Shown here one piece after another: positions 1 through 64,000 of a DNA stretch of 64,000 bases. Source of the DNA: Yuukianura sp. NJ FZ-2021. Taxonomy: Eukaryota. The stretch's first letter is position 1. The number at the start of each line of letters is the position of its first letter. The DNA is taken from NCBI GenBank assembly GCA_046563655.1, contig CM102284.1, positions 9,052,001-9,116,000 of the forward strand, in the 5' to 3' direction. The notes below the pieces were generated by a model. The model saw nothing but the letters and a program-made list of their open reading frames with translations, ran no database searches and had not been told where the DNA came from. Position numbers and translations under genes: made by a program.

Positions 1-3000
1 CTTGAAAACAAATCTCTGGAAAAATGGAACATTCGTCAATGTCAACACAAGAACGTTTCTGTGAATCTTGATTCATGAAACCATGGTCACACTCGCAGAT
101 GAAAGAACCAGCTTGATTGAGACACTGCCCATGTTCACACAAATTGGGATTGTTGGAACACTCATCAACGTCTTGGCAGTTGTAACCGTCGCCCTCATAC
201 CCAACGTCACAAGCTGAAAATTTCAAATACCTTGCAATTTCATTTAAAAAGATTCAAAATTTCAAAATTTGAACTTACCACAACGGAATGAACCATCGCT
301 GTTGATACACTGAGCATCAGGGTGGCAACCGCCATTGTTCACTTGACATTCGTTGATGTCACGGCACGTGACTCCATCTCCAGTAAATCCATCTCCGCAG
401 TGACATTCGTAGGATCCTTCAGTGTTGACGCAGTCCGCATTATTTGCACAATTGAAATTCCCCATCACGCATTCATCCATATCTGAATCAAAATAAAATT
501 TCGAAAGTCAATTAAACTGAAGTACGAAACTAAACTAATTTTTAACTTCGAAAAATCTTCTGGACGAACCCAGACATGTTGATCCATCCTGCGACGGTAT
601 GAGGCCTTTACTGCATTCACATTGGTAACTTCCAAGAACATTTTCACAGCGTCCACCTTCTCCACAAATTAGAGGATCCGCCCGACATTCATCCACATCT
701 AAATTTAATTAAACCGAATACCCAAATCATTTGATTAACAAACTAACAAGAAACGTTAATTTTAACAAAATTAAATGAAACTCACCTAGGCAAGTGGATC
801 CATCCGGCGAAGGTAAAAGGCCTTTACCACACTCACTGCCAAAAAAAAAATTAAACAAACTGGTCATCCAGGTCAACAATGGAAAACTTTCGAGAGTTAT
901 ACATAAACTACATCGGTTTCTGAAGTTTATATTCTAAGTGGCGTCTAGCTTTACCATTGGTAACTACCCGGGACGTTACTGCATTTCCCACCGTTACAAA
1001 CTCTGGAGTTGTCCCGACACTCGTCCACGTCCGTACAAGTTTTACCGTCCAACAGAAGCATGTAACCAGGAGTACACTGGAAAAATCCAACAACACAAAC
1101 TCAAGATTCAAAATTTTCAAGCTTTTGGAAATTTTGAAAAATTAGTCAGTCATCATCTTACAGCACAGACATACGATCCGGGGGTATTGAGACACGCCGA
1201 CTGACAGCCACCGTTATCAATTTCGCATTCGTCAATGTCTTCGCAATGCGCGTGATTACTTCCAGGTTCGTATCCATCAAAACAATCTAAACTCAAAATT
1301 AAAATCAACGTAAGAAAAACCCCGCAAAAAACGTTTTTCGAAATAATTCGCCCAAAAAAATTTTGAACTTGTCCCATTTTAGCTGGACTAACCACATTGA
1401 AAGGACCCCATGATATTTTCACATATTCCGTTGGAACAAATTCCACTTGACCTCGAGCATTCGTCGATGTCTTTACACTCTTGCTGGTTCGGAGCGAGTT
1501 CAAGTCCTGGAGGGCAGTCTGAAATTTACGAATTTACGCATTGAAGAATAGGTCAAAGGTCATGTCGAAACGAGTTTTTTATAGCTTACCGCAGCGAAAA
1601 CTACCAATCGTATTTACGCAACGACCACCACGACACAAGCCCTACGAAAGAGTCCTTGAGTAGATTCCGCGCATCTTAACTTAAGAAGTATGGATCAGAA
1701 TCAAACATGAAAAAAACTTACTGGCGTTCTAATGCACTCGTCGATATCTGAAAAGTAAAACCGCAATTTTATTTTCCATTTTTCATCATTTTAAAATGAA
1801 TTTTTGAAATTATGTAAAAGCGTACCCATGCAAACTTGCATAGCCATGGTGGACTCAAATCCTTGTTCACAGTCACAAGCGAAACTTCCAGGGACGTTAC
1901 GACAAGTTCCGTTTCCACAAACACCACCCATGATGGAACACTCATTGATGTCTGAACTCAAAGGTCAAAGGTCATCAACATTGACATTTAATTTACCTCA
2001 ACTAAACTGAAATTTTTTGAATTTGAAATTCAATGTTTAGTTTTACCAATGCATTTGATTCCATCTTCGTCCAAAGCGTATCCCTGATTACAGCGACAAG
2101 TGTAAGATCCAATGGTGTTCCGACAACGCCCATTTTCACAAATTCCAGGAATCATCAAGCATTCATTCTAAAAAAAAAGGAAAAAAATTCTAAACTAAAA
2201 TTCAATTTCATAAAAATCTTTCAAAATTTTGAAAGTTTCTTTTACAATGTCTTTGCGTCCGTTGCTAGTTCCGATTCCTTTGGGACAGAGTTGTGCAAAT
2301 AGTTCAGCTCCAGGTCGTGGACATTGGAGACAATCACGTCCCCATGCTCTTTGACAAAATACTTTAGTTAGCAAACAGGTTAGGTTATGTTTGTTACAAA
2401 GGTCAAAAGGTCAACAAACTCACCTTCCAACAGTACAACAGCAGTCAGTACGTAAGTAATGACCTTCCAGGGGATGCGTACATTCTCCACGTTTGACCTG
2501 CATGTAGCACAGTTCTTCACGACGATCAACACAGCGCGTTCCGCCTGATTCCAATTCCAGCCCCGGTGGACATCTAACATAACACAAACAAAAAGTCAAA
2601 TATGAAAAACATTTCAAAATTTTGACTTTTTTTTTTCGAACTTTTTACTTACAAACACTGGAATGAGCCTTCTGTGTTGACGCAAGTCCCACCGCCTTGA
2701 CAGATGAGTGGATTGAGGTCACATTCGTTCACATCTACACAAGTTTTACCGTCTAACTGTAACAGAAGCAACAAAATCAAAATTTGTTAAGTACAGGAAC
2801 ACTTTTTTCAGAATTTTTCAGAGATTTTGTTTCTAAAAATTTGTGACTAGCCTTAGCAAATCCTGGAGCACATTCACAGAGTCTGAGGTCACAGACTTCA
2901 CAAGGACTGCCCCATGCCACTCCCACGTTATTTGAACAACAACATTCGTTTCGCGACATCAACCGCTTCAAATTCCCTTCACACTTTCCACCAACTGCTT

Positions 3001-6000
3001 TCGTCCAGCAATTTCCTTTTCGATTGTCTAAAAACAGGAGAAGAAAATTTTACTAACTTTTTTTTGTAATCTTTGTGAAAATTTTACTTACCAATACAAA
3101 TTCTGCCAGAATTGTCCAAAACAAAGCCTTCGTTGCACTGAAACGCAAAGATCAAGTAGGTTCAGTCGATTTAAAAGTGACACCGTGTCTCGGAAGTTGG
3201 AACTTACCTGACACTGGAAGCTCCCAACAGTGTTAAAACAGCGTCCATTTGGACAAGCACCGATCGACGGATCCCTGCATTCGTCCACATCTTGACACAC
3301 TTGTAGTCTCGAATCATACTGAGTTCCAGTTGGACAAATACACTGAAAACTGCCAGGAGTGTTTTTGCACTGACCACTATTGCATAAGAAGTTGTCCACC
3401 TACAAAAATTCACCAATTACTCAATTGTGATTGTTAGTAACGGGTAGGTACAAATGTAGTAAATAATTTTTGTCATATTACGTCGCATTCGTTGACATCT
3501 ACACACTGTTTTCCGGAAGCATCGACTTCGAATCCAGCTTCACAAATACAACGAAAACTTCCAGGAATATTCTCACATGCACCGTTTGGTCCACATACGC
3601 CTGGGTTCTGAGCACATTCGTTGATATCTAAGACAAAAACAAACGTTATGTTCAAGCTCAACGCTAACTTTGACCTTAGATGACCTTTAGATGCTTATTT
3701 ACCATCTCCGCTGTGTGTCATTCCAGGACCGTGAGGACACAAGAGGTCAAATTCAGGAGTACTTGGCAGAGGACAAGGTCGACAGGGGGTTCCCCAGCCC
3801 ATGGGTTGGCCAAAGACGACAGTGCAGCAACAACAAGTGGAGCGTTCCACTGGAGCTGACGATGGAGCTGTACAGATCCCATCTCGATACTGAGCGTAAC
3901 ACAGATCTCGCTGTGTGTCTAAAAAATCAATTTGAATTTAGAATTGGCAAGAATTTTGAATTTTGACACTCAGTTTTAGTGAGCTTACCTAAACAAGTAG
4001 TTCCGTCTGGACCAATTGAGAATCCTGGAAGGCATTCGCACTGCAACACACCAAAAAATTTCAAATTTCAAATTAAAAATTCAAAAAAAATAAATAAAAT
4101 AAATAATTTTGGACAATTCTCTATTGCATTACCTTGTAACTCCCTCTGGTATTGACACAGCGTCCACCAGAACATGGCGCAGTTTCACATTCGTTGATGT
4201 CTAAGAAATTCGAAACAAAATTGTCCGAAATTTTTCAAAATCGTATTCTCAGAAAATTCCACTCACCGATACAACTTCTTCCAGTCGGTCCAATCATGAA
4301 TCCTGGATTGCAAACTACAAAAAGAGCATTTTTGGTTTTAATTTCGTGAAAAAATGGTCAAACCTTGTTCAAAAGTTACCACAACGATAGGTTCCGTCCA
4401 TGTTGACACAACGGCCATTGTCGCATAACCCAACTCCAGAACTGTCCGTACACTCGTCTCGATCCACACAAAATGACTGATCAGTCGACGGTGTGAAGCC
4501 ATCCAGACAAGTACACTTGTAAGAACCAACCAAATTCTCACAGCGTCCAGACAGACAAATTCTTGGATTTTCAAAACATTCGTCAACGTCAATACAAGAG
4601 TGACCAGTAGGAGAGAGGACGAAGCCATCTTTACACTGACACCTAAAATGGAAAACATAAATACTGTAACTTAGCAACACCACCACTACAAACACTACAA
4701 TTTTCTCACTTGAAAGAACCGTTCATGTTGATGCAAATTCCGTTCGCACACATTCCAGTTTCCGTACATTCGTCGTGATCTGTACAAAACAAACCATTTT
4801 TGAAGAAAAATTGAAAATTTTAGAAAATCGGATTTTTTTTTCAATTTGAACTAAAAACTTACCAATGCAGAACCGCCCATCAGAAGAAACGTCAAACCCA
4901 GTTGGACAAGCACACTGCAAACACATTGAACGTAAAATCAGAATTTTTGAGAACACTAAATTTTTAAAGAAATTGTATTACCGTGTAGCTTCCTTGAGTG
5001 TTGACGCTGCCGTTCAAAAAATTCAAAATTTTAATTTCCGGAATTAAGTTAACATTAGATTAATGGTGGTTTTTTGTGGTTTACCATCGACCACCTTGGC
5101 ATAACCCATGTTGAAGGCGACATTCATCTATGTCTTCACATGGCGACATTGGAGACTTCTGGGAATATCCGGGTGAGCACTCGCAGCGATATCCATCCAC
5201 AAGGTCAATGCACTTTCCATTTCCACCTTATTCAAACATAAAAAAACGTAAAAAGCAAAAACCAAAATTGTAGTTTCAAATTTTTGGAAATCCTGCTTAC
5301 AAATATCTGGGCGAAGACCGCATTCATCCACTTTAGCAATCTGTCCTGGTCCTCCTCCACCAGCAGAATCCAAGCACAGAGCTTTGTATCCATCTTCAAA
5401 ACCCACAAAATTTTCAAAATTTCAACAAAATTTTTAGAAAAATATCAAACTTTATAAAATAAAAATATCTAAGCTCAACGCCACTCCGGGTTAACTTTGA
5501 ACCTTAAATCAACTAATCTAAGATTGAAATTTTACTTGTTTCAGGTGACGGACAAACGTCGCAATTGTTCTCATCGCCCCATCCTTCACAATTTCAAAAA
5601 TAATGTTAAAATCCACATTTTTTAAAACAAAAGGCATTTTTCTAAGAACTGCTAAAAATTGGTTTTCGTTTACCTTTGCCCATGTTAACTCCACAACAAC
5701 AGTCGCGTTTAGTTAGGCGAACAGACAGCTTTCCTCGGCACAGCCCTCGCAGTACTGATGTAAAGCAATTTCCTTGTCTTGCATCTACATCAATAAATCA
5801 CAATAATTACAACTTATAACACAACGTATCAATCAACTTAACTTCATAATTATTACATTTACATCATAAATTACACAAATTAACAAAATCATACAACTTT
5901 GGAAAATTTAGTTTTCAAAACATCCAAACAGTAAGGTTCAGAAAATAAACTCAAACTCCAAACACCCATCAGAAAAAAAATCAGCCTTGTTCAAATGAAA

Positions 6001-8957
6001 ACCGATGAAACAGGTACAAGATGATTATTTTTCCAAACGCATTGATTGTTTTTCTTAATTTCAGATTTCCACTTTCTATTTTTTTTAAACTCACCAATGC
6101 ACAGTTTCTGGTCCTGCGTCGGTATGAATCCGCGGTTACACAAGCAGTAGTATCCACTGGCCGTGTTGATGCATCGTCCATTGTTGCAAGTTCCGGGTTT
6201 TAGGCACTCATCTTCATCTTCACATGGACCAGAAGTGCCGTCCCTCGGAATCTGTCCAGGGGGACACTCACACTTGAACCCCCCGGGACTATTGACACAT
6301 CTCCCCCCTTCACAGATTCCCGGAATAGCTTCACATTCGTCCACGTCAATACAGGCTCCAGAGTGGACGTTCTTGAGGTAACCATGGTCACAGTCCAATG
6401 TACTTGGACAGGGTTCACACGGGTGACCCCACGCTTTGCCCACAGTAGCACAGCACAAGTTCCGAGTACACACGACTCCCAGCAGTTGACCTCCGCAAGT
6501 ACTTCCGCTTGTCTTCGTGTAACAAGGACCAGTACGGTAGTCTAAAACCAAAAAAAGAAACAAAAATTAGCATTTTCAGGTCAAAATTCTTAAACTCTTT
6601 TAACAATTTAATAAATTATTGATAATTTTCTACTTTTGGCATAATTTGAGTGTTTCTGGTTGCAAATTTATTGCCAAAATCCATTAGAGCTTGACATTTT
6701 TTGAATCTTTGGAAATTGAAGTTGGTCATTTGTACATAATTGCCAAAAGCACTTTAACTTTTAAATTTGAAATCCAACTTTGCATATCCGCTGCTCTTTT
6801 GATAAATTGGGTAACACTTAATTGCAGATTAATCGTCAATAGCTTTTAAGGGTATTGAGATTTGCAGATTCCGCCTTTTTAGGCTAAATCATTTTGCAGA
6901 TTAAGTTCGAATCTGTTGAGGTCATTGATCTTAAAATGCTCTTTCGCAAAGGTGCGGTGCGTGAGAGATGATCTTTCTGGAATTTGAATTTGATACAAAA
7001 TGAAAAAAATGAAGTTCAGTGAACCTGGAAAACTCAAAGACGAGTTTACAGAGTCACGTTTTAGTTTAAAAGACTTTGGACAATTTCCGTGTCCGTTTGT
7101 AAGATAACAAATTGGTTGAAGATGGATAGTGAGTTATGTAATCTGGACTCTCCTGTAATTCATGGTTCATCCCACTTAATTCCATGTTTACATTTTCACC
7201 TAATGCACGTTGACCGTAATCCGCAAATAAATCACTTCATCTTGTCTTTCGAAGAACAAAAAAAAATCAAAAAACTCACCAGATTCACAGCGTCTGCCTG
7301 TGTAGCCGTACACACCTGAAAACAAACAGAATTTTCATGAAAATTAACAAAAAAAAAGTTTTAAATATTTGAATTTTTGTTATTTGTTTGTCCTTTTTTT
7401 TCGAAAGCTTTTCTTTTCTAAAATACTAATTTCTGAAGACAGACTAAATGCTAACTTGTTTCAAAACCCAGAAGTCTAAAATCTATACAAAATCTGAATT
7501 TTGGCTAACGTACATGCGCAACGATCCGGTCCGATGCAGCGTCCAGCATTTAAACACGGTTCACGACAAACGGCTGTAAATTAACAAGAAAAATAGCATA
7601 ATTTCTTCAGATTTTGGTAATTTTTGGAATTTTTGAAGAGTTTGCGTACGTTCTCCGCAGAATTCTCCTTGAAATCCGGATTTGCAAACACATTTGGCAT
7701 TAACACAAGTTCCGCCGTTTAGACAAGGAACTCGACAGCCTCCGTTGGCCATTCCAGTGGAACTCTGTCCGTTTCCTGGACCTTGACCTGGTCGTCGCCC
7801 ATCTGAAACACACGCGAATGTAAAATTTTACGTAAATTGTAACTTGACAACCGCAGTTGATCGAAATTTTGGGAATTACCTCGAGTATCAGAACAGTTTG
7901 AGGCTACAGTTCCACCGTCACAGAGACAAATATTGGGTTTGACACATCGACCAGCTCCACAAGGACGACAAATTGCTACAACAAAAACATAAATTACTAT
8001 TAATTGATTACTTAATTGGATTCTTGTTTTAAGGAAACATAGGGCTTACGAATGACACAGAGTCCCGAACCGGGTTTCTGAGTCCATCCTGGACAACAAT
8101 ACGTTTTGTGACGAGATCTGCAGACATTCGGCCTGCAAAAAAAGTAGCAACATGGATAAATTAGCAAAAATTTTGCAAAAAAGTTTTGTAACCAGGCTAA
8201 TTCAAGACAGGAGGTCAACGACTTGTGACATGCAAAATAAGTGCAACTCCTAAGTTGACAAACCCTATCTTATCAAACTCCATTGTTCGGTTCCTTTACC
8301 CTCTCAATTCTTGTGTCCAAAAACTTCCACAATTTCCAAAACTAATTTGCCAGTCATCATGTCAACTTTGGGAAACACAACATGAGGAATCCTAATTCAT
8401 TGTACATGATTTTGCAAGAGTGACGACAGAACTTGGTCTGGTGCCCCTGACATACTCCATCGAGGTCAGAGGTCACGGTGTCAACATGAAGGAAGAGACA
8501 AGTACATAACGAATGAATCGCTTAAGTTTTGACCACCAACAAGTCATGGACCCATGGCGAATGTCTACTGATAATCACATAGACATAACCTTCAACTTCA
8601 CCCCTTTCATGAAATGACTCTCCCTCTGAACTAATTGATTAACACTGCCAATTTAACTCACATTCATCCAATTAATTAATCAACCAAAATACTAAGCAAA
8701 TCAACTTAAAATGCTTACCCTCCTACAGGGGCTGTCAAGAGCTGTGTCTGCTGAACTTGGTTTCCATTTTGATCGGATCCAGAAGAACTTGATGAATCCA
8801 GGAAATTGGCTTGAGACGATCGTTGATCGTTCCGTCCAGGACCATTGATGTGTCCATTTTGATGTATACTGGACACTGACAACTGAACCAAGAAACTACA
8901 ACATGTAAACAGGGACACTAACACTTTCAACTTCTGAGTTCTCATTGTCCTAACCAT
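1..8957 (-). CDS. FBN: Fibrillin (multi-exon; 5' portion only, continues past the left edge)
   Basis: Signal peptide ([22 protein letters not shown]); fibrillin N-terminal motif [20 protein letters not shown] repeats; many cbEGF repeats (DIDEC/DVNEC...C.NT.GSF.C.C); 8-Cys TB/hybrid domains ([52 protein letters not shown]). GT-AG introns. Confidence 0.92.
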
Positions 8958-10024
8958 TTTCCATAACAAGAGGGGGTAACTACAGCGTCAGCCTTTCCAA
9001 GGGGTAGATCAGAGTACTTTCACTTTTAAAATCAGGGAATGTTCTTTCACTTACGTTGTTGTTCTAAATGTTGTTCAAACTGGGTTCCCCCATTCAACTG
9101 ATGAGCACCAACTTAAGTAAGTCCAGCGATGGTTAGCATGTGTGGAAGACTTGGACAGGAAGATGATGTCGATGGGTGTAGGAATTGGAGACTGAAAGAT
9201 CCAGGGATGAAAGGGAGCGTTTATCAGGGTGATATCCTCTTGTACTCCACTTTGGACCACCAGAAGCATCTTCTACAGCTTCTTATGAATGGTGACAAGA
9301 AAAACGTCTTCCTGTATCTCACTTAACACTTTATGGACTCACCAGTTTACTCAATTTCTGGATTTGTGGTTAAAAGTGACACTAATGGAAAAGGAAACCC
9401 CTTCTGCTCGATTTTACCAGAGATCATGTTTCCATTTCTTAAAAAGAGTATAACCAGATGTCCATGTCCCTTTCCACGGACCCATTAACGTACTTTCCAC
9501 GACATTTTTCCAAAAAATGAACAAATTTTGAAGAAAACCTGAAAAAGCGGGAGGTTGAGAGCGGTAAATGCGAGGTCACTTATCAGGTCAACGATGTTAT
9601 ACCACGAAGCCATTCACTTCGATTCTTTTATTAGAAACAGATAGATTTTGCTCAAGAAAGTTAATTCTCGCTCTTTTTGCTGTAAAATCTAGTGAAAGCC
9701 ACTGAAAATAGAATTTTGGAGTCCGATTTATGCAAAACGTTCATTTAACGTTGGGAAAAACGTTTTTTGCAAACATTTTACCGCCTTCCAACTTTCAAAA
9801 ATCTGAATGGGGTAAAATGAGATTTTTTGCCCATCTATGGGGCTAAGGGTGACAAACGGTGCGGAAGGGCGTGTGGAGCTGCTAGTCCAGTTCACTTATT
9901 TACAACACCTCCCTAATTTAATTTTTGACAGAAATCAAGGGGAGTCAGTTTTTGAAGTGACCTTTGACCTTTGATATCTCAGCGCTGACCTCCTGAACAG
10001 CATTTCTGCAGGACAGGCTGGACG

Positions 10025-13000
10025 ATGTACCATGACAAGGACTGGGTTCCGGACAACTGGGCAGACTACGTTGGATCTGAGGACAAATTGGACCAAATCA
10101 TTAGAACACATGATCGTGACATTGAGAAACTCTGTAATGCTCATTACCAAGGGTTCATTGACTCTATCCGAGAACTACTCCTGGTTCGATCAGAAGCACA
10201 AGATCTTAAGGTAGGTCAAACGCAAAACGCAAAGGTCACGGAGTCTGAGTTAATTTTAATTTGTTGGTTTTAGGCTCTAGTTTCGTCAATTGACAAAGAT
10301 CTGCAAGTGGAACTACAGAGTGTGCTGCAACGGGGAGAAGAAGTGGCCAAGGGCAGAAGAGTTGAAACGAACATCATATCAACTATAGAACAACTCGAAG
10401 TGTGTCTTCCAGTATTCAAAATGTACCAAAAACTACAGGAACAATTAGCTCAAAAGAGGTAAGTATTGAACAAGATGTATAGTTTCTCAGACTTAGAATA
10501 TAACTGTTAATTATTGATTTTCAGATACTATCCTGCGTTGAAGTCGTTGGAACAGTTGGAGCACAACTATTTGCCGCAAGTAGCCAGATATCGATTCACA
10601 AATCACTTCAGAGACAGTATTCCAAAGTGAGTCCATAATTTTATCTTTCATTTTGCTTTAGAACTTAAGTCCCCTGGTCTATTTACAGATTTAGAAAGCT
10701 AATTCAAGACTCCAGTATGTCCGAGCTGAAAGATTTTCTGGAAAGTGTTCGCAAAGCTTCCGCAAAAATTGGTGAAGTGGCTATGAAGCACGTAAGTTTA
10801 GCTAAAATTAATTTTAGCTCCAAAACGTTCCCTCAAGGTTTATGATTTCATTGTTTTTAGACCGGTGAAGAGATTGTTGTCAAACAGATGCAAGGAAGGA
10901 AATTCAAGAATGGACCGATGCCAAACGAACATCCAAACCCTTTTGAAAGCGGTATGCTGCCATTACTTTTATGGTACAAGCACATTTAATCTTGAATTGA
11001 AATCGTTTTGAAATCGTTTCTAGATGAAGAAGAGAATGGAGATGGAACAGACTCTTATGAAGGGCTCAGTGCTCAAGATTTGGTGGACTTTTCACCTTTG
11101 TATCGTTGTCTTCATATTTTTAGTGTTGTCGGTGACAAAGTTACTTTTGAAAATTACTACCGCAAGCAACGCAAGGAACAATCCATTCTTGTCGTTCAAG
11201 CTCCAACCAGCATGGTAAGTTGCAAAAGAAAGGAAATTATACTGCCAGTATTACTCACCATCATCCAACATCCTGATTTGTCTTCCAGAGGGAAACACTG
11301 GAAGGCTACCGAGAATATTTTAATGCCGTAGTTGGGTTCTTTGTGGTTGAGAATCATTTGCTTTACACTACAAATGGACTTGTCAGCAAATCAACGCTGG
11401 AAGAAATGTGGGCAGCCGCTGTGCCGAAGCTTGTCAATGTGCTGAAGACACACACGGTAAGCAGATTTTTCAAAATTTCAATTTCGAACTCATAATTTTA
11501 ACTTTTGAATTTGATTCCAGTCGTACTGCACTCAAGCTGGAAGTATCTTGGAAATCAAGAATCTGATTATGCAGTTCACCAACACGCTAACGGTAAAAGT
11601 TATTCAAAATATTTCAAAATTTCAAACATTTCATTTTTTTTCCCAATGTTTTTCAGAATTACGGGTATAACATTTCTCAACTGACGGAAACAGTTCAGGG
11701 AGAGATTCGAGAGCACTACACGGATGTGCTCATGCAACGTTGTGTTCATGAATTCAGAGAAATCTTTAACGAAGACAATTACCACCCGCTCCAGGTCACA
11801 ATCCAGTTTGTTTTTCTCATAATCTCTAATTTTCGAAATTCGAAACTTTTTGTTGAAATTTTGATTTTGATTGTAATGCTCAGGTGATGAATGCTGCCGA
11901 GTACAATGCTGTCGTGGGGGCATTTCCGTTTCGTGATCCAGTTTTAGAGAAGAGTTCCTTCCCTCGACGGTTCCCGTTCTCTTCTATGGTACCCAAAGTG
12001 TATCAACAAGTGAAGGAATTCGTACGTTCAATACTGAAGTACACTGAGGACTTGAACTTGAGTCAAACAGAAGTGGACGACATGATTCGGAAGTCAACCA
12101 ATTTGTTACTGACGAGGACTCTCAGTGGATGCTTGACAACGCTAATTCAGAAACCATCCGTTGGACTCCTCGAGCTCATTCAGATTACGCTCAACACAAA
12201 TTGCCTAGAAGACACAAATATTTACTTGGAAGAATTCATTTCCAGTGTAACTCTGTAAGTCATCTGAGTTAATTGTAATTAATGGACCAACTAAAGTTTA
12301 GTTAACCAAGTTTTGTATGTTTTCAGAACTTCTGTGAAAGATTCTTCACACAAAGCAGAGCTTCAAGGAAAATCAATGTTCAAAGACGCAAGAGCAGAAG
12401 CGGAGGAGCAGATTTACGAAAAACTAAAAATTAAAATTGATGAAAGTTTTGAACTGGCAAATTATGATTGGACCCTCAACGAGCCAGAAGGAAGAGCTTC
12501 GGATTACATTATTGATCTAGTTGCGTTTCTACAGTCAACTTTTCTTGCCTTTACAAATCTACCTGTAAGTTTTTTCAAAATTTTGAAATTTCGAAAACTG
12601 AATTTTTCGTAATCTATGGTTTTGGTTTCAGATCAAAGTTGCAACGACAGCTTGTGCCGCAGCGTGTCAACATATCAACAAGAAGTTGATGTTTATGATC
12701 CTGGAAGATGAGGATGTGAGGCAAATATCGCTGGGAGCGCTGAAACAACTGGATTTAGATTTGATCCAGTGTGAACGTAAGTTGATGCTAATTGTGTTGA
12801 ACTAATTATAGTTTATCTAGTTTAGTTGAGCATTTTGTTTCGTTTGTGTAGAATTTGCAGCGTCAGAACCCGTCAAAGGACTTGATCCAGCTCTCTTGTT
12901 AGAATGCTTGACGGACGTTAGACAATTGCTGGACTTGTTCAACCAGTGTGATTTTTCTGCCTACTTTCACGATTTCGGTGAAAGAACTTCCAAGTATCCT

Positions 13001-13232
13001 CGTGTCACACCTTCTTCAGCGATTAAACTTTTGGAAAAGTAAGATATTTCAAAATTTGGTTACAAAAAAGTTTTCAAAATTTTGAAATATTTTCGGTTTT
13101 TGCAGGATCCGAGAAGCAGATCGAGACAAGAAGAAAATACTGGCAGTGCTGAAGAAAGATGAGCGTGACAAGAAGAAGCTTCATGAAACGATACTGAAGC
13201 AACTGAAGGAATTACCGCAAGCAACGCAGTAA
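10025..13232 (+). CDS. EXOC6: Exocyst complex component 6 (Sec15); start codon uncertain
   Basis: DKLDQIIRTHDRDIEKLCNAHYQGFIDSIRELL, RYYPALKSLEQLEHNYL, VDFSPLYRCLHIF...FENYYRKQRKEQ, FPFSSMVPKVY, ELANYDW, C-terminal DERDKKKLHETILKQLK; TAA at 13230-13232. Confidence 0.93.
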
Positions 13233-13561
13233 AAGTTAACTTTAACGTTAATTTTAACTTTAGTTTCAACTTTAAAAGTTAAAACTAAAGTTAGTTTAGT
13301 AAGTAGGCCGAGGCCAGTTTAACTCCAGTTCTTTCTTACTGAAGATTCCAGCCAAAAAAGTAACTCTAACCATAACCGAGTGTGTGATAAGTTTAGTAAA
13401 AGTTAAAACTATTTTTTACGACAAAAATCAAGTTCTAGTGCTTCTTTTTATTGTGAAAAGGTAAGGTAAACTAAAATTTTAAAATTTTGAAAAAAGCACA
13501 ATAAATTAGGAAGCTCCCTCAGATGAGTATTTTAGTCCAACAGCAGCAACTTTTCAAGCAG

Positions 13562-13833
13562 CTACTTCCCCTTCCCCGGGTATCCTCCGCCAGCATACCC
13601 TGGAATTGCGGTTTTCAAAATTTTGAAAAAGGCGTTTTTGAGAATTTTTAGTTTTTGATTTTGAACGTACCACCGCTGCCTAGACTGGAATAGGACGACC
13701 ATGTCCCAGTATACGGTACGGCCACGCCTCTTGCAAAATGCGGAATTCGAAATGGTAATGGAACAACAACTTTTCCAAAACCGATTGCCACTAGGCAACT
13801 CAAAATCAGTATGAACAGATTCCCAAATTTCAT
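13562..13833 (-). CDS. Small secreted Gly/Pro-rich peptide, 66 aa, two exons (13833-13671, 13599-13562)
   Basis: ATG in AAAATG context; hydrophobic signal MKFGNLFILILSCLVAIGFG; 71-bp GTACGT...TTCCAG intron restores the frame; TAG stop; minus-strand AATAAA near 13450. Confidence 0.7.
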
Positions 13834-14541
13834 TTTTGAAATTTTTAAAATTTTGGAGGAAATGATTTCACTAAAGTTCAAAATGCGACTGACTCCTCAA
13901 AATTATTCCGTATTGCTTAAATAAGGTCCAATCAACTTGTTTGTTTAAAAATCAACTGAAACTGACGCATTGCAGTTGAACAGTTCTAAATCAGTTTCAC
14001 CTTCACATCTTCTCCAGTTACACAAAAATAACGTCAGCTTGATTGCCCACTTCCTTCGTCACAGAAATGACGCACAAAAATTGTACTTGTCTCAACGATC
14101 CAATTTCAAGAACGCATTTTCTTCAATTTTCCGCAATCATCTACGATGATTCATCGTAGAAAAACAAAACTACTTAAATACAATCGGGGGTATTCGAAAA
14201 CTAAAAATTTTAGTGTCGTAAGATGCTCGGACGCTGCGAAAAGTTCAAACGGCGACTTTACTTTTACAAAAATAACAATTTATAGTTACGTTTTCTCTGA
14301 AACTGGAAGTTTTCTTTTGGAAAAGCTAAAACTGGTGAAAAAATGACGTTCTAGGGACTTTGTACCACCAAAGACGTGTTAAAATTAAATTGAACTAACG
14401 TCAGATAGTCCTAGTCTTGTACTCTAAAGATTTAAAACGGAAAAAATAAAAGCGTTTACTAACTTACGACAAGAGCGGCGTGGAATTCCAACGATGATGT
14501 GCTGAATAACTTTTAGAGTTTTTCTGGCAGTCCACAGCATT

Positions 14542-16073
14542 TTAGCAGTTGGATTTAAAGGCATTGTTTTGGCTGAAAACGATAAAATAAAGTTGTGTGA
14601 TGTCACTAAAGTTTAAACAATTGATCTTGAACATTCAATTACCAATTGAGGCGTCTGAGTTGAGCCAGAACAGAACTTGTATTCGGCGTAGTGTTGCTGG
14701 AGGCGGTTGAACCACGAGCTGAAATCGGTCCGAAATGAGATGCCGACGATCCAGGAGTTGAAATGTCGCTGGCCCGAGACCCAGCTCCGCTGCTACAACT
14801 ACCAACGGAGGATCGCTGGAAAACGCTGAGAAAACGGAACGAAAACGTCAGCATAGAAGAAACCAAATCAATCAATTAAATGTGCTGGACAAAATGAGTT
14901 TCGGTGTACCGATTTGTCAAATTGAAGGGAAGCCCGTTATTTGCTGGCAGTTGACGACGATGACTGTTCTGCATGTCCGTGAGTGTTGGAGTGTGTTGGC
15001 GTGTTAAACGTGGTGGTGGCCCATACGGTTTCGCTGCAAGTTGGGACGCACGACGACTGCTTGAGCTAACGAGAGATCCAAAAGCAGACGACTGGGATGG
15101 TTGGGCCATTGCACGACTAGTACTGGCTGAAGGTCCGAAAAACGGCGAGGGTAACGGTTGGGGTTCAGGCTGTCTAGGCTGTGGTGGAACGAAGACGACT
15201 GGTTCAACGAGAGGCGCATCGCTGAAAAATCCACCGCTGGTGATAGTACCCTGACTTGAACCAGACAAAACCCCATTTCCGATCCACGTCTGGTCACGTC
15301 TATAAAAACAAAAAGTCTTTAGGTAAGTAGTTCAAATTTTTCAGCATGATTGAAATCGCAAGTTTAAAATGCGAACTTACTGTTCGAATAAATCCAACTT
15401 CTGTTTCAACGCTGCATTCTCCCTGCAAGCAACAAATTCTAGATAAACCGAAGGTCAACAGCGGTAAGCTATGTAAGTGAATTCGAAGAAAGCTGCTAAT
15501 TTTAAGAAATAAGCTTACCGTTGCACTGAATCGAGCTTAGTTTTCAAGGCAGCGTCTTCACTAACGAGAGAATCCAACTGACCTTGAAGCGATTTGCATT
15601 GTCCAATCTGCGAAGAGCTATGTAGTTAGTACCTAAGTTTTTAAAATCACGTGTTACCTACCACTTACAATATTGTTCATTTGATTCTTGTAACGTTTGG
15701 CCTGCGTATTCTGAAAGTTGCTCAGTTTGACCACTCGAGCGACAGCTTCTCGTAAAACATCCAAAGGGTCCGAAAAGTAGACTTTGATTTCCGGCTTGAG
15801 CTCTGCAGGATTAGTAATTTCAACATAACGGCAGTTCATCTGACAGGTCAAACAGGTAGAGCCTCCTAAAAATTAACAAAACTTACATCAGATACTAACA
15901 TAGTGAGTTCGATACTTGCACTTAGGCGAGATTCGTTTTCGTACCGTAAACTTACCCATCTGACTACATGTTTTACAAAGTACGTGTCCACAAGAGGTCA
16001 TAAAGTATGACCGATCTTCTCCAAAATCCGGCAAATGTCCGCAGGAGTTGCAGCAGTACAGTATACTGCTCAT
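14542..16073 (-). CDS. RNF212/Zip3-family (Vilya/Narya/Nenya/ZHP-like) RING-finger meiotic E3 ligase
   Basis: N-terminal RING CCNSC...MTSCGHVLCKTC...CLTC, then PEIKVYFSDP and FQNTQ, coiled-coil exons and a Ser/Pro-rich disordered tail; spliced frame ends CQNNAFKSNC*. Confidence 0.78.
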
Positions 16074-16568
16074 CCTGTCAAGTAAGTCGTATTCGTGTCG
16101 TCGATTTCAGTAACACTGCGTCAAACAAACGTGGATTAATCGTTAATCGATTACTCAAAACGTCGACAGTACGAAAACGAAACGTTCTCGACAAGAAAAC
16201 AAAGAAAAAAGGTGAGAATAAGGTACCTGCTGAGAATGGCGGCGCGGCGGCAACAGGAAAGCAAAAAATCTGAATTCTCCTGCCGTAAAAACATACGGTG
16301 TGAACCAAATGTACTTATGTTTTCCCGCTACTTTTTTTAAATATTTGAGAGCATGAGCAACTTTTCAAATGAAATTACACGTGTTATAGTTCAGTTTTCG
16401 CATGGTTCATGCAACCAACCGGCGTCTCCTTCATTTGAATTTTCTCCCTCCTTCATCCCTCCTGCCGCATTCGTCTCTTCTTCGTCGTCGCTTTTGTTCC
16501 TGTCTTCAGCTGTATCCTCTCCCGCAAGTAAAGTGTCCGTTACTTTAATTCAAGTTTAATTAACGTTC

Positions 16569-16870
16569 ATCGACTAACCATTGTTGTTAGTAGTTGTTAG
16601 TCATAATCTCCTGACCATACAAAGTGTCAACTACAGGTAACAACAACTAACAACTAAAGGAACCAAAAGTCATAATGTCTAACGGTCAATGTTTGTTGCT
16701 TTGTTTTAGTTGGGAATATCGACTAACCATTGTTGTTAGTTAGTAGTTGTTAGTCATAATCTCCTGACCATACAAAATGCCAACTACAGGTAACAACAAC
16801 TAACAACTAAAGCAACCAAAAGTCATAAGGTCTAACGGTCAATGTTTGTTGCTTTGTTTTAGTTGGGAAT
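16569..16870. repeat. Tandem duplication, two copies of about 149 bp
   Basis: ATCGACTAACCATTGTTG...TTAGTTGGGAAT at 16569-16717 and 16718-16870; second copy has a 4-bp TTAG insertion and a few substitutions. Confidence 0.92.
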
Positions 16871-17753
16871 GGGGTTTTCTAAAAATGGACACCCACATCA
16901 TCACCTTCCGCATCGGCATCACCTCTTCCAAATCTTTTCATCCTGCATCTCAATTCTCCATTTCAGTCGTCGTTTCTCTTGTGCAAACTTTGGCAACGAC
17001 TCATTCCCACCTCTCCATTTCTACTTTCAATCGTTTCTCAACTACTTGGGACTTGGGAGGTAGGACGTTCAGCACTTTTCACATTCCACTTTCCACATTT
17101 TGATAACAAGGTAAGGAACACTCTTTTTCATTACTCCTGGTTGGCATTTAGTCATTTGTTTGGGCTTCAATTGGTCATAGTGAGAGAGAACCGTTGAGGT
17201 CAAACGTAGTTCAAAGGTCAGGTCACTTGGACAAACGTAATTTGGAAGGGAGGGACTTTACCGGGATTCAGTCCTTACATGAGGTGCTAAAAATGGAATT
17301 GAGATGCTAGGACGATAAATGGCCCAATACTTGCCATCTTTGTAATCTATCAGTGTTTATATTCCATCTTCATTTCTTAGCCTCAATTCAGTTCCAGTGC
17401 TGGGTGACACTGGCTTCATTTACCTAACTTACGCTTCAAAGATCTTTAGCTAACAGATTCTTCTCAAAACAACCCACGCATTCCACAGCATCTCAATTCC
17501 AAAGTTATTTTATGATTCTGATCCCACGTTATTTTTGTTTTGGTTTTAGATAAGTGGCAAGATGCTAAGACTTCTATTTTTGCCTAAGTATTTTAAAGTT
17601 CAACTGAAGTTATGTGCTTTTGTTTTTGTTTAGAAGGAGTAGTGTGGCTATGGGGGACTCTGCCTCACTATTTTTAGCTCAGCCGTAGGGACTAGTCGGG
17701 AGTAGTATTTGGGAGGGGAAATACCTTAAAAATGACCAAATATCAGAAACGGT

Positions 17754-18198
17754 TTGCTTTTTGAATTTTTAGGAGGATTTAAAAAGTTCTTTTAAAGACA
17801 ACTTTTCTCTAGAAAAACTTTTTTTTTTAAAAAAATTTTAAACTACTTCTCAAACGTTGCTTTTTGAATTTTTAGTGGGGGATTTAAAAAGTTCTTTTAA
17901 AGACAACTTTTCTCTAGAAAAACTTTTTTTTTTAAAAAATTTTTAAACTACTTCTCAAACGTTGCTTTTTGAATTTTTAGTGGGGGATTTTAAAAGTTCT
18001 TTGAAAAACAACTTTTCTTTAGAAAAACTTTTTTTTTAAAGTTTAAATTACTTCTCAAACGTTGCTTTTTGAATTTTTAGTGGGGGATTTAAAAAGTTCT
18101 TTTAAGAACAACTTTTCTCTAGGAAAACTTGTTTTTAAATTTTAAATTACTTCTCAAACGTTGCTTTTTGTATTTTTAGAGGGGGATTTTAAAAGTTC
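17754..18198. repeat. Tandem repeat A, unit about 100-105 bp, about 4.4 copies
   Basis: TTGCTTTTTGAATTTTTAG...CTTCTCAAACG recurs at about 17754, 17857, 17962, 18062 and 18161. Confidence 0.9.
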
Positions 18199-18289
18199 TA
18201 TCCTTTCAAATATTTAATCCTTATTTCGAGGCTTGTTCGAATCTTTCGCAATTTTTTATTTTTTCAAATATTTAATCCTTACTTTTAAG

Positions 18290-19736
18290 CTTCAATCCTT
18301 CGCAACTTTCTATCCTTTTAACCATTAAATTGTTAGTTCTAAGCTTCGAATCCTTCGCCACTTTCTATCTTTTTAACCATTAAATTGTTAGTTCTAAGCT
18401 TTGAATCCTTCGCAACATTCTATCTTTTTAACCACTAAATTCGTAGTTCTAAGCTTCGAATCCTTCGCCACTTTCTATCTTTTTAACCACTAAATTGTTA
18501 GTTCTAAGCTTTGAATCCTTCGCAACATTCTATCTTTTTAACCACTAAATTCGTAGTTCTAAGCTTCGAATCCTTCGCCACTTTCTATCGCTTTAACCAT
18601 TAAATTCTTAGTTCTAAGCTTCGAATCCTTCGCCACTTTCTATCTCTTTAACCATTAAATTCGTAGGTCTAAGCTTTGAATCCTTCGCCACTTTCTATCT
18701 TTTTAACCATTAAATTCTTAGTTCTAAGCTTCGAATCCTTCGCCACTTTCTATCTTTTTAACCACTAAATTGTTAGTTCTAAGCTTTGAATCCTTCGCAA
18801 CATTCTATCTTTTTAACCACTAAATTCGTAGTTCTAAGCTTCGAATCCTTCGCCACTTTCTATCGCTTTAACCATTAAATTCTTGGTTAGTTCTAAGCTT
18901 CGAATCCTTCGCCACTTTCTATCTCTTTAACCATTAAATTCTTAGTTAGTTCTAAGCTTCGAATCCTTCGCCACTTTCTATCTTTTTAACCATTAAATTC
19001 TTAGTTCTAAGCTTCGAATCCTTCGCCACTTTCTATCTTTTTAACCATTAAATTCTTAGTTCTAAGCTTCGAATCCTTCGCCACTTTCTATCTCTTTAAC
19101 CATTAAATTCTTAGTTCTAAGCTTCGAATCCTTCGCCACTTTCTATCTTTTTAACCATTAAATTCTTAGTTCTAAGCTTCGAATCCTTCGCCACTTTCTA
19201 TCTCTTTAACCATTAAATTCGTAGTTCTAAGCTTTGAATCCTTCGCCACTTTCTATCTTTTTAACCATTAAATTCTTAGTTCTAAGCTTCGAATCCTTCG
19301 CCACTTTCTATCTTTTTAACCATTAAATTCTTAGTTCTAAGCTTCGAATCCTTCGCCACTTTCTATCTCTTTAACCATTAAATTCGTAGTTCTAAGCTTT
19401 GAATCCTTCGCCACTTTCTATCTTTTTAACCATTAAATTCTTAGTTCTAAGCTTCGAATCCTTCGCCACTTTCTATCTTTTTAACCATTAAATTCTTAGT
19501 TCTAAGCTTCGAATCCTACGCCACTTTCTATCTCTTTAACCATTAAATTCGTAGTTCTAAGCTTTGAATCGTTCGCCACTTTCTATCTTTTTATCCACTA
19601 AATTCTTGGTTCTGAGCTTCGAATCCTTCGCAACGTTCTTCCTTTTTAACCATTAAATTCTTAGTTCTACGCTTCGACACTTTCGCAACTTTCTGTCTTT
19701 TTAACCATTAGATTTTTAGTTCTAAGCTTCGAGTCC
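18290..19736. repeat. Tandem repeat B, 55-bp minisatellite, about 26 copies
   Basis: Unit TTCTAAGCTTCGAATCCTTCGCCACTTTCTATCTTTTTAACCATTAAATTCTTAG; period 55 (e.g. 18961 and 19016). Confidence 0.95.
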
Positions 19737-19737
19737 T

Positions 19738-20298
19738 TAAAGGTATAAATTTACATTCAGAGAGAAATTTTTTAAAAAATTTATTATTCTTTGTTAAGGT
19801 GTCAATTCACTTTCAGAGAGAAATTTTTTAAAAAATTTATTATTCTTTGTTAAGGTGTCAATTCACTTTCAGAGAGAAATTTTTTAAAGAATTTATTATT
19901 CTTTGTTAAGGTGTCAATTCACTTTCAGAGACAAATTTTTTAAAGAATTTATTATTCTCTGTTAAGGTGTAAATTCACATTCGGAGAGAAGTTTTTAAAA
20001 AAATTTATTATTCTTTGTTAAGGTGTCAATTCACTTTCAGAGACAAATTTTTTAAAGAATTTATTATTCTCTGTTAAGGTGTAAATTCACATTCGGAGAG
20101 AAGTTTTTAAAAAAATTTATTATTCTTTGTTAAGGTGTCAATTCACTTTCAGAGAGAAATTTTTTAAAGAATTTATTATTCTTTGTTAAGGTGTAAATTC
20201 ACATTCGGAGACAAATTTTTTAAAGAATTTATTATTCTCTGTTAAGGTGTAAATTCACATTCGGAGACAAATTTTTTAAAGAATTTATTATTCTCTGT
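19738..20298. repeat. Tandem repeat C, 56-bp unit, about 10 copies
   Basis: Unit GTCAATTCACTTTCAGAGAGAAATTTTTTAAAGAATTTATTATTCTTTGTTAAGGT; period 56 (19801, 19857, 19913). Confidence 0.95.
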
Positions 20299-21308
20299 GA
20301 AGAGAATCCGAACATTGACTTTCGAACGTTAATTACGGAATATTAGGGGTGGTAATACAAGGATTTGGCACTACCTAATATTGCGCACTCAACGTTCAAT
20401 AAATGTTCGAGCTTTCTATGGAATAATAAATTCTAATAATTGTTTTTTGGGTCGACATATTTGCCATCGATATTTTTGTCGTGGATATTTTAGTGGCTTT
20501 TTTCGTTTCGGATATTTGGTCATTTTGAAGTTTGCCCCCCTCCCCAATACTGCGCCCGACTAGTACCTACGGCTGAGCTAAAAATAGTGAGGCTGAGTTC
20601 CTGCCACCCACACTACTGAAGGTGCTGCGAAGAGTATTGGGAAGAGGTGCAGTTGCGGAAGGGAAGATGCGATGAGCTAGCCTGACAGTGAAGCAGTGGC
20701 CAACTTCCGGAAGGAAGTTGAAGGTTAGGAGTGACTACAATTGAAGGTTGTTCGGTGAGTTCTTGTTTTTACTTTTCGTAGAATAAGCTAATGACAGTTA
20801 ATTAATGGATTAACTTAGACAGGTGATGTGTTGAAGTGTTGTTTTATGGAAACAGGGAGTGGATAGAGTCGCAGTACGTTCCTACGAAGCAGGCGAATCC
20901 GACGTTCCCTATCTTGGTTCGCGAGTGCTCCAATGTTCAGCCCAAAGTTTATGCGAGATACGGTAAGGGAAGTAATTAGATCAAGTAATTGATAGCTCTG
21001 AAAGGTTATCAGTACAAAGAGTAGTGTTGAGAATGAGATGCAAGAGTACAGCATGAATCATGCTGTACAATTTGATTTGGCATTTCTGCCCGCCATCTAT
21101 TGGTGCAATAAGAGAGGCAAAATTCAAAATTAACTTTTTCCCTCCCTTTGAGGATGACAACAGCCGATCAGCTGATGCTAAGCAAAAATTTATCAGGGAA
21201 AGCTCTCTCTTCGTGTTTTTTTCCGGAGCAGTTTGATACTTCATAGTTGTGCTACTAATTAATTGTTAATCGATTAATTAATGGTTTAGTTTTACAGATT
21301 TAACAATA

Positions 21309-22229
<921 letters not shown>

Positions 22230-25200
22230 GAGGTCAAGTCGTTTTTGACCTGGACTCAACTGACAGGTTCCCTTCCTTTCCCTTATGTTTGATTACCTTC
22301 TGAACCAAAATCCTTGATCACGTAAGCCTATTTTTCCTATAACTCATTCTCCAAATCCTCTAATTATTTAGACATAACACAACTTAATTTATATATTAGA
22401 GCAATTGAACTTTTGACTTTGTTATCTAGGTAGTTTAGAAAATAAAAACCGAATCGCTGCGCGAGTGGCTCCTTCCTTCCTCCTTGTCTCGATTGACATT
22501 ACATAGTTGTACGACCTTCTTCCAATCAAATCCTGCCTTCCTTCCAGAATTTCAGCATTGACCTTTAGGCTAAGTCACCTTCACGGTCAAATTACCCGAA
22601 CTTGTAGGTGTGAAAAGTCCCGGTGGATTTCACACGTTTCTAAAAAGTGCTTGCGTGGGCGGCGGCAGCAGCATGGCAGAGAGTAGAGCGTTCTCATTAT
22701 GCTGCTCAATTTAAGAAGTTAAACTCCGCTTAAAAAAAGTTCAAGCATCTTCGACTTGAATTGATCTCTTTGTAGTTTTTTTGTTGGTTCATTCTTCAAC
22801 TGCAGTCGTACTCGTAATAAGTCAATAACGTCCATTCCCTCTTTAAATTGCTTTTTTTATTTTAAATTTACAATTCTTTTTTTTTTTAGAAAACCCATTT
22901 GGATAAAGAAAGACCAGCGGCAGAGGGAAGTGGAGCGGTGGATTGGAGAAACCAATTGTAATCTTTTTGCAGAACACAGAAAGTTGAAAGTGTATCTTCG
23001 GTAAGGAAGGACCCCGTCCCTGGTATACTTCAAAGTAGAGGAGGGCAAGTAAGAGAAGATATAAATGATGCTGTTTTGAAAGACATAGGAACTGAAGTGG
23101 TGGCTCCTGTACTCACCCACCAAACCAGCCACCAACATAACATGAGAAGAGACGAGGAAGAAGTTAGCAGAGTGAGGATCCGATAAGTAAAAGAACGTCC
23201 TTTCACCACCCTCTTCCTACAACAAATCAATTGTTTTCCACTTTCTACCGATCTCAAAACAGTTGGATCAATTCTTACTAAAACACAACCAATTGTCACT
23301 TGTGTTCGGTCCACTCAAAAGCAAAGTTAAGGTACGTACTGTTCCATATGACAACAAATTCCATAAGTTCCACCAAATACCAAAGGGAGTTTCCTTTTAC
23401 TTGTAGTTTCATCAAAAAGTGTCGTCGTCTGGAAGAAATGAACAGAAGAGGGAGTGAATCTTGTGGATTTAGATGTCGACATTCCTTCGATTGCACAGAC
23501 CGGCAATCATCTGATTCAAAACTGCAACCTGTGACACTGGCACGACCTGTAACTGCATAAACGACAACACGTTCATCTGATGTCTGGAGTGCTTCACTTG
23601 TCAGATGTGATTTCTGGACGGATCACTGTGTAACCAAGGTAAGTTACTATCAAAATTCATACTAAAGTATGTTAAAGACATGTTTGTTGTGTTTACAATG
23701 TGTTGGTCCACCGATTGTGCTAAACTAGGTTCATAGTCATCGCATTAGTATGGCGGAATGGTTACTGTCAAACAGGTTTCATGTGGTGGATTTAGACTTG
23801 TTTTTGTAGCCTTGAGAAGTGAGAAAGCTTCATCAATAATTTCTAAATCCACTTCAGTACTAAATGAAGAATTAGGTCACCAATACTTGACATTGCCCAG
23901 AGAGAAAGAGTTTTAGTTAGTAACCCCAATGTTACTAACGTTGTCTGAAACTTCTTAGGCACATTACAAATTCTGCTGAGGTATGAAGCGTACAGGTCAC
24001 AGCAGGGTTGCATTTCCAATGGTGGTAACAGCATTTTAGTTTGTTAAAAAATTATCAAGTTGGTCACTTTCTGTGTCTATCATGCGTCTTAACTCTTAGC
24101 TCGTCATTCAGGGACTATCTTCGGGTTTTCATAATAAGTCAAGTGATGAAGGATGAAACGAATTAATAATTCATGAGTAAGGGTGTGATTGTTAGTAAAA
24201 ATGAGAATTTTCAGTTGTAGCCAATGCCCTATGATTAGTTAAAAGTGTATGTAATCAGCAAATCAAAATTACTAAGTAATTTTGATGGAATTACAAGATT
24301 TGGATTTAGGATTTTGTTTAAATTAATCTAGAGATGTGCATTAGGTAATCGGTAAGATTTTAAAAGTGGAATCTGAAGTGATACATTTACTCCCACCATT
24401 AACTGATTTAACATGTCGACTAAACTTGTTTCAGGAAGACATATCAATCAGGTTAGGTTTTAAGCACTAAGTCATTAATTCTTTGGTTTATAGCTGCATT
24501 TAAAGCGAAACCGCAAATTAATTCTTCTGCACAACTTTCTTAATGCGTCAATTAACTTTTAGACAGCCCACTTCCTGGACGAGTTAACTTTTTTATGTAC
24601 AGACTGCATTTTTATGATTGTTGGTCCAATTAATCTGTTAAGAATAAGTAATAATTGTGTTAATTGATTAATAATTAATAGGGAGGTTGCGGTGTTTTGT
24701 GGTTTTTGTTGATTCTTATTAGAGTGTTTGTGGAAGGAGCCTTTGGGTTTTTAGTGAGTGACGGAAAGTCATTAGTCGGGCATTAACTTTCTCTGCTGGA
24801 TATTAATCTACTGGGAATCAAAGTAAAGTATGTCACGTCATTTCCTAATCGACATGACTTTGGTCATGTCAGATTACGTTAACATAACCTAACATGGAAC
24901 CCATGTTCTGGAGTCCTCGAAAACAAGTCTTTTGTCATGTCAATTTTAATTCTGTTTTTAGACATTTTTTTTTACTATAAAGTACTTTCTACTACATTTC
25001 ATACCGCAACTTTATAGTAAACACTGTGACAATTTTTACATTAGGTATGGCACTACCCACGTAAAAACTCAAGTCATCTTGGTCTTTTTGTAAATCTGGT
25101 GTTTTTTAAGTCATATCCGAATGTCATCTTGGGATTTACACAGTACTAGGCATGGAAGGAGGATCGAGTTAAATGAGTCGTTGCGGATATACAGGATGTT

Positions 25201-27080
25201 CCTTGAGTTTGAACAGTTTGTGAACATTAATCAACTTGCCTACTACAAGTTAAGATGAAAAACGTCGTCATAAGCATAGCATACTGCTTGGTTTTTTAGG
25301 AAGTTGCAGTGTAAGATTGGGTTCCTTATTTTCCGACTTCCGCAAAACCCATTAAGTTGAGCAAAGACTCTTCGCAGTTAAGTGCAGTCAAGTGTATAAA
25401 ATGTACTAAAATCGATTTCAGCAAAAAGTTTCATGCTGTTGGTTTAGTCTTGTGGATGGAGATTCGTTAATTTGATCAGAGTATTTGCAAAAGTGCTGAC
25501 GTTGTTGCATCAAGGGCTGTCAAAGGTCACAGTACTGATGCTGATGCTGTTTGTGTGTTGATGAGTTGTTGATTCACGCAGTTTGTAAACTAAAAATAAT
25601 ATTTAGTACTGTTATTATTGTTGTTTTTGGAGCTGGGCTTTGACTTGTCACTTTTTAGTAGGTGTCTGAACAGTTAGTTTTGAAAAATTATCATCAAAAC
25701 ATAACGTTTTTGTAAAATTATCATGAAAAACATGAAGTTGAGAGTTGATTAATTGTTAGTTCCGAGTAAATTGCCTAATTGAAGTTATAAAAGGCTGAAA
25801 ATCCTTGAGTTTGCCTTTCACTTTTCCCACGCAGTAACTTTGTTATCGTCTAGCCTTTATGTTATTTGGAGGATAGGATCAAATTAGCATTTAAATCTTA
25901 ACAAAAGGATTGAGATTCAGTTTTTTTGGTGTCCTGAATTCGATGTTTTTGTACAACAAACAGCAGAAAAGTCCAAATTAGGTAACGGTGACTTGGACGA
26001 ACGTGGCAGGCTGGGCCATGAAACTTTTTTCTGCAGGAGTAGACGAAATTGGCAACTCTCAAAAAAGTTATTCGTTGAGTTTTATTCAACTTTACTATTG
26101 TCAGTTATGGCTGAAAAGAGGCAGTGAAGGGATGTAATTGTGTTAGTGCTCTTCAAATATAAGGTTGTAGGTTTTAGCAAAAGTTTAATTAAGAGAAATT
26201 GTTCAATTATTGTTGAAAAAGTTTGTGTAAAATTCAGTCAGTCGAGTCCAGAGTTTGACTTTTCAGATTTCGTTGAACTTTGATTGTAATTTTAGTCAAA
26301 CCGGGAAACAAAGTTGTGTAAACTTTTGCACGGTTTATACCGAAAGTGTTTGTCGGGTTCACCGAGATTTGACATTTTACTACAATTCCAAAGTTTTTTT
26401 TTTTTTTGAATTTTTTTTTTGAACAAATTGGAAATTGTTTAGGAGGAGAGTCATCTTTGGTTTTTGGAAGTTTCTTTGACTCTCTTGTTGTTTTTGTGAT
26501 TGTAAGGGAAGGAGTATGAGTCAGCGTTGAACCAAGCAAGACGACAGTATTAGCAGATGAGAAACTGCTCATCATCAGCAGTTTTTCTCAGTAAAAATGT
26601 TTCTTGTCTTAGGTTTTTGAGTTTTAGTTGCAGTGTGTGATGCACTTTGTACTCTTTAATTTTAGAAAAACCGAACCCGTCAAAATCGGTTGGGAAAGAC
26701 TGGGCTAACAAGTTTTTTGGAAAGGGATTTGAAAGTTCTTAAAAAGAGAGAAATAGTCGACTAAATTCCTCTTTTGTTTTACTCTTTTCAGATTTTCAAT
26801 TTTGGATGGTGTGACTCTGTGACTTGTGCGGATCTTTTGGAATTTCAAGCCTCAAGACTTTGAAAACATTTTTTTTGAAGAGTATTTGAAAAAGTGTTGA
26901 AGAATTTGAACTTACGCGTGACTTTTGAGTGCCGATTTCTGGAAGAGAGTCACGACTTTGTCGGAAATCGGACAAATGGACCACGATTTGGAAGAAGTTT
27001 TTGAAAAATTGATTGACATGGCGGAGATCAGCAGAAGATGAATGAAGATCAACAGTTTTGAATAGCTTTTGGACACAAAG

Positions 27081-30000
27081 ATGACAATGGACAGTTCAGA
27101 TGGAATTCGGAGCGTCGTACTGCGACGATCGAGTGATAGTGGACTTGGATTTTCTATTATGGGAGGAGCTGGCTATGAATTTCCGCCGGTAATTTATGGA
27201 ATTGAAAAGGATTCTCCTGCTGCTCGATCCGGTTTGGTAAGAAACTTTGCAATTAGCCCGATTAACACCACAAGTTTTTTGGAGGGAAGAAGATTAAAGT
27301 GTTTTGAAGAAAAAAAACAAGAGTTTGGGGATTTGAACTTGTAACTTTTTTTTAGCCAAAAAAATTGGCCCAGTACTCACGTCCTCTCATTAATTTCCTA
27401 AAACATGAATTTACTACCCTCCACTTCCGACACGGAGAGTAACATTATAAAGAAAATCTCACACAACATGAAACATTTCTCAGGGCGAAAGAAATATTGG
27501 GCAGTTTGTACTGCCAGTATAAGGAGTTTATACTGCCAGTATGCCAGTATATACTGCCAGTATAACAAACACTTTGCTAAAAAGGATTTGTTCTCTTTTG
27601 CAGTTGGAGGCGGGAGATATCATTTTGGCAATAAATGAACGAGAAGTTGTTCGTCTAAGTACAAAAGAAGTACTCAAGTGTCTGAGGCTCAGTGGAGACA
27701 TTGTCAACATCAAGTACAAGCGAGGTGAGAAAATTTCATAAAAATTATGAAAAACAAGTTTTTTTTAGTTTTTCGAAAATAATGAGTGAGGTAATCAAGT
27801 TTTAGTTTTGCAGACAGCTTGACTTTTTACAAAAAGTGTTTTGTTACTTGGGCTGTTTGGGGCCGCACTCGGAAGTATTCTGAGAAACTTTGCACAAAAA
27901 ATTCACAATAGGTGTAAAAATTAATATTAATTTCTTTCTGTTGTTTCTGTTTTTTTAGATCCTCACGTTGTGAATCGTGTCCGTGAATTTTTGGCAGCCC
28001 CACCTACTTTCCTGGAAGGTGGAATTGAAACGCAGTGCTTCTACACAACAGCTACAACCCAAGTCACCATTACTCCAGCATCTCCAGTTCATAAAGGAAA
28101 TGGAAACAAGTCAAAGTTACGCCAACCGACTCCAGTCAACACGTCGCCAGCATCAGCGTCACCAAATCGCTGCTCGGCAGTAGTTCCCTCATCGGCCTCT
28201 CCTCCTGCAAAGAAAAAGTCTCCGCCGAAAATAGACCGTGGAGATGAAATTGACTCTTCCAGAGTAGCTGGATCCAATAATCATAGTGTTACACTGTCAG
28301 ATGACATTTTTACTGTTAACAACGTCCATGTGAACAGTACTCCAGTGCCCGTAGCAGCTACAAAGTCTCTGATTCCTGTTAGATCTCCACCACATTCTAC
28401 GAATGGTGAAAAGAACAATGGAAACAACAACGGAGGGAGTAACTACTGCAAAGCACTGAGGAACAATGCTATTGGTGGAGTAGCTCCGTCAACAACTCCG
28501 TTTGGCCAATCACAAAACACAAGCACTCCAGGGAGTAGAAAAAATTACGAAACTTTTGTTATGACTGGTGAAGCAATACTCAATGTCTCCAAATTACGAA
28601 ACGAGGATTCAATTTGGTATGTTTTTGAACCAAAAAATTCAAAATTTTATTCAAAATTTTACTTTTGTGGAAGTTTTTTAAAGAATTTTTAGATCTCACT
28701 CCCGACTTGACTTTTTGTGCCAAGAGCAGTTTTTGTGTGAATAGGTAGAAAACATTTTATAATGGGAGCGTTGACCTCGTTTTGAAACAATTTAAAATCG
28801 CGGGAACTTGCGTGCTGTTCTTAATTTTGAAAAATTCTACAGTTTGGGCTCAATTGGCTTAATTGATTGACCTTTAGAAAGAAGTTGCAAAAAAAATAGT
28901 TGCAGAAACACCATTGTAACTTGGGGTTTAAATCTGGATTTTTGTGGATTCGGATTCTTCCAAAGCCGGATTTAAAAAAAAAAGGCATTCCTGAAGTCCG
29001 TTATGAATTTTTTTTTGGTAATTGCAGCATAAAACCAACGTTGTTCATAGTTTCGCAGAAGCAAAAAGAACCTGATGGGAAATCCTATGTATTCCGAAAT
29101 CCGGATTTAAATCCGGACTTTTTAATCAAAATCTGTCGAAATCCGGATTTCTAAAAGCAGTGATGGATTTACACCCCTAATTGCACCAAATCTGCAAATC
29201 TGTGCCAATTCTCTGCGAAGTTTCAAGTGCGTTTTTGCCAAAAATTCGACAGTTTTGCAAATCCATAAATCCTTTGCCGACCACTTGACTTTGTTCTGAC
29301 AGCCGGAAGAGCTTCCACTGTTTTCTGTTTTCATAGATTCTGGCTATAATTAGATCAATCTATTTTTAGTTTTTTTAAAAAGTTGTTTTAATTTTGTGAA
29401 ATACTAAACTCATGGCCTTGTTTTTTTATTTCAGTTCGGCTAAGACTACGATCAAACTGACTCCACTGGCTCATGGCGGCCCAGCTCCACCGCACCAAAT
29501 CTACTCATCACCCCGTTCTTCTAGTACTGCCAAGACTGCCTCACCTCCTCCTCCGCCAGCATCAGCATCAGCATCCTCTGGAGGACCAATAGCAGTGCAG
29601 GACAGTTCTGAGAGTTCTGACATCAGTCCCCCTCTGCCCCCTCCTCCGTCGTCAGACTCCACTTCCTCCTCAACTAGTGATTCAATTACGCACATAACCG
29701 TAAAAAGTGATAACCTACCTCCACCTCCACCTTCGTTGATGATGGAAGAGGAGGCTACTGCTCAAAGTCAGAGCAATGGATTCGCCATTGCCGAAGAGTC
29801 AGCAGGAGTAGTCAAAGGAAGTAATGAGTCAAATGCAAACAGGACTTATGGTGGCCTAGGGAATACGAGAAGTGATGAACAGAAGCTGCTCGCGACAAAG
29901 ATCCAGCCACTGCCAGCATCCCACAACAATGAGGACACTTCCATTTCATCTTCCGTCATGAGTGACAGTGGAGACGAAGCGGACGAACCAGAGATTCACT

Positions 30001-32934
30001 TTGACTCGGACAAAAGCGGAACCAAGCAGAGTCAGGAACTCAAAAGACGCAATTTGTCCAGCAACAAGTTCTCGATGGAGTCAGAAGTCAGTGACGATGG
30101 AGACCAGCATCAACCAATCAGGAAAGAGAAAGAACGGTATGTCGAATTGAGCAAAGTAAAGTAGTATAGTAACTACCAACTATAAGTTGGCCAATAGTGT
30201 TTAGCTGACGTATGTTGAGCGGATTTACATGTTGACCTAGGTCAATTTATACTTTGGTTAACTTTGTCCAAGAATTCAGTTTTCATCAGGGTTGGTGTTT
30301 TTTTTTATTCTTTTTGTCAAAATCAAAAATAATGATTTTTTGATTTAATCAAGATCGTTTTGATTTAAATCAAGTATCAAATTTTAGGTCCAGATTTTAG
30401 CTCCAGACCGAGAAAACTGAAAATTAATTTCAATTTTGTTAGTAGCCACCTATTCCTAGACGACACATCATGAGTTTACTGCAGTGTTATTTTGCCAAAA
30501 ATTTCAAAATTCAATGTTTTAGAAAATTAAGAACGGTAAAGTGGCGAGTGTTAACGAAAAATTGTAAGATTTAGGCGAAATTTTGCTCAAAATAGGCAGA
30601 TGGTTCGTTTTGTATATTTGATTTAATCAATGATTTAATTCATTTAATCGTTGATTAAATCAATGATTTAAATCAACTTGCTCTAAATCAAAGTAACCCT
30701 GGTTTTCGTTACCATTGGCGTTTCGTAATTTCCAAGGGAAGTTTGTTGTTAAAAACCGCACTAATTATTGCATGTGGTTTTTACTTTTTCTCTTAGAAGC
30801 AAAATCAACGTTGACAAAGTGACAAAAAAGTTAGAATTTTGATTCAGTTTGGTTTTTGTGTTGCAGGTACAACGAGTATGTGTTGATCAATGGGAGTCGG
30901 AACGTGAGTCATGAAGACGAAGAAGATCCGGACATAAAACCTAAAGTTCCGGAAGCACTAGGCTATGAGAAAATGTCCACTTCGCATGACTCAGACGAAG
31001 AGTGTGAACCTGCTGGAAGTGATGGCGAAGAGTCCACTCCGCCTGGAAAGAGACTAACTAAACTAGTGTCTGGAGACAGCAGTTGTTCTGGAGGGGACTC
31101 TGATGGATCTGATGTGGAGTCCATGAGAGTAGCAGTCGTCAAGGCAGTTGACCTACCATCGGCAGAACGATTAGCCAAAAGACTCTATACGCTGGATGGA
31201 TTCAAAGTTCTGGATGTGTGGAGACAGTTGAGCAAAGCCAACGACTTTAGTCGGGAAGTTGCAACTTGTTTTCTACGATACTTTAACTTTAAAGATCAAA
31301 CTCTGGATGCGTCACTCCGAAAGTTTCTGGCGGTGTGCCCTTTGCGTGGTAAGATTGCGAAAGAATTCAAAATTTCAGAAGTTTCAAAATTATGAAAATT
31401 GTAAACAGTTTAAAATTTCAGACATGCAACTTTTTTTTTGATTTCAGGTGAAACGCAAGAGAGAGAGCGGGTATTGACTTATTTCTCAACACGCTACGTC
31501 GAGTGCAATCCAAACTTTGCTTCACAAGATGCTGTTCATACTCTGGCGTGTGCTTTGATGCTGCTCAATACTGACATGTACTCGGGGCTAAGAGGAGAAA
31601 GGAAAATGACTTGCAAAGATTTTATACAAAACTTGGTTGGACTCAATGATGGACTCAATTTTCCAGAACCTGTTCTCAAAAAATTGTATCATTCGATCAA
31701 AGGGAAACCGCTGCCGAGTCCACAGTAAGAATATTTTTTGAAAAAAAAAAGTTTTTGAAAATCGATTTTTGAAAAATGGAATTTGACTTTTTTGAAACAG
31801 GGAAATCGAAGAGGAAGAAGCGGCCAAGGATCCTGTGCCAATGGACCCCTCAATCACAATGAATCCAAAGGAATTTAAGCGCGGATACCTTCGACGAAAA
31901 TCAATTTTCGAACAAGGCGGGAAAAAGAGTAAGTTTTGCAGCTCTTTTGATGTGGATAATCGATATAAGTTAGGATAAGATTCAGTCGATATCGCAGGAT
32001 TTAGGATAAGATTGATAGTTTTTTGGTCGAAACCGAGTTGATTTGTGATCCTGATGTCCGTTCTGTTTCAATTTACAGCTCCCCTTGGGAAGAGATCGTG
32101 GAAATTGTATTTTTGTCGTCTGCGTGAACTTTTGCTGAGTATGGCTCCAGATGAGAACTCGAAAGCTTCAGTGGTGCAAGGGATTCCGCCTTTGAAACTG
32201 CATCATGCCTTTGCTTCTATTGCGACTGACTACCGCAAACGCCCCTTCGTCTTCTCTCTAATCCTGGCAGACAAGTCCCAGTTCCTGTTCCAGTCATCTG
32301 ACCTCAGAGAAATGCACAGTTGGATTGACAATCTCAATCTCAATGCTGCCAAGTTTTCGTCTCCAGCACTCGACGCTCCGTGCGGCTCTTCTAAAAAGTT
32401 TGAGAAGCCTTTACTCCCGTCAGCAATATCCGGGCTTTCCTCCAGGGATCAACTAATTTCTAATCAAGGTGCGCTCACCAAGTGGGAAGACGAACTGGAA
32501 GAACTCGTAAGTCTCATTTCAAAAAAGAATCAAAATTTCAAAAAACAAGTCAAAATGAAAGTTTCAATCAAAGATTTCCCGGAGTACGGGCGGTGCTCTG
32601 CAAAAAAAGTCGCTAATTCATGCCATGTTTGCAAAAAGGAAGCGAAAAAGCGGTGTTGGGATTGATGTGGTTTTAATTTGGTTTGCTTTGTGTTTTGCAG
32701 AATCAAGTTGCTTCGACGAAGCGCGGAAGTTCGAGTAAGCGAGAATTTAAAGAGCGTAGTGAATTTTACAAAAGTGAGATCCAGCGATACCATGCCTACA
32801 CAGACGTACTACAACGACACCTAAGTGATTTAAATGGTTCTGGTCTGGGATCAAGTGGAGACGAGTTAGTGGAACTCCAAGTTCTGCCCAATCCACCCTC
32901 AGTTTTGATCGAACTCGATGAAAATGGATCCTGA
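27081..32934 (+). CDS. PSD: PH and SEC7 domain protein (Efa6, Arf6 GEF) with N-terminal PDZ and MTED motif
   Basis: PDZ (GLGFSIMGG...[19 protein letters not shown]); Sec7 ([41 protein letters not shown]); PH ([38 protein letters not shown]); C-terminal coiled coil. Confidence 0.93.
30287..30701. mobile_element. hAT-like MITE in a PSD intron
   Basis: Termini CAGGGTT...AACCCTG; 8-bp flanks GTTTTCAT (30279-30286) and GTTTTCGT (30702-30709); subterminal GATTTAAATC/GATTTAATC repeats at both ends. Confidence 0.75.
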
Positions 32935-34778
32935 ATTAATCGATTAACCTTAAACTGCACCAAACTCATTCACGAATCCAAGGTTTTTCAACTCTAACTA
33001 CTACTTTGGTATTTAACTGTTCAGTGTTATTCCATTTGCCAACTTAACTAAAAGTTTAGGAACTTTTGAGAGTTAGATTCGACAAAACAGGATCTTCATC
33101 ATCATCAGTTTTTTAATTAACTTAAAAGTTAATTACGATTAGTTAAGTCAAAGAGAGTCTATTCAAAAGAAGTCTGAGAGTGTCAACTGAAATTAAGTTA
33201 ACTACGAGCAACAAGTAGCCAAATTCAGAGAATCTCTAGAAACTTAATTAAGCTGAGTGAGAGGCAGGTTAAGGTGGGGTGTTAATTATTAATTGTGCTA
33301 ATTATTTAATTAACAGTTAAAGTTAAAAACTCAATTAGACAAGGTTTGTGCAGCCAAAGAACAATAGGGAAGTTGTGTTTAGGTGTTTTTGTTAATTTTT
33401 GAAAAAATCATTTTGAAAAAATATGTAAGGTGAACAACGACGTTAAACTGGAGTTTGAGGATTCCGTTTTTGATGAAAGTTAACTTTAATAACTTAATTA
33501 GTTAAGTGTTAATTAACTTTATTGTTAAGATTCGAGTGTTAATTAGTTGTTAGTTTAGGTACTAATCTGAAGAACAATGAAACTTTAACACAAACATTTT
33601 ATAGCCAATTTAGCACATTTTTGGGAACTTCAAAATGGTTGTGCACTGAAAATTTTTTGGATGCTACTGATTTTTTTTCTCTTTTTCATTTTTGTATTTG
33701 TAAGCTTCGTTTTTTCTTTTTGAAAAACCTGAAATTTTTGTTGGTATTTATCATTTTTGTTGGTAGTTTTTCAATTAATTAATCAATCAAATTATTTTGT
33801 GCTTTACTAATTAAAAAACGCTGGCTTTTGAATGGAACGATGAGCGTGTTTTTTGAGTAAATGCTCAAAATTTGAGTAAAATTTTGAGTATTTTTTTGTG
33901 AGTCTTTTGGGTAATTTAGTTGCAAAAAAAATCTTAACATGTGCTAATTGACTTCTTGTTTGCTGATTGAACAAAATGGCAGCTACTATTGCGATACGCG
34001 CTAAATGCGGAAACTGTAATTAGAAACAATGTGACAAACGAAGAACTGGAAATAAAGAGGTGGAAAAAGTTAATTAAATTGGCAGTTAACTTAATTTATT
34101 TAACTAATTATTGCACTTTGCAGGAAAATACAATTTTATTTTTTTACAACTCTGAATTTTTAAGTAAACCCAGTTTACAAAGTGTTATCACGCCATAACT
34201 GTTTTTTTAGTTGTACTTCCAGCATTTCCGACACTTAATCTCCATTAATTCATTACTTAAAAGCTCATTACCTAAATCCTTAACTTTTGTTTCATAGTTC
34301 AACTAATTAAGTGCAAACCAAACGACATGGAATGAAGCACATAACGCCTTCAACTTTGTTCCGCAAAATATCGTCACAAACACACAACAGAAAGGAATTG
34401 TGTCCAAACAAGTCAATTGTCAATGCAAATGAAAAGGAAATTAGCTAAGTGAAGGAATTAATTGATGAATGTCACTGCAAAGCAAAAGAAAACCGGACTT
34501 AATTAGTACTTAACGTTATCATATTAATTTATTTCTTTCATATTGGAATTGTAGTTGAGTTTTAGCAGTTTTCCTTTGCGATTCGTCCTTTTCCTCTTAA
34601 CGTTTTCTCCAGTTTACGTAGATATAAAAACAGTTGAAATGAATCTCGACGAACAAGTGAAGTATAATAGAAGTGTTGATTTTGAGTGGGTCATGTTAAT
34701 TGATGCTTGCTGGTCTCTGACACATTCATATACGAGTTGTTTTGGTGATAATTTTGATGATGATGGAAGGAGTAGAGT

Positions 34779-35245
<467 letters not shown>

Positions 35246-36002
35246 GATGAACTGGGAAACCGACGAACAGAAAAGACTACTTAGAAATTCACTAATCAAT
35301 CGGAACCAAATCCCCAAATTACTTGACGTCCTAAGCAATCAAGGGCGAGAGTGAAAGTGTCAAGAAGAGGAATGAGACACAATTCAAAATGAGAAAAAGT
35401 GAATAGAGGATACGAAGGGGGCGACTATAAAAGACTATACTAGAGTGTTGGAGAAGGGGATTATTTGCGTTGTACAATTTTTTGGTAACGTGGCAGGTGA
35501 ACTTTGCCAACCAACACAAATCTGAACCAAATTCAAAGTCAAGATCCGCATGGATCTATCGTGGTTGAAGCTTGTATGAAATCAAAAAAGGAAGCAAAAT
35601 GAATTAAAATATATTATTTTATACTCATATAATTTAATATTTTAAAGCATAATATAGAAAAGAGAAACAAAGAACAAGAAAAATGATGGAAAGTGGAACC
35701 TTTTTGCTTCGTATAATGGTTTTTTGTTATTGTGCTTTCAAAATTCAAATTCAAATTCCTCCACCGTTTTTTTACCGCCAATTTTTGTGACCGTAATGTT
35801 AGTGCGTGGCGCCAATTTGGCTACAACACATGGTGCGTAAATTCCTTTGTCTTTGTTTTTGCCTTTGTCTGTACAATTTTTTCCAGGGTTTTTAAAAATT
35901 TAACTTTTCGTCCAGTGTTTAGACCTCTTCTGGTCGTTTTGTTTTAAAAATTAATCGTTCATTTTAGAAAATTGTTGCCGTTTTTCACAGAAAACGACGA
36001 GC

Positions 36003-39000
36003 ATGCCCTACTGTTGGACCTCAGACACTGGGAACATGGTATATCCAAACTCAACGGACAAAGAAGACATTTTGGCTCAAATGGATGGACTCTACGTTTC
36101 GTCTACGCGTACTCGTACGACTACTGGTGGCAGCGATTACTCATCGTCGTCAATGTCACACTGCGAGGAGGAACATGAGCAGTGGTGGGACATTATTCGG
36201 CAGTACACCGAAAACATGGTGGGAGAGGGACAGAAAACGTCGGAAAAAGAATGGAGTTCAAGTCCAGCTACAGCATCAGCGTCGGAAGCGGATCCACTAC
36301 TGGAAGAACTGCTTATGCATATTCCCCGTCCATGCTATTTGAACCTGGATTTGGTAATGGGAGTTTATCGCTACATGTTTCCGTAAATGTCTTTGGTTAA
36401 GACTTTTAGTGACATGGACACCCACACCGGTCACGTATTAGTAAGGGTGAGGGATTGGACTGGACAGGACACAAAACATAGGATGGATTCACTGGCGTTG
36501 ACTCATGCCCAGCGTAAATTTGCGTAAAGGATAACGTCCAATTCCAAAACTAAATTGGGTTGAGGTGATGGGATTTTCATTTTTGCAATTAGTCGATGGG
36601 GGAAGTAGGAAACAAAGGTAAAAAGCACAGCAAATAAGTTGGTAACGGACGCGGAGATTCCAGTGAAGGCTGGACTGGGTGACTGGGACACCGATGCATA
36701 TGAATTATGAAATTCAACGGCTAATTCTAGTACAACTTCTGATTAGTTACAGTGTCCTGTTTGGTCCATCCGTGGGGGATTCACTGTTGAACAATGGCTT
36801 GTGATGCTTGGGGACATACTACAAGGGAGGATGAGATAACGATAAAAATGTCAGATTGTTAATTTGCAAACCGGCCAACTCAACAGATTCAAACTATCAG
36901 CTTCCTTCCTTTGCTGGACTTTTATTTCTGATTTTTAGTTGATTTTTTGACCCCGTAGTAGTAACACTGATTTCTTAATTCTCGGGGGTTTTATTGTAGT
37001 TTTGTTTTAAAATCAAATTGATTTTAGAAGCTTTTTATCCTTTAGATCAGAAAATCAGTAACTTTTAGTATTTTAATGTCGAGTTGTGTTGTCCGTCAAA
37101 ATTGGTTTTAAGTTCCCGTGATTTTTAGTTTTTAGATTTTGTTGGTTTATGGTACGTGCATTCATAATCTGTAAAGTTTAAATTTTTATCTAATTTGTGT
37201 CATTTTTTGATGTTACAGTCTCCAGGAGCCAAAACTACAGCACGGGAAGCCACCTATTTGGAATTCAACGTAGACTACATGAGAATGTCACAACGATTGC
37301 TCGAATTGACGAAACGGACGGGCATGCCGATAACTCAAGAAAATGGCCAAAGACGTTACGGTCCCCGGGAGAATTACAACGGACCTCCAGTTGAGAGAGG
37401 TAAAAGTCAAAAATCAAAATAACCTTTTGACTTTTCCGATTTATGAAATTTTTGAATTTTTTGACATTTAGGATCTGAAGTCTTTGTTGGGAAATTGCCT
37501 CGGGACTTGTATGAAGACGAACTTGTTCCAGTATTTGAAACGGCTGGAGAGATTTATGAAGTTCGACTCATGATGGACTTCAGCGGAACAAACAGAGGCT
37601 ACTGTTTCGTTCATTATTTCACTGCAGAAGCTGCTGCCAACGCTATCAAAAAGCTCAATGACTACGAAATTCGTCCAGGTAAGATTCTGCAACAAAAAAA
37701 AAATCACTAAATCTTTCAGAATTTAATGAATTTTGCTTGTGATTTGTCACAGGTCGCTTCTTGGGCGTCGTCAAGTCAGTTGACAATTGTCGTCTTTTCA
37801 TTGGTGGAATTCCAAGGGACAAAACTAAGCAAGAAATTCTCGTTGAGATCCAGAAAATTGCTGAAGGCGTTGTTCGTGTCATTGCCAATCCATCTCCTGT
37901 GGATCGTTCAAAGAACCGTGGCTATGCCTTCATTGAATTCGACAGTCATCGGTTAGAACAAAATTTCAGAGAAAAAAAAATTCAACTTTCTGAAAACTAA
38001 AGTTTTTTCTTATGCTAAACTTTGCTTTTTATTTAGGTCTGCTGCCATGGCTCGTCGGAAGCTTATTCCTGGAAAGATTCAAATGTGGGGAGTGACAGTG
38101 GCTGTGGATTGGGCTGAACCAGAACCCGATGTAGACGCTTCTATTATGTCTAAGGCACTAACTCCCATGCAGCATAAGTTTGCGCATGATTTCATCTTTT
38201 CAATTAACATTTTCTTTACTTTTAGTACAATTTGCATTATCAATTACTATATTCCTGTCTGTCCTGTCCTTCAAACTGTCTTTTGCTTCCACGCTTTTGC
38301 AAATCAAACTATTTGGAATGTTTGCATCTTCTTATTGTTGAATGCCCCGCTGCCCGCTGCCGTGCTGAGTTGCTTTGAATGGAGTATTCAAATCTGAGCT
38401 TCGTTGGCTAACGTTTGTTTTTACTGTCTGTAGGTCATGAACTTGTACGTGCGGAATGTATCCATGAGCACCACAGAAGACGATCTTCGAGAACTGTTCA
38501 ATGCTAATTCAAGAAATGGGGTTGACAAGGTCAAGAAAATCAAGGACTACGCTTTCATTCACTTCCTTTCCAGACCTCAAGCCGAGGAAGCGCTGAATGC
38601 CTTGGACGAAACCGAACTGGACGGGGCTACGCTGGAAATTACATGGGCCAAGCCTGTCAACAAAGTTGCATACAAGGCCAAAAAGGCTTATGCCAAACAG
38701 CTCTACTCTCCCCGCCACGGTCCAAATCACGGAAAAGGTAAAACAGTAACTTTGAATTTTAAAAATTCAACATTTATTGAAAAAGAACCTAAACATGAGT
38801 TTTTGAATTCGTATTTTAGGAAATTACGAAGGGCATAATTCAGACAGGATTTTTGGGCAATACAATTCACTAAGCTGCACGAACAATCAACAAATCGTTT
38901 ATCATCAAATGACGCCACAACCGTATCACAATGGCATTGCGGATTACTCTCCTTTTCAATACCAAAATGGATCTCTTCTGCATCATGACGTTGCACACAG

Positions 39001-39375
39001 TGGTCGCACTGGACACGTCACCCAAGCTCACTCTGCTTATGGAAACTTCTACCATTCTGGACAATTTCTGCACTCTTCCGTTTCACATTCCAAAACTGCA
39101 CTCTGTAAGGAACCAATCACAGCAGGAAACTTTTAGAACCAAAAATTTAAATGTTAGAACCAAAAATTTAAATGTTTGGACTAAAGTTTTTGGTTTGTTA
39201 AATTTCAGTTGCACAAGAACATGAGACAGACAGTGTCTATGGATCTTACAGTTCCGGAGGTCATCCAGGCATGTACATTCCCATTCCTGCTGGACACTCT
39301 GCATATCGTAACGGACCGATCTTAACTCCAATGACTCCGTACATCACAACACAACTTGGCATCCCCTACATCTAA
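36003..39375 (+). CDS. Three-RRM protein of the RBM46/RBM47/A1CF family; first exon 36003-36353 is tentative
   Basis: [114 protein letters not shown]. The upstream exon splices in phase 0 to 37219. Confidence 0.88.
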
Positions 39376-39873
39376 AATCACCTTGTTTTTAATATTTAAC
39401 TTCTTCCGAAGCCAATTTATTTGACCTCCGTTTCATGTGTTGAGTTTTTGATATTTTTTAGACTCACGCAAGAGAGGAGGGAGTAACTATTTTTCCCCCA
39501 GAGTTTATTTGGCAGCATGTTTATTATTTCAGCATGCTGTCCAAGTACCACCACCACCTGTGACCCCAGGTTCATCAGCATTCATTTAGAAATTTTAGAA
39601 TTTAGCTCAATTTGGCACTTTTTGTTTTGTTTTTTTGGTAAATTGCTGTTTTCGTTGTTTTCTGTTTCTGAGGACTAGCTATGTTACAGTTTAAACTTTG
39701 TAGAATTTAGCAATAGTCTGCTGTTCTGTCTTTTCACGGTAGAAAAAGAGATTGGCATTAAAGGTTTGGTGGTACTCTAAATTTTTGAAAGTTTAATTCC
39801 TTCGTAAAAGTTGAAAACTTTAGTTAATTTCTGAAAGTTCAAAAAGTTAATTTACGTTGCGTTTACGTGATTA

Positions 39874-41511
39874 CTAATCCTTCAGGGAAATTTTTGCAGA
39901 GGGTTTGTAGAAACCGTCGGTCCCTTTTGAATGGCGAGTGGAAATGTGGAGCTCCTTGATTTCAACAAATCCGAAATCGTAGTCACCATATTTCTAAAAA
40001 CGCAATTCAAGAAAGAAGTTTTTCTAAAAAAGTGTCTTCTAATCTAAAACTTCTTTCCTAACCTCCAGAAGTTGCTTTGCATTGAACGAGTCTTGGCCGC
40101 GGTTTCCATTTCCACCATCACTTCTCTCCCTTTCTTCATATCTATACCGAGTATTCATTAGCGTCGCATGGAGTTTTACAGAGGTTGACCTTGAGCGTTG
40201 CCCGTAACCTTAAAAACACAAAGCAGTTACTTCAAAACGCAGGGAAATCATGAGCTTCGGACTCCAAAGACGAATGTCCGGTTTTTACCGGTTTTGAGGA
40301 AATTTTGATACACTAAGTCCGCCAAGGTTTGTACTGTGGAGTCATTGTCAGCGAAGACAGCCTTTGCAAACAAAATGTTCACTTGCGTCGGATCGTCGTT
40401 CATAATTTCCAGGCCTTGAAGACGAATACGAAGATTTCCGTTTGCAGCAATCTTTCTGTACAAAGAACAACAACATGCTTGGTCAATTGATCAAATATTG
40501 GTCGAATAATGGAATCACTTGATTCCAAAGACTTACATCACTTCTGGCTTCATTTCTTCTAATGCTTCAGCAGCATATTTCCTCTCTGTTTGATCCAATA
40601 AAACTAGAACGCAGAGAGTGAAATGTATTTTGCCAGGGTCTTGAAATATTTTGTCGTCTATTCCCCAATCCTGACCCTTGGAGTCATTTAGAACTTTGTC
40701 CTGGAAGGAACAGCATCAAACTAATTACAGTAGATGTGGAGAATAGAGTGAGGCGTTCCCTTTATCATGCTTACCCTAAATTCTTTAACAGTCTGAACGA
40801 TATTTGGAGAATTGAGGGGAAAGCACAGGAAATGGGTCGCCTCACGGCGAAATCTTCCTTGCGACGCTACGAGTTCAATCCTACGACGTGCTTTTACAAC
40901 ATCTTCCCGTTTGGCTCCTCGAACAGCTAAATCACATACAAAGGGATTTCAAAATACTTGCAACACTGTCAATACTTTAACTTTTTTCACTTACAAACGT
41001 GTCCTCTTTCACCCATTCTTGGAATGAAAATTCTCGTATTCGATTCCATTTCAAGTCGTTTCTTAGCAGCACCTTTTGGACCAATAATGATCCCTAAAAA
41101 CAAAAATTGTGGCATGTCCGTTATTCGCAATACCCAAAACCTTTGTTGTCTTACCATAAAGTGACTCGGGTACATCACACTTGGTCTTGAAGCCTCCATC
41201 GACTTCCTCAATGAAGTAATCAGCGTCATCGTCATCACAGATTCCATCAGGATCACCTGAAAGGCGAAGTGTATCAAATCAGTACGTAATGTCCACAGTA
41301 TTTCGCACAGAATGAAATATAACAATGTCAAATTCTTACATCCTTCCATTTCATCGTACTCTTTGTACGGAGCGGGAGCCACCGATGAACCTCGAATACT
41401 TCCGGAACTGCCAGTACTTGTAACAGAGAATCCATAGTTGTTCCTGGACGGGTTCTTCCGGTAGCACCGGCCTTCCACCCAGTACAGCGTCGGCTTCGCC
41501 ACGTCCTCCAT
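39874..41511 (-). CDS. ASCC1: Activating signal cointegrator 1 complex subunit 1
   Basis: MEDVAKPTLYWVEGRCYRKNP; KH domain IIGPKGAAKKRLEMESNTRIFIP; 2H-phosphoesterase motifs KIHFT and KLHATLMNT; LQGLEIMNDDP; C-terminal DGFY. Confidence 0.9.
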
Positions 41512-41892
41512 TTCGGCCAAATCGTAAGTAAAACGTCAACTAAACGTCACAAAACAACACAAAGTGTACTGTATCAATCGATTAGCACAAACAGGACACA
41601 ACTTACCCAAAATGACCGACACCTTATAAAGATGAAACGATGGAACAAAAAAAAACGAATTAGCGATCTTTCTTGTCCGAAAAACAATGAATGAAAATGA
41701 AACGTCAAAAACAAAACTCTGGAAAAGCAAAAACAGATGAAGCAAAAAATCTTCCCGCCCCAAAGATACAAAAATGAATTCCACAATGCTAGATAGCCTC
41801 TCCAGTTTAATGTTGCTTTGTTTTAATTAATTACTGTTTTGCATTGCATTTAACTATCTAATCCATTTCTCAAAATAAAAATAAGGAACTGT

Positions 41893-44800
41893 TCAATCAC
41901 GCTCTCGCCTTCTTCTTTTGCTAACCGGCGGCTCATCATCCGAATCTAGACTTCCTTCCTAAAAACACAAAATTCAACCAATCAAATGACTCCAAAAGTT
42001 CCAGGTCCAGCCAATTACTAATTAGTAATTAATTACCTGTGACTCTGGATGCTGAATGCTATCCGACCCACGTCTCCTTCCAGTTGATTCTACCTCTTCA
42101 TACTCTTCCTCAAAATTGTTTTTCTGAATACTGTCTTCGAGAATTGCCAAAGTATCGTCAAATTCCTCTACAAGAGCTCGCGTAAAGTGCAGAAGTTGGA
42201 GTCCCTGCTTGGTCACTGAATGATCTGGACCATTGAAATGAAGCGTATTCTGATGAATCAGTTCAACATCTGCCAGGAACTGAGCACGACTCAAGTAGCG
42301 ACCATCTAAAAACAGATAACCAAAACAAAAAACTCAAAAAATTCTCCAAAATTTTTGAAAATTCAATCCTTCACTCACGGTTTATCCGTTTTTCAATTGC
42401 TTGCAAATCCATTGGACTCGTAATCACTTCATAGTAGTTTTCTACCAACTTCTTGTTCACGGGTTTCAAAAAATTGAGAGCCTCTGGAGCAATTTTGACT
42501 TTTTCTATGATTTGTTTCAGAATGTAGTTCATCCTTGTCTGTAAACCATAAAAAAAAAGCAATCAGAGATCAATAATTTTGAAAATTTAAAAATTTTGAA
42601 AATCTAACCTTGTCATTCTCATCCAAAAGTGGATTAATTTGCTTCTCCAATTTCCAAATCTCGGCTTCCTTTTCCCTCAAGCGTGACTCTGCCATTTCAA
42701 ATAGCTTCAAGGCCAGAGTTGTCACATGATTATTTTCGCCTAAGACAAAGTAAAGTAAATCACACAAGTGTTAATTAATGAATTAATCGTAACTTATTTA
42801 CTATTTAAACTTACCGTTGTACAGTATGGAGTTATCCACAAGGAGTTTAAGGTCTTCATACAAGTCACTCCTCGTTTGATATCGTTTGTCTCTATTCTTT
42901 TCTCTCATTGTCTGGAGATCCATCGGCATTGACACAATATCGTGGTAACGTGGCACTTTAGGTCCAACTGGAAAATGGAATATTGACGACTCCGGGTGAT
43001 TTCTCAAGTCGTTGATGACACTTTCAAAGATATTGGACAGCACAACTTGAGGATCGATTCGTTTTCGATTGGCAATTCGACTTTTCCCTTCCAAGTAATC
43101 ACAGTGGTCTGCGACAGAACTTCGTTTCCGTTTCATCGCATCTTTCGGCACTTTTATCAGGAGTGACATTCGTTTTACGTGTTCCGTATGCTAAAACAAA
43201 CAAAACGTTTTTACACATTACTATAAAAACTAAAATATAAACTAAAAAAAACTTGCAATTTTTACTTACTTGGACCAGTTTAGCAGAAAGTTGGATTTTG
43301 GTTCCGTCGACTTTGACTAAATCTTCTTGCGGTTCGTCAATCAGCTGATGATTGGCCACTTCTTCTTCTTCCGTCATCGCAACGTTTATGGACGGAACGA
43401 CGTCATTGTTTTTCTCAAACTCTGGACATGCCTTGTTCGTCCTCATGTGACCAACTTGTCCACATGCTCCACACTTCACTTTCAGATCCGGCTTGACCTT
43501 GACCTTCCGTTTCTTCTGAATCGGCACTGGTCTTGGTGTGTACTCTCTCCCTTGCTTGCGCTTAATCCGTCTCAACTGCTCCTGAATCCTTCGTTTCTCC
43601 TTCTTCATCTCCTCTTTGGTGTCATTATCGAGTAGAGCAAACTGACGAATAAAGTTATCGTCCTTCGTTGTACGAATCCTCATGTAGATGTCGATTATCT
43701 GAGACTTTCGGACGATTTCATTTCGAGTGAATTCCTTCCCGTCTGGAGTTTTGTACCTCCTCTGAATTTTCAAAACACGGCCTGAAAAAATTAATGCGAA
43801 TTGCAGCGGGTCAATCTCGGAGAGATTATCTCTCAAACTTGGAAAAGGTCAGCGCTAGTCTAAATTTCGATTTGTAAATTACCGGGATGCATCGTAAGTC
43901 CAGTCAGTTTGTTATTATCCTCTTCATTCTGTTCTTTCTTCTTCTCATCATCTTTTCCATCGCCCATCAGCATCCGTTGAAGTTCTTTTCGTTCTGCCTC
44001 TTCCCGCTCATGACTCAACTGTGAACTTGTCTTCTTATTCGACAGCATCTTCTCAATGTTCTTCCCCATTTCTTCAATATTTTCTGTATCTTCTTCTTCT
44101 TCTTCCGAACTTCCACCCTCTTCATCAGTAGATAAGGCTTCTGAAGACTGAAGAATGCGATTCTGGAGCTCAAAGATCATCTGACACTCTTCTTTGTACC
44201 TAAAGTACAATTACCATTAACATTCATTAACCTTAGTAAATCAACATTTCAAATTATACTTTCCTTTCAATTCCTGAATTACCTTTCCTGGTGACCAGCC
44301 ACCGAGAACTTATTCCCTCTCGAGAATTTCGTCATTCCTTCTTCTCCAGCTTTCGCCTTTTCAGTTGACAATGTCCGAACCACGTCAATTACTTCCCACC
44401 GAGACAGTTTTTGAATCTGCAAGAAAATCAACATCTAAATACTGGAATACTAGCAAGCATTTCAACTTGATTATTTTAGATAACTGGTAAGTATTTCAAC
44501 TTGATTATCTTAGCATTACCTCCTCTTCCGGTACTCCGAACTTCCGTAGCAGTGCTTTGGCATTATTCAAGGAAAGTCGACGTAGATCAGCATCCGTTCC
44601 GGTCACGATTCGCTTCGGTTGTGTTTCTTTTTCTTCCACTGTCGTCTGAAATGTCATTTTCATGTCAAATGTCACGATCAATTTTCGGTAATGGAATAAT
44701 ACTTGTGTAATTTTTTTTGAATGTTTCATACCTGTGGCTTGTTCGGCATTCTGATGTACGAAAATCCTTCGCCACATCCAGTTGGATCCGCCGGACCGTT

Positions 44801-47800
44801 GATTTGCAGAATACATTTCCCTCTCATGGCTTGGATGTAAGCTCTCGTCGTATTCCAAGGAGCCACTTTCACTTCATCGTCCAACTTCTTATCATCGTTC
44901 TCATCCTCATCTTCAGGCAAAGGAGCCAAAATACTTTGTGTCCCATAACCAGCATCCTAAAACATGAATCACAAGCATCAACTACTAAATTAGTCCTTTT
45001 CTGATTAATTTTATCTAAATTCTGTTTACCTTCAATCGCTGTTCCGCAGAGACAAGACTAAAATAAGCACAGCACTGCTCCGGCGAAACCATTGCTCGGA
45101 TTTCTTCTTCCGTTGGTAAACGGAACTCCGGTTTGAGCACCCACCAGTTGGAGTCAACTCCAGTTCGCTTAAAATCTGCACACAACTTGAGCCTCTTCCG
45201 GATGCTGCTTTCAGAATGGACTGGAAAGGCTTTCTTGATGTCGTCCATCCTGATTCTCCTTGGCGTGTCACGACTACTCCAGAACAGACGGTAAATGAAC
45301 ACCTTCACAACAATGTTCAAAAATTCAATAACGGATTTCTCAATTTTGAAAATAAAAATTTTTCAGTTTTGAAGAATTTCGAAAGTTCAAAGTTTACCTG
45401 AAGAAAGTCTCGGACGAAATTGTTGGCACGCTTAGAGTTTGGTCCTAAAAAGTTTCAGTTTTTAGTTCCCAGCAGACAAACTGGTTTCATTTTGTTACAA
45501 AGTCCAAGTTTACCTGGTACTTCGTACAGTGGACATTCTTGAGCAGCGGTGAAAATGGCTTCAAAAGTTCTTATGAAGAAGTTGTTTCTGCAATAATCAA
45601 CAAATTCATTAGGCTAGGTTCGTCATTTTCAATACTTAAAACTTGAAAACTTTAGTTCACAAAAAAAGCAAAAACTGTGAAATTACCGAGTGCGAATGAC
45701 TAGGAAATCGGTTGGACGTACTTCATGAGAGAAAATGGCGGATCTGTACATATTATTTTCAATAGTTTGTATCATTTGTCCAGCGTGCATAGCTCCAAGA
45801 AATGGAGAAGTATGAGCAATCACAGTTTCCCCAAGTTTCATCTCCTGTTCCGGTCCTTCATCTTTGGTACTTTTCCTTTTGTAGTAATTCTTAATTTTCG
45901 AACACATTCCCACCTAAAAGTGAAAAGCACAGTACTTTTGTCAAAGTTTGCCTTAAAAGTTCAAAATGCTTCGCCAATATGCTGTAACAGTATCTTACCT
46001 GATTGAGCAATGGTGGATGTTCTTCGCAGTATTCAATGAAAATCAGCTCCCCATCTTTTCCTGTAACGTCTTCCGCAGATCGCATGAAGAAGATGTCTCC
46101 TCCTCCAGCAGCTTGCCTCTCGTCTTCCTTTTCCTACAAAATTTGCAAATTTTTCAGCATCTTTAGAAATTCAAAAAATTTTCAAAAATTCAAACATTTT
46201 TGAAACTATAGTTAAAAAATGACTTACTTTTAGTTTCATTGCGATGTAACTGGTAAGGGAGAACAGTATGTGCGGACCAGGATGAGACAGTGGACCATTT
46301 GAGAACTTCCTAAGCGGCGGTCTATGGAAGTTTCGCATCTTGGCTAAACTCATATGAGTAGGTATGAAGGGCGCACGGAGCTCAACTACTGGAGTAGAAT
46401 GCTGGATGATGTTGCCACTAGCACTGATTTTGATATGTGCTTGCTCATTGTGCTTCGCTTGATAAAACTCATCCAGAGACAGATTGTAGGGATCCTTGTC
46501 ATCATCTTTGGGTGAAGGTGGAGGACTATCTTGTTCAATTACATTGATTACTCCTGCTTTTCCTAGCAGAATCTTGGACTTCTTTACATGTGGATGTGGA
46601 ATCTTGATTTTGACTGGAGGCGCCGTACTATGCGATGCTGTTGGATCAATGTCTTCTGGTTGACATAGAATGATATTCTCATCGTTTGGATCCAATTCCA
46701 GTACTTTTGGTTCTGGCAACTCCTCTACATTGTCAACGTCCCAAATGATATCTTTCTCCCAATGTCCATTCACGAGTTCAGTCGTCTCAATTGGAAAAAT
46801 GGAGTACCAAGTGTCATCCACTTGAGCATGTCCATCGTCAGCACTTTTGAGCCTGCCAACAACCCATTACTAATTAAAAATCACAACGAAATGAAAACCT
46901 TTGTAAAATTTGAGATGACCTTGACCTTACCCCTTGAGGCCTTTGACAGGTCCAGGCTTTCCAGGAGTACTTTTCATACTGGCAGTCTTGGGAGTGTGAA
47001 ACATTGAAGGAATTTCGGCTGATGATCGGCCAGTATTTTGTACTGAGCGATTTGAGCCACTCGGAACCCAGCCAGCAGTTTTACTTTTACAGAGTTTCTT
47101 CACTTCTGCATCTTGTCCATCCCAAATGATCGATTCTTCCCAGTCTATTTGTGTAACCATGTTGAAACAGTCGTCTGGAAAAACGTCTCGATCGGTTGGC
47201 CTCTTCTGGTTTGTTTCTTCGTCGGAACTTTCGTTTTCGGAATCCGTCTGTTTCTCCTATAAAAAAAAAGTACTGACGATGAAACTCTACATCTAGAAGC
47301 ACATGTTGCTTTTAGTTTTTGATTTCCAGTACTGATTACTCACCTTTTTGGTGAATCCATACTCAAAGTGTTCTGGATTTTCTGGAACGCCGAGCATTTC
47401 AAACCAAATGGCTGCAGGACCGTGCCTCCAAAGTTGTTTTTTGTCGGCACTGCTCTTGGGTATTCCAGAATCGCCTTCGTCTGAGCGCTCACTCCCGTCT
47501 TTCCCAGAAGAATCGTAGGCACGACAAAATATTTCCTATAAAACATAAAAAATCAAAGTACATAAAACATGAAAAAAATTCAAAATTTGGCTAAGAGTTT
47601 GTAGTGAAATGACAAAAGTCAAGAAATACCTCTTGATCAGGCAAACACGCCGAGGGATCTGCAACTTCTTCCTCTTCAAAGTGCACTGGCGAATCTAACC
47701 TCCCACTTTCAGTGTCACCAGCGTCAAAGGAAAGTGAACGCTGATTTGACGATCTTTCAGGTATCGCTGACGTTTCAGTCAGCACTGGCAGAGTAGGCGT

Positions 47801-48708
47801 AAATCCAGGTCCATTTTGTTCCTCCAGCATTTTTTCTTTCTTTTTCCTTCTTCTTTTCCTCACATTTCTCCAAATGTGTGGCAGATTGTTATATTTCCGG
47901 GTACCGAAGAGGCGCGAAAAGCGAAGGACTTGTCCCGGCCTGAAATCCGGAAACAAAGTGGTGACGCTAACGTTAGCGTACTTGGAGGGCAGAATTGATG
48001 CAAGCGGAGTGTCAAGTCTTCTGTCGTTACTAGCACCTGTTGCAGCGATTGAGTCTTCCCCTTGGCCAGAAATTGGTTTAGGGGGAGGAGGTGGTGGCAT
48101 CATGCGCTTGTCAAGGTCATAATCGCCAAATGTGGTCCTATATTCAAGCTCTTGGAAATTGTCGTCTTCAATACACTCGGAGATGTCGGAAAAGTCTACG
48201 GCTGTAGGTGACTTGACATCTCCGTCGTAATCGAGATCATTCAGGTTGTTGGTGACATGTTTCGACACTGAGCCGTTCATCTTGGTGACATTTCCTTCCG
48301 TGTCTTCATCTTCGGAAGAGTCATCTGAAGAGTCGTAAGACAATCGTAAGCGTCTCCTGGAACTTTTACCTAAAATATAACAAAGACATAACGTTAAAGT
48401 AATCGCTCACCTACAAAGTAATCAGTCTTAGTTAAATTTAGCTTACTGTGAGGACTGTCCGTTGTTCCATTTAGCCTACTTTCTCCAGTACTGTCACTAT
48501 CCACATTATCTTCATCGGCCAGTACTGTTTGAAATCTAACGCCTAGATTTTCTAAACCTTTGATCTGTTTGTCCGAGTCTGCACCGAAGATTGACTGATC
48601 CTCCAACTTTCCAGTTTTCGTATCAATATTTCCAAAGAGGAATCCAGTCAAACTAACTTGGGATCCTCCAGTTTCTTCATCGTCACTACTTCCACTGTTT
48701 GAACTCAT
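41893..48708 (-). CDS. TAF1: Transcription initiation factor TFIID subunit 1
   Basis: TAND-like [86 protein letters not shown]; zinc knuckle [17 protein letters not shown]; two bromodomains (PMDLQ...YNG and FNG). Confidence 0.97.
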
Positions 48709-49666
48709 AATGACCGCAAGTGTTTTGTCACTGGAAAGATCACTGCATAGGGTAAGGGGTAAGGTTCCTCTAAGGAATGTAAACTTCCAAAATAAAGTTA
48801 AATTCCAGCAGCAGGCTGAAAAAAGAGAAACTGAAAACAAAAATAACGTTCTACGTAAACGAAAACAACTGCTGGAGAAAATTAAATTTTCGACCAAACA
48901 ATTAGCGAGGCAAAATTGCAATAAACTGAATTCACATTTTTGTATTTCGCAATTTGCAACTATTCCAATGGCAATTGGAATTGCGTTTGGTCAAACTCTT
49001 GTACTCTTCGTCTTTTCTAAGTTGTTGTTTTGTAGTTTTGCCGTTTGGTATGTTTTTGTGGCAATTGCAATTGCAATTGAGAAATGCATTTGTGGAAGGC
49101 GGGTGTTCCAAAATGGGTTGTACTAAAATATAAACTTTGTACGTTTACCGCCATGCGTTTTTCCAAAATTTCAAAGTTGGGCAAATCACCGCACCCATTT
49201 CAGAATTTAGAATGTAATTGAAATACCAAAAGGTTGCCCTCATTTACAATTAATTGAGTTATAAAATTGAAATTGAAGGGTTAACATTTATTACTTTGTA
49301 CTTAAAATATTTGGGTGTAACTGTTACAAATGGCGGCGTAAAAAAGAGAAGGTATCCTTATACGGGTTAATGTTACAACAGGATGGCGGGAAACCCACTC
49401 AGAAGGAAGTGAGAAGAGATTTTTTTTCACACTCATAAAATTCCAGTGTCGAAGATTGCAAAAGTACCAAAACAAAGACGATAAGGAAAAAAAGTGGATT
49501 TTTTGGAAGATTGTTTGCGTGATTGTGTCAACTGTGACACAGGTCCTGTGTCTTCGTGTCATCCATTTCCTTCCGTTGGTGCCAAGGTCAAGGTGACGAG
49601 AGGAACAAGACAACTTGTCACTGACAAGTGTCTGTCACTCTCATTCTCTTCGTCATTGATGGCAAC

Positions 49667-52600
49667 ATGCTGACGAATCACGACACCAAAATGTCATCCA
49701 GAAGAGCTCCGATGCCAGTGAACCCCAATACTGGCAGTCAATCGTTTTTGGCAGGATCTTACGCCGCAGTGCACAAGAGCTTCTCTCAAAGTCAAAACCA
49801 CAATTACTCCTTTGTAAACGTAAATGGAAACAGACGTAGCGGTTCAGGAGGTGGCGTTCCACAGGTACTTTCATCATTTATGTTCCTCATTCAAATCAAA
49901 ATGCTGTTGAATCTAAATGACGACATGTTGGATTGGTTTGCATTTTTATTCGGATATACACCAGTTGTGGTTTTAGTTTTCAATTTTTATTGAAATAAGA
50001 CATGTTTGGATTGTTTAGTCCTTCAGCTCGACGATGGACAACTACTTGTTCCTGGAAGCCTCGTTGGTCAGAGACCTGCTGTTCATATTTCAAGGAATTG
50101 ATGGGAAATTTATTCGGCTCAATGACAAGAGCCGCAACTACGATCTCATTCAAGTAAGCTATAAAATCAACCAGATTCATGATTTTTATAAGGAAACAAC
50201 ACCCAGTAATCTGAGACTTCGTTTCTGTCCAGGACGTTCCCAGGCCGTTGCGGGAGCTGACACTGAAATTATGCGAAATCGGATACAATTACAACAGAGT
50301 CAAAGCGTTTCGAGATAAGCCCGGTGCGGGATTGATTACACATGCATTCAAACATGGAATCGACGGAGAACTTCACAATTACTACCGAATCCTGGCCGAC
50401 ATCAAAGCAAATGTAATTTCATAATAATCGTTTTTTCATTTCTCATTTTAAAGCAATGTTAAACTTTTCGTGGTTTATTTTGACAAAGATTCAGGACGCA
50501 ACTTTTGACACTCCTTTGTCAGAGGAGTTCAAGTCACGAGAGAAGATGACTCTAATCAAACTGGGAATCTGGATGGGTGATGTTCGATCGAGACTAGAAG
50601 CCCTAGCGTGCATAGTTGACGCTTGTGCACCAGTGGATTCTTCTGGAGCAAACCAACAGAAGCATGGCGGAGAATGCTGTTCCGTTGTGTTCTTGTTCAC
50701 GGAACACGGAGATCCGTTGATCAAGTCCATAGCTGTTAGCTTACTCACGACTTTAACAAAACCCCTGTATCTTATTCTTGGACAATGGATTTTGTATGGA
50801 GAACTGGAGGATCCCTATAATGAATTCTTCATCTTCGCTGATAAAGACTGCAAAAAGGAGGATCTTTGGCACTCTAAGTTTCACATCAGGTGAGCAAGAA
50901 TTTAGATTTGGAATTGCGATTGGTAGAATCATTGAACGTTTCTTTTTCTTTACAGAGAGAAGATGCTGCCGTCATTTATTTCAATGAAGCACGCCAAAAT
51001 TATACTAGCGACTGGCAAAAACATCAATTTCCTTCGAGACATTTGCAATAATTCAACTGCTTACAAAGGCAGAGCTGAAATCAAGAAAATGATCGAGGAA
51101 ACGCCAGGTATTAAAAAAATGTGCAATTTTCTATTAAATGTAGTTGATCATGAATTGAATGCTTCTTCTTTTTGAATTTTCTATTTCAGTGGAGTGTCTT
51201 TTTCTTGGAAACGAAAAATTACTTGGAAAAACGATTTTGAAAGCGTATCGTACTACTTCTGACATGGTTCTCAAAGTACTCATGGAAGATGCTCGACTCA
51301 TCGACCACCTCAACGCACTCAAGAAGTATTTGCTCCTGGGACAGGGAGATTTCATCAGATACCTGCTGGAGTTGTTACAGTAAGCTATATTTTCCGATAA
51401 ATTTAGTGTAAAACCCGTTGAAAATAGTTTAAACTGCATGTTTTTGAAATTGCAGAGTTGAATTGGCAAAACCTTATGCTAAACTGTACCAGCACAATTT
51501 GTCAGCCATTTTGGAATCTGCGATTCGAGCTACCAATGCACAATTTGAAGATGAAGATATTCTGAGGCGCTTGGATACAAGGATTTTGTATGGAAATGAA
51601 AAAGAAACGGGGTGGGACGTTTTCTGCCTGGACTACAAAGCGGATGGACCAATCGGAACGGTACTATGAGATTTCAGAAAAATCACAAAACGATTAAATT
51701 CGAGTTTTTGAAAAAGTTTCATTTTTGACGTTTTGCAGGTTTTGAACGAAGACGTTATAGTAAAATACAATCAGCTGTTCAACACGTTGTGGCGGATAAA
51801 GCGAATTGAAGCGATGCTGTCCACTCTGTGGAAGAGTCAAACGACTCTCTTCAAGTACCAAAGATCCATGATGCCAGGTACTACTGGCAGCATGATGCTG
51901 GCAGCATCCAAATATTATTGTCGAAGCATTTCAGTTTTACTGTTTTCAATCGTTTTTAGAAATTGGTCCGGTTCTTCATCAGGTCCAGTTACTCATCCAA
52001 GAAATGATCCACTTCGTGCACCAAACTCAGTACTACATCATGTTCGAAGCGACAGAATGTGCTTGGAATTCGTTGATGGACGACGTAAAACATGAACTTT
52101 ACATCAAAAATTTTTTAGAAAAAGTTTCAAAATTTTATAAAAATTAATGCTTCTTGCTTCGTATTGTGTTTTAGGTCAAGAAAGCTACAGATTTGGACCA
52201 AGTTATAAAGGCCCATGAGGCCTTTTTGTCGACAATAATGAGCCGATCCTTACTGGACATCGGGAAGCGTGAACTTCTGAATCAGCTCCGTGCCATATTT
52301 GGGACAGTCTATAAATTGAGTGACTTCTTGACAAAGTTCGACGACCGAGTGGCCGTTGAAGTCATCAAGCGGAAGAAACTGAAGACTGTGGCAGTAGCAC
52401 AGAGGAAATTTTTTGAAGATTATATCGCACAAGCCAAGGGAGAAGTAGAGCAGCTTTATACTGTTACGCAAGTAAGCTTTTTAGACAAGTGCACTGCAGA
52501 TTTCTAAGAAGTGATTGATGGTTTACAATTGCATGTTTTGTTTTGTTTTATCTAGGATTTGGTCTATCGCTTCCTCATCGTTTTGAACGGTCAACAAGAT

Positions 52601-52849
52601 TCAGATTCCATGACTCTGCAATGTCTCAGCTTCAGACTGGACTTCAACGAGTATTTTGCCAATCGAGATGCCAGACTCAGTTTCCCTCTGACCTACCTCT
52701 CTCGGCGGTTGTCCAGCACATCGGTCCACAGTCCACTGTACCAGAGTCTACACAATTCCATGAATCTGTCTCACTCGGAATCCAATTCCGGCCAGTCTCC
52801 TTCCTTCCTCGCTTCCATACTCCGGCAGCAAGCGATTCCTGAAGGCTGA
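49667..52849 (+). CDS. TUBGCP3: Gamma-tubulin complex component 3; start tentative
   Basis: [40 protein letters not shown]...[71 protein letters not shown]. Confidence 0.92.
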
Positions 52850-53366
52850 ATTCCGGAATTCCTTCTGTGAATTCTTGAAGATTTCCTGAATAGCTGAAGA
52901 ATTCGTGCAGATTCCCGGCATTTTCCTGAAGAAGCAAAGGAGATTCTGCTTAGATCTGCATCCAATATCGCCCGTGAGATTTCCTGGTAAAGTTACTCAT
53001 TTCCTTATCCTTTGTCTTCCTACTTTAGCCTTCCTTCCTACGTTAGTCTTGTTTAGTTTTTAAACGCTTTGCGTTTGCGCTTAAGTTCCTTAAAGAATTG
53101 CTTCTTGTTTTTACTGCCACAGAGCTTACAGCTTTTACAACGAAGTTCTCTTTTCAGTGCCAATTATTCCTATTTATACTACGCTTGTGTTCCATTTTTT
53201 GTGTTTCGATTAACGTAAACGTTTACAACGAATAATCCCCTACGGTGCACAAGTCTGTGTAACTTTTGTTCAGTTTAGGAGCTATCATGAACCTCATACC
53301 TTTTGTTGTACAAAAAAAGCCATTTATTCTTAGGAAATTGAAATTAATTAAAAATTCGTAAGAATG

Positions 53367-54253
53367 TTATGGTAAGAAATTGAATTGATTGGCAGCAGCT
53401 ACTGTTCGCGTTACAGTGGCAGTATCTCGCGAAGTTTGGTCAATTCGGTATACTTCTCCAGTATTTGCGTTGCGGTACTGCCGAACTGGCCAGCCCTGGG
53501 CAGTGAACCCTGTCACTGTAACTGTGACGGTCTGGGTCGATGAAGTTGCCGTGTTAAGGGGTGGAGCTGACGGACCGTACAGCGCAGTACTTCCGCCTAA
53601 ATCAAAAAAATACTGTCAATACTGCTGACCAAATTCCAATAGACCGCTGAATGCTGGTGCTTTTATTTTACCTGGGTTGTAGTAGTTAATGGGATTTGTA
53701 CCGGCGGGGTACCTAAACCGCAGGAGAGTGAAACGCTAGATCAGAATTTTCGCGAATTCGCGAGTTTTAATTCGCGAATTTGAATTTTTGCGCCAAAGAC
53801 TTACATGTTCGGTCGTGTTGGTGCGTTGAAGAAAATGGTTGCAGCGGTGTCGTAGGTGACGAAAGTGACGGTACTGCCGTAGAAACTACCGTACCGAATG
53901 ACAGTTTGCGGAGTAGTGTGTGTCATGACAGTTCCTGGAGCGACTACAATGACTCTGCCATTGGCGAAATTGACCGGAGTATTGGCAGCATATACTTCCG
54001 GATCAATACCGCCTCCATAAATTGTCGTCGCGACTGGAAATATTACGGTTGTAGCCGTTTGGAGTGTCATAGTGGCTCCTGCCGTGTAACGCAGCGTCAC
54101 TGCGGCAGAATTTGTAACAAATGTCCCCTGAGGGTAAATTGCTGTTTCGCCTGCCAAGAAATTATGGTTGGCAATCCACTGTTGACCTTTGACCTCTGAA
54201 AAACCAAAGGTCAGCAGTACTACTATACTTCCAAGTATTCTTATATTTGACAT
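53367..54253 (-). CDS. Secreted Thr/Ala/Val-rich, Cys-free protein of unknown family, 239 aa (exons 54253-53805, 53712-53672, 53596-53367)
   Basis: Signal peptide MSNIRILGSIVVLLTFGFSEVKG|QQ; two GT-AG introns keep the frame; TAA stop followed by minus-strand AATAAA near 53325. Confidence 0.78.
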
Positions 54254-54681
54254 GGTGATGCTGGAAACTTTGGAGACAAACTGACACAAGTTAAAATTGT
54301 GTAATTTGGGTTTAAAGGAGTGACCTTGCCAGTATCCTTCATTTTTTTGGAGAATAGTTGACAATTCAGCAAGTGTTTCCAGCACATGTGCCAGAAAGTT
54401 ATACAATTTGTGTACAAAATGTACTGGAAAAAATGTATTTTTTAGAAATTACATTATGAATTTTTCATTTTTTGTACAGTAATGTCCCTGCGTCAATCGT
54501 TGACGACAACCGAATTAGAATTGTTTACAATTCAATCAATATTCGAAAAAAAAAAAACAAGAATAACTGAATTTGAAAAAGGAAAACTTGTTTTTTGGGT
54601 TTGAGTTTTTGGATTTATGCTTGGATTCTTGATCTTTTGGCCTTGAGCAATCCAAATACAACTAAAAAGTGAAAAGTTGAC

Positions 54682-57131
54682 ATGGCCACGAGTAGTGCAC
54701 CGAGACCTCCTCAGGGTGGACCTGGAGATCCATCTCGTGTCCCGAATGCCCATGGACCGGACACTTTTGAAGCTCGATGGGCCGAGTACATTCACAGAAT
54801 CAAAGTTCATGAACTCCTTCGTGTCATGGAGGAAGAGCAAAAGAAACTTCAGGTAAACTCGAAATTCTAAAAAGAATCAGTAACTTGCAAAGTTTTAGAA
54901 ATTTTGGAAATTAATTTGAGATTTTGTGATTTGCAGAGTCTTCGAGAACAAACTGACGTGGGTGACCTTCTGTTGGGGATGAAATACTTGGACGATGAGA
55001 ACATGACTGAAGAGGAACAAAACAAAATACTTTTTATGAAAACACTGGAAGAGGAGAAGCAAGAAGTGCTGGAGCTTGCGCAGGAGTCACGACACAACTC
55101 TAAAGACCCAGAATTCGTTTCTAAGAGTGCTCTCAGACTCTTCAAAACGCGTGTCCACATTTCCGATGAACAATTTGAACTTATACTTTCGCTCTGTCGG
55201 GTAATTGACTTTCAAACTTTTTAGAAAACCGACATTTTCGGACTGATTTTCTAGAATTTACTTTTTGTTTTGTGTTTAGGATCGAATGGAGCAGAAGCAA
55301 CTGCGTGACGCCTTTTTGGAAAAGAAGCACCGTGACAAGTACTTGCATAATGCTGGCGAGGAGCGTCGGATGCTCTACGAATTCCTGAACAGCGGAACAT
55401 TCAACCGGATGATGCTGATTCTCATTGCACTCAGCACAGTCATCATCATTCTACTCACAATTGAAGAAATTGCAGTCAGATACTGTAAGAACTGACCTTT
55501 GACCTTGAAATTTTGAAATCTGAATTTGAAGTTTAACATTTTGAAAACTTTTTTTTTGTCATTGTGTAGCCTACCCACTGATGATTATCGACGCATTGAT
55601 TGTTTGCGTTTTTGTGATTGAAGCTGGCGCCAAAATAACATTGTACAAAGAAGACTATTTTCGGAACCTCTGGAACGTCTTGGATCTTATCATCATCTTA
55701 ACCTACTTTCTGGAAATTATAGTGGACTTGATTACCAAAATGCTGGCGCTGAACGCTGAAATTGGGGGATTCCTCATTTTCAAGTTCTTCAAATCTCTAC
55801 GTTCCTTACGACTTCTCCGTGCAATCAAGTAGGTTTTCAAGATCCAAAAATTCCGAAATCGGAGTTATATGAAAACAAATTTGACCTTTGACCTTAATGT
55901 TTTCAGGTTTTTGCCGAATCTACAAGTTATTGTGAGTACAATTTTTCAATCTCTGCTTTCGCTCGGATCAATTGCAGTGCTCATGGGCCTCTTCATGTGT
56001 AAGCGATTTGCATGTTTTTTTAAATTTTACCAAAATTTTTAACTTTGATTTATTCAGTATTTTTTTTTCAGTTTTGTTTGCTATCATCGGACGTGGATTT
56101 TTCAGTGAAAATGATCCGATTCACTTTGGGAATTTATGGAGAGCAATTCTGACGTTGTTTCAGTTGTTGACGCTGGACGATTGGTTTGACATACTGGATG
56201 CTTCGGAGAGTGACAAGTACTGGGTCATGTTCTTCTACCTCTTCTTCTACATTGTCCTTGAAACATTCGTTTTTCTCAAGTACTTTTTAGAAATTTTTAG
56301 ACAAACTTTTCAAAAAACTGGGCCAAATCATATATATTTTTTTGATTTTGTAGCTTGTTCGTGGCCGTGTTGGTGGACAATTTTCAATTGGCGTTGAAAG
56401 ATGCAAGTGTTAGCGACTCTTCTAAACGAATTGACTTCTCGCAAGCATCTGAACTTGGTCTTGACACAGTAGAAGATGAAGAGGACATTGACGATGTTGT
56501 TATTGACACGAACACTGAAAAGGCTCGGCTTACGATTCCCAAAAAAACGAGTAAAAAAAAATGAAAATCAGTTTTTGAAATCTAATGTCCAAAAGTTAAT
56601 GCTGACCTTTGACCCTCAGATATTCGTCAACCCAAGGACCATCAGCATGGACTTGACCTGGAAGTGGACGATTATTACTCTCTAGATAAAAACTCAAAGT
56701 AAAAAACGTTTTCACTGTGAAAGTTGAATTTTGTGGTTCAATTTTGTTTTACTTTTTATTTTCAGAGAAGGGAAACTCATTACTGAAAACTTGAAACTCC
56801 TGAATTCGCTGGATTTTGAACATTTCATTTGGATTCGACGGATGAAGATACTGGCGACGATTATGGAAAAAGCAACGCTTTCAAAGGTATCGCAAGTTTA
56901 GTTAATTGTTAATGTCAAAAATTTGATCCATTGACCTTGTGCAGCAAAATACTTGGAATGTCCATGACAATGTGCCTGACCTTGGTCCGGATGACGGTAC
57001 GTTCTACGCAACCATGATTCGATACTTGCAGTTTTAATTTGTTTTGTTGTTAACAAATACTTCCAGATCGACATACCAAGTTCTCTTCGACTTACGAGCA
57101 GCAAGAACGAAATGAAGCGGATGATATTTGA
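54682..57131 (+). CDS. CATSPER1: CatSper1-like single-repeat 6-TM cation channel subunit
   Basis: S2-S3 YFRNLWNVLDLIII; S4 FKFFKSLRSLRLLRAIKFL; pore HFGNLWRAILTLFQLLTLDDW; S6 FVFLNLFVAVLVDNFQLAL; C-terminal helix KLITENLKLLNSLDFE. Only one repeat; spliced frame open to TGA 57129-57131. Confidence 0.8.
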
Positions 57132-57734
57132 GAAGATTTTGCAATTTGCAACCAATCGGAGAACAAACGACCTTGTGATCTTCGAATTGAGATTTTTCAC
57201 TTCGCTTCTTAATAAGAAGCGTCCCGAGATTTCGGGGCGGCACGACGGTTCGGGACCACTGAACCGGAGTAAATGGTGGGTACCGATGACGTCATGCGAT
57301 CGTGACCTTTTAAATGTGATTTGCACAACTTGACCTGACGTTGAGATAAATTCGTTTTGATAATATTCAATAGTTTATTAATATTATTGGTACAAGAATA
57401 TTAGTCGCATGCCCATGTTTGAAACATGGGTCTGGAAGAAGCGAGGGAACTCTACTCCTACCAATTTAAAATCAGATTCAAAACAGTGAAAAAGTTCATA
57501 TTTTTAATTTGAACAAAACAACTTAGAAAAGTAGTAAGATTATTTTAATTGACTATTAATTAACTATTCAGTACTGCGGTCGGCGAAGCGATTTTCACTA
57601 AATTACTTCACCGTGTAACAACCAAGGTATTTGTAAGTACTTAGTACTTCTTAAACTTTCATTATGTCATTGGTCATTGGTGTTTATAAGACAACTATTA
57701 TCTTTAGGCCGGACGCCGAAGTCAACACTCAACA

Positions 57735-58723
57735 ATGCCTGACAGAAGAGCAAAGAAATCAATCGACTTCAAAGAATCCAGCGACAGCGATGACGATATG
57801 GATACTTCCACGCCGGAAAAGGAAGATGGCGAAACTGCTGATGCAGATAATGACGAAGATAAGGATGACGAAGAGGAAGAAGAAGAGGAATTCACTGTTG
57901 AGGCCATCTTGAACAAACGAGTCACTGGAGGTGTGACCAAGTATCTCATCAAGTGGCAGGGATATAACGAGTAAGACATTTCAGATTCACGAATTATGAA
58001 AACTCAAAAGTTGTCGAAAACAACGACATTTTGATTTTTAAATTCTTTTAGGGATTACAATACGTGGGAACCAGCGGAAAACTTGTACTGTGACGAAATC
58101 CTGGAAGAATTTGAGCGAACTTGGAAAGAAAAACGAAGCGGAAAGGCAAAGGCCGGAAAAGCTGGTCCAAAGTCCAGTGCTGCTCACAGCAGTGCCAGTA
58201 CTTCCAAAAATTCAGCCACTGCTGGCACTCGAGCTTCGTCCACTACTGCTTCTGGCGGTGATGGGCAAACTCCCGAAGCTGATGATCTGGACCACTTTGA
58301 CGAAGATGGAAAGCAATCTGCAGGGTCTCTCTTTAGCAAGAAAACGAAACGGATAGATCTCAGGGTAATTTTGGCTAAAAACGTTTGAAATCGTTTCCTA
58401 GAATTCTAATAAAAAATCATTCTCGTGTTTAGCCTCAAGTGGAAGGCAAATCATATGGCCTTGATCGTGGACTGGAACCTCGCTACATCGTTGGGACTAT
58501 CGTGAATTCGAAAGGAAAGAAGTTCTTCCTCGTCATTTGGTACGACAATGACGAAGAGGGTGACATGGTTCCTGTGGATGAGTTCAGTGAAAAGTTTCCG
58601 GAGTTCACAATGTCGTATTTGGAAGGTCATCGCGTTTGGCTTCCAAGTCCAGACTATTATGATGACGAAGACGACCCTGGCACAATGGACACTGACACCT
58701 TAGCAGAAGTAACCACGCCGTAG
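57735..58723 (+). CDS. HP1/chromobox-family protein (chromodomain plus divergent chromoshadow domain)
   Basis: Acidic tract, then EFTVEAILNKRV...KYLIKWQGYNEEDYNTWEPAENLYC; basic/Ser hinge; GLDRGLEPRYIVG...FLVIW...EKFPEFTMSYLEGHRVW. Confidence 0.88.
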
Positions 58724-59183
58724 AGTCCTAAGTATTAGCCTTATTAAACCTATTAAACTTTTTATTTTACAAATTAGTAAATTGTTTAATTTACACTTCC
58801 TGCTTCTGCTAACCATTTATAAATCAAAGTAAAATAAAATGTATGAACACAAGCGAAGTGACATGTAGATCATTGCGTAAATAAATAGTGAACTGAGCTG
58901 AATTAATTTACTGTCCCAAATCGTAGTAATTACAATTAAGTAACTTATTAAATAAACTAGTTCGCTATTGTCTCAAGATTTTAAAGAAACAAAACTGCTT
59001 TGAGACAGAACGTTTTTAAAAGCGTGGGAAAATGGCCGACATTAGTGTTTGAATAATTTGTGTGGTTGATGTAGCAGTTACTGGCACAACTCTGGTCACC
59101 CTGTGAATTTGTGTGGTTAGAGTAGGAGTTACTGCACACCACGCTTGTCACCCACTCTGATTTTGAACTGAACTTTAACACGG

Positions 59184-59369
59184 GGAGATAGGCAGAAGAG
59201 AGGAAAAGTTGACAGGAGATTATGCGACGCAGGAAGGCTACACTTCCTTCCCTATCCTTACCACGGCACTTCCCTTCCCATACAAAAAGCAAAGGAGAGA
59301 AATAGCCCTATGTCGCCTCTTCGCTTCGTATAATCTCCGATCTACTTTTCTGCTCTCCCGTCCATCTCC
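59184..59369. other. Long imperfect inverted repeat (60-bp arms, 66-nt spacer)
   Basis: 59184-59243 aligns ungapped with the reverse complement of 59310-59369 at 43/60 positions. Confidence 0.8.
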
Positions 59370-59653
59370 AATGTAAAAGACTCCTCAAAAACTTTCAAAA
59401 AACACAACCAGCATTCCTCAAAATTTATTATTCCCGTCTTTTACAAAATTCTAAAAATTTACATCTTGCAGCGATTTATGTGATTACAGCGCTCGAAGTA
59501 AGTTGCGAAACATCTTTTCACATATTTTAGTGCAAAATTTTTTGCATAGTAGACTTCCTTGTTGGAAGATTTTTGTTATTTATTAAACTTCAGCAACATG
59601 CATCTTATTGGATTCATCGAAGTTAATCGAAATTTGGAATTGGATGAAAATTT

Positions 59654-60653
59654 TTAGTTGCGTGCAGACTTCATTGCAGATGCCGGAGAGGAATTTTTGC
59701 GTTCCGGGAATCCAGGAGTGGACATGCGGCTCTTCCAGTTTCGAAACTGGTTGAAATCGTCGTAAGTCTGAGTAATACTTTGTGTTTGAAAACGTGTAAC
59801 TTTTATAGCCCGTCGATCTTCTCCAGTAATTTTTCCAATGAATCCGGCTCTACGCATCAGTGCATCAATCGTCTCCACTTTTGTCCAACCTGTCCAGAAA
59901 ACGAAGAAACTGTCAACATTTTTGAAGATACTTGTGCAGTATATTCCTTGCCTGTTCCAACTGCATACTCCGGCAGAAAATTGGCTTCTCGTCGCTTGTC
60001 CTTGTCCTTTCCACGTCCTTGAGGCAGTACCAACTGTAGTCCATGCACTCCAATAGTCCAATCCAGAAAATGCTTCCCTTCTTCAAAGTTCCAGAGCAGG
60101 GAGACTGTCACTTTCAGATCCGGAATCTCTTCGCTCTTAATCGGCTTGAAACGTTCGTCTTTCGTAGCACTGGATACGTAGGAATTTTGACATTTGACGT
60201 TGACCAGGTCAAAGCTTATGACTTTTTTCTTACCTAGAAACTGCAAATTCTCCAAGACCAGCCATGAGCGGCAGTGGATCGAAACTTCCAAGAGATCCAC
60301 GGATACCATCGTCATCATCCTTGAGAGTCCAAGTCACAAAAACCGGACTAATCAAAAACAAACCAAGACAAAAAGTCAAATGTCTCTGAAGTTTCGTTTT
60401 TGGATTCATAGGTCATCGGGGCTTACAAAGATACTGCTGGAAGGTCAACTGAAATTGTTGGAACCGTGTTCTTCAATGTAGAGATGAGGACATCGAAACA
60501 GTAGAAAGCCATTTCCGGAGTGACAATAGTTGGTTGTGGTTTTGGAGCAAAGATGTTCCAAATGTCAACCGATCCTGATCCTCGTGGTCCAAATCTGTCA
60601 CCAAATCGGACAGGAACTGATCTACGACGTCGAGGACGACTCGTGCTTGCCAT
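59654..60653 (-). CDS. AMMECR1-family protein (divergent)
   Basis: MAFYCFDVL, FPVFVTW, IRGSLGSF, SATKDERFKPI, VTVSLLWNFE, DWTIGVHGL, ANFLPEYA, GWTKVETIDALMRRAGF, IKVTRFQT. Confidence 0.88.
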
Positions 60654-61037
60654 TTTGAAGTACTCAAAAGTATCTCAGTAGTATTGGAAAGCTATTCAGC
60701 GGAAGTGCACCGCTACTGCTTGTAGCACCAGCAGAGGTCCTGCGTCAAGATCAGTTGGAAACCCAACTTCTTTTTGAAACTTATAGATAACTTCTTTTTG
60801 AGAAAACGTAAAAAACAAATAAATTTCGAAATTTTAACGAGGTTGCTACGCCATTTTTACTCTAAAGCGACATTTAGGTAATAGGCGATGAGTATTCCCT
60901 AAATTACTTGCATTTCTTAACATCCTATAGAGGTCAACGGGATCAGTTTACACGGCGCGTGTGCAGACACACGCTTACGTAAAAAGCGTGATCGGATTCT
61001 TCTGGTCAACACGCAAATCACGTGGTCGCGTCTATTA

Positions 61038-63560
61038 CTACGTGATTGGTATAAATGGCTTCATGTCACTTAGGCCCAGTGACTCCCAGAATTTGTACCG
61101 TTCCAGATTCGGTTCAGGAATCATCTTGACCTCTTCGTTAATCGAGAGGACGCGGATGTTTCTAGGATCTTTGATGACGTCTATCGTTATTAATTTAGTT
61201 CCATTTTCATCGATGTAGGATGGTTCTCTGTTGAAAAGTGGAAGTAATCAGTAATTAATCAAGTTGTTTTAACTAAAAGTGAGGAAATTTTACCCAGTTG
61301 ACACAAAAGTGGCAATGAGACTGGTCATAAGTTTGACCATTGCCCACTCAGGGTCCGTTGTCCGATATCCCGGGTAGTACTCGCTCATGTTAAAGTATAT
61401 TGACAAATCGTCCGTGTGCGTCACACCTATTCAAGGTTAGTTAAAAAATAAGTTAGTTTAAAGTTTGGTTCGACTACTTTTATGTTTGGAAGTTATGTTA
61501 TTTAACCATGATTCTTTGGATCTGCGCCAAGTAGACCTAGGATACTTGCTTGTGCTTGGTAGCTGTAAATCCAGGAAAAAGTTGGGGCAATCTGAGAATG
61601 ACGTTGCAATCCCTTGTGAACTCCATAACCGAAAACCCTGTCCTCCGTCATCTGAAAAAAGGTCAAAGGTCAACATATTTTACATGACGTGGTCAAACTA
61701 GGTCAAATTTCGCAACAAAATTTAGATTTTTTTTTCAAAAATGACTTGCTTACCGCGGAGTACAGACTTCCATTGGTGGCAAATTTATTTTCTTTAGTGT
61801 AAAACGAATTTGCCTTGTCCGTGATTTCGTTGGGATTGTCCGCGCTTAGCCTGTAATCCTGCAAAATGGGAGCAAATATTCGCCAAATCGGTCGAGTTAT
61901 GACGTTTTCTCGTCGAAATCCGAGTAATCCAAACACTGAAAAATTTTGAAACAAATTTTTAGAAAACGGAATTGACAGTTTGAATGTTGACCTTAAGCTT
62001 AATGTTTCTTACAAGTAAACAATGCTTGTGATTCGTTTGAATTCCTAGCGTTGATCCAGGGTACTTTGGCCACTTCATTTTGAGCGTAGAGCTCATCTGG
62101 AGATGCTGTCAGAAAGGCTCCAGTCACGTTTCGCTCAATCACGGCTCCAAGGGGAACCGGGGGTAGCAGTGGTAGGTCCTGAAAAAAGTAACAAAACAGG
62201 AATTGGTTTTTCGAAAATTGGAATTGGAATTGGAAAAAAATTCCAAAACTTCCGTTTTGTCCAAAATTTGAATCTTACGAAAGTGAAAAGCAGCATTTTA
62301 GCCAGCATACTTCCACGAATTTTTTTGAGGCAACTGACGAATGCTTGACTGGGTTTCTCCGGACAATTAGCAGCTCTGGCGACTTTTTGGCTGCGGTATT
62401 TCAACGTCTTCGGACTCATGATGGCCCAGGAACTGTAAGCATTTCCACTGATTGAGATTGCCTTTGAAAACTTTCCGCGACTCAACGGTGACATCATATG
62501 CAAGTGGACACTGGCAGCTCCAGAAGATTGACCTGTCAAGTTTAAAAAAAATTGTTCTAACTTTGAATGTTGAATGGTTCTAAGTTTAAAAAAGTTTGAA
62601 TTTCGACCTGCAATTGTAATCTCGGACGGATTCCCCCCGAAGGCCTTGATATTTTTGTGAATCCAAGTCAAAGCCAGTGATTGGTCCTTGAGTCCATTGT
62701 TTCCCGGAAGGACTTCGTCTCCAGTACTTAGGAATCCTAGGACAAGAAATTTCAGAGTAATTGGCACCTAAACTGGTTTTGAATACTGGATGCTGGATGC
62801 TGCTTACCAAGTACACCCAGTCGGTAGTTGACCGTGACCAGAATGACGTCGTGTTCCAGAAGATATGCTGGACCATATTCAGAACCAGCCCCAAAATACC
62901 AACTTCCGCCATGGATGAACACGAGTACTGGATAGTTCGGGCGCTTCCTCTTGGTCGGAACCTGGAATTTCAAAATTTAGTTTTTCAAAAATTCAAATTC
63001 CCAAAATTTCAAATTTCGAAAATTGTGAAAAATTTACCTGAGGTGTGTAGATGTTCAGGGACAAGCAGTCTTCACTGCCCACCAATTGCATAACATGGAC
63101 GACGTGTAGCTGGAGACACTTCTCAGTTGGACTCTTCGCTTGTCTGACTCCAGTCCAACTCCTCTTCGGAATCGGAGGCTGCAAGGTCAAAGGTCAGCCA
63201 AAGTGTTCAAAATTTTCAAAAAATTCACAATTTCAAAATACAAAATGTATGAACTTTATAAAGATTGGTTACCTGGAACCGGTTTTTGCCGCCTGTGTCT
63301 TCTGCGTATAGAATTCCTTCAAATGCTGCAATTGACCTGCCTTTGATAGTACTCATGCGGTATCCTTCCAGGAATCCAGAACTGGTTTTGACAATGGGGT
63401 AGTCCGACTTGTCAATGTCATTGAAATTATAGTCTCGTCCACTTCGGTCACCAATCCCAGTGTTAACTGACCTTTGACCTTGCAAAGGGTCACTCGGATA
63501 CTCATGTTCACACCGAAACAGGGAACAAAACACAGCTACCAGCATTTTCCTAATCTCCAT
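61038..63560 (-). CDS. Type-B carboxylesterase (carboxyl/cholinesterase family), probably secreted
   Basis: AFEGILYA, GSEDCLSLNIYTP, PVLVFIHGGSW, VNYRLGVLGFLS, GNNGLKDQ, AFGGNP, nucleophile elbow GQSSG, catalytic His in GVTHTDDL. Confidence 0.93.
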
Positions 63561-64000
63561 TTTTAACTATCGTTTTCTCTCCAGTTTTACAATTGCAAAG
63601 TTGCAATTCTTACTTAAAAGATGCTAGAAATTGTTCTGGACGGTGCGCACTCTGATTCTTATATAATTTTCTTATCATAATATTCTAATCTGATTCTTAT
63701 ATAATTATAATAATACACAAATAATTAGTTTAATTAATTCCAGTTCTAGAAGTCTGAGATTCCAGAACGACGATGACTTGCGCTTGAGCTAACAATTGAC
63801 AATGCCGCATAGTTTTTGTTGCAATTGAAGCAGGAAAATTTCTTGGCCAAAATGATTATGGACAAAGGAAAAACTAAACTTGGAAGTACACAAAAACTGG
63901 ATTTTCGCACCTACACGTGAAACACATCGATTATAATTCCGTAATGAGAATGACTTGATGCTTCAAGCGACCTTCGACCCCACAAACCAACACAAAAAAA

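What the first reader, a model, noticed from the sequence alone, without database searches (positions are those of the whole stretch)
17633..20622. Gene-less Polinton/Maverick-like element carrying three satellite arrays
Seen: 2,980-bp element with AGTAGT...ACTACT ends, 114-bp TIRs (about 84% identical), a perfect 5-bp TSD (GAAGG) and no credible ORF. Established: Polintons/Mavericks have AG...CT termini, often with short terminal repeats such as AGTAGT, long TIRs and 5-6 bp TSDs, and are normally about 15-25 kb with pPolB, integrase and capsid genes. Inference: this is a non-autonomous derivative that kept only the cis termini and filled its interior with tandem repeats, a possible parasite of an endogenous virus and a vehicle for spreading satellite DNA.
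Basis: partly seen in the sequence, partly recalled or inferred. Interest (0 to 1): 0.8.

Follow-up and report, generated by a model that had tools for sequence, protein, structure and literature searches.

The report
Dead Maverick shell carrying satellite repeats
This 3-kb gene-less piece has the ends of the virus-like Maverick transposons of the same animal genome, but all eight copies sit in the same flanking DNA, so it likely jumped only once and was then copied passively with host DNA, while its repeats also occur without the ends near most contig ends.

Summary
In detail: 2,980 bp, 114-bp inverted ends (84%), GAAGG on both sides, arrays of 105, 55 and 56 bp, and no frame over 76 codons. 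The Maverick link is now tested. The ends match gene-bearing Mavericks of this genome (pPolB, integrase, capsid-like genes), 8 of 11 of which also have 5-bp target duplications. The 105-bp unit itself matches their long inverted repeats.

The 'mobile parasite and satellite vehicle' reading is not supported. All 8 copies share the same left junction and all 7 two-ended ones the same right junction; no empty site was found. The two ends differ by 16-20%. The best reading is one old insertion, later copied with host DNA.

The repeat cassette also occurs at 8 loci with no Maverick end. Of the 16 arrays, 14 lie within 370 kb of an end of the 8 large contigs, at 13 of 16 ends, and their units appear to be exchanged between loci. 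Each ingredient is a known kind. The near one-per-end layout is unexplained. The scan noted a sister copy earlier (e1-7496261).

The parts
17633..17637 (+). Left copy of the 5-bp target duplication (GAAGG); it overlaps a splice-acceptor-like site of the host sequence
   Evidence: The 5-bp length matches local Mavericks. The acceptor reading is by eye and untested.
17638..17751 (+). Left terminal inverted repeat, Maverick type (AGTAG start, conserved core 34 nt inside)
   Evidence: It is 78-87% identical over 53-82 nt to termini of gene-bearing Mavericks.
17754..18199 (+). 105-bp tandem array (4.4 units); the unit is homologous to a segment inside Maverick long inverted repeats
   Evidence: 75-83% identity, E about 1e-10 to 1e-13. 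Local score 69 against 35.5 +/- 3.6 (max 42) for 30 shuffles.
18236..19738 (+). 55-bp tandem array (27 units); no Maverick match found
   Evidence: All 216 of 216 exact-motif hits in G000 fall in 14 loci.
19740..20302 (+). 56-bp tandem array (10 units); no Maverick match found
   Evidence: All 480 of 480 exact-motif hits were placed, in 16 arrays plus one single unit.
20303..20503 (-). Unique right subterminal stretch; 20402-20503 continues the Maverick homology beyond the arm
   Evidence: The right 216 nt are 72% identical to the Maverick end at C1:4629260, E 3e-28.
20504..20617 (-). Right terminal inverted repeat
   Evidence: It differs from the left arm at 18 of 114 positions.
20618..20622 (+). 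Right copy of the target duplication (GAAGG)
16416..17637 (+). Host-derived left flank copied together with the element; includes a local 153-bp duplication at 16569-16870
   Evidence: 89-96% identical to the left flank of all 7 other copies.
20618..21039 (+). Right flank copied with the element: 96 bp shared with all 6 other two-ended copies, 378 bp with the C1:3.95 Mb copy, and a short patch to about 21039 matching two others

Best explanation
This is a gene-less remnant with the termini of this genome's Maverick (Polinton) elements, which likely inserted once and has likely spread since only as a passenger inside duplicated host DNA. Step 1 (homology shown, event inferred): a Maverick, or an already deleted derivative, was integrated at GAAGG by a retroviral-type integrase and left a 5-bp duplication. 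Step 2 (homology shown, mechanism inferred): the genes are absent, a segment of the long inverted repeat was amplified into the 105-bp array, and the 55- and 56-bp arrays, of unknown source, arose or were gained inside. Step 3 (shared flanks shown, mechanism inferred): the element plus 1.1-5.6 kb of left flank and 0.1-4.3 kb of right flank was copied to 8 places by ectopic repair or segmental duplication, 6 of them within 280 kb of contig ends. Step 4 (inferred, about 60%): the cassette left the shell by recombination into a second host context that was duplicated the same way, giving 8 arrays with no Maverick end. Step 5 (identities shown, mechanism inferred): the arrays at the different loci go on exchanging units.
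For: (a) Termini. The arm hits the ends of 11 paired larger elements, of which 8 have a 5-bp duplication, 1 a 6-bp and 2 none, each at a different site. The C1:4.61-4.63 Mb element encodes DNA_pol_B_2 (E 2e-9) and rve (E 1e-10). The C3:7.75-7.76 Mb element encodes rve (E 4e-11) and a DJR-like capsid (Atlas 0.98). (b) One insertion. The left flank has 8 hits in G000 and all 8 abut the element. Seven of the 8 right-flank hits abut it; the eighth is a distal part in a direct repeat beside one copy. A protein search with the right-flank frame gives only the 7 two-ended copies. (c) No re-copying as a Maverick. Left and right arms differ by 16-20% within a copy, in largely the same positions in all copies, whereas left arms of different copies differ by 3.7% and left flanks by 5.1%. 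The first 90 nt differ by 0-9% in 9 of 9 larger Mavericks against 18% here. Flank and arm distances correlate (Mantel r 0.47, 139 of 5040 permutations). (d) The carrier is host DNA with ragged ends, and the C4 copy's flanks hold zf-UBP, UCH and UBX pieces. (e) The cassette occurs without termini at 8 loci. The 105-to-55 junction differs by 16% between the two contexts but the 55-bp units by only 5%, with 5 identical units shared.
Against: No empty site exists in the assembly, so the duplication is not verified against a pre-insertion allele. No gene-bearing Maverick with this exact terminal subfamily was found (score only 40 candidates). The capsid call is a feature-based lead: recognition was 2265, just under the tool's 2300 mark, and the family is on 14-30% of cluster members. 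The ATPase is below the Pfam cut-off, and the N-terminal polymerase ORF of the C3 element gave only zinc fingers. The 55-, 56- and 63-bp units score no better than shuffles against Maverick ends, so their origin inside the shell is not shown. The arm asymmetry could predate insertion (a chimeric element). Only 3 of 16 large-contig ends show many TTAGG/CCTAA words in their last 1.5 kb, so 'contig end = telomere' is mostly unproven.
Confidence: 0.8

Rival explanations
1. One reading: a working non-autonomous Maverick that is replicated and integrated in trans by full-size elements and so spreads satellite DNA.
For: The termini, terminal motif and 5-bp duplication are intact. Gene-bearing Mavericks and short derivatives with near-identical long arms and different target sites exist in G000, so trans-mobilisation probably occurs in this genome.
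Against: All 8 copies share the left junction and all 7 two-ended ones the right junction. The arms are 16-20% diverged. Eight of 16 arrays lack termini. Contigs from two studies show the same junctions.
Confidence: 0.05
2. The element inserted repeatedly and site-specifically into one position of a multi-copy host sequence.
For: The same junction is seen in every copy.
Against: No unoccupied target copy was found. Local Mavericks use 9 different target sequences. Flank and arm distances correlate.
Confidence: 0.03
3. The flank-plus-element unit is cargo of another mobile element (Helitron-like rolling circle or similar), not of passive segmental duplication.
For: The copies are dispersed, two are deep inside contigs, and they share a core with variable outer ends. 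One copy lies between 589-bp direct repeats. Helitron/Helentron elements are known carriers of internal tandem arrays (PMC12628747 and PMC9659126, passages).
Against: No common terminus or target duplication was seen in the breakpoint alignments. Both ends vary, and the flanks are mosaics of host gene pieces. I did not search G000 for a Rep/helicase gene.
Confidence: 0.1
4. The 55/56-bp satellites existed first in the terminus-free context and entered the Maverick shell by recombination at the 105-bp-like sequence (the reverse of step 4).
For: The 55- and 56-bp units have no Maverick match. The longest 56-bp arrays are at terminus-free loci. The C5:10.42 Mb locus has divergent 55-bp units (12% from the shell copies) and an extra 45-bp repeat, which looks old.
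Against: All 8 terminus-free loci still carry 105-bp-like sequence, which matches Maverick inverted repeats and is contiguous with the arm only in the shell.
Confidence: 0.3
5. The cassette is kept at about one copy per chromosome arm because it has a chromosomal role (pairing, anchoring or a heterochromatin boundary).
For: Fourteen of 16 arrays are within 370 kb of a contig end (6.4% of the 8 contigs; P about 2e-15). They occupy 13 different ends (P about 0.005 for 14 draws into 16), and 15 of 16 contig halves have one (P about 0.0002). The two interior copies lie on contigs whose left end has none. Units are similar across loci.
Against: The cut-off was chosen after seeing the data. End-to-end copying, or loss of same-end pairs, also gives one per end. 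Polarity is not kept (9 of 14). Array size and make-up vary widely. There is no functional evidence, and divergent arrays lacking the exact motifs would be missed.
Confidence: 0.07

Closest known systems
Mavericks/Polintons (polintoviruses) and their degraded copies
   Same: AG...CT termini with the (AGT)2 end motif reported for vertebrate Mavericks (PMC8097293, passages), inverted repeats, a short target duplication, and direct homology to local gene-bearing elements. That paper finds 96% of vertebrate loci degraded.
   Different: No genes, 3 kb against 15-25 kb (PMC6431247, section 10 read). The duplication is 5 bp, as in the local elements, not the 6 bp of vertebrates. The arms are 16-20% diverged and there is no sign of a second transposition.
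Non-autonomous Polintons of Repbase type (recalled from Kapitonov and Jurka 2006; not read)
   Same: Short, gene-less, keeps the cis termini.
   Different: Such families are defined by many independent insertions; here there is one insertion site. Two exact-phrase searches found no paper in the library, so this comparison rests on recall.
Transposon-borne and transposon-derived satellites (Tetris TIR-220, Xenopus Xstir/miDNA4 MITEs, DINE-1/Helentron central repeats, oyster Cg170)
   Same: A tandem unit derived from inverted-repeat sequence, arrays inside a non-autonomous element, and coexisting element-borne, one-sided and stand-alone arrays (PMC9659126, PMC12628747, passages).
   Different: The donor is a Maverick. 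The words Maverick and Polinton do not occur in those two reviews, but single satellites with Polinton homology are noted in locust (coding region, PMC4935994, passage) and oyster (table label, PMC8268682, passage). Spread here is not by the element's own transposition.
Subtelomeric duplicon patchworks (human; PMC2323237, Background read)
   Same: Duplicated blocks over 1 kb at about 90% identity or more, with ragged ends, clustered near chromosome ends and exchanging sequence between chromosomes.
   Different: The blocks here are small and several lie 250-370 kb inside among apparent single-copy genes. Telomere tracts were seen at only 3 of 16 contig ends.

Membership tests
Maverick/Polinton (autonomous) | Encodes protein-primed PolB, retroviral-like integrase, ATPase, protease and capsid | tested here: not met
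   Longest frame is 76 codons.
Maverick/Polinton (autonomous) | Length of about 13-25 kb | tested here: not met
   2,271-4,053 bp in the 7 two-ended copies.
Maverick/Polinton derivative | AG...CT termini with inverted repeats homologous to gene-bearing Mavericks | tested here: met
   partner genes.
Maverick/Polinton derivative | Target duplication of the length the family makes | tested here: met
   5 bp here and 5 bp in 8 of 11 local paired elements; no empty site to confirm it.
Mobile non-autonomous transposon family | Several independent insertions with different target sites | tested here: not met
   All 8 copies share the left junction.
Mobile non-autonomous transposon family | Near-identical arms and a matching autonomous partner | tested here: not met
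   Arms are 16-20% apart.
Mobile non-autonomous transposon family | Mobilisation in trans | not testable with these tools
   Needs population data or an experiment.
Transposon-derived satellite | Monomer homologous to part of a transposon | tested here: met
   Met for the 105-bp unit only; the 55-, 56- and 63-bp units score no better than shuffles.
Subtelomeric segmental duplication | Shared blocks over 1 kb at about 90% identity or more with variable breakpoints, on several chromosomes | tested here: met
Subtelomeric segmental duplication | Location next to true telomeres | tested here: inconclusive
   Fourteen of 16 arrays are within 370 kb of contig ends, but TTAGG-rich tips were seen at only 3 of 16 ends.
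Helitron/Helentron carrier | Fixed 5' TC and 3' hairpin-CTRR ends, and a Rep/helicase partner | tested here: inconclusive
   No shared ends in the alignments (read by eye); no search for a partner gene was run.

The most novel reading that the evidence does not exclude
A satellite cassette born in the terminal repeat of an endogenous Maverick virus has been domesticated as a chromosomal landmark, kept at about one copy near each chromosome end (13 of 16 ends, 15 of 16 contig halves) and homogenised between chromosomes, for example as a pairing or anchoring site.
Probability: 0.07. Interest if true: 0.75.

Novelty: new member of a known kind. Interest (0 to 1): 0.3.

Why it matters
It is a traceable case of a tandem repeat arising from a Maverick's terminal repeat and of a dead element multiplying without transposing. 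It warns that multi-copy status plus an intact target duplication does not show mobility. The near one-per-end layout of 16 arrays gives a small, complete, testable system for how satellites move and are homogenised between chromosome ends. It would matter much more if the layout were conserved or functional, which is not shown.

Tried and rejected
Searches for an empty site with the left flank, right flank and right-flank frame found none. Five DNA runs of two studies were laid on the two junctions and no listed loose end showed flank joined to flank; 3 and 19 loose ends were not shown and the runs are contigs only. No RNA holder was listed, so expression and splicing are untested. Rfam gave 0 matches. 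The PDB search with the N-terminal polymerase ORF gave only zinc fingers. The 55-, 56- and 63-bp units gave no match to 19 Maverick loci above chance. The left flank of the terminus-free arrays was tested as a second transposon end. It is a gene-like stretch with two unrelated nested short elements, and their far ends were not found beyond the arrays, so that idea was rejected. An LTR reading of the 589-bp direct repeat at C1:3.95 Mb was dropped because it is seen at one copy only and shows no TG..CA start by eye. A conserved polarity towards the ends was rejected (9 of 14). The look-up of earlier findings by the 55-bp array gave nothing. Kapitonov and Jurka 2006 is not held in the library. 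Exact-phrase searches for non-autonomous Polintons/Mavericks gave 0 papers, which shows nothing about subscription journals or Repbase. No supplements were read.
Full report
Observation. The element is as described. It runs from window 17638 to 20617 (2,980 bp), starts AGTAGT, ends ACTACT and has GAAGG on both sides. Its arms are 114 nt and 84% complementary. The interior is three arrays of 105 bp x4.4, 55 bp x27.2 and 56 bp x10.1, and no frame is longer than 76 codons. The window is G000:C2:9052001-9116000, in a 98.7-Mb assembly of 22 contigs, 8 of which make up 94%. The host is an animal with intron-bearing genes. Earlier AI notes call it a springtail; I did not test that.

The ends are Maverick ends. 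The left arm gave 42 matches: 8 close left arms (94-100%), 7 partner right arms and 27 weaker hits to an internal core. The weaker hits are termini of 5-19 kb elements that begin AGTAG 34-35 nt before the same core. Of 11 paired elements, 8 have a 5-bp target duplication, 1 has 6 bp and 2 have none, all at different sites. I tested the proteins of two full-size ones. The C1:4.61-4.63 Mb element has DNA_pol_B_2 (E 2e-9, above cut-off; Atlas agrees) and rve. The C3:7.75-7.76 Mb element has rve (E 4e-11), a weak Pox_A32 hit below cut-off and a 433-aa protein closest to DJR-like clusters (0.98, but recognition just under the tool's mark). Nine of the 16 proteins had no Pfam hit. These genes are the Maverick set (PMC6431247, section 10 read). 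The (AGT)2 end motif is that of vertebrate Mavericks, which have 6-bp duplications (PMC8097293, passages). Homology goes beyond the arm: the right 216 nt are 72% identical to the C1:4629260 terminus. The 105-bp unit matches a segment inside the Mavericks' long inverted repeats in the same orientation, 160-310 nt from the end in several and further in for others (75-83%; score 69 against a maximum of 42 in 30 shuffles). The 55-, 56- and 63-bp units do not match.

It inserted once. All 8 copies have the same left junction and all 7 two-ended copies the same right junction. The left flank has exactly 8 hits, each abutting the element. Seven of the 8 right-flank hits abut it, and the eighth is a distal piece in a direct repeat beside one copy. 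No empty site was found in G000 or among the listed loose ends in contigs of two studies (contigs show presence, not absence). Left and right arms of one copy differ by 16-20%, largely at the same positions in every copy, while left arms of different copies differ by 3.7%, right arms by 8.5% and left flanks by 5.1%. In 9 of 9 larger Mavericks the first 90 nt of the two arms differ by 0-9%, against 18% here. Flank and arm distances are correlated (r 0.47, 139 of 5040 permutations). The asymmetry therefore predates the copying, and the copies share one history with their flanks.

What was copied is host DNA. Shared flanks run 1.1-5.6 kb on the left and 0.1-4.3 kb on the right, with different breakpoints between pairs. 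The C4 copy's flanks contain zf-UBP, UCH and UBX pieces (5 of 9 flank frames had a Pfam hit at E 0.05 or better; 3 reach or pass the cut-off). In the window the copied unit is about 16416-21039 and lies between a RING-finger exon on the minus strand and an Erv26/TEX261-family exon on the plus strand. This resembles subtelomeric duplicon patchworks (PMC2323237, Background read). Earlier notes on this genome report such patchworks at contig ends; I checked this only for the C4 flanks.

The satellites outrun the shell. The 55/56 junction also occurs at 6 loci with no Maverick terminus. These share a different 1.7-2.0 kb left flank with two nested short elements. Two more loci on C5 share part of that flank without those insertions and carry 105-like and 56-bp units, one also with divergent 55-bp and 45-bp repeats. 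For exact motifs the census is complete: 216 of 216 hits for the 55-bp motif, 97 of 97 for the 63-bp motif and 480 of 480 for the 56-bp motif are placed. Arrays too divergent to hold these motifs would be missed. All 8 terminus-free loci keep 105-like sequence, which favours escape from the shell, but this direction is inferred. The 105-to-55 junction differs by 16% between shell and terminus-free loci, but 55-bp units by 5% and 56-bp units by 10%, with 5 and 4 identical units shared. This points to later exchange between loci. The C1:9.96 Mb copy has the shell's left half, 92 copies of a 64-bp unit and no right arm in the stretch examined, like the one-sided arrays described in PMC12628747 (passages).

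Placement. Fourteen of the 16 arrays lie within 370 kb of an end of the 8 large contigs and occupy 13 of 16 ends. The two interior ones are on contigs whose left end has none. The enrichment is strong (P about 2e-15) and the spread is more even than random (P about 0.005), but the cut-off was set afterwards. Only 3 of 16 contig tips are TTAGG-rich, polarity is not kept (9 of 14), and end-to-end copying would also give one per end. A function is possible but has no direct support.

Comparison and verdict. It is a Maverick derivative by its termini and duplication length. It is not an autonomous Maverick, and it fails the test for a mobile non-autonomous family. Degraded Mavericks are the rule (96% of vertebrate loci, PMC8097293). 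Satellites from inverted repeats and inside non-autonomous elements are well known (PMC9659126, PMC12628747, passages), and Polinton-related satellites have been noted in locust and oyster (PMC4935994, PMC8268682, one passage each). I found no paper on a satellite from a Maverick terminal repeat in 9 searches (listings, with passages or sections read for 9 papers). Subscription journals, Repbase and supplements were not seen. The scan noted the 3,229-bp sister copy earlier and said its Polinton link rested on the ends alone; here the link is tested and the mobility claim fails. Novelty: new member of a known kind. Interest 0.3.

Noticed in passing
L038, L039, L043, L045 (C8:10.286 Mb, C4:10.44 Mb, C1:4.62 Mb, C4:7.95 Mb): Mini-Mavericks of 5-6.5 kb with 1.3-2.1 kb inverted repeats (94-99.8% identical) around an ATPase-like ORF and one acidic ORF; the C1 one is nested in a 19-kb Maverick. 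These, not the present element, look like the recently mobile non-autonomous forms.
   Followed up: partly
L049-L050 (C9:1272341-1285124): A 12.8-kb element with Maverick ends and a 5-bp duplication whose interior holds an inverted duplication of at least 2.7 kb at 99.6%.
   Followed up: no
L048 (C1:132191-140358): A Maverick-ended 8.2-kb element with 1.3-kb arms that contains a reverse transcriptase ORF (RVT_1, E 3e-16), probably a nested retroelement.
   Followed up: no
L040-L041 (C4:8917946-8930886): Maverick termini whose outer flanks are inverted copies of each other, with no target duplication; this suggests an inverted duplication.
   Followed up: no
L113-L118, about 3850-4630: A 720-bp MITE-like family with CAGG...CTG ends and 8-bp target duplications in 3 of 3 copies inspected (hAT-like); a 405-bp family with short inverted ends is nested in it upstream of the terminus-free arrays.
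   Followed up: partly
window 17620-17642 and 20618-20713: The insertion point looks like a splice acceptor, and the right flank reads as an open 48-codon frame ending at a donor-like site in 5 of 7 copies. No parent gene without the element was found.
   Followed up: partly
window 15957-16073 (-) and 21696-21917 (+): The copied unit sits between two divergently oriented host genes, a zf-RING_5 gene (RNF212-like by recall) and an Erv26/TEX261-family gene; it may affect a shared promoter region.
   Followed up: partly
L055/L056 (C1:3.953-3.959 Mb): This copy and its flanks lie between 589-bp direct repeats (94.6%); the window's right flank holds 252 bp of that repeat.
   Followed up: partly
window 20797-21060: In run X2 this stretch has contig depth of about 270-650 against about 6-60 over most of the element end, suggesting a high-copy repeat in that sample (depth is not a copy number).
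   Followed up: no
L121 about 4860-4909 (C4:11566865): A single isolated 56-bp unit in unique DNA, a possible short ectopic insertion.
   Followed up: partly
window 21047-21069: A perfect 11-bp inverted repeat with a 1-nt loop just beyond the right edge of the copied unit (read).
   Followed up: no

What the first reader, a model, noticed from the sequence alone, without database searches (positions are those of the whole stretch)
54682..57131. Intact CatSper1-like sperm calcium-channel subunit in a probable arthropod
Seen: a single 6-TM repeat with pore LLTLDDW (TLDDW at 56170-56184), S4 KSLRSLRLLR and S6 FLNLFVAVLVDNFQLAL. Established: TLDDW is the CatSper1 filter; CatSper is absent from Drosophila and C. 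elegans and patchy among protostomes. Inference: this lineage retains CatSper. The N-terminus is charged and helical, not His-rich as in mammalian CatSper1, suggesting different pH regulation.
Basis: partly seen in the sequence, partly recalled or inferred. Interest (0 to 1): 0.78.

Follow-up and report, generated by a model that had tools for sequence, protein, structure and literature searches.

The report
Springtail CatSper1 sperm calcium-channel gene
This is an apparently intact gene for the CatSper1 pore subunit of the sperm calcium channel in what is likely a springtail; springtail CatSper1 and its histidine-poor front end are already in databases and in a 2026 paper, so the find is real but ordinary.

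Summary
A predicted 11-exon gene (54682-57131, ten GT-AG introns) gives an open 570-aa protein with one 6-TM repeat and the stated motifs at the stated places. TLDDW alone does not prove CatSper1, since 23 bacterial-type channels among the hits carry it too. The tree does: the protein sits in the CatSper1 clade (100/98), beside Folsomia and Orchesella and sister to barnacles, and grouping with bacterial channels is rejected (p-AU 0.0002). A TAF1 tree places the host with springtails. The same genome holds CatSper2 (two copies), 3, 4, beta, EFCAB9, SLC9C and soluble adenylyl cyclase; gamma and delta searches were inconclusive. Novelty is low: Folsomia CatSper1 is named in RefSeq, a springtail CatSper4 EST was noted in 2008, and Orchesella cincta CatSper1 (2.6% His) is tabulated in PLoS Biol 2026. 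The His-poor N-terminus (3.6% here) is normal for invertebrates. One residual point is an acidic helical N-terminal stretch conserved among springtails only. Expression and function are untested.

The parts
54682..57131 (+). CatSper1 gene, predicted 11 exons, 570 aa, single copy as far as searched
   Evidence: splice model; tree; one strong match in G000
54682..54852 (+). exon 1 (aa 1-57): Pro/Gly-rich start, then a helix shared with Folsomia (19 of 49 identical over aa 27-75)
54937..55200 (+). exon 2 (aa 58-145): acidic, charged N-terminal stretch conserved among springtails
55280..55484 (+). exon 3 (aa 146-213): charged helix, conserved HNA motif (His168), S0 and S1
55570..55828 (+). exon 4: S2, S3 and S4; S4 carries K285 K288 R291 R294 R297 (K300 spans the next intron)
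55907..55998 (+). exon 5: S4-S5 linker and start of S5
56072..56279 (+). exon 6: end of S5, pore helices and first part of S6; best solved match mouse CatSper1
56170..56184 (+). selectivity filter TLDDW (aa 364-368)
56354..56550 (+). exon 7: end of S6 and acidic linker
56620..56698 (+). exon 8
56766..56886 (+). exon 9: C-terminal helix that aligns across CatSper1 proteins
56945..56996 (+). exon 10 (weakly conserved; splice signals only)
57067..57131 (+). exon 11 with stop codon (splice signals only)

Best explanation
This gene encodes the CatSper1 orthologue of a likely springtail, and its product would form one of the four pore subunits of a conventional CatSper calcium channel in the sperm tail. 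Shown: the open gene model, the orthology, and CatSper2 (two copies), CatSper3, CatSper4, CatSper-beta, EFCAB9, SLC9C and soluble adenylyl cyclase elsewhere in the genome. Inferred from mouse and sea urchin: CatSper1-4 assemble as a heterotetramer whose four filter aspartates (TLDDW, TLDKW, TMDGW, TQDGW here) select Ca2+; the six basic S4 residues of CatSper1 make it the main voltage sensor; SLC9C raises internal pH under control of voltage and cAMP from sAC; alkalinisation and depolarisation open the channel and Ca2+ changes the flagellar beat. pH sensing would run through EFCAB9 and the SLC9C/sAC loop as proposed for other invertebrates, not through a His-rich N-terminus. The gene was inherited vertically and lost in lineages such as Drosophila.
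For: Pore exon: best solved matches are mouse CatSper1 chains 9ubw_A and 7eeb_A. Closest database proteins are springtail CatSper1: P0135 Folsomia E 2e-153, P0127 Orchesella dallaii E 2e-134, unnamed P0129 E 8e-154, against E 2e-35 for the best bacterial-type channel shown. Tree of 81 rows: CatSper1 clade 100/98, springtail-type clade 100/99, with barnacles 99/95; held together with the 15 bacterial-type rows it loses 97 log-likelihood units, p-AU 0.00018. A model of the Folsomia orthologue has 7eeb_A as top fold match. Host: TAF1 groups with Allacma and Orchesella, 100/100. Partners: CatSper2 pair, CatSper3, CatSper4 (best single-domain match), beta, EFCAB9, SLC9C with exchanger, voltage sensor and cNMP domain, sAC.
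Against: No expression or physiology was seen. Searches for CatSper gamma (PF15064) and delta (PF15020) found nothing, though their controls also rang nowhere. Exon 4 alone matches Cav1 and Nav chains better than CatSper1 by whole-sequence score, because four repeats add up. The tree holds no mammalian CatSper1 and no CatSper2-4 from other species. Both CatSper2 copies have Lys where mouse has His next to the filter aspartate, which could alter permeation.
Confidence: 0.87

Rival explanations
1. True CatSper1 of a working sperm channel, but with a springtail-specific gating or coupling device: the conserved acidic helical N-terminal stretch would link neighbouring channels or bind a partner, replacing the His-based coupling proposed for mammals. 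This adds to the best explanation rather than replacing it.
For: Residues 85-175 are 40 of 91 identical to Folsomia and 29 of 91 to O. dallaii; springtail-type hits align from query residue 27-107, the other 27 of the first 30 hits only from 148 or later. The Folsomia model predicts helices there, pLDDT about 50-85. His168 is kept in all five springtail-type rows that cover it.
Against: No known family matches (Pfam; Atlas first hit 0.88, under its bar). Helical charged N-termini are common, and lineage-specific conservation is expected among close relatives. Nothing was measured.
Confidence: 0.25
2. CatSper1 by descent but used outside sperm, or in an incomplete or remodelled complex without the full extracellular canopy.
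For: Gamma and delta were not found by my searches; Heliconius is reported to keep only two pore subunits (PMC6660944), so partial sets exist in arthropods.
Against: All four pore subunits, beta, EFCAB9, SLC9C and sAC are present together, the pattern that PMC6660944 ties to sperm flagella. An earlier scan note reports a delta/epsilon gene in this genome (not checked by me).
Confidence: 0.08
3. A bacterial-type or other single-domain channel (BacNav/BacCav-like, horizontally gained or contaminant) that merely shares TLDDW.
For: 23 of 116 screened hits are bacterial-type channels with TLDDW, one named from Roseomonas.
Against: Ten spliceosomal introns, arthropod neighbours on a 9.3-Mb contig, AU test rejects the grouping, and branching follows the species tree.
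Confidence: 0.01
4. A recent pseudogene whose frame has not yet decayed.
For: No direct sign of transcription was obtained.
Against: No stop or frameshift over 11 exons; end branch 0.22, equal to the tree's median; the partner genes' membrane regions also splice to open frames.
Confidence: 0.03

Closest known systems
Folsomia candida CatSper1 (P0135; XP_021949366.2, 612 aa) and Orchesella dallaii CAL8082978.1 (P0127, 585 aa)
   Same: Same architecture, TLDDW filter, six-charge S4, shared acidic N-terminal helices; 142 and 147 of 240 residues identical over aa 176-415.
   Different: The query branches outside the Folsomia/Orchesella pair, has a shorter N-terminus than Folsomia (165 vs 220 aa) and a shorter pore-to-S6 loop.
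Orchesella cincta CatSper1 in Table 1 of PMC13674862 (PLoS Biol 2026)
   Same: N-terminus 191 aa, 5 His, 2.6%, pI 5.3 against 165 aa, 6 His, 3.6%, pI 5.6 here at the same boundary.
   Different: Another species; that paper gives no functional data for springtails in the sections I read.
Mouse CatSper1 (7eeb_A, 9ubw_A)
   Same: Best solved match of the pore exon, same TLDDW; six basic S4 residues as the paper states for mouse.
   Different: Mouse N-terminus is 332 aa with 17% His; the query's is short, acidic and His-poor.
Barnacle CatSper1 (Pollicipes P0002, Amphibalanus P0004) and Limulus CatSper1 (P0144)
   Same: Other arthropod orthologues, His-poor N-termini of 0.8-3.0%; barnacles are the sister group in the tree.
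   Different: They lack the springtail N-terminal stretch and keep two more outer S4 arginines.
Bacterial single-domain channels with TLDDW (e.g. P0186, Roseomonas ion transporter)
   Same: One 6-TM repeat and the same five-residue filter.
   Different: About 280 aa, about 32% identity, separate clade 98/94.

Membership tests
CatSper1 (CatSper alpha subunit 1) | Single 6-TM voltage-gated channel repeat | tested here: met
   one Ion_trans repeat in 570 aa
CatSper1 (CatSper alpha subunit 1) | Filter with the key aspartate, TLDDW as in mouse CatSper1 | tested here: met
   necessary but not sufficient
CatSper1 (CatSper alpha subunit 1) | Groups with named CatSper1 proteins, apart from CatSper2-4, TPC, Cav/Nav repeats and bacterial channels | tested here: met
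   100/98; CatSper2-4 represented only by this genome's own paralogues
CatSper1 (CatSper alpha subunit 1) | S4 with about six basic residues at three-residue spacing | tested here: met
   K285 K288 R291 R294 R297 K300; mouse count from PMC13674862
CatSper1 (CatSper alpha subunit 1) | Long His-rich N-terminus (a trait of most placental mammals, not of the family as a whole) | tested here: not met
   3.6% His; invertebrates with N-termini over 60 aa in Table 1 of PMC13674862 lie at 2.6-5.8%, so absence does not exclude membership
CatSper channel complex | All four pore subunits in the genome (criterion of PMC6660944) | tested here: met
   CatSper2 x2 at G000:C3:10.42 Mb, CatSper3 at C4:14.95 Mb, CatSper4 at C8:14.21 Mb
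CatSper channel complex | Auxiliary subunit beta and EFCAB9 | tested here: met
   PF15149 over cut-off at C5:8.65 Mb; EFCAB9 best solved match at C2:4.25 Mb; only parts of each gene were examined
CatSper channel complex | Auxiliary subunits gamma, delta, epsilon | tested here: inconclusive
CatSper channel complex | Co-occurrence with SLC9C and soluble adenylyl cyclase | tested here: met
   SLC9C at C2:7.355 Mb (E 3.6e-78 to sea-urchin exchanger); sAC at C4:10.155 Mb (E 6e-31 to ADCY10)
CatSper channel complex | Testis/sperm-specific expression and flagellar localisation | not testable with these tools
CatSper channel complex | Alkalinisation- and voltage-gated Ca2+ current | not testable with these tools
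   needs sperm patch clamp or imaging
Bacterial Nav/Cav-like single-domain channels | Groups with bacterial 6-TM channels; intron-less, about 280 aa | tested here: not met
   p-AU 0.00018; ten introns, 570 aa

The most novel reading that the evidence does not exclude
Springtails are land hexapods that run the whole sea-urchin-type sperm module (CatSper1-4, beta, EFCAB9, SLC9C, sAC), and they have rebuilt its cytoplasmic face: CatSper1 carries an acidic helical N-terminal stretch found only in springtails that couples channels without histidines, and CatSper2 here has a fixed positive charge (TLDKW) beside the filter where mouse has a titratable His. That would give a culturable non-mammalian model for His-independent CatSper gating and for what flies lost.
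Probability: 0.2. Interest if true: 0.55.

Novelty: new member of a known kind. Interest (0 to 1): 0.24.

Why it matters
It adds one more springtail lineage to the known holders of CatSper1 and shows, in one genome, the four pore subunits together with beta, EFCAB9, SLC9C and sAC. That supports loss of the channel within hexapods after the split from springtails rather than absence from arthropods. In the text of PMC6660944 that I read, arthropods are cited only as partial holders (its Fig. 4 was not visible), so the full set in a hexapod may be under-reported. A specialist would not be surprised by the gene itself or by its His-poor N-terminus.

Tried and rejected
RNA check: no RNA holder was listed for the gene; this is no evidence either way. 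Profile search of the 50% representatives was swamped by four-repeat Cav/Nav proteins and gave no CatSper2-4 references; 6 of its 150 hits served as outgroups. CatSper3 was missed by a protein search with CatSper4 and by a DNA pattern because an intron splits its filter; it was found among the Ion_trans loci. PF15064 and PF15020 gave no match. The single-sequence fold of Folsomia CatSper1 was poor (pLDDT 44.6); the fold with 46 rows was used (72.4). Only the Folsomia orthologue was folded, not the query. Atlas search of the springtail N-terminal stretch gave nothing over its bar. Literature: CatSper+Collembola 0 papers, CatSper+Folsomia 1 off-topic listing, CatSper+springtail 4, CatSper+Orchesella 2; searches gave nothing usable. 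Rejected: TLDDW as proof of CatSper1; His-poor N-terminus as a special trait; bacterial origin.

Full report
Observation. The window DNA between 54682 and 57131 splices at ten GT-AG introns of 58-85 nt into 1713 nt, 570 codons and a stop. Pfam Ion_trans matches exons 4 and 6 over its cut-off and exon 5 weakly; 8 of the 11 exons were scanned. TLDDW appears once in the real window and twice in 100 shuffles. Searches of G000 with exon 6 and exon 2 each gave one strong match, the gene itself. The model has no RNA support; exons 10 and 11 rest on splice signals and an open frame alone.

Identity. The pore exon's best solved matches are mouse CatSper1 chains (E 7e-9 and 1.5e-8), ahead of Cav3, bacterial channels and CatSper3. 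Exon 4 by itself ranks Cav1 and Nav chains first, with CatSper1 at E 1.2e-5; four-repeat proteins sum their repeats there. A profile search listed 120 proteins. Against these the spliced protein scores best with an unnamed JGI protein, Folsomia candida CatSper1 and an Orchesella dallaii protein (E 1e-134 or better), then deuterostome and spiralian CatSper1 (about 1e-70 to 1e-57), and bacterial-type channels at 1e-35 or worse among the rows printed. The filter is not diagnostic: 23 of the 116 proteins screened are short bacterial-type channels with TLDDW.

Tree. 81 rows: the query, 50 of the 120 hits, the four repeats of 6 of the 150 four-repeat proteins (repeats of six more were dropped to save time), and this genome's CatSper2a, 2b, 3, 4 and two TPC pieces; 230 columns, LG+G4. 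CatSper1 forms one clade (100/98). The query lies in a five-row springtail-type clade (100/99), sister to barnacles (99/95). Forcing it together with the 15 bacterial-type rows is rejected (p-AU 0.00018); one unnamed row, P0181, was put in that group after the first quick tree. Limits: no mammalian CatSper1 and no foreign CatSper2-4 were available as rows, and CatSper3 and 4 are long branches. An AlphaFold2 model of the Folsomia orthologue (pLDDT 72.4, pTM 0.48) has mouse CatSper1 as top fold match, only slightly ahead of NavAb.

Host. G000 has 98.7 Mb in 22 contigs. The neighbouring TAF1 gene has Allacma fusca and Orchesella dallaii as best named hits. In a tree of 903 spliced residues with 33 of the 120 hits it joins them at 100/100, on a flagged long branch and with no named proturan or dipluran in the sample. 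A springtail is likely; the order is open.

The rest of the complex. CatSper2 is a tandem pair on C3 with filter TLDKW; its pore matches mouse CatSper2, which has His at that place. CatSper3 on C4 has TMDGW split by an intron and matches mouse CatSper3 best. CatSper4 on C8 has TQDGW; mouse CatSper4 is its best single-domain match (106 bits against 62 for CatSper2). PF15149 finds CatSper-beta on C5. EFCAB9 lies on C2. An SLC9C gene with exchanger, voltage sensor and cNMP domain lies on C2 and a soluble adenylyl cyclase on C4. Gamma and delta were not found, with silent controls. Only parts of these genes were examined. Earlier scan notes gave leads for CatSper3 and EFCAB9, which I confirmed, and for delta/epsilon and theta, which I did not check.

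N-terminus. With a boundary that reproduces the published lengths for sea urchin, Lingula and Nematostella, the query's N-terminus is 165 aa with 6 His (3.6%), pI 5.6; the 21 other rows give 0-5.8%, apart from two cnidarian stubs of 10-11 aa. PMC13674862 Table 1 gives Orchesella cincta 191 aa, 2.6%, pI 5.3 and shows high His mainly in placental mammals. What is particular is a stretch (aa 85-175) kept among springtails (40 of 91 identical to Folsomia, 29 of 91 to O. dallaii) and not aligned in other CatSper1 hits. It is predicted helical in Folsomia and matches no family.

Mechanism. Shown: gene, orthology, partner genes. Inferred from mouse and sea urchin as described in PMC6660944 and PMC13674862: a heterotetrameric Ca2+ pore in the sperm flagellum, CatSper1 as chief voltage sensor with six basic S4 residues, opened by depolarisation and by alkalinisation through SLC9C and sAC. 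That EFCAB9 is a pH-dependent Ca2+ sensor of the complex is recalled knowledge, not from a call. PMC12867704 reports that sea-urchin and salmon sAC are directly pH-activated; I did not check the matching residues here.

What is in print. PMC2572835 (passages) found the complex absent from the protostome genomes then sampled but noted a CatSper4-like EST in the springtail Onychiurus arcticus. PMC6660944 (parts 1-3 of 6, supplements 1 and 7, and a term search of its nine supplements) cites arthropods as mixed; its Fig. 4 is a picture that I could not see and may bear on whether a full arthropod set was reported. PMC13674862 (abstract, first part of section 6, sections 7, 9, 12, passages; supplements not read) lists O. 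cincta CatSper1. PMC11148248 and PMC12867704 were seen as passages only. RefSeq names Folsomia CatSper1. I found no paper on the springtail N-terminal stretch or on springtail CatSper function in searches; the library lacks most subscription journals.

Verdict. Real and correctly identified, a new member of a known kind, in a group already listed as holding the gene. Interest 0.24.

Noticed in passing
window 53367-54253, - strand: A Thr/Val/Ala-rich frame with a hydrophobic, signal-like start sits head to head with CatSper1 (start codons about 430 bases apart); no Pfam match for 53801-54448. Possibly a secreted protein sharing the promoter.
   Followed up: partly
L034:4150-5317 and 6938-8133 (G000:C3:10.42 Mb): Two tandem CatSper2 genes, both with TLDKW where mouse has TLDHW; how widespread the Lys is was not tested.
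   Followed up: partly
L071 (C5:5.31 Mb) and L073 (C6:0.51 Mb): Two more Na+/H+ exchanger loci followed by a weak cNMP-binding match, possibly extra SLC9C paralogues; voltage sensor not checked.
   Followed up: partly
L042:810-2300 and L036:6900-7900 (- strand): Long open frames upstream of the CatSper3 and CatSper4 membrane regions may be N-terminal extensions; not spliced out.
   Followed up: no
window 55493, 55882, 56603 and elsewhere: The 12-mer TGACCTTTGACC or its complement occurs 10 times in the window, three times in CatSper1 introns; it resembles a nuclear-receptor direct repeat (recalled label); not tested against shuffles.
   Followed up: no
P0183-P0236: A clade of bacterial single-domain channels naturally carries the TLDDW filter, one named from Roseomonas; candidates for native Ca2+-selective bacterial channels.
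   Followed up: partly
window 50417-50893, 57735-58723, 41900-48700: Neighbours: gamma-tubulin complex component (Pfam GCP_N_terminal), an HP1-like gene with chromo and weak chromo-shadow matches, and TAF1. The frames at 59654-60674 look like AMMECR1 (recalled; the one frame scanned gave no Pfam match).
   Followed up: partly
L093:2-2389: A 796-aa open frame that looks like a BEL/Pao retrotransposon pol (recalled label) lies just upstream of the sAC gene.
   Followed up: no
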